27,180 nucleotides of DNA, taken from assembly GCA_965649295.1 (NCBI GenBank), contig CBFGKH010000016.1, positions 1-27,180 on the forward strand. Reading direction: 5' to 3'. The stretch comes from a candidate division WOR-3 bacterium. GTDB taxonomy: Bacteria; Hydrothermota; Tepidihabitantia; Tepidihabitantales; Tepidihabitantaceae. Positions 1 through 27,180 of the stretch are shown here, piece by piece. A program made the translations under genes and the position numbers. How positions within the stretch are numbered: the stretch's first letter is position 1; every line of letters begins with the position of its first letter. The notes beneath the pieces were generated by a model. That model ran no database searches. It was given only the letters and a program-made list of their open reading frames with translations, and was not told where the DNA came from.

Positions 1-2687
1 GCCTCGATGTCGTACTTGTAGAAGTCGTAGGTGTTGTTGCCCTTCAGCACATAGACGAACCCGCCGCCGGTGGTGATGGCTGCGCCTTTGTTGACCGGCT
101 TGGTGCCAGCAGTGACGTCAGTGAGCTGAGTCCAGGTCGTCTCGACCGGGTTGTACTGCCAGAACTCATTCGTCTTGCCGCCCTTGATGGCATACATCAA
201 GCCTTTGTCGGCGTTGTAGGTGATGCCGCCGCCGTCCTTGACTGGTACACCGGTCAGCGAGTCGGTGCGAGGATACCAACCTCTTGGTGAGCCGGTTGCG
301 GTTGTGAATCGCCAGACCGGTGATGGCGTGCTGCCGCCGGCATTCTTGGCTACGACCTGCCAGTAGTAGGTTGTAGCTGGTAGCAGGTCAGCGTAGCCCT
401 GACTTGTGCCAGCAGTCACTCCCAGCAGGGTGGTCGGCGCAGGATTTTGGTCGAGGTAGACATCGTAGGAGTCAGCACGGACAGCAGGTTCCCAGGTCAG
501 GTTGCCGCTAGTAGAAACGCCAGTCGCGTTATCCTCGGGTGAGAGTAGATTGAACTGGGCTGGAGCTTGGATTATCGTCACGAAGCTGTCAGTGGCCCAT
601 TCGCCCTCATTGCCGGCAAGGTCAACTCCGCGCACGCGCCAGTAGTAGCGCGTCAGGTATTGAAGGTCGGAAGAATGCTGGTATTCGGTGCCGACCGGCT
701 GAGCCTGGAACACAACGTCAGTGAACGCCGGGTCCCTGGCAACATCCAGGTCATAGTAGCTGATTGCAAACGACACCGGCTGCCAGACAAAAGTTGGCCG
801 CAAGGGCACACCACTAGCGTTCGGTGCCGGCGCGACAAGCACCGGCGCTGCCGGCGGAGTGGCATCAAGGTCAAACTCGGCAACAGCGCTCCAGTCGCCG
901 TTGATGCCGTGACTCTGGCCCCGCACGCGCCAGTAGAGATGGGTTTCGGGCAAAGGACTGGTGGTAACCGCTGCGCCGCTGATACCAGCTTGGGAGAAGA
1001 CAACCGTATTGAACCCATTGTCGGTTGCCACCTGAACCTCGTAGTTCTCAGCCGCGGCAAGCGGATTCCAACGCAGTTCCGGTGTCACTGTTCGAACCCA
1101 GCCGCTGTTTGGCGCAAGACCGGTAGGTGCACCCATTACCAGGAAGTTGCCCAGCACCGAGTCGTTGGCTGGGTTCGGGTCACCGAGTAATGTCTTAGCG
1201 ACCATCGTGTAGTAGCCGGGCGCGAGTGCGGGCGTTGAGACGAAGTTCACCGGCGTCGGCACATTCGGAGCAAGATCGGTCACATCCTGAACATCAACAT
1301 AGGGTGTTGTGCCCTGAATGGTGAAACGGGTCTGAAATGTCTCGTTCGCCGCGCCGTAGTTCTGGACAACCGCGGTGGGCACTACCGAACTACCCGGGGC
1401 CAGCAATGCCCAGTCAGCCGGGCTAGTAATCGCCACTACTCCGACATCGCTCACAGTCGGTGGCGCACCGTGCTTGTAGTACATCTCGGTAGGCGTTGGA
1501 CTATTGCGGCCATCAAGCCAAAGCACGTGGAGATGGTTATCAGCGTCGGCCTCGATTGACGGGTACTCACGTGTTCCCGGGCCATCGGTCAGTAGAACAT
1601 AGGGCTGCCACACACCGCTGGCGTCCCGTTCGCGGTAGATGAGCTCGGTCTTGCTCATACCGGTATACTGCCCGGGCCAGACCACATGGGCGAGGCCATC
1701 ACGCGAGCAGGCAATCTGCGGCGGTCCCTGGCTGATGGTGCTGCCGTATTCTGAAAGAGTATCACCAGGTGTCCAACCACTGGCAGTGCGGCGACTATGA
1801 ATAATCCGATACTGCGTACCGCTGCCTGTTGCCGAATACCCGCGCCAGACCGCCTCTGGTTCGTTGGTAACCGGGTTCACTGTGACGTTAGGGTACATCT
1901 GATGGCGAGTGGCGTTCGATACATTCTCCGGCGCTTGCCAAACCCCGCCAACGCGACGGATAGCCATCACATTGTAGTAGGTCTGGCCGCTTGCAAAGTA
2001 CCCATGGTAGATAACGCAGAGGTTGTTGTCCCGGCCGGCCGCAATCACCGGATAGACTTTGTATAGCGAATTGGTGGAGATGGTCTGCTCCGGCTGCCAG
2101 ACACCACCAATCCACTCGCGGTACTTGAAGACCGACGTGCCTTCTGCCCAGCAAGCGTGGACGTGGCCATCCGGTGTTGCTGCCAGTGTCGGACAGTCCT
2201 TGGTGCCGGCAGCAGTTGAGATAACCGTCGGCGTTGGTTCCCAGCCGCCATTGCCCGGACCGGTGGGCTGACACGAGATCACATAGACAAGGTTGGTCGA
2301 AGTGTTGATCCAGCTAACCCACACGCGGCCGGTCGAGTCCACGGCAATACTTGGGTAACGGTTGCTGGTGACACCGAGGTTGCTCAGCACGGTGTCGTTA
2401 GACCAACCGACGCCAGGGTTGTAACGCATGTAGCGCACCTGGAACGAATCGGCAACAACTGGTCGGGCATACCAGACGACATGAATCCGACCGTCTGGTC
2501 CGGGCGCGATGCGGCGCTGCTCAGCCCAGTAGCACCACTCGCTGAACGAGTTGTCGGTCAGCCTGACATCCGGGTCCCAGACTGCATCCTGGCCGGCAAG
2601 GGGTTGGGGCGCGGTTGGGGCAAGTGCTGCGCCCAGCGCACTTGTCGCCAGCAGGAGGACGATCATTACGGTCAGTTCAGTCTTCAC
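1..2687 (-). CDS. Large secreted modular protein, 3'-partial (at least 895 aa): signal peptide, BNR/propeller-like repeats, CARDB-like Ig domain, 3 FN3 domains, Kelch-like repeats
   Basis: Manually translated; not in the ORF track because it runs off the window. GTG at 2687 with SD AAGGAGG (2692-2698). MKTELTVMIVLLLATSALG signal; repeated PxIA-D/xG-VHVVW blades; DVGVVAITSP...VVQNYG...ND; YWRVRG/YYWRVRG/YYWQVVA FN3 motifs; VKDGGGITY...KGGKTNEFWQYNP and LKGNNTYDFYKY Kelch-like blades. Same frame at start codon and window edge. Confidence 0.9.
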   Translation of the reverse strand, partial: MKTELTVMIVLLLATSALGAALAPTAPQPLAGQDAVWDPDVRLTDNSFSEWCYWAEQRRIAPGPDGRIHVVWYARPVVADSFQVRYMRYNPGVGWSNDTVLSNLGVTSNRYPSIAVDSTGRVWVSWINTSTNLVYVISCQPTGPGNGGWEPTPTVISTAAGTKDCPTLAATPDGHVHACWAEGTSVFKYREWIGGVWQPEQTISTNSLYKVYPVIAAGRDNNLCVIYHGYFASGQTYYNVMAIRRVGGVWQAPENVSNATRHQMYPNVTVNPVTNEPEAVWRGYSATGSGTQYRIIHSRRTASGWTPGDTLSEYGSTISQGPPQIACSRDGLAHVVWPGQYTGMSKTELIYRERDASGVWQPYVLLTDGPGTREYPSIEADADNHLHVLWLDGRNSPTPTEMYYKHGAPPTVSDVGVVAITSPADWALLAPGSSVVPTAVVQNYGAANETFQTRFTIQGTTPYVDVQDVTDLAPNVPTPVNFVSTPALAPGYYTMVAKTLLGDPNPANDSVLGNFLVMGAPTGLAPNSGWVRTVTPELRWNPLAAAENYEVQVATDNGFNTVVFSQAGISGAAVTTSPLPETHLYWRVRGQSHGINGDWSAVAEFDLDATPPAAPVLVAPAPNASGVPLRPTFVWQPVSFAISYYDLDVARDPAFTDVVFQAQPVGTEYQHSSDLQYLTRYYWRVRGVDLAGNEGEWATDSFVTIIQAPAQFNLLSPEDNATGVSTSGNLTWEPAVRADSYDVYLDQNPAPTTLLGVTAGTSQGYADLLPATTYYWQVVAKNAGGSTPSPVWRFTTATGSPRGWYPRTDSLTGVPVKDGGGITYNADKGLMYAIKGGKTNEFWQYNPVETTWTQLTDVTAGTKPVNKGAAITTGGGFVYVLKGNNTYDFYKYDIE
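117..243 (-). repeat. Kelch-like cassette copy A (inverted repeat of 27054-27180)
   Basis: Reverse complement matches 27054-27180 at 125/127 nt; only difference is ACT CAG vs ACC AAG. Confidence 0.95.
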
Positions 2688-2783
2688 ATTACCTCCTTAG
2701 GTGTTCTTGGTCTATGTCCCAGCGTAGCCAGCGGCAAAGCGACAACCTGCCGAAGCTAGTGCCGATGGTTGGGCGGGTGAGTA

Positions 2784-2812
2784 ATGATGCGGCAGCACCG
2801 CAAATCTGTCAA
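2784..2812 (-). promoter_or_regulatory. Putative sigma70 promoter for the large secreted protein
   Basis: TTGACA (2807-2812), 17 nt, CATCAT (2784-2789) on the minus strand, about 100 nt upstream of the GTG; weak -10. Confidence 0.45.
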
Positions 2813-2893
2813 TAGTCATTCTGTCCTGGCTCGAGGACCGGCAGCAGGATAGGGACCTGCCAGTTTCAGGGCCGATCGGCCTAAGTCTCTTGA

Positions 2894-2915
2894 TTGCACC
2901 TTTTTTAGGGTGCAA
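2894..2915. promoter_or_regulatory. Inverted repeat, possible transcription factor site
   Basis: TTGCACC-N8-GGTGCAA in the divergent intergenic region. Confidence 0.3.
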
Positions 2916-3279
2916 AGCCAAACTGACGAGAGAGGCGCTAACCGCAGCTCCTACAGCAAGATGGCGGACTGCTCCTGAAAATACCTCCCCCGTCCCCGGG
3001 ATTGCCTCCATAGGTCTAGGGCCGAGTGCTGGCAAGGGCCATGCTCGATGAGGTTGGTGATAAGTGTCGAGCTGTGCTGGGTAAAGAGTTTGCAGAGGTG
3101 ATGGTTAGGCTACTTGCCGCCGGGCCAGGCAAATAGCTTCGAGGCTGGCCTGCCACAGTACGCTGCCAAGGGTTGCTGGGTCGGCTGGGCAGTACCTAGC
3201 TAGCAGGCAGTGGCCTTTGGCTTACTACCGTCCGCCTACTACTGCTGGCTGAAACCATTGCCACTGATTCGCTGGTGGC

Positions 3280-3307
3280 TTGACTCGGGAAGGCACTGGC
3301 CTATAGT
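3280..3307 (+). promoter_or_regulatory. sigma70 promoter of the response regulator
   Basis: TTGACT (3280-3285), 16 nt, TATAGT (3302-3307); GTG follows at 3316 with no SD. Confidence 0.7.
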
Positions 3308-3315
3308 TGACGCTA

Positions 3316-4704
3316 GTGGCAAAACCGCTCGTTTTTGTGGTTGATGACGAACCGTTGGTGGCCAAGGCCGCGGCAATGGCCCTGACTGCGGCCGGCTATG
3401 AGGTGCGCACCTACAGCAAGGGCAGTGATGCAGTAGCAGTGGTGAAAGTCAAGCCACCGCAAGCAGTGCTGCTCGACCTGATGCTTGACGACATTGACGG
3501 ACTGGCAGCATTGCGGGAGATGAAAGCGGCCGCAGCCGACATGCCGGTGGTGATGATGTCAGGCAAGGGGACGATCAGCACCGCGGTCGAGGCGATGCGG
3601 CTGGGCGCGTATGATTTCCTGGAGAAACCAGTCGAGCCGGCACGGGTGCAGGCAACCATCCGGCGGGCGCTGGAACAGCAGGAACTGGCCCGGCAGGTCT
3701 CGTCGTTGCGGCGCGAGCTGGCCGACCAGTATCTGATGGTGGGACGGTCAGCCGCACTGGCGGCGGTGCGTGACACCATCAGCCGGGTTGCACCGACCCG
3801 AGCCAGTGTGCTTATCACCGGCGAAAGTGGGGTAGGCAAGGAACTGGTGGCGCGGGCCCTGCACCTGGGCAGCGACCGAGCTGCAGCACCGTTCGTTACT
3901 CTCAACTGTGCTGCAATCCCGAAGGAGCTGATTGAGAGCGAACTGTTCGGTCACGAGCGAGGGGCGTTTACCGGCGCCCAGACCAGCCGCAAGGGTAAAC
4001 TCGAACAGGCTGACGGCGGCACCTGCTTTCTGGATGAGATTGGTGACATGAGCCTGGCCGCCCAGTCGAAGCTCCTGCGGTTTCTTGAGAATGCCGAAGT
4101 GCAGCGCATTGGCCGGAACGAGGCAACGGTAGTTGACGTGCGGGTGATTGCCGCAACCAACAAGAACTTGCCTGAGGCGGTCCGGGCTGGTACGTTCCGC
4201 GAGGACCTCTATCACCGCCTGAACGTTGTTACGATTGACGTGCCGCCATTGCGGCGGCGACCAGACGATATCGAGCCGCTGGCCCGGCACTTCCTTGCGC
4301 GATTCTGTGCCCAGCACAACCGGTCAGTCGAGTTTGGCCCGGGCTGCAGCGAAGTGCTCCGGTCCCACTCCTGGCCGGGCAATGTTCGCGAGTTGCGTAA
4401 CGTCATTGAGCGAACCGTAGTGCTGGCACGCAGTAACCCGGTCAATGCCGATGAGCTACGTTGCTTCATCACGAGCACACCAGCATCGGCCTGCGGTTCA
4501 ACACTAGCCGCGGCAATTAGACGGGCTGAACAGGAAGCGGTGGAGTCAGCAATCAGCCTAAGCGGCGGCAATTTTACCGAGGCTGCTCGGATTCTTGATA
4601 TCGAACGGGCGAGTCTCTACCGAATAATGAAAAGGTTGGGAATCGACAGAAATCAGGGCCGGCATGACGGCAACGCCGAAATCTGCAGGCCACAAACCGA
4701 CTGA
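3316..4704 (+). CDS. sigma54-dependent response regulator (NtrC/AtoC/ZraR family; REC-AAA+-Fis HTH)
   Basis: VVDDE...LLDL receiver; GESGVGKE Walker A; ESELFGHERGAFTGA; FLDEIGDM; FREDLYHRLNV; WPGNVRELRN; C-terminal HTH. Start moved from TTG 3307 (overlaps the -10 box) to GTG 3316. Confidence 0.95.
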   Translation: MAKPLVFVVDDEPLVAKAAAMALTAAGYEVRTYSKGSDAVAVVKVKPPQAVLLDLMLDDIDGLAALREMKAAAADMPVVMMSGKGTISTAVEAMRLGAYDFLEKPVEPARVQATIRRALEQQELARQVSSLRRELADQYLMVGRSAALAAVRDTISRVAPTRASVLITGESGVGKELVARALHLGSDRAAAPFVTLNCAAIPKELIESELFGHERGAFTGAQTSRKGKLEQADGGTCFLDEIGDMSLAAQSKLLRFLENAEVQRIGRNEATVVDVRVIAATNKNLPEAVRAGTFREDLYHRLNVVTIDVPPLRRRPDDIEPLARHFLARFCAQHNRSVEFGPGCSEVLRSHSWPGNVRELRNVIERTVVLARSNPVNADELRCFITSTPASACGSTLAAAIRRAEQEAVESAISLSGGNFTEAARILDIERASLYRIMKRLGIDRNQGRHDGNAEICRPQTD

Positions 4705-4824
4705 TAACGAAGCCATCCTAAGACTGCCATCACCGTATCTCAGCGGTAACGCCCAGTAACCGAAAAGCAACAATCATCTCGCCGCCAGTACTACTAAGTG
4801 ACGTAGAATCGGCATATCAATTGC

Positions 4825-4840
4825 TGGCACGGCTGTTGCA
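4825..4840 (+). promoter_or_regulatory. sigma54 (-24/-12) promoter
   Basis: TGGCACGGCTGTTGCA matches the TGGCACG-N4-TTGCW consensus; 120 nt downstream of the activator gene; predicted +1 near 4851. Confidence 0.85.
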
Positions 4841-4849
4841 ACTGCGGGA

Positions 4850-5155
4850 CTGGTGCCGGTGGTTGATTCTGGAGACCACGGCCGGTTAGGGGTGGAGAGC
4901 AAGAGCCGCGAGGGCGTAGCTCAGTCCCATGTCTACTCGGCGTCGGCAGCCGCGGGTGCATCCAGCAATGCATCACTCGCAGCCTCCCTGGGTGCGCCAT
5001 GCCGCTGCCGACGCTGAGAGAGATAGCTGAGCTTCGAGAACAGCATCGGCACCAGCTACGTCAGGCAAACGGGGATGCCTGGCCAGATACCGTCCAGTAT
5101 GGGACAGGGGACGGCACAAGCACACGAGCAGGGGCGTAATACGCGCCCCTGCTCG
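4850..5155 (+). ncRNA. Putative sigma54-dependent structured ncRNA, family not recognised
   Basis: Nested helices 4850-4861/5044-5055 (12 bp), 4918-4924/5027-5033 (7 bp), 4936-4950/5004-5018 (15 bp), 4955-4965/4988-4998 (11 bp); all non-Watson-Crick pairs are G-U on the + strand; begins at the predicted +1; ends at hairpin 5125-5155; no credible ORF. Confidence 0.65.
5125..5155 (+). terminator. GC-rich hairpin, probable 3' end of the ncRNA
   Basis: CGAGCAGGGGCG-taatacg-CGCCCCTGCTCG, 12-bp perfect stem; no U tract. Confidence 0.55.
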
Positions 5156-5181
5156 GACTAACAGCCGCCGACTATTGCCGC

Positions 5182-5209
5182 TTGACGCCCGAGAGCCAGT
5201 TCCTATAAT
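5182..5209 (+). promoter_or_regulatory. sigma70 promoter, probably leaderless transcript
   Basis: TTGACG, 16 nt, TATAAT, then 5 nt to GTG 5215; no SD. Confidence 0.8.
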
Positions 5210-5214
5210 CGGGC

Positions 5215-6051
5215 GTGCATCAAGACAAGAGGGTCCAGCAGCGGCTGGGCCTTCAACTGCTTTTTGACTTCGACGACATTACTGACGCAATCGAGTATGC
5301 AGCGGCCAACGGCTTTGCGGTGCTCGAGCTGAACCTCGGCAATCTGAACTTCAGCCGCCAACTGGCAACCATCATTGGCCGCCGACGAGTGCGGCAGGCT
5401 GCTAGCCGGGCCGGCATCACGCTCTGCCTGCACGCGATTGACGGCCCTTCGTTCTTTGTACCGAGTGACCGAGTGCGACGGTGCGCGGTACAGGAACTGC
5501 GGCGTCAACTCGACTGGGCTGCGGGAATCGGTGCTGCCAATCTCGTCTGCCATCTTGGGTTTGATATGAACTTCGGGATGGACGGCGGTCGGCGTTATAC
5601 CCACGAGGAGTTCCCCAGTTACTACCGGCGCGGCATTGCCGAGGCGCTCGCTGAGCTGAAAGCCCATGCTCGCGGTCGGGCCCGGCTCTGCATCGAGAAC
5701 GTTGGTGGATTCCGTTATGAGCTAGTGTTGCCGATCGTCCAGCGACTGCTGGGCGGAAGTCTCGGGCTCTGTCTTGACATCGGTCATCTTAATATTCTAC
5801 CGCCGGCCCAGCGCCGGCAGGAGCTCCGTTTCTTTCGTCGCAATTCGCGGCACATCTTTCACAGTCACGTCCACGACAACGCTGGTCAGCGTGATGAGCA
5901 CCGGGCCCTAGGCACGGGCCGGATTGATTTTCTGCCGTTCTTTCGGCTGTTGGCCCGAACCCCGGCGCTCATCGTCTTTGAGGTCCGGCCGAAAGAGGCG
6001 GCGCTACAGAGCCGCGACTATTTCCTGCGTGAGGTTGCGCCGAAGCTGTGA
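5215..6051 (+). CDS. Sugar phosphate isomerase/epimerase family TIM barrel (AP endonuclease 2-like)
   Basis: Metal-ligand motifs LCIEN, LCLDIGH, HSHVHDN, DEHRALGTG, FEV. Confidence 0.85.
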   Translation: MHQDKRVQQRLGLQLLFDFDDITDAIEYAAANGFAVLELNLGNLNFSRQLATIIGRRRVRQAASRAGITLCLHAIDGPSFFVPSDRVRRCAVQELRRQLDWAAGIGAANLVCHLGFDMNFGMDGGRRYTHEEFPSYYRRGIAEALAELKAHARGRARLCIENVGGFRYELVLPIVQRLLGGSLGLCLDIGHLNILPPAQRRQELRFFRRNSRHIFHSHVHDNAGQRDEHRALGTGRIDFLPFFRLLARTPALIVFEVRPKEAALQSRDYFLREVAPKL

Positions 6052-7011
6052 ATGAAAGCTCTTGTCACCGGCGCCAGCGGCTTCATTGGGTCGCACCTCT
6101 GCGACCTGTTGCTCGCCCACGGCCACCAGGTGCGCGGCCTCGTCCGTCGAACCAGCAACCAGCAGTGGTTGCAAGGCAAGGATGTCGAGCTGTGCTATGG
6201 CGAACTGCGCGACCGTCAGTCCCTGCAAACGGCCGTGGCCGGAATGGACTGGGTTTTCCACGTTGCGGCGACGCTGCGGCCTCGGCGGATTGCCGATTTT
6301 CTGCGAGTGAACTATCAGGGCACGAAAGTGCTTGCCCAGGCAGCCAGCGCTGCCGGCGTGCAACGGTTCGTCCTTTTTTCAAGTGCGGCGGCCGGCGGTC
6401 CAGCCCCCAGCCCGAAAGGGCAGATTTGCGAAGAACAGGAGCCACGTCCGGTTACTGTCTATGGTCGGGGCAAGTTGCGTGCCGAACAGGCGCTCATCGG
6501 CTGGCGCGACCAGCTCCACTCGGTCATCCTGCGGTTCCCGGCAGTGTACGGACCGCGGGACCGGGACGTCTTGATGCTATTGCGGGCCATCAAGCGCGGC
6601 ATCCTGCCCGAGTTCGGTGGCACATTCTCGCTCGTCTATGTGGCCGATGCCGTGCGGGCCGCACTGCTGGCCGTCGAAAAGCCGGTGCCTTCCGGCTCGG
6701 TTTACTACATCAGCGACGGCGCCTGCCACAGCTATGCCGAGCTGGCAGCGCTGGCTGGGCGATTGCTCGGTCGGCGGCCGTTGCGGATTCGCGTTCTCCC
6801 GTGGGCGCTGCTGGCTGCTGGCTGGCTGAGCGAGCGGGTGACAAGGGACGGTGCAATCTTCAACCGGGACAAGGCACGGGAACTGGCGCAGCCTTGCTGG
6901 GTCTGCTCAATCGCCAAGGCGCGTCAGGAACTCGGCTATGAGGCAGAATACTCACTCGAAAGGGGCATGAGTGAAACATTCCGCTGGTATCAGGAGCAGG
7001 GATGGCTATGA
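6052..7011 (+). CDS. NAD-dependent epimerase/dehydratase (extended SDR); ceramide-reductase-like candidate
   Basis: TGASGFIGS Rossmann motif; YGRGK catalytic YxxxK; VYGPRD; C-terminal KARQELGY...WYQEQGWL. Abuts the upstream stop. Confidence 0.9.
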   Translation: MKALVTGASGFIGSHLCDLLLAHGHQVRGLVRRTSNQQWLQGKDVELCYGELRDRQSLQTAVAGMDWVFHVAATLRPRRIADFLRVNYQGTKVLAQAASAAGVQRFVLFSSAAAGGPAPSPKGQICEEQEPRPVTVYGRGKLRAEQALIGWRDQLHSVILRFPAVYGPRDRDVLMLLRAIKRGILPEFGGTFSLVYVADAVRAALLAVEKPVPSGSVYYISDGACHSYAELAALAGRLLGRRPLRIRVLPWALLAAGWLSERVTRDGAIFNRDKARELAQPCWVCSIAKARQELGYEAEYSLERGMSETFRWYQEQGWL

Positions 7012-7325
7012 AGGCTAGCCGCACGCTGGAACGGCTGGAGCGGCAGTGCCGCGAATTGGGAGTCCGGCTCATCTACGACGACCTGCGCAGCGAGGGTGGG
7101 CTTTGTCGCCTGCGCGACTGTTATTACATTATTATCAATCGCCGGGCCGCCATCGAGACACGCATCCGCATCATCTCCGAAGCGTTGGTGCGGGTCGAAC
7201 AACGGCCGGTCCGGCCGGCGGAAGCTACGACCGAACCAACAGCCACCGCGACCGAGTCGGCTGCGACAGCACCAATGCCAGAACCACCGCCAGGGCCGCT
7301 CGTCGAGGTGCCGACACAGAAGTAG
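7008..7325 (+). CDS. Hypothetical protein with Pro/Thr/Ala-rich tail
   Basis: ATGA overlap with the upstream stop; LGVRLIYDDLRSEGGLCRL...IIINRR core; followed by a terminator-like palindrome. Confidence 0.75.
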   Translation: MKASRTLERLERQCRELGVRLIYDDLRSEGGLCRLRDCYYIIINRRAAIETRIRIISEALVRVEQRPVRPAEATTEPTATATESAATAPMPEPPPGPLVEVPTQK

Positions 7326-7343
7326 CATTCGGTTGCAAGCGTT

Positions 7344-7371
7344 GCGGGGCGGGTCAATTGACCCGCCCCGC
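7344..7371. terminator. Perfect 28-nt palindrome between convergent operons (bidirectional terminator candidate)
   Basis: GCGGGGCGGGTCAA|TTGACCCGCCCCGC between stops at 7325 and 7387. Confidence 0.75.
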
Positions 7372-7386
7372 CTGATTTCTTGTGAA

Positions 7387-7890
7387 CTAGGCAATCTTGA
7401 GGAAGTGTTCTTTCTTTGCCTTGCAGATAGGACACTGGTCAGGAGCGCTGTCATAGACCGTGTTGCCGCAGACATCACAGACAAAGACGTCACGGTGGGG
7501 CAGGTCCCGGCCTTCCTCGATGGCCAGCAGGGCTTCGGAGTAGAGGTCGTGGTGAATCTTCTCAACCGCGAGGGCAAAGCGGAAGCTTGTCGCAGCGGCG
7601 TTGTTCTTCTCATCTTCGGCAATCTTTAGGAACTCGGGATACATAGCGACGAACTCGTGGTGTTCGCCGGCGATTGCGGTCTTGACGTTCTCCTTCGTCT
7701 CTTTGACTCCGCCCATAACCCGTAGGTGGGCAAGGGCATGAACGGTCTCGGCTTCGGCGGCGGCGCGAAAGAGCCGGGCGACGTTGACAAAGCCTTCCTG
7801 TTCGGCCTTCTTGGCAAAGGCGAGGTAGCGGCGGTTGGCTTGGCTTTCGCCGGCAAAGGCGGCCTGGAGGTTGTCTTGGGTGTTGGCCAT
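7387..7890 (-). CDS. rbr: Rubrerythrin
   Basis: NLQAAFAGESQANRRY; ETVH and EKIH diiron ligands; C-terminal rubredoxin CDVCG...CPIC. Confidence 0.95.
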   Translation of the reverse strand: MANTQDNLQAAFAGESQANRRYLAFAKKAEQEGFVNVARLFRAAAEAETVHALAHLRVMGGVKETKENVKTAIAGEHHEFVAMYPEFLKIAEDEKNNAAATSFRFALAVEKIHHDLYSEALLAIEEGRDLPHRDVFVCDVCGNTVYDSAPDQCPICKAKKEHFLKIA

Positions 7891-7902
7891 AGTGGTTCCT
7901 TT

Positions 7903-8634
7903 CTATTTGTCCTCTATTTGAGCGAGCAATCTTCTGGCTTCGGGCTTGTCATCAAGTTCGGCGTCAGCCGGATAGCGGGGATTGGCTGTCGCGAGCAGGG
8001 CGTTCAACTGCGCTCGGGCTGTCACCCAGCGCTGCTGGCGGATGTAAACCTTGGCTAGGTCGAGACGGAGCAGGGTGTAGTTGGGGTCAGCAGCAATGCC
8101 GCGCTTGAGATACTCTTCGGACTTGTCGAGGCTGCCGCCAGCGAATCCGGGCAGCTCATAGTAAAGGACGCCGAAGGCATCGAGCGCAGTCGGATGCCGA
8201 GGGTCTAACTCGAGTGCCCGGCTAAACGCGCGTTTTAGGTCTGGGACCATAAAGAGCGAATTGAGTACGCCCCGGGTCTGCCCGATGCGCCCTTGCGCAA
8301 CTCCCCACCAGCACCAGGCATCGGCGTTCCGGTCGTTATAGCTGCGCAAGGTCTCGGCCAGCGCCTTAGCCTTGGCATAGAGCTCAAGCTTGCGGGGCTT
8401 GGATTGGGCATCGTCGCCAAGCTGGATGTGGATACGGGACCAGAGATAGCGTCCACGTTCGTGGCGCGGCTCGGTGCGATTCAGCTCCGCTAGCAGGCCA
8501 TAGGCCGAGTCAAGCCAGGTTCGGTTCAGGTGGCGGTGGAAGAGCAGGTATTCGGCCCGGTCGCAGATGGAGTCGGCGTTAGCAGCGGCTAGCGCGACGG
8601 TAGCAACGGCCAGCAAAGCTAGTAGCTGCTTCAT
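7903..8634 (-). CDS. Secreted TPR-repeat protein
   Basis: Signal peptide MKQLLALLAVATVALA; TPR-like helices RALELDP, GVLYYELPGFAGG, ADPNY. Confidence 0.85.
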   Translation of the reverse strand: MKQLLALLAVATVALAAANADSICDRAEYLLFHRHLNRTWLDSAYGLLAELNRTEPRHERGRYLWSRIHIQLGDDAQSKPRKLELYAKAKALAETLRSYNDRNADAWCWWGVAQGRIGQTRGVLNSLFMVPDLKRAFSRALELDPRHPTALDAFGVLYYELPGFAGGSLDKSEEYLKRGIAADPNYTLLRLDLAKVYIRQQRWVTARAQLNALLATANPRYPADAELDDKPEARRLLAQIEDK

Positions 8635-8637
8635 CCT

Positions 8638-10431
8638 TCACTCCTGATAGAGTCGCTGCAGTTCTGCTTCGTAGGCAAGTGCCACCTGGGGCCGGCGCAG
8701 TTTCAGACTCGGCGTCAGCAGCCCGTTCTCAACCGTGAACGGCTCGGGGATGAGCCGAAAGTTCCGCACCTGCTCATACTGGGCAAAGCCGGTCAGAGCC
8801 GCATCAATCTCCCGGCGATACAGCTCTCTGACTTCTGGCCTGTCAAGCAGGTCCGCCGTGTCCGCAAAGTTCAGCCCATGCTGCCGGCCAAACTTCTCCA
8901 GCGCCAGCCGACTAGGAACAATCAGGGCTACGAGATAGGGCCGACGGTCGCCCCAAACCATTGCCTGTTCGATGTACTCTGAAGAACAGAGTGCCTGTTC
9001 GATCGGCACCGGCGCGATATTCTTGCCGTAGGAGTTGACGATTATCTCCTTGATGCGACCGGTGATGATGAGGTTGCCCTCGGCATCAAATCGTCCCTGG
9101 TCACCGGTATGGAACCAGCCGTCAGCGTCAATCGCCCGAGCGGTCTCCTCGGGTTTGTTCAGATAGCCCTTCATCAGATTCGGGCCACGCACCAGCACCT
9201 CGTCATCCGGCCCAATCCGAACCTCGACGCCTTCAAACGGCTTGCCGACTGTGCCGACCCGTTCCTGACCCGGGACCGCAGCGCAGACCACCGGCGATGT
9301 CTCGGTCAGTCCGTAGCCCTCCAGCAAATTGAAACCAAGCGAGCGGATGATACGGGCAAGCCGACGGTCAAGGGGTGCTCCACCCGAGACAATCAACCGC
9401 AACCGGCCACCGCCCAGCGCCACCAGCTTACGCACGACCAGTCGGCCCAGCAGCCAGTGCTTCAGTCGTAGGCCAAGCCCAATTGACTGGCCGTGGGACC
9501 GGAGCTGAGCGTAGCGGCCATAAGTCCGCAACGTGGCAATCATCAACCGCCGATTGAGCGCCGGGCCGGCCAATACTCGCTCCTGTACCGCCGAATAAAC
9601 CTTCTCCAACACCCGCGGCACGACAATCATCACGGTCGGCCGCACCGCCCGGACGTCAGCAGCAACCGTCTGCACCGACTCAGCATAGGCAATCGCCCCA
9701 CCGGCCAAGAGAATCGTGTAATAGCCGCAGGTGCGCTCAAACATGTGACAGAGGGGGAGAAAAGAGACCAAGACATCGTTCTCGTTGATACCGAAGAGTT
9801 TGATGGCCGGCCAGACGTTGGAAAGGATGTTACGGTGGGTGAGCATCGCGCCCTTGGGCTCGCCGGTCGTTCCCGAAGTATAGACCACTGTCAATAGGTC
9901 ATCTGGCGCTGACTCATGGGGCTGGCCCAGGTTCGGGTTTTGGCGCAGGGCAGCAGCGCCCTCGGCCCGCAAACTCTCAAACGAGAAAAGCCCCTTGCCA
10001 AGTTCACTTTGCGACTCTTTGTTGAATAGTGTAATGACGTCGGTAAGCAGCGGCAGGTCCTTCATCACGCCGGCGACATTGGCAAAGAGCTCTGGTGACT
10101 CGACGACGAGCTGTCGGACCGCCGCATCCTGGAGAATGTAGCGTACCGAGTCAGCCGGCAACGTGTGGTAAACTGGCACCAGCACCGCGCCGAGTTTGGC
10201 CACGGCGAGGTCGGTTACGACCCATTCTGGTCGGTTGTAGGAGTAGATGGCGATGCGGTCGCCAGGCCGGGCACCGCGAGCGGCGAGGCCAGCGGCAACC
10301 TCATCAATTGCCTGCGCCAGTTGCCGGTAACTGATGCCGACGTATTGACCAGCGATTTTCTGCATCAGGGCAGTCCGATCAGGAAAGCGCTGGACCGTCT
10401 CAAGAAACGAGGCGTAGATAGTTGCTGCCAT
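8638..10431 (-). CDS. Long-chain-fatty-acid--CoA ligase (AMP-dependent synthetase, FAA1/FadD15-like)
   Basis: YTSGTTGEPKG; EGYGLTETSP; GWFHTGDQG; ITGRIKE; LLTPSLKLRR. Confidence 0.93.
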   Translation of the reverse strand: MAATIYASFLETVQRFPDRTALMQKIAGQYVGISYRQLAQAIDEVAAGLAARGARPGDRIAIYSYNRPEWVVTDLAVAKLGAVLVPVYHTLPADSVRYILQDAAVRQLVVESPELFANVAGVMKDLPLLTDVITLFNKESQSELGKGLFSFESLRAEGAAALRQNPNLGQPHESAPDDLLTVVYTSGTTGEPKGAMLTHRNILSNVWPAIKLFGINENDVLVSFLPLCHMFERTCGYYTILLAGGAIAYAESVQTVAADVRAVRPTVMIVVPRVLEKVYSAVQERVLAGPALNRRLMIATLRTYGRYAQLRSHGQSIGLGLRLKHWLLGRLVVRKLVALGGGRLRLIVSGGAPLDRRLARIIRSLGFNLLEGYGLTETSPVVCAAVPGQERVGTVGKPFEGVEVRIGPDDEVLVRGPNLMKGYLNKPEETARAIDADGWFHTGDQGRFDAEGNLIITGRIKEIIVNSYGKNIAPVPIEQALCSSEYIEQAMVWGDRRPYLVALIVPSRLALEKFGRQHGLNFADTADLLDRPEVRELYRREIDAALTGFAQYEQVRNFRLIPEPFTVENGLLTPSLKLRRPQVALAYEAELQRLYQE

Positions 10432-11616
10432 CTAGATAACCCTCAACTCCCGGCCTGCGAGCCGGAACTTCTCGACTGCCCGGTCAAGGTGCTCCTCGGT
10501 ATGCGTCGCCATCAGGCTGATGCGGATGATTGCCTTGCCATGGGGAACAGCCGGGAAGACAACCGGATTGGCGAAGACACCCTCCTGTTCGAGCCGGCCC
10601 GCAAACTGATAGGCCTTGTCGTCGTCGTGAATGGCAATCGGCAGAATCGGCGTGCCATGACTATGAACTTCGAAACCACTGGCGCGGAGCTGCTCTGCCA
10701 TGTAGCGGGCATGTTGACGCAGCCGCTCAACAAGCTCGGGATTGGCTTCAAGAACATCCAGCGCCGCAATAACCGTCGCTGGTACCGAAGGCGGCAGGCT
10801 GGCCGAGAATATTGATTGACGAGCATTGTAGCGGATGTAGTCAGTGACCGGCCGAGCCGCAGCGGTGAAACCACCGATGGCAGCTAGGGACTTGGAAAGG
10901 GTCCCGGCAGTCAAGTCCACTTTGCCTTCCATTCCGAAGTGCTCGGCAGTGCCACGGCCAGTCCTTCCCAAGACACCGGTCGCATGAGCATCATCAATCA
11001 TCAAACGGGCATTGTAGGTATCGGCCAGCCGGCGCAGAGCCGGCAGGTCGCAGATGTCGCCCTCCATTGAGAAGACACCATCGGTCACGATCAACTTGGC
11101 CGCTTCAATCGGCACCTGCCTCAGCTTCGCCTCAAGGTCGGTCGGGTCGTTGTGCCGATAGACGACGGTCTGAGCGCGGGAACGACGGCAGCCGTCAATG
11201 ATTGAGGCGTGGTTCAGCTCGTCCGAGAAGATGAACTCGCCCTCGTCAGCGATGGTGCTGACCGTGGCGGCAAGGGCCATGAACCCGGTCGAGAATGTGA
11301 CCGCTGATTCGGCGCCTTTGAAGGCTGCCAGCCGTCGCTCCATCTCCAGGTGCAGTGGAGTTGTGCCGGTAAGCAGGCGCGAACCAGCGCTACCGGTGCC
11401 AAACCGCTCGATCGCCTCCTGTGCTGCGGCCTTGACCGCAGGATGCCCGGTCAGACCAAGGTAGTTGTTGGAACCGAGGTTGATAAGTTCACGGCCATCC
11501 CGGATCGTTACCGGTGCGGCTGCCGGCTCAATGGCACGGGAATAGAAGAACCGATTCTGAGCTCGGACGAGGCTGAGTAATTGATTGAATTTTTCGCACT
11601 TGGCAAAAAGGTCCAA
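10432..11616 (-). CDS. PLP-dependent alpha-oxoamine synthase, serine palmitoyltransferase-like (BioF/Kbl/SPT family)
   Basis: GSNNYLGL; GSRLLTGT; NHASIIDG; DGVFSMEGD; DDAH; GTLSKSLAAIGG (PLP lysine). TTG start with SD GGAGG. Subfamily assignment is inference. Confidence 0.9.
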   Translation of the reverse strand: MDLFAKCEKFNQLLSLVRAQNRFFYSRAIEPAAAPVTIRDGRELINLGSNNYLGLTGHPAVKAAAQEAIERFGTGSAGSRLLTGTTPLHLEMERRLAAFKGAESAVTFSTGFMALAATVSTIADEGEFIFSDELNHASIIDGCRRSRAQTVVYRHNDPTDLEAKLRQVPIEAAKLIVTDGVFSMEGDICDLPALRRLADTYNARLMIDDAHATGVLGRTGRGTAEHFGMEGKVDLTAGTLSKSLAAIGGFTAAARPVTDYIRYNARQSIFSASLPPSVPATVIAALDVLEANPELVERLRQHARYMAEQLRASGFEVHSHGTPILPIAIHDDDKAYQFAGRLEQEGVFANPVVFPAVPHGKAIIRISLMATHTEEHLDRAVEKFRLAGRELRVI

Positions 11617-11651
11617 TGGTCCTCCGTGACGGTAGCGGTCTCCTCAGCCGG

Positions 11652-11680
11652 ATTATAACGGGAGGTCCATGGCAGCGCAA
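11652..11680 (-). promoter_or_regulatory. sigma70 promoter of the SPT-like operon
   Basis: TTGCGC, 17 nt, TATAAT on the minus strand. Confidence 0.65.
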
Positions 11681-11744
11681 GAAAGGAATAGTCGGCCATT
11701 CCCAATGGTAACTAGGCCGATGCAAGCCGGAGATTGCCAGAAAC

Positions 11745-11772
11745 TTGACAGCCGCAACTTCAGTCCTACAAT
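11745..11772 (+). promoter_or_regulatory. sigma70 promoter of the lipoprotein cluster
   Basis: TTGACA, 16 nt, TACAAT. Confidence 0.75.
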
Positions 11773-11774
11773 TA

Positions 11775-11911
11775 GGCGCGAGTCGCCAATGGCGATACTC
11801 CAAGCGCCCATAATTGATTGTTTACCGAGGTCCGGACTGCCGGTAAGCGGCCAGCAGTCCGGGCCAAAAGTGGTTAGTCAAGCCCACGGTCACAAGACCG
11901 TGGAGAGGAGG
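11775..11911 (+). promoter_or_regulatory. Structured 5' leader (three hairpins ending at the SD)
   Basis: Stems 11775-11808, 11829-11840/11854-11865 (12 bp), 11884-11891/11896-11903 (8 bp), then AGAGGAGG. Confidence 0.5.
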
Positions 11912-11916
11912 AAGAT

Positions 11917-12207
11917 GTGAGAGTAGCTGTGGCCGCTCTGGCACTGCTCGCCGTCGTGTTCGTGGTGGGCTGCCAGGATACCAAGAAGGTGACCGAACTG
12001 CAGGGTCAGCTCGACAAGGCGAATCAGCAGATTAGCGACCTTGAGACGCAGGTGCAGACCCTGACTGCAACCAAGGATTCGCTGGTCAAAGTCATCGCCG
12101 ACATGGAAGCCAAGGCTGCCGCAAAGGGCGGCAGCAAGATGCCGGCGCCGACGAAGAAGACCGGCGGCACTACCGGTGGCGGATTGCAGGCCCCAGTCAA
12201 GAAGTAG
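11917..12207 (+). CDS. Small coiled-coil lipoprotein
   Basis: SD GAGGAGG; lipobox VVGC; heptad stretch VTELQGQLDKANQQISDLETQVQTL; Lys/Gly/Pro-rich tail. Confidence 0.85.
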   Translation: MRVAVAALALLAVVFVVGCQDTKKVTELQGQLDKANQQISDLETQVQTLTATKDSLVKVIADMEAKAAAKGGSKMPAPTKKTGGTTGGGLQAPVKK

Positions 12208-12240
12208 GCTCTGGTTTTCAACCTAAGGAGGAACAGGGAC

Positions 12241-13002
12241 ATGAAGAGACTTGCACTACTGGCCGCACTCGCCGTTCTCATTATCGGCGCGGGCTGCGAT
12301 ATTGTCGGCACGCTCGACAGGCCGACCGTAACCGCGACCGCGATTGATAACGGTGCCAAGCTGCGCCTGACTTGGACTGCTGTCCTCGACGCAACCGGCT
12401 ACGAAATCAAGGCCGGCGATTCAACCTGGACGACAACTCTCTATGCCTTCGATGTCGCTATTCCGGTTAAGAGAATTGAAGTTCGGGCGACGAACGGTGA
12501 CACCAAGAGCGAACCAGCAGTCATTGACTGCGGCGTCGTTGAGACAACGAGCTTCGAGGTTTACGGTATCAGCGATCCCGACACTACCCACCGCAGCGGC
12601 TTCGGTTTCGATGCCAACGGCAACGCGATTAGCTATTCGCTCACCTCGGGCAACTATCCGAGCATTGACTTCTACCTTGAGGACGTACAACTGCCGATGA
12701 GCCTGGTCAATGCCGGTGTCGGTGGCCGGGGCTGGAACGCCAAGGGCAATGCCTCCAAGGATGCCGGTATCACGAACTATGATAACCTGAAGATTGCTGA
12801 CGCTCCGGGCACTGGCTATTCGACTCAGACTCAGCTTGCTCAGGGCGGCCTTTACTCGCTCTGGCTCGACCCGACCAACGACGGGTGGACTGCTGCTGAC
12901 GACCACTTTGCCAAGCTGTCGGTCATCTCGATTCAGGGTGCCAAGGTTACCTGCAAGATCGGGTATCAGAAGATACCAGGTCTGCGCTGGCTCGTGAACT
13001 AG
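12241..13002 (+). CDS. Lipoprotein of unknown function, paralog 1 (FN3-like N-domain plus beta-rich C-domain)
   Basis: SD TAAGGAGG; lipobox GAGC; motifs SGFGFD, IDFYLED, HFAKLSV, YQKIPGLR. Confidence 0.9.
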   Translation: MKRLALLAALAVLIIGAGCDIVGTLDRPTVTATAIDNGAKLRLTWTAVLDATGYEIKAGDSTWTTTLYAFDVAIPVKRIEVRATNGDTKSEPAVIDCGVVETTSFEVYGISDPDTTHRSGFGFDANGNAISYSLTSGNYPSIDFYLEDVQLPMSLVNAGVGGRGWNAKGNASKDAGITNYDNLKIADAPGTGYSTQTQLAQGGLYSLWLDPTNDGWTAADDHFAKLSVISIQGAKVTCKIGYQKIPGLRWLVN

Positions 13003-13020
13003 GTTCAGTAGCCAACGATT

Positions 13021-13054
13021 CTGCCGGGGAGCCACGCGGCTCCCCGGCAGTTTT
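13021..13054 (+). terminator. Rho-independent terminator
   Basis: CTGCCGGGGAGCC-acgc-GGCTCCCCGGCAG followed by TTTT. Confidence 0.85.
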
Positions 13055-13069
13055 GCTCAGGGTGCCAGC

Positions 13070-13098
13070 TTGACAGTCAGTACCACCGCTAGTAGCCT
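13070..13098 (+). promoter_or_regulatory. Possible sigma70 promoter for paralogs 2-3
   Basis: TTGACA, 17 nt, TAGCCT. Confidence 0.45.
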
Positions 13099-13137
13099 GA
13101 CACTGTCTAGAACAGACGGTCAATCAAGGAGTCTCCA

Positions 13138-14001
13138 ATGAGTCGCCATATGCTTGTAGCCGGACCGGCACTGGTGCTATTCTCGATTCTGGTTTTGATG
13201 GCTGGTTGCACGCCGCTAGGCGGGCCACCGCTCGAAGTCAAAATCGCGGCTGAGTCAGACTCAACAGTGGCAATAACCTGGTCGGTGCCAGCCGAAGGAA
13301 CTGCTGATTCCTACCTCGTCTATTTCCAAGCGGTACGCGATTCAGGTTTCACCCTCATTGCCGAGACGACCGGTACCGCTTTTGTTCACAATCCCCACGG
13401 TGTGACCGGCAGGTACAAAGTCGGCGCCAAGTATGGGAATACAGTCTATGAGTCGAAGGACACAACTCTCTCGACCGTGCCGGTGCACAGTGACACGATG
13501 ACTCTCTTTGAGCTGAACGCCGATTCGAGCAAGTCCGGTTACGGCTGGGATACGTTGACCGGTAAGGCCAGCCGCTTTTCGATGGTTGATTCAGCTAACG
13601 CCGCGCTGGTTGACTTCTATGTTTCTGACCTACGCAGAGGCCGCGGCCAACTGCCGTATGTCCTCATTAGTCCTAATGTGGCTCGCACCAAGGACTCCGG
13701 TGCGGTCGGCATCGTTCCTCAAGCAAACTGGCGCGTCAACGGACTGCACACGCCAATCGGTTCTGGATATGAGCACGAACCGGTTCCGCGTTACGACTCG
13801 CTACCGCCGAACTACTACGATTTCATGGAGCTACCGCTGCCTCAGCCGAACCTGGTTCCGCTCTATACGAACATGAACCGAACCGAAGACAAACGTCACT
13901 ATGCGTTGGTCAAGGTTCACAGCGTTGACACCCTGACCGGAGCGGTGGTTGTCGAGTCGTGGTTTCAGCGCGTCCCACGGCTACGGCTGATGAAACACTA
14001 G
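13138..14001 (+). CDS. Lipoprotein of unknown function, paralog 2
   Basis: SD AAGGAG; lipobox MAGC; motifs SGYGWD, VDFYVSD, HYALVKV, WFQRVPRLR. Confidence 0.88.
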   Translation: MSRHMLVAGPALVLFSILVLMAGCTPLGGPPLEVKIAAESDSTVAITWSVPAEGTADSYLVYFQAVRDSGFTLIAETTGTAFVHNPHGVTGRYKVGAKYGNTVYESKDTTLSTVPVHSDTMTLFELNADSSKSGYGWDTLTGKASRFSMVDSANAALVDFYVSDLRRGRGQLPYVLISPNVARTKDSGAVGIVPQANWRVNGLHTPIGSGYEHEPVPRYDSLPPNYYDFMELPLPQPNLVPLYTNMNRTEDKRHYALVKVHSVDTLTGAVVVESWFQRVPRLRLMKH

Positions 14002-14011
14002 TTCGGCAACA

Positions 14012-14842
14012 ATGGCAGCATCCAGACAATTGACTCCTTTCTTTGCCGTCGCAGTTGCGGCAGGGCTGCTTATCGTCGGAGCCCTGACGTGTGACAATGT
14101 CAATCCGCGCGCACCCAGGGACCTAACCGTAGCTGCGGCAACCGACAGCACGGTGCTACTGAGTTGGGTTGAGCCGGCTGAGGGCACGCCTGACGCCTAT
14201 CTTATCTACTTCCGGCCAGTGAACGACAGTCTGTTCGGTCTCGTTGCCGAAACCACTGGTCAACGTTTCGAGCACCAGCCGCTGGGCCGCACTGGTCGCT
14301 ATCGGGTTGCCGCTCGCTTTGGCAGCACCAGCTATGCGGCCGAGCACGAGCCTTCGACAGTGCCGGTCGGTTCTGGGCTGGTTGCGGTGGCTGAGCTGGA
14401 CGGTCAAGGCAATTCTGGTTATGGCTGGGATCGGGCATCGGGCCGAGGCCGCACCTTTTCGATGCGCCGGTCAGAGAGCAGCAGTGGGGTTGACTTCTAT
14501 GTGACCGATTTCAAGCCGGCTGCTCTGCCGGAATTGCCCTATGCTGTCGCCAGTCCGACAATGGGGCCGGCTGACGCGGCTGGGGTCGTACCGGTTGCTT
14601 CTTGGCGCCGCACGCGGTTTACCGATCCGCTTGATGATGAACATACTCCCCTGCCGCCTGTCTCCCTGCCGGTCTATTACAACTACTCGGACATCAGCCG
14701 ACTTCCGTGCTGCATCGGCTGTTTCACTGCCGACAGCCACTACGCACTAATCAAGGTCCTGCAGGTTGATTCAACCAATCGCTGGGCCAGGCTTCAGACC
14801 TGGTTCTCACCGATCAAGGGTCTGCGCCTACTAAGTCACTGA
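14012..14842 (+). CDS. Lipoprotein of unknown function, paralog 3
   Basis: Hydrophobic signal ending ALTC; DSTVLLSWVEPAEGT, SGYGWD, VDFYVTD, HYALIKV, WFSPIKGLR. Confidence 0.88.
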   Translation: MAASRQLTPFFAVAVAAGLLIVGALTCDNVNPRAPRDLTVAAATDSTVLLSWVEPAEGTPDAYLIYFRPVNDSLFGLVAETTGQRFEHQPLGRTGRYRVAARFGSTSYAAEHEPSTVPVGSGLVAVAELDGQGNSGYGWDRASGRGRTFSMRRSESSSGVDFYVTDFKPAALPELPYAVASPTMGPADAAGVVPVASWRRTRFTDPLDDEHTPLPPVSLPVYYNYSDISRLPCCIGCFTADSHYALIKVLQVDSTNRWARLQTWFSPIKGLRLLSH

Positions 14843-15711
14843 TTGGACTGCTGCTGGTTCTACTCGGTCAGGCGCCGCCTGGCCGCGAGTTCACTCTCAC
14901 GGTACAGCACGATGGTCTTGTGCGCCGGGCGGTGATACGGTTACCGGCCAGGGCTGACAGTCTTCATCCCCTGCTGCTCGTGCTTCATGGCCGCGGCGGC
15001 TCTGCCGGTTCAATTGGGCGGCTCACCGGCTTCGCTCGGCCGGCCGATTCTGCCGGCTTCATTCTTGCCTATCCGGAAGGAGTGAACCGGCGCTGGAACG
15101 ACGGTCGGATTAGAAACGGGCCTGATGACGTTGGTTTTCTCACCAAGCTGGTTGACCGACTGATTGCCGGTTACCGTGCTGACCCGAACCGGGTGTATGC
15201 GACCGGAATGTCGAATGGGGCGGTGATGTGCTATTGGCTGGCCTGTGCGGCGACCAGAATGCTGGCTGCAGTTGCGCCAGTGGCCGGGGCGATGCCGCGC
15301 TCGGCTTTTGAGCACTGCCGTCCTCAGCAGGCGGTGCCGTTGCTCGCTATCAACGGAACTGCTGACCCGCTGGTCGGCTATGGCGGTGGCCGTACTCTTG
15401 CTCCGGTGCGCAAGACAGTCGAGTTCTGGGCTGGGGTGAACGGTTGCAATCCTCGGCCGGAGACTATCCCGCTACCTGACCGGGACGCAAGCGACAGCAC
15501 AACTGTCCTAATTGAACGCTGGAGCGGTGAGTCGTCAGTGGAGGTCTTGCTCTACACAATTCAGGGCGGCGGCCACACTTGGCCCGGCGGTCGGTCTCGG
15601 CCTCGCCGATTTGGCCGCACCAGCCTTGACCTTGATGCGACGAGGACGGTTCTTGCGTTCTGTAGCCGGCACCGGCGGCAACGCGTTGATTCCCCCTCGG
15701 AGTCGAAATGA
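14839..15711 (+). CDS. LpqC / PHB-depolymerase family alpha/beta esterase
   Basis: LLVLHGRGG oxyanion region; ATGMSNGA nucleophile; INGTADP; GGGHTWPGG. Start uncertain: CTG 14839 (CTGA overlap, adds a hydrophobic leader) versus GTG 14920 in the track. Confidence 0.88.
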   Translation: MIGLLLVLLGQAPPGREFTLTVQHDGLVRRAVIRLPARADSLHPLLLVLHGRGGSAGSIGRLTGFARPADSAGFILAYPEGVNRRWNDGRIRNGPDDVGFLTKLVDRLIAGYRADPNRVYATGMSNGAVMCYWLACAATRMLAAVAPVAGAMPRSAFEHCRPQQAVPLLAINGTADPLVGYGGGRTLAPVRKTVEFWAGVNGCNPRPETIPLPDRDASDSTTVLIERWSGESSVEVLLYTIQGGGHTWPGGRSRPRRFGRTSLDLDATRTVLAFCSRHRRQRVDSPSESK

Positions 15712-15810
15712 CGCGGCGCTTTGCTATTCCAAAGAACGTAGCGACAGCAGACCGCCTCAGCCTAAGCTGGCAGCCCATTGCGATTGTCAGACGAAGGAGG
15801 CCTGGTAGCA

Positions 15811-16332
15811 ATGCGACCGATGACGCATGATGACTGGCGCCGGACATTCGGCCAGAACGCGGTTGGTGCCTTTATTGCCTATGTGGTGATGGATGTTCTT
15901 TGTGCCGGTCTGGGTATGGGTACGCCGGCTGCCTGCATTCTACTCGGGTTTGGGGTCGGCTGGTTTGGGGCGCTGCGTGCCGAGTTTCTGCTGGGCAAGC
16001 CGGCCGCTGCTCTGCGCCGGGTAGTGCGTTACGCGGTACTGACCTCGGGGGTGACAATGGTGACAATGGCTGTTATCTGGGGGCCGCTGGTTCGATTTTT
16101 GCTCAATCCCCGTGTTGACCCTGGTTCAATGGGTCTGCCGCTCATCCTCTATGACCCGCTGGCGAGCTTTGTCGGCTGGCTGGCGCTGATGATTGTCGGT
16201 GGGCCGCTGGTGCAAATGCTCGCAACGTTGACCGGCGCCTATCTTACTTTTGCCACCCGGCTTGGTGCCGACGGTCGCACCGGCATCGGTCGCTATCTTG
16301 GGCCTTGGGCCGGCGGTCGCGAAGGAAACTAG
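15811..16332 (+). CDS. Hypothetical membrane protein (about 4 TM helices)
   Basis: SD AAGGAGG upstream of ATG 15811; several hydrophobic segments. Confidence 0.8.
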   Translation: MRPMTHDDWRRTFGQNAVGAFIAYVVMDVLCAGLGMGTPAACILLGFGVGWFGALRAEFLLGKPAAALRRVVRYAVLTSGVTMVTMAVIWGPLVRFLLNPRVDPGSMGLPLILYDPLASFVGWLALMIVGGPLVQMLATLTGAYLTFATRLGADGRTGIGRYLGPWAGGREGN

Positions 16333-16724
16333 CGCAGGCTGTCGGTAGCGGTACTCGCCGGACGCAGCCCGATCGCCGGTAACCGGAACCCAATTGTCCC
16401 GGTCAGAAGCAAGTAGGCAACTGCTGCCACTGCAGCGACAAATCCAACGGCCCCAGCCAGTCCGCCCAAGAGATTATTCAGGCGCTGCCGCCGTTCGCGA
16501 GCGAGCTGCTCGTCGTGGGCGAGCTTGTCAGCCAAGGCCTTTTGCTGCTGGGCTGCCTCGATTGCCGGCCGGCCACATTCGAGGCACAGCCGATGGGCAG
16601 AAGCAAAGCAGTTGTGGCAGACCTGCCGACCACACTGACGACACTTGTACATTGACTCGCGCCAGACAAGCACCCCGCGCGAGCAGATGTCACAAAAGAC
16701 CTGAATTACTCTTTCCTCGGCCAT
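16329..16724 (-). CDS. Hypothetical zinc-finger, coiled-coil, C-terminal TM protein
   Basis: From ATG 16724: CDIC, CRQC, CHNC, CLEC; charged helix; hydrophobic helix LLGGLAGAVGFVAAVAAVAYLLL. Confidence 0.7.
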   Translation of the reverse strand: MAEERVIQVFCDICSRGVLVWRESMYKCRQCGRQVCHNCFASAHRLCLECGRPAIEAAQQQKALADKLAHDEQLARERRQRLNNLLGGLAGAVGFVAAVAAVAYLLLTGTIGFRLPAIGLRPASTATDSLR

Positions 16725-16902
16725 TATTAGTGAGGTCTGCTGAATCGGCGGCGGCAGTTTGGCTGCCGGCCACAAGTTCGCGGATAATCTCAAAGTCGGC
16801 AGCCGGAATCCGCAGCGAGTTAGTGGTGTCGAGCGAATTCGTCCGGGTCACGCGCAGGGTGTTTTCGGAGTTGAGGATGAGACCGTGTGACCCGTTGGCC
16901 AT
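16690..16902 (-). CDS. Possible small hypothetical protein (70 aa)
   Basis: ATG 2 nt after the ATPase stop; fills the gap in the operon but overlaps the next gene by 35 nt; no recognisable motif. Confidence 0.35.
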   Translation of the reverse strand: MANGSHGLILNSENTLRVTRTNSLDTTNSLRIPAADFEIIRELVAGSQTAAADSADLTNNGRGKSNSGLL

Positions 16903-16904
16903 GA

Positions 16905-17987
16905 CTAGACGATTGCTTCCTCGGTGGTCGCGTCGAAGAAGTGAATGCGGTCAAGGTCAAAGCTGATTCGGACATTGTCGCCGGCACGTGGCACTGAATG
17001 GGGCGGAACCCGGGCAACAATTGTTTCCGCGCCGAGGCGTAAGTAGAGTATTGCCTCGCTGCCCATCAGCTCGACCACCTCAACTCCGGCCGGCCAACCC
17101 GAACTGTCGGTAAGCCGGATGTTCTCCGGTCTGATACCGAGCACAACCGAACGGGCCGGCCGTTCCCCAAACCGGTCAGCCGCAGACTTTGGCAGGGTCA
17201 GGGTCAGGGCCTGGTTTCGGAATACGAGCTCGGTTCCGGACTGCTCGACCGTTCCGTTCTGGAAGTTCATTGGTGGCGAGCCAATGAAACCAGCCACAAA
17301 CTTGTTCACCGGTTGGTTGTAAAGGGTTATTGAGTCGGCAATCTGCAAAAGCCGGCCGTCCTTCATCACGCCGATGCGCTGGCCCAGAGTCATTGCTTCA
17401 ACCTGGTCATGGGTCACATAGAAGACGGTCGTAGCAAGCTGGCGATGAATCCGCGCCAGTTCTGCCCGCATGCCGACCCGCAGCTTGGCATCGAGATTCG
17501 ACAACGGCTCATCAAAGAGAAAGACCTGCGGATGGCGGACTATTGCCCGACCCACTGCCACCCGCTGGCGCTGGCCGCCGGAAAGCTGGGCCGGCTTGCG
17601 GTCAAGCAGCTCGGTGATGCCAAGAATCCGGGCGGCCTCCGCGACCCGGCGCCGAATCTCGTCTTTTGGCACCCGCCGGAGCTTGAGCGCAAAGGCCATG
17701 TTCTCGGCAACGGTCATGTGCGGATAGAGGGCGTAGTTCTGAAAGACCATCGCGATGTCTCGGTCCCGCGGCTCGACGTTGTTCACGAGCCGGTCGCCGA
17801 TATAGACCTCACCTGCGGTCGGCTCCTCCAGTCCGGCAACAATGCGCAACGTCGTGGTCTTACCGCAGCCGGACGGCCCAACCAGCACAAAAAACTCCTG
17901 GTCCCGAATCTCAAACGACACGTGGTCAACCGCCACCACGCCCTTGTCATAGGTCTTGGTCAGGTCTCGGAATACTACCTTGCTCAT
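16905..17987 (-). CDS. Carbohydrate ABC transporter ATP-binding protein (MalK/UgpC/MsmX family)
   Basis: GPSGCGKTT; MVFQNYALYPHM; LSGGQRQRVA; FDEPLSNLDAKLR; YVTHDQVEAMT; C-terminal TOBE GIRPE. Confidence 0.95.
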   Translation of the reverse strand: MSKVVFRDLTKTYDKGVVAVDHVSFEIRDQEFFVLVGPSGCGKTTTLRIVAGLEEPTAGEVYIGDRLVNNVEPRDRDIAMVFQNYALYPHMTVAENMAFALKLRRVPKDEIRRRVAEAARILGITELLDRKPAQLSGGQRQRVAVGRAIVRHPQVFLFDEPLSNLDAKLRVGMRAELARIHRQLATTVFYVTHDQVEAMTLGQRIGVMKDGRLLQIADSITLYNQPVNKFVAGFIGSPPMNFQNGTVEQSGTELVFRNQALTLTLPKSAADRFGERPARSVVLGIRPENIRLTDSSGWPAGVEVVELMGSEAILYLRLGAETIVARVPPHSVPRAGDNVRISFDLDRIHFFDATTEEAIV

Positions 17988-17997
17988 ACCAGCCGTC

Positions 17998-18843
17998 CTA
18001 GGTCGATTCTTTCGGCCCTGCGGCAGCCGGGTTCGACCAGAGCAGCATAAGAATCTTGCGGATTGTCTCTCTCAGGTCACGACGGGAGACAATCAGGTCG
18101 AGCATCCCGTGCCGGAGCGAGAACTCAGCGGTCTGGAATCCCTCAGGCAGCTTCTCGCCGATTGTGCCTTCAATCGTGCGCCGGCCGGCAAAGCCAATCA
18201 GCGCCCCCGGCTCAGAGATAATCACATCACCAAGCATCGCAAACGAGGCCGTGACCCCACCAGTGCAGGGGTCAACCGGCACCGATATGTAGGGAACACG
18301 GGCCGCCCGCAACAGACCAAGCTCAGCCGCAGTCTTGGCCATCTGCATCAACGAAAAGACTCCCTCATGCATTCGGGCACCGCCGGACGTGGCAATGATA
18401 ATGAGCGGCCGGCGCTCGGTACGGGCGATGCGCATAATCCGAGCGAGCTTCTCGCCGACAACCGAGCCCATGCTGCCACCAAGAAACGCAAAGTCCATTG
18501 CGCCAAGCACTACCGGTATCTCGGCCAACCTTCCCCGGCCGCAGATAACAGCATCCTTATGGCCGAGCTTCTCAGCTTGCTCAGCTGCCTTGCGGGCATA
18601 GTCCGGAAACCGGAGCGGGTCAGCCGGGGCCAGGTCAGCATCGGTCTCGGCAAACGAACCGGCATCAAGCAGCAACTCGATATACTTCTCCGGCCGGATG
18701 CGGAAGTGATAACCGCAACGGGTGCAGATGAAGTAGTTGGCCTCAAGAGTCTTGCGATAAAGAATCTCGCCACAGCCATTGCAGCGAAACCAGAGCCCGC
18801 CCGGGGTCTGAGACTGGCCAATCGGCCGCGCTTGGGTCGGCAC
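17998..18843 (-). CDS. accD: Acetyl-CoA carboxylase carboxyltransferase beta subunit
   Basis: GLWFRCNGC...CTRCGYH zinc ribbon; MDFAFLGGSMGSVVGEK; SGGARMHEG; TGGVTASFA; FQTAEF. Confidence 0.96.
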   Translation of the reverse strand: MPTQARPIGQSQTPGGLWFRCNGCGEILYRKTLEANYFICTRCGYHFRIRPEKYIELLLDAGSFAETDADLAPADPLRFPDYARKAAEQAEKLGHKDAVICGRGRLAEIPVVLGAMDFAFLGGSMGSVVGEKLARIMRIARTERRPLIIIATSGGARMHEGVFSLMQMAKTAAELGLLRAARVPYISVPVDPCTGGVTASFAMLGDVIISEPGALIGFAGRRTIEGTIGEKLPEGFQTAEFSLRHGMLDLIVSRRDLRETIRKILMLLWSNPAAAGPKEST

Positions 18844-18848
18844 GGGTT

Positions 18849-18876
18849 AGTATAGAAACGCCCCCCAGCCAGTCAA
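18849..18876 (-). promoter_or_regulatory. sigma70 promoter of accD, probably leaderless
   Basis: TTGACT, 16 nt, TATACT, then 5 nt to GTG 18843. Confidence 0.8.
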
Positions 18877-19388
18877 GCCGGCAGACCGGAAGCCCAAGCC
18901 GACAACGAAGCCAACTGTCCAAGCCAGTAGCCAAGCCCGTTCCACAGGTAGCGAGAAGGAGTTGCCCAAGCAAGAGTCCCAAGAGTGGGGACAGCACTCT
19001 GGCCAGGCCAGTCAGAGACGGGTCGGCGAACAGCCACAGCAGCCCACTCAGTGACAATTCTGCCAACTCAGTCGGGATAGCCTGAGAGAGTACCACAACG
19101 GACCCGCCCGCAAGTAGAGCAACCAGCTCCTATGCAGAGCTCCTCGGCAAGAGTGGCAGGGGTAGTCCCCCGGACAAGGGAGGGGGTCTGGTGAACAATC
19201 AGCTATCCGATTGCACAACAAATGGTTAGGCCCTGTCGGCCAGAATCGGGCTTGCACCCTAAGGAAGGTGCAAGTGGCTGTCTTGAGCCGGGTAGAAAAT
19301 CGGGTAGCCAGCTCAGTTGAGCTCGTTATGTTCAAGACCAGCCACGAGCCTGGTGGCAACAGCGATGCTTGGTTCTGGTTTGCGGCAG

Positions 19389-19418
19389 TTGACAGCAGGC
19401 AAGGTCAGGGCGTAAGAT
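19389..19418 (+). promoter_or_regulatory. Possible sigma70 promoter of the TPR-OmpA/pyr operon
   Basis: TTGACA, 18 nt, TAAGAT. Confidence 0.45.
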
Positions 19419-19432
19419 TGGCAAGAGCAATC

Positions 19433-21409
19433 TTGAGAAGCTTCCCCCAACTACTGCCGCGACTACTGTTGGTAGCACTGCTGCTGTCTGGCGGCTGCGC
19501 CTATTTCAACACCTTCTACAACGCCCGCCAGGCCTACCAGCAAGGGGTGACTTTCAAGGAGCAGGGCCAGCAGATGCAGGCCAAGGCCAAGTTCGAGAAA
19601 GCGATTGAGAAGTCGGCAATGGTAATCAAGCGCTGGCCAAGGTCACAGTGGGTTGACGATGCCCTGTTGCTCATCGGCCTCGCCTACTACCAGCAGACTC
19701 TCTATCCGAAGGCAATTCGCCATTTCGACCAACTGGCACTGGCTTTTCCCGACTCGAAACTACTGCCCGAGGCTGAGCTTTATCGCGGGCTGGCATTGTT
19801 GGCCGACAAACAGTACGGCCCGGCACGGGTAGCACTTGATAATGTCAAGCAGCGGTATCCGCGGTTGGCCGACGTTGCCGCATTTCACCTTGCCCGGTCG
19901 CTGGCTGAACGGGAGGAACGGGAGGCGGCGGTTGAATCGCTGACCGGCTTTGTCCGGCGCTATCCACGTTCCCGGTATCGAACCGAGGCCACGCGCATAC
20001 TTGCTGAGCAGACCGCGGCCTTGGGCCGTCACAGCGATGCCGAACGCTGGTACCGGGAATACGGCCGGCTGACGACGGCCCCCCGCGAGCGGGCCGCTGC
20101 CAATCTGAAGGTTGCCCTGGCCCGGCTACAACAGGGCCGGCCAGCAGATGCAGCAGCAATAGCCAGAGATGTGATTGGCCGGTTTCGAGACCTCGATGAT
20201 GATGCCTATCTCATATTGGGTCGGGCTCAGGCCGAGTCCGGCCAGCCGGCTGAGGCGATTGAGTCTTGGGGAATGGTGCGCGGTAACAATGACCTTGGCG
20301 CTGAGGCGGCGTTTCGGATTGCCCGATATTTCGAGGAAAACGGTGAGTTTGTCCGTGCCCGGGCTTATTATGACACGGCCCGCATCCGCAAGGCCGGCTC
20401 TGATTATGGCGTTCAGGCAGTGAAGCGACTCTCTTTGCTCGATGCCTTTGCCAGCCAGCAGGCCGGTGGCCGGGAACCGGCTGAGGCGGCTTTTCTCTTG
20501 GCCGAGGTACATAATCTTAACCTTGGCGATTATGACCGGGCAATGGTGCTTTATCAGGCGGTGCGGGATTCGTTTCCGGAGAGCGACTGGGCTGCCAAGG
20601 CGCTTTTTGCTAAGGCCTGGATTTTGCGGGTTGCCAAGAAGGACACGGCTGCGGCTGAACCGGTGCTGCATCAGGTAATCAACGAGTATCCGGAGACCGA
20701 GTATGCTGATGAGGCGCGGCGCTGGCTCGGCCTACCAGTGCCGAAGCGGGCTAAGCGCGTGGCCACGCCATTGCCGGCTGACACGGCAAAGGCACCGCCA
20801 GCAGAGACGATAGCCGCCACTCCAGCGTCCAAGCCGGAGCCGCCTTCCTCTATCCCGAGTAAGGAAACCGAGTTGCGGCAGGAGCGAACCGGCGAACGGC
20901 TAGGGCCGGACAAAGCCGGTACCGAACCGCAAGCCGAGGGCAAGCGACCGGGTACAGTGCTGCCGCCGGGTCAATCGCTTACACCAGAGCCGCAAGCTCG
21001 CCCCGAGCCACCTGACCAGGCCGAAAGACCGACGGCTGAATCGGGTGCCACTGCCAAGACTCCCCAAGCACCGGAAAGCCGTGGTGAAGCGGCGCTGCCA
21101 ACCATCTATTTTGGAACCGACAGCGCAACAGTCCGGCCCAGCGACTCACTGCTCCTCTCCGAGGTAGTGCCGAGGTTGCTAGCATCTGCTGGCCGGATTG
21201 TCATAACCGGCCATTGCGACCCGCGTGCCAGCGAGCGCTATAACGAGGTTCTGGGGCTGCGTCGGGCCGAGGCGGTGCGAGACTTGCTGATCAGGGCAGG
21301 AATCGGTGCTGAGCGGATTGTGGTCAGGAGTCGCGGCGAGCTGGAACGGGTCTCGTCCGGGCCGGCCGAGTATTGGCGGGACCGGAGGGTGGTATTAGCG
21401 CTGGAGTAG
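19433..21409 (+). CDS. TPR-repeat lipoprotein with Pro-rich linker and C-terminal OmpA-like peptidoglycan-binding domain
   Basis: Signal and lipobox LLLVALLLSGGC, then AYFNTFYNA; BamD/CpoB-like TPR helices (WVDDALLLIG, YPRSRY, YPETEYA); IYFGTDS, GHCDPR...YNEVLGLRRAEAV, DRRV. Start trimmed from 19211 to TTG 19433 (approximate). Confidence 0.88.
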   Translation: MRSFPQLLPRLLLVALLLSGGCAYFNTFYNARQAYQQGVTFKEQGQQMQAKAKFEKAIEKSAMVIKRWPRSQWVDDALLLIGLAYYQQTLYPKAIRHFDQLALAFPDSKLLPEAELYRGLALLADKQYGPARVALDNVKQRYPRLADVAAFHLARSLAEREEREAAVESLTGFVRRYPRSRYRTEATRILAEQTAALGRHSDAERWYREYGRLTTAPRERAAANLKVALARLQQGRPADAAAIARDVIGRFRDLDDDAYLILGRAQAESGQPAEAIESWGMVRGNNDLGAEAAFRIARYFEENGEFVRARAYYDTARIRKAGSDYGVQAVKRLSLLDAFASQQAGGREPAEAAFLLAEVHNLNLGDYDRAMVLYQAVRDSFPESDWAAKALFAKAWILRVAKKDTAAAEPVLHQVINEYPETEYADEARRWLGLPVPKRAKRVATPLPADTAKAPPAETIAATPASKPEPPSSIPSKETELRQERTGERLGPDKAGTEPQAEGKRPGTVLPPGQSLTPEPQARPEPPDQAERPTAESGATAKTPQAPESRGEAALPTIYFGTDSATVRPSDSLLLSEVVPRLLASAGRIVITGHCDPRASERYNEVLGLRRAEAVRDLLIRAGIGAERIVVRSRGELERVSSGPAEYWRDRRVVLALE

Positions 21410-22161
21410 GGCCGCACCGGCTACCGGTCGCTGCTGCCGAGGAGATTGGCAGCGGCATCTTCTCGCTATGGCTCGACGCACCAAGACTGGCCAATGGAGT
21501 CCGGCCCGGCCAGTTCTTCAACATCCGGGTCGGTACCGGTGCTGACCCGTTGCTGCGCCGACCAATCTCGGTCTGCGACGCAGAACGCGGACAGGTGCGG
21601 ATTCTGTTTCGGGTTGTTGGCCGTGGCACTGCCCTGCTCGCTCGGGTGCGGGCCGGTGATGAACTTGACGTGCTTGGGCCGCTGGGCAGGCCGGCACGAC
21701 TGCCCCCAAGGGGTGCCGTTGTCTTAGTTGGCGGTGGTATTGGGATTGCGCCGCTGCTCTTGCTGGCCCGGCGTTGGCACGAGCGCCGGCAGCTGACAGT
21801 AATACTCGGCGCCCGGACAAAGGCGGGGTTGATTCTACTACCCGAGTTCCGGGCGCTTGGTGTCAACCTGCTGCTGGCAACTGATGACGGCAGCGCCGGC
21901 TACCACGGGTTTGTGACCGAGCCGGCTGCCGCGCTGGCGCGGCAGCTACCGAGCCCGACGTTCTTTGCCTGTGGGCCAGCGGCAATGCTGCGCGAGCTGG
22001 TCAGCCGACTTCGGCCGCTGCCGGTCTGGGGTTTCATCGAGGAACGGATGGGTTGCGGGACCGGCATCTGCTACTGCTGTGCGCTGCCCCAAAAGGACGG
22101 CGGCTATCTTCGCTTCTGCCAAGAGGGGCCGGTAGTGCTGCTGAACGAGGCAGTGCTGTGA
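21373..22161 (+). CDS. pyrK: Dihydroorotate dehydrogenase electron transfer subunit
   Basis: RPGQFF; LLRRPIS; GGGIGIAPL; TDDGSAG; EERMGCGTGICYCC...C.EGPV [2Fe-2S] motif. Exact start uncertain. Confidence 0.93.
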   Translation: MAGPEGGISAGVGPHRLPVAAAEEIGSGIFSLWLDAPRLANGVRPGQFFNIRVGTGADPLLRRPISVCDAERGQVRILFRVVGRGTALLARVRAGDELDVLGPLGRPARLPPRGAVVLVGGGIGIAPLLLLARRWHERRQLTVILGARTKAGLILLPEFRALGVNLLLATDDGSAGYHGFVTEPAAALARQLPSPTFFACGPAAMLRELVSRLRPLPVWGFIEERMGCGTGICYCCALPQKDGGYLRFCQEGPVVLLNEAVL

Positions 22162-23060
22162 ACTGGTCGGTGCGAATCGGCAACACCATCTTTTCCAACC
22201 CAGTGCTGGCTGCTTCCGGCACTTTTGGGTTCGGTCTGGGATTTCCCGGGGTCGCCTCGCGGCTGGGCGGAATTGTCACCAAAGGCATCACCCTGCTGCC
22301 ACGCGTCGGTAATCCGCCGCCACGGATTGCTGAGTTCACCGGCGGCATCCTGAACTCGGTTGGGCTGGAGAATCCCGGAATCGAGCGGTTCCGCCAAGAG
22401 GTATTGCCACAACTGGCCAGCCTAAAGACGAGGGTGGTGGTGAATATTGCCGGTTTTGCGGTTTCTGAGTATGCCGAGCTGGCCCGCCAGCTTGATGAGC
22501 AGCAGGTGGACGCGCTGGAGCTGAATGTCTCCTGTCCCAATGTCCGTGCTGGTGGCGCAGCCTTTGGCCAAAGTCCCAGGCAGGTTGAGCGGATTACGCA
22601 GCTAGTGCGCCGCAGCACGACGAAGACAGTAATCGTCAAGCTGACTGCCAACTTTGTTGACCCGGCCGAAACCGCCCGCGCCGCTGAGACTGCTGGTGCT
22701 GACGCCGTGACCGTGCTCAACACGCTCGTAGGAATGGTGCTTGACCGTCAGGGCCGGCCTTTGCTTGGCGCCAGAACCGGCGGCATTTCCGGACCGGCGC
22801 TCAAGCCGCACGCGCTTTTCTGCGTTGACCGGGTCGCAGCCGCGGTCAGCATCCCGGTTATCGGTTGTGGCGGGATTATGACCGGTCAGGACGCACTCGA
22901 CTTTTTGGCTGTCGGCGCAAGGATGGTGCAAGTCGGCACCGCCAGTCTGGTGGACCCCAATGCTCCGGCGCGTGTCTGGGACGAATTGCGCGGACTTTGC
23001 CGCGCCGGAGGCGTGCGGTCGTGGGCCGATGTCGTTGGCCGAGCAAGGAGGAGTGAATGA
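22158..23060 (+). CDS. pyrD: Dihydroorotate dehydrogenase, family 1B catalytic subunit
   Basis: GTGA overlap with pyrK; NPVLAASGTFG; GNPPPRIAE; ELNVSCPNV; GGISGPALKP. Confidence 0.95.
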   Translation: MNWSVRIGNTIFSNPVLAASGTFGFGLGFPGVASRLGGIVTKGITLLPRVGNPPPRIAEFTGGILNSVGLENPGIERFRQEVLPQLASLKTRVVVNIAGFAVSEYAELARQLDEQQVDALELNVSCPNVRAGGAAFGQSPRQVERITQLVRRSTTKTVIVKLTANFVDPAETARAAETAGADAVTVLNTLVGMVLDRQGRPLLGARTGGISGPALKPHALFCVDRVAAAVSIPVIGCGGIMTGQDALDFLAVGARMVQVGTASLVDPNAPARVWDELRGLCRAGGVRSWADVVGRARRSE

Positions 23061-23761
23061 CAAAGCTGGTACTGGCATTGAACGTTGCTCGCAAGGAAGA
23101 GGCGGTCGGCTGGCTCGAACGGCTGGGCGGTAGCGTTGATGTTTATAAGCTCGGGATGGACCTCTACACAAGGTATGGGCCAGAGCTCGTGCGAGAGTTT
23201 GTGCGGCGCGGAGCCAGGGTCTTTCTTGACCTCAAGTTTTCTGACATTCCTTCGGTCGTGGCCAAGGCAGTGGCGGCTGCTGCTGAACTCGATGTCGCGA
23301 TGCTGACTGTCCACACGATGGGCGGGCCGGCAATGCTGGCTGCAGCGGCCGAAGCGGCTTCCCGGGCCGCAGGCCGCAAGCCGCTTGTCCTCGGCGTGAC
23401 CGTGCTGACGAGTATTGACGCGACCGCGCTGGCGCGGGTCTGCGGCAGCGAGCAGCCGGTAATCGAACGGGTCCGGAGTCTGGCGCTACTGGCCAAAGAG
23501 GCCGGCTGCGATGGCTGTATCTGCTCGCCGCAGGAGATACCGGTCATCCGCAGCACCTGCGGCCGGGACTTTGTCATCGTTACACCCGGCATCAGATTTG
23601 GGCCGGCCCAGGACGACCAGGCGCGAACCTTGACTCCAAGCGAGGCTGCCCAGGCCGGTGCCGATTACATCGTTGTCGGTCGGCCAATCACGGCAGCGGC
23701 TGACCCGGCTGCTGTTGTCAAGGAGATTCGAACTCAACTGGGAGGCAATGGTGACAACTGA
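23057..23761 (+). CDS. pyrF: Orotidine-5'-phosphate decarboxylase
   Basis: VFLDLKFSDIP; GVTVLTS; VTPGIR; DDQAR; VVGRPIT. Confidence 0.95.
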   Translation: MTKLVLALNVARKEEAVGWLERLGGSVDVYKLGMDLYTRYGPELVREFVRRGARVFLDLKFSDIPSVVAKAVAAAAELDVAMLTVHTMGGPAMLAAAAEAASRAAGRKPLVLGVTVLTSIDATALARVCGSEQPVIERVRSLALLAKEAGCDGCICSPQEIPVIRSTCGRDFVIVTPGIRFGPAQDDQARTLTPSEAAQAGADYIVVGRPITAAADPAAVVKEIRTQLGGNGDN

Positions 23762-24320
23762 TCTGGGGAGCTTACTGCGCGAGACCGGCGTGCTGCGCGA
23801 AGGGCACTTTCTGCTGACCTCAGGCCGCCACTCGGATCGCTACTTTGAGAAGTTCCGGATTCTCGAACAGCCGGCAGTCTGTGAACAGTTCGCGCAGGCG
23901 ATTGCCGAACGGTTTGCCACCAGCGGCATCACGGTTGTCTGTGGCCCGACTACCGGCGGCGTGATTATCGCCTACGAGGTAGCCCGGCAGCTTGGCGTCC
24001 GCTGCATCATTGCCGAGAAAACCGAGACCGGCCGCAAGATTGGCCGTGGGTTCCGGCTGGGGACAACCGACCGCGTGCTGGTGGTTGATGATGTGCTGAC
24101 AACCGGCGGTTCAATCCGCGAGACGCTCGCAGCGCTGGCGCCTTCCGGAGCAAAGCTGGTCGGGATTGGCGTATATGTTGACCGCAGTCCCGGGGTCGAG
24201 TTTGGGACTGACTTCTATGCTGCTTTCCGGCAACCAGTGGCGACCTGGGAACCGGCCGACTGTCCGCTCTGCCGAAGTGGTGTCAAGCTCGAAGAACCTG
24301 GCCGCAGCGGCCGGCAGTAG
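23748..24320 (+). CDS. pyrE: Orotate phosphoribosyltransferase
   Basis: SD GGAGG 23741-23745; GHFLLTSGRHS; VLVVDDVLTTGGS PRPP motif; CPLC...KLEEPG tail. Confidence 0.95.
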   Translation: MVTTDLGSLLRETGVLREGHFLLTSGRHSDRYFEKFRILEQPAVCEQFAQAIAERFATSGITVVCGPTTGGVIIAYEVARQLGVRCIIAEKTETGRKIGRGFRLGTTDRVLVVDDVLTTGGSIRETLAALAPSGAKLVGIGVYVDRSPGVEFGTDFYAAFRQPVATWEPADCPLCRSGVKLEEPGRSGRQ

Positions 24321-24647
24321 CTAACCCCGCCGCTTCTTTGTCTTCTCGGCCTCGTAGTCGCGGCGCAGTTCCTGCCGCTCGGCTTCGAGCCGCTCAATCT
24401 CACCGAGAAGCCGGCCAATCCGTTCATCCGGGGCCAGCGGCGTGTCGGGTGAATCTGACCAGCGCTCATAGACCAGTCCACCCAACTCAGCCATTTTCTT
24501 TTCCAGCTCACGACTTACCCGCAGTAGTTCCATCTTCAGATGGCCGCGGCGGGTGAGGTCTTCGGCCTCCTTGAGCGCGGCGTTGGTCGCATCAGCCAGC
24601 CAGAGTCGCAGGTCATCCCAGAGGGTCTGAATCTCACGCTTGGGCAT
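24321..24647 (-). CDS. Hypothetical coiled-coil protein (108 aa)
   Basis: Starts MPKREIQTLWDDLR at ATG 24647, directly after a promoter; helical and charged. Confidence 0.8.
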   Translation of the reverse strand: MPKREIQTLWDDLRLWLADATNAALKEAEDLTRRGHLKMELLRVSRELEKKMAELGGLVYERWSDSPDTPLAPDERIGRLLGEIERLEAERQELRRDYEAEKTKKRRG

Positions 24648-24652
24648 GGCGA

Positions 24653-24680
24653 AGTGTAATCTTGGGCACCTACCAGTCAA
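24653..24680 (-). promoter_or_regulatory. sigma70 promoter, probably leaderless
   Basis: TTGACT, 16 nt, TACACT, then 5 nt to ATG 24647. Confidence 0.75.
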
Positions 24681-24780
24681 GGCCGGCACCGCTTGACAAA
24701 GACCAGCGAGTGCGATTGAATCAGGCGATAATGTGGCCAGTAATGGCCGCAACCAGGTCCTGCTACCCAACGGAGGTATT

Positions 24781-26421
24781 ATGATTAGATTCTTGCTGAC
24801 CACTACCCTGCTGGCGGTGGCCGCTTTTGGCCAGACTGATGCCGTCAGCATTCCGCAGTGCATCAACTATCAAGGCAAGCTGGCCGACCCCGCAGGAAAT
24901 CCGCTCTCCGACACGTTCACGATGACTTTTCGGCTCTACGAAGGTGCGGTTGAAATCTGGAATGAGACCCAGCTCGTGACCGTGACGAATGGCGTGTTCA
25001 ATGTCCTGCTGGGCAGTCTATCGCCGATAACCGAACTGCCCGGTAGCGGCAACTGCTCGCTGGCGGTTTTCGTCCGCGGCGAACAGGTCGGCAGCCGGAT
25101 TCCGCTGGTCAGCGTTCCTTATGCCTACGGCGCGATGGAAGCAGACAACGCCGACCGGCTCGACGGACTGCATGCCAGTGCGTTCAGTCCGGCCGGCCAC
25201 ACCCACAACTACGTCCAGTCGGTAACCGCCAGCGCTCCGCTCAGTTCCAGCGGCGGCCAGAACCCGCACTTGACCCTGAACACCGCGCTTGGTGGCGACC
25301 TGGGCGGTAACTATCCTAATGCGACGGTCACCGGGCTGCAGAGCCGACCGGTTGCCGCAACCGCGCCGACTAACGGCCAGGTACTGACTTGGAACGGCAC
25401 AGCTTGGGCGCCAATGGCCAGCGGTGCCGGCTCGAACTTCTGGACCAATGCCGGGACTTACATTCATCCCAACACACCGGCAAGCGGCAATTCCGGTATT
25501 CGTCTTTATCCGACTGGACCGGACTCGTTCAATCTCCACTCCCGAACCAATGCCACCAACCAATACGCCCTCTACGGTCTGGCGGCAACTACTACCGGCC
25601 AGACCGGCTACGGTGTTTGCGGCCGTGACCAGCAGTACAACGTCCGGGGCATCCTTGGCTACGGCAATCAGAATCTTTCGGTAACGCCCAAGGTCTATCC
25701 GGCCGGGGTTAGGGGCGAAGGCGGAACTCAGGGTGATGGCGTCTTCGGCACGGCGACCGGTCAGTATGTCTATGGCGTCATTGGCCGCAACCGGGGTGGC
25801 AATGGCGTCGGCGTAATTGGTGTCGGCAACGCTGCTGACACGATTCGTTGGCCAGCGGTCGGCTGTGGTGGTGCTTTCACCGGTGAGACCCTTGGCGTCT
25901 ATGGCTTTGCCAACAAGTGGAACAACGCGCCGGCTGGCGGCGGCTACTTCTACCATCAGATTCCGACTGTCGGTGGAGCGCAGAACTACTGCTGGGCGGC
26001 GATGTACACATCGAGCGGGCAGGGTTACCGAACCTACGGCGCTCTCCCCTGTGCCGGCACCATGGATACGCGCGAGGGACTGAAGACCCTTGTCTCCGTC
26101 GAGATGCCGGAGCCCCGCGTTGAGGACATCGGCCGCGGCCGACTCGTCAACGGCGAGGCGCGAATTGAGCTTGATCCCCTCTACCTTGACTGCATCGAGA
26201 TTAGCGATGCCGCGCCACTTGAAGTCTTTGTCCAGCTTCGCGGCGACTGCAATGGTGTCTATGTGACAACCGACAAGAGCGGTTTCGTGGTTCGCGAGCT
26301 GCGCGATGGCAAGAGCAACGTCGAGTTCAGCTACCGCGTTAGCGGCATCCGCAAGGGTGCCAGCGGCCAGCGGTTCGCGCATGGTGAGGGCCCGATTGCG
26401 ACACACGCTGACAGCCGCTAG
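24781..26421 (+). CDS. Secreted fibre-like protein (546 aa)
   Basis: SD GGAGGT; signal peptide; IPQCINYQGKLAD N-domain; SVPYA, ADRLDGLHASAF; GGDLGGNYPN; GQVLTWNGTAWAP; Gly-rich GVxG repeats; C-domain EDIGRGRLVNGEARIELDP...FSYRVSGIRKG. Confidence 0.88.
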   Translation: MIRFLLTTTLLAVAAFGQTDAVSIPQCINYQGKLADPAGNPLSDTFTMTFRLYEGAVEIWNETQLVTVTNGVFNVLLGSLSPITELPGSGNCSLAVFVRGEQVGSRIPLVSVPYAYGAMEADNADRLDGLHASAFSPAGHTHNYVQSVTASAPLSSSGGQNPHLTLNTALGGDLGGNYPNATVTGLQSRPVAATAPTNGQVLTWNGTAWAPMASGAGSNFWTNAGTYIHPNTPASGNSGIRLYPTGPDSFNLHSRTNATNQYALYGLAATTTGQTGYGVCGRDQQYNVRGILGYGNQNLSVTPKVYPAGVRGEGGTQGDGVFGTATGQYVYGVIGRNRGGNGVGVIGVGNAADTIRWPAVGCGGAFTGETLGVYGFANKWNNAPAGGGYFYHQIPTVGGAQNYCWAAMYTSSGQGYRTYGALPCAGTMDTREGLKTLVSVEMPEPRVEDIGRGRLVNGEARIELDPLYLDCIEISDAAPLEVFVQLRGDCNGVYVTTDKSGFVVRELRDGKSNVEFSYRVSGIRKGASGQRFAHGEGPIATHADSR

Positions 26422-26445
26422 CGGGCCAGGGCACTGGAGCCGAAG

Positions 26446-27180
26446 ATGATTCTTCTCCCAAGAACACTGCTGCTAGCGACGCTGGTCTCGGCGGCGCTGG
26501 CCCAGCCGGTACTGGTGCAGTCAACCTTCACCAGTGGCGGCACTGCTATTGGCGTGAGTCCGGGCTATCGGCTCGGTTCCTCCTTAGGGCTGCCAGTGCA
26601 GGGAGCCGGCAGTACTACCGAGCTTGTTGGCTGGTGGGGATTCTGGTACCCGGCTGACGGCAGCGTGCCGGTGCTTGATGCAAGCGCCGAAGCGATTGTG
26701 GCGCCGGTCGGCACGATTGATACGGCAGCAACGGTCATACCGCAGGCCCTGGTTCGCAATCGCAGTGCCGTCGGCGTCTCGTTTGATGTTGCCTTCTCCA
26801 TTCTGCGCGCTGGCCTGCCGGTTTACGGCGACACGGTTCGAGTGGTCGGACTCGCCGGTGGCAGCCTACTGGTAGTCTCCTTCGCAGAATGGAGCCGACC
26901 TCATCCAGTCGGCCTTTATGAAGCTCGCTGCACAACGATGCTGGTTCGCGACTCTGATCCGAGCAATGATCAGTGTCACAGTAGCTTCGTCGTCGTGAAC
27001 CGCATCCCTGGCCCGGGCTGGCATCCCAGCGACTCCTTGCCCGGCTTGACCAGAGTCAAGGACGGCGGCGGCATCACCTACAACGCCGACAAAGGCTTGA
27101 TGTATGCCATCAAGGGCGGCAAGACGAATGAGTTCTGGCAGTACAACCCGGTCGAGACGACCTGGACCAAGCTCACTGAC
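26446..27180 (+). CDS. Secreted modular protein, 3'-partial: short GG...GFW N-motif, CARDB-like domain, Kelch-like repeats
   Basis: Manually translated; 245 open codons to the window edge. MILLPRTLLLATLVSAALA; STFTSGG...YRLGSSLG...GWWGFWY; AIVAPVG...PQALVRN...DPSND; VKDGGGITY. Confidence 0.88.
   Translation, partial: MILLPRTLLLATLVSAALAQPVLVQSTFTSGGTAIGVSPGYRLGSSLGLPVQGAGSTTELVGWWGFWYPADGSVPVLDASAEAIVAPVGTIDTAATVIPQALVRNRSAVGVSFDVAFSILRAGLPVYGDTVRVVGLAGGSLLVVSFAEWSRPHPVGLYEARCTTMLVRDSDPSNDQCHSSFVVVNRIPGPGWHPSDSLPGLTRVKDGGGITYNADKGLMYAIKGGKTNEFWQYNPVETTWTKLTD
27054..27180 (+). repeat. Kelch-like cassette copy B (inverted repeat of 117-243)
   Basis: 125/127 identity to the reverse complement of 117-243; mismatches at 27168-27169; runs to the window end. 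Confidence 0.95.

Follow-up and report, generated by a model that had tools for sequence, protein, structure and literature searches.

A possible lineage-specific sigma-54-driven rod-shaped RNA downstream of an NtrC-type activator gene in a candidate division WOR-3 bacterium

The DNA analysed here is a stretch of 27,180 nt from a candidate division WOR-3 bacterium (hereafter the window), in which an activator gene of the NtrC type is followed by a sigma-54 promoter, a strongly structured intergenic stretch and a gene with a promoter of its own. The reading that we prefer, and to which we give an even chance, is that the structured stretch is a lineage-specific non-coding RNA driven by sigma-54. 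An earlier note on this DNA had proposed an undescribed module of regulator and small RNA. Its layout, namely activator, sigma-54 promoter, structured stretch and independently promoted gene, was borne out by the present analysis; as a conserved module it was not supported, since no homologue of the rod was found in 100 relatives (43 of the same family) with a single-sequence covariance model, the best foreign match having 18.7 bits (E 0.72).

The activator gene (3316-4704, + strand; stop codon at 4702-4704) is intact and encodes an NtrC-type enhancer-binding protein with a receiver, an AAA+ sigma-54 interaction domain and a Fis-type HTH, as seen from matches to Response_reg (5.7e-27), Sigma54_activat (3.9e-71), AAA_lid_14 and HTH_8. 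The translation contains the receiver aspartate region LLDLML, the Walker A motif GESGVGKE and an intact GAFTGA loop, and its DNA-reading helix, ERASLYRIMKR, has the same sequence in the proteins of the related genus g9. No kinase gene was found adjoining the activator gene. Because its sigma-70-like promoter, TTGACT-16-TATAGT (3280-3307, + strand), ends only 8 nt before the GTG start, the activator mRNA is probably leaderless. Contigs of related strains, obtained from DNA sequencing runs and ~94-95% identical, gave at least 40 differences; of the 40 listed, 39 are at third codon positions and none lies between 4540 and 5714. Among these, 39 fall in the activator gene, with 38 of the 39 at third positions, and this bias points to purifying selection on the gene.

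The sigma-54 (-24/-12) promoter, TGGCACGGCTGTTGCA (4825-4840, + strand), matches TGGCAC-N5-TTGCA exactly with the right spacing and sits 120 nt past the activator stop, just as the earlier note had described. It is the only exact match in the window (0.05 expected; 5 of 100 shuffled sequences had at least one) and one of seven in the 2.28-Mb genome. The rpoN gene, whose presence had been left to be confirmed, was found in the genome at 161.7 bits. The start of transcription predicted from the promoter lies at ~4850-4853. Upstream of the promoter, alignment to the cassettes of orthologues revealed a putative activator-binding region, GTATCTC-ag-CGGTAAC-gccca-GTAACCG-aa-AAGCAAC (4735-4771, + strand), whose 7-2-7-5-7-2-7 geometry is that of the orthologues' tandem palindromes; of its half-sites, the inner pair is intact, and each of the outer pair is degenerate, matching at 4/7 positions. 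In addition, a CTAAGT box (4794-4799, + strand), located exactly 25 nt before TGGCA, is invariant in 7/7 aligned cassettes. The region 4735-4840 aligns gap-free to six cassettes of genus g9, which come from three genomes and lie behind orthologous activator genes; the cassette alignment has 38 invariant columns out of 155, and the spacing of the palindromes, the CTAAGT box and the promoter is identical throughout. Judged by this alignment, the control region is homologous to genuine activator cassettes of genus g9. Meanwhile, the genome contains 22 palindromes of the orthologue type, none of which (0/22) is within 300 nt of a sigma-54-like promoter.

The next gene (5215-6051, + strand, GTG start at 5215), which lies outside the element, encodes a xylose-isomerase-like TIM barrel. 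It has its own sigma-70 promoter, as had been claimed, with the sequence TTGACG-16-TATAAT (5182-5209, + strand) ending 5 nt before the GTG. The arrangement TTGAC-N16/17-TATAAT-N5-GTG precedes this gene in 32/32 loci examined, whatever lies upstream, so the gene does not seem to be the target of the sigma-54 promoter, and its mRNA, being leaderless, needs a start of its own. The sigma-54 promoter is thus without an obvious protein target, in agreement with the earlier claim, because the next gene is independently promoted and the intervening stretch looks non-coding. It is very unlikely that the TIM-barrel and epimerase genes are in addition read conditionally from the sigma-54 promoter, with the structured stretch as a long 5' leader and the hairpin at 5125-5155 as an attenuator. 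Such an arrangement fits the shared strand, the distance of 374 nt from promoter to GTG and the absence of a U run after the hairpin, which makes read-through possible; however, the constant promoter 5 nt before the GTG comes without a Shine-Dalgarno sequence, and read-through would bury the leaderless start inside an RNA, where such a start is read poorly.

The stretch after the sigma-54 promoter looks non-coding, as it has no good coding frame. Per codon, its best + strand open reading frames reach -0.09 for the frame of 54 aa and 0.01 for that of 46 aa; chunks of true genes reach 0.27 +/- 0.14, and frames known to be wrong -0.37 +/- 0.44. Exact look-up of 15 intergenic ORF translations in a protein collection found none on record. 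These scores bear on the idea that the element is a small protein gene whose translation is controlled by the rod, either as a leaderless 54-aa ORF (GTG at 4853, at the predicted start) or as a 46-aa ORF (4999-5139, ending inside the loop of that 3' terminal hairpin). The organism appears to use leaderless GTG-start mRNAs, and in one strain two one-base changes both fall before 4853 and offset each other. Moreover, the cassettes of genus g9 drive a small peptide family, MSSTTDV...DEW, and G033 has an 83-codon frame that partly reads as the g9 small peptide and begins with an ATG equally far from the homologous promoter. However, besides the low codon scores, neither ORF is recorded as a called gene, the 46-aa ORF has no Shine-Dalgarno sequence ahead of it, similarity to the g9 peptides is lacking, and a frame through both arms of a 120-nt hairpin is unlikely to be a protein. 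We therefore regard a small protein gene as improbable. The g9 units after the homologous cassettes were also considered as rod RNAs and rejected, as they lack strong structure (z -0.9, 0.05 and -1.2).

According to the predicted fold, the + strand forms a rod domain of 206 nt (4850-5055), closed by a 12-bp helix (4850-4861/5044-5055) that opens at the predicted +1; helix and domain are those that had been noticed before, while the 45 bp counted for the rod at that time were too few, since a model of 4847-5057 (211 nt) contains 77 bp. Inside the rod are a purine-rich asymmetric internal region with small hairpins (~4874-4917) and a long distal hairpin (4918-5033), and the apical loop exposes GCCUCC. 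The rod is followed on the same strand by two small predicted hairpins, one of 8 bp (5060-5083) and one of 6+2 bp (5090-5114), and then by a GC-rich terminator-type hairpin without a U run (5125-5155; 13 bp, 12 of them perfect pairs), so the small hairpins and the 12-bp closing hairpin described earlier are in place. The last hairpin is presumed to be the 3' end of the transcript. Similar terminator-type hairpins follow the last gene of the corresponding slot in relatives, without a T run in two of them and with a T run in a third.

The fold is exceptionally stable. On the + strand, the folding energy of 4845-5160 is -171.3 kcal/mol (z -6.88), which 0/100 shuffled sequences equalled; the reverse strand reaches -153.5 kcal/mol (z -5.91), leaving the + strand 18 kcal/mol more stable. 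Among 1539 intergenic segments of 210 nt, sampled genome-wide with a coarse step on one strand, the most stable was one that covers the rod off-register. The minimum free energy of +11 to +220 is -116 kcal/mol here vs -63 to -86 kcal/mol at the six other exact promoter matches, and the computed rod fold is still present at 75 C. In the rod, the + strand has 8 G-U pairs, and the three 1x1 mismatches are G.G, G.G and C.C, with A.C absent; this 8:0 bias of G-U over A-C has a one-sided p of 0.004 if transitions are strand-neutral. The earlier statement that G-U pairs occur on the + strand only therefore stands within the rod and fails for the reverse strand as such, whose own best fold uses 7 G-U pairs.

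Since either strand gives a good fold (z -6.9 and -5.9) and transposase fragments lie in the same slot of a related genus, a DNA-level element was considered, such as a lone inverted repeat of MITE type or a palindrome able to form a cruciform, placed behind the promoter by chance. Against this stand the restriction of the rod's G-U pairs to one strand, the greater stability of the + strand, the registration of the closing helix with +1, and a single copy in the genome that is unmatched in relatives, plasmids and phages; we consider it the least probable of the readings discussed here. A dispersed repeat was rejected on similar grounds, because the element occurs in one place in the genome and no non-self match is better than 15 nt.

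The earlier note had named a known family such as 6S RNA, or many dispersed copies, as findings that would speak against a new RNA, and neither was found. A search of the element against 4227 Rfam models with E up to 10 gave no credible match, the best being eukaryotic microRNA models with 25 bits vs a cut-off of 100, and nothing reached the gathering level over the whole window; the putative RNA went as unrecognised in Rfam as it had by eye. An assignment to 6S RNA was rejected, as RF00013 was unmatched at the locus even at E up to 10, and the genome has its own 6S RNA elsewhere (C1:197727-197901, 50.9 bits). BLAST of 4800-5170 in 60 relatives yielded only chance matches of 25-30 nt and no homologue, the rod covariance model gave nothing convincing across 72 loci, and searches of plasmids and phages found no match to the element. 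Scanning metagenome contigs with the TIM-barrel protein produced 66 loci, none close (best 72% amino-acid identity), and scanning genome contigs with the activator produced 80 generic activators with identity <=49%. Target complementarity was not above chance: the best genomic antisense match has 15 nt (E 0.54), and when the element was paired with the mRNA 5' ends of the activator and of the TIM-barrel gene, the duplex energies took ranks 167 and 352 among 400 random windows. Genes for Hfq (PF17209) and CsrA (PF02599) were not found in the genome, which is rated 100% complete.

Comparison with related strains gave a further indication. One strain contig spans the whole region with 0 gaps, and in a second the length differs by one base in just two places, 4846 and 4851, which both fall at the predicted start. 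A third (4782-5046) differs at 7/265 sites vs 61/1019 in coding pieces of the same run (p 0.03 vs the coding pieces; ~1e-9 vs the third-position rate), a low divergence of the element that was read from this one contig at the low depth of 2.9.

The main rival to an RNA gene is an evolutionary leftover: an ancestral activator-driven operon for secreted proteins would have been lost, with the promoter, pieces of leader and trailer and the terminator hairpin remaining, so that the promoter may fire and yield a functionless product. We think this unlikely, though not negligible. It stays a live alternative because the slot holds protein genes in three related genera (G022, G016 and G007), where 4-6.5 kb of unrelated secreted-protein genes lie between the activator and TIM-barrel genes on one contig; G007 also carries IS3-type transposase fragments there. 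The degenerate outer half-sites of the binding region, the lack of a homologue outside this lineage and the likeness of the 3' hairpin to those ending the slot in relatives suit a leftover as well. However, one would not expect from a remnant the most stable intergenic fold of the genome sample, a closing helix placed at +1, the 8:0 ratio of G-U to A-C, or an exact promoter consensus, superior to the xTGCA form of the orthologues' promoters. Divergence several-fold slower than that of third codon positions in related strains is likewise unexpected, and the activator, itself apparently under purifying selection, has no other genomic promoter near its palindromes. In addition, comparison of the intergenic region with the relatives' loci by blastn-short and tblastx gave nothing above noise, and thus no sequence or translated likeness to their operons. 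The leader alignment contains a hint of a common CATC..GGCACC stretch, too weak to count.

If the element is instead a non-coding RNA, as we prefer, an unlinked kinase would phosphorylate the activator and switch it on, and the activator would bind at 4735-4771, where the tandem palindromes are partly degenerate, and open the sigma-54 promoter at 4825-4840. We infer that transcription runs from ~4850-4853 to the GC hairpin at 5125-5155, giving a non-coding RNA of ~305 nt with its 5' end locked in the very stable 206-nt rod. This RNA would be the local, possibly the sole, output of the activator in this lineage, and would take the place that secreted-protein genes driven by the activator have in related genera. 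It may act in trans as a riboregulator without need for Hfq or CsrA, and it would most likely make contact through its exposed stretches, one being the purine-rich internal region and the other the apical loop, whose GCCUCC is the complement of Shine-Dalgarno sequences.

A wider and more speculative proposal, to which we assign a low probability, is that the control cassette (two palindromes, CTAAGT box and -24/-12 promoter at fixed spacing) is a portable output socket whose cargo has been swapped between genera. The cargo would be unrelated secreted-protein operons in G022, G016 and G007, DEW peptides together with ~60-nt terminator-ended RNAs in g9, and here the 305-nt rod RNA as the only local output. 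The action of this RNA would involve neither Hfq nor CsrA and could be, for instance, that of a double-stranded decoy or of a processed precursor.

A few systems of proteobacteria and myxobacteria are known in which sigma-54 drives a regulatory RNA encoded beside its activator gene; in Vibrio, qrr1 adjoins luxO, and in E. coli, glmY adjoins glrR. As far as the available parts of the sources describe them, the luxO-qrr1 and glrR-glmY systems resemble the present locus in having sigma-54-dependent small RNAs under NtrC-type activators. However, Qrr1 and GlmY are short, Hfq- or RapZ-linked gamma-proteobacterial RNAs, and no similarity to the element was detected. The element shares with 6S RNA a rod shape and a length of ~200 nt, but its internal loop is one-sided rather than a two-sided bubble. 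Two of the precedents cited in the earlier note, nla19-pxr and cbrB-crcZ, are supported by the available text of PMC5568312 and PMC8871633, respectively. In Myxococcus xanthus, according to that portion of PMC5568312, pxr lies downstream of nla19 and has a sigma-54 promoter within the same intergenic region; as here, a multi-stem-loop RNA gene directly follows the gene of a sigma-54-dependent response regulator and is followed by an unrelated metabolic gene. The same text describes Pxr as an RNA of ~108 nt with three stem-loops, conserved across myxobacteria, whereas the element here would be ~305 nt, has a predicted rod shape, is confined to one species-level lineage and shows no match to Pxr in sequence or to any family in Rfam. 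In Pseudomonas, crcZ is described in the accessible part of PMC8871633 as a separate unit downstream of cbrB, with a sigma-N promoter directly activated by the neighbouring activator, and CrcZ, CrcY and CrcX offer the likeness of a long RNA gene of several hundred nt behind an activator gene. In contrast, CrcZ sequesters Hfq/Crc through repeated A-rich motifs, as stated in that part of PMC8871633, while the predicted RNA here is mostly double-stranded and no Hfq gene was found.

If the preferred reading is true, this uncultured bacterium from a hot spring, a member of a candidate phylum, would have an activator-adjacent sigma-54 regulatory RNA, and the evolutionary picture would be that of one control cassette serving an RNA here and operons for proteins in sister genera. 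The binding motif of the activator and the cassette can now be searched across the family, and the RNA would be a short, well-bounded target for metatranscriptome mapping. If the element is a leftover, the locus would show a regulator outliving its target.

Source genome G000 (2.28 Mb in 19 contigs, completeness rating 100%), of which the window is contig C16, carries an rpoN gene, and related sequence is present in hot-spring metagenome runs. A complete NtrC-type activator gene lies at 3316-4704 on the + strand. Its product joins a receiver domain to an AAA+ domain for sigma-54 interaction, a lid and a Fis-type HTH, and the GAFTGA and Walker A motifs are intact, as is the region of the receiver aspartate. 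The gene is surrounded by housekeeping genes and a large Ig-domain protein gene on the opposite strand, and no adjoining kinase gene was found. The earlier note placed a consensus -24/-12 promoter 120 nt past the activator stop, and the + strand at 4825-4840 does match the sigma-54 consensus exactly (TGGCACGGCTGTTGCA). Such exact matches are expected 0.05 times per window and total only seven in the whole genome. With 4839 as the C of the GC in the -12 element, the predicted +1 falls at about 4850-4853. Two more exact promoters, at C2:5315-5381 and C2:204549, precede signal-peptide protein genes, and C2:5315/5366 is a pair of sigma-54-like sites in divergent orientation.

At least 11 genomes of the family encode an orthologous activator (53-60% identity). 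Downstream of these activators, too, lie sigma-54-type promoters (TGGCAC-N5-xTGCA), each preceded by tandem palindromes of the type GTAACCG-nn-CGGTGAC. Positions 4735-4840 of G000 align without gaps with six such control cassettes from three genomes of the related genus g9, giving 38 invariant columns. In addition, the half-site spacing (7-2-7-5-7-2-7) is identical in G000 and g9 cassettes, the CTAAGT box is invariant and stands exactly 25 nt ahead of TGGCA, and the G000 activator and the g9 proteins have one and the same recognition helix, ERASLYRIMKR. Therefore, judged from sequence, the G000 promoter is part of a real, conserved control cassette.

In each of the relatives G022, G016 and G007, a single contig carries both the activator gene and a TIM-barrel (xylose-isomerase-like) gene, separated by 4-6.5 kb encoding secreted proteins that are unrelated to each other and carry FlgD_ig/Por_Secre_tail sorting domains. 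The G007 interval also holds IS3-type transposase fragments (HTH_Tnp_1 and rve; L139:4562-5426), which fit a high turnover of this slot. The G000 slot measures only 510 nt, with a 206-nt predicted RNA domain, the rod, inside. Up to three tandem cassettes follow the orthologous activator gene in g9 (L011:2584-2933, L012:1773-2644, L010:1282-1427), and one of the outputs is a unit of ~60 nt ending in a GC hairpin and a U run, found by BLAST in 3 of 11 g9 genomes. Small ORFs of a g9 family MSSTTDV...DEW (40-83 aa) also follow homologous cassettes (L011:2947-3069, L012:2658-2879, and the minus strand of L010), their frame apparently shifting from genome to genome. In the leaders of L009, L014 and L015, a conserved motif CATCACGGCGGCACCG(A)GCC lies ~50 nt past the sigma-54 promoter, before signal-peptide protein genes. 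In L018 (genome G029), the first ORF, ~200 nt past a sigma-54-like promoter, resembles by eye a Flp-type pilin (…GQTMLEYVVIVV…). The synteny of the activator and TIM-barrel genes with the relatives' slots suggests the main rival explanation, that the G000 slot holds the leftover of a lost cargo operon. In favour of it, only the two inner half-sites of the G000 palindromes are intact, the outer two being degenerate, and no rod homologue was detected by BLAST in 60 relatives or by a single-sequence covariance model in 100 relatives and 72 fetched loci. We regard this explanation as unlikely, though the most serious of the alternatives.

The 12-bp helix that had been proposed to start at the predicted +1 and close a ~206-nt domain was reproduced on the + strand at 4850-4861/5044-5055, enclosing 206 nt. 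In the predicted fold, the rod combines a long distal hairpin with a one-sided, purine-rich internal region, and GCCUCC is exposed in the apical loop; two small hairpins and a 13-bp GC hairpin (5125-5155) follow on the same strand. The segment 4845-5160 has an MFE of -171.3 kcal/mol (z -6.88; 0 of 100 shuffles as stable), whereas its reverse strand folds less well (-153.5, z -5.91). The structure model of 4847-5057 has 77 bp in 211 nt, and the predicted architecture is retained at 75 C. Even off-register, the rod window ranks first among 1539 windows of 210 nt from 326 intergenic regions, scanned on the + strand only; the second, C3:129772-129981, reaches -106.2 kcal/mol at only 56% GC. The rod pairs include eight G-U and no A-C mismatches (1x1 mismatches are G.G, G.G and C.C), a pattern with a 0.4% chance under neutral decay of a DNA palindrome. 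Dispersed copies had been named as a possible objection; the element (~4850-5155) is single-copy in the genome, and the plasmids and phages searched gave no match, so that a DNA-level repeat is very improbable.

No Rfam family matched at E up to 10 (4600-5300) or at gathering level (whole window), in agreement with the earlier note, whose author did not recognise the RNA, and by this comparison the element falls outside the described RNA families. A 6S identity was ruled out, the 6S RNA of the genome being located at C1:197727-197901. A small protein gene is doubtful. In its favour, a GTG at 4853 occupies the position of the G033 ATG opening an 83-codon frame that partly reads as the g9 small peptide. 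Against it, codon scoring gave -0.09 for the 54-aa and 0.01 for the 46-aa ORF on the + strand (true genes, 0.27 +/- 0.14; wrong frames, -0.37 +/- 0.44), and none of 15 ORF translations is recorded as a called gene.

The TIM-barrel gene (5215-6051, +) starts with GTG, 5 nt after the end of TTGACG-16-TATAAT, the promoter and start codon together spanning 5182-5217. The arrangement CTTGAC-N17-TATAAT-N5-GTG is kept at every one of 32 TIM-barrel loci examined (G000, 19 relatives at L118-L136, and 12 metagenome contigs), regardless of upstream content, and is to all appearances a conserved leaderless-mRNA layout, which the activator gene shares (3280-3318). Therefore, the sigma-54 promoter would have no protein gene to serve, as had been claimed, and the element is hardly likely to be a 5' leader of the TIM-barrel operon.

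Hot-spring metagenome contigs match 3300-6100 at ~94-95% identity. One strain contig spanning this region has 147 differences and no gaps; a second has 177 differences, and its length changes by one base at each of 4846 and 4851, right at the predicted start. Third codon positions account for 39 of 40 among the differences listed, which suggests purifying selection on the coding flanks. In a contig limited to 4782-5046, 265 nt contain 7 differences, compared with 61 in 1019 nt for coding pieces of the same run (p 0.03; p ~1e-9 against the implied third-position rate), which, for one contig at depth 2.9, points to constraint on promoter and rod.

Debris would account less well than a selected RNA for a homologous cassette with an exact promoter, a helix beginning at +1, G-U pairs biased to one strand, extreme stability, a bounded 3' hairpin, a next gene that is independent, and slow divergence. 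We favour, with about as much doubt as confidence, a non-coding RNA of ~305 nt that would be specific to this lineage and depend on the activator and sigma-54. Neither an Hfq nor a CsrA gene was found in the genome, and target complementarity of the element did not exceed chance. At best guess, such an RNA might pair with targets through a short seed, either in the exposed GCCUCC loop or in the purine-rich region; alternatively, a protein might bind the long helix. Among known systems, nla19-pxr of Myxococcus (PMC5568312) and cbrB-crcZ of Pseudomonas (PMC8871633) are the closest in layout, and the G000 locus resembles both in this respect. The comparable systems found by literature search are proteobacterial, myxobacterial and spirochaete only, which is no proof of absence from print elsewhere. 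A lead of wider scope is that the output of the conserved cassette may be swappable.
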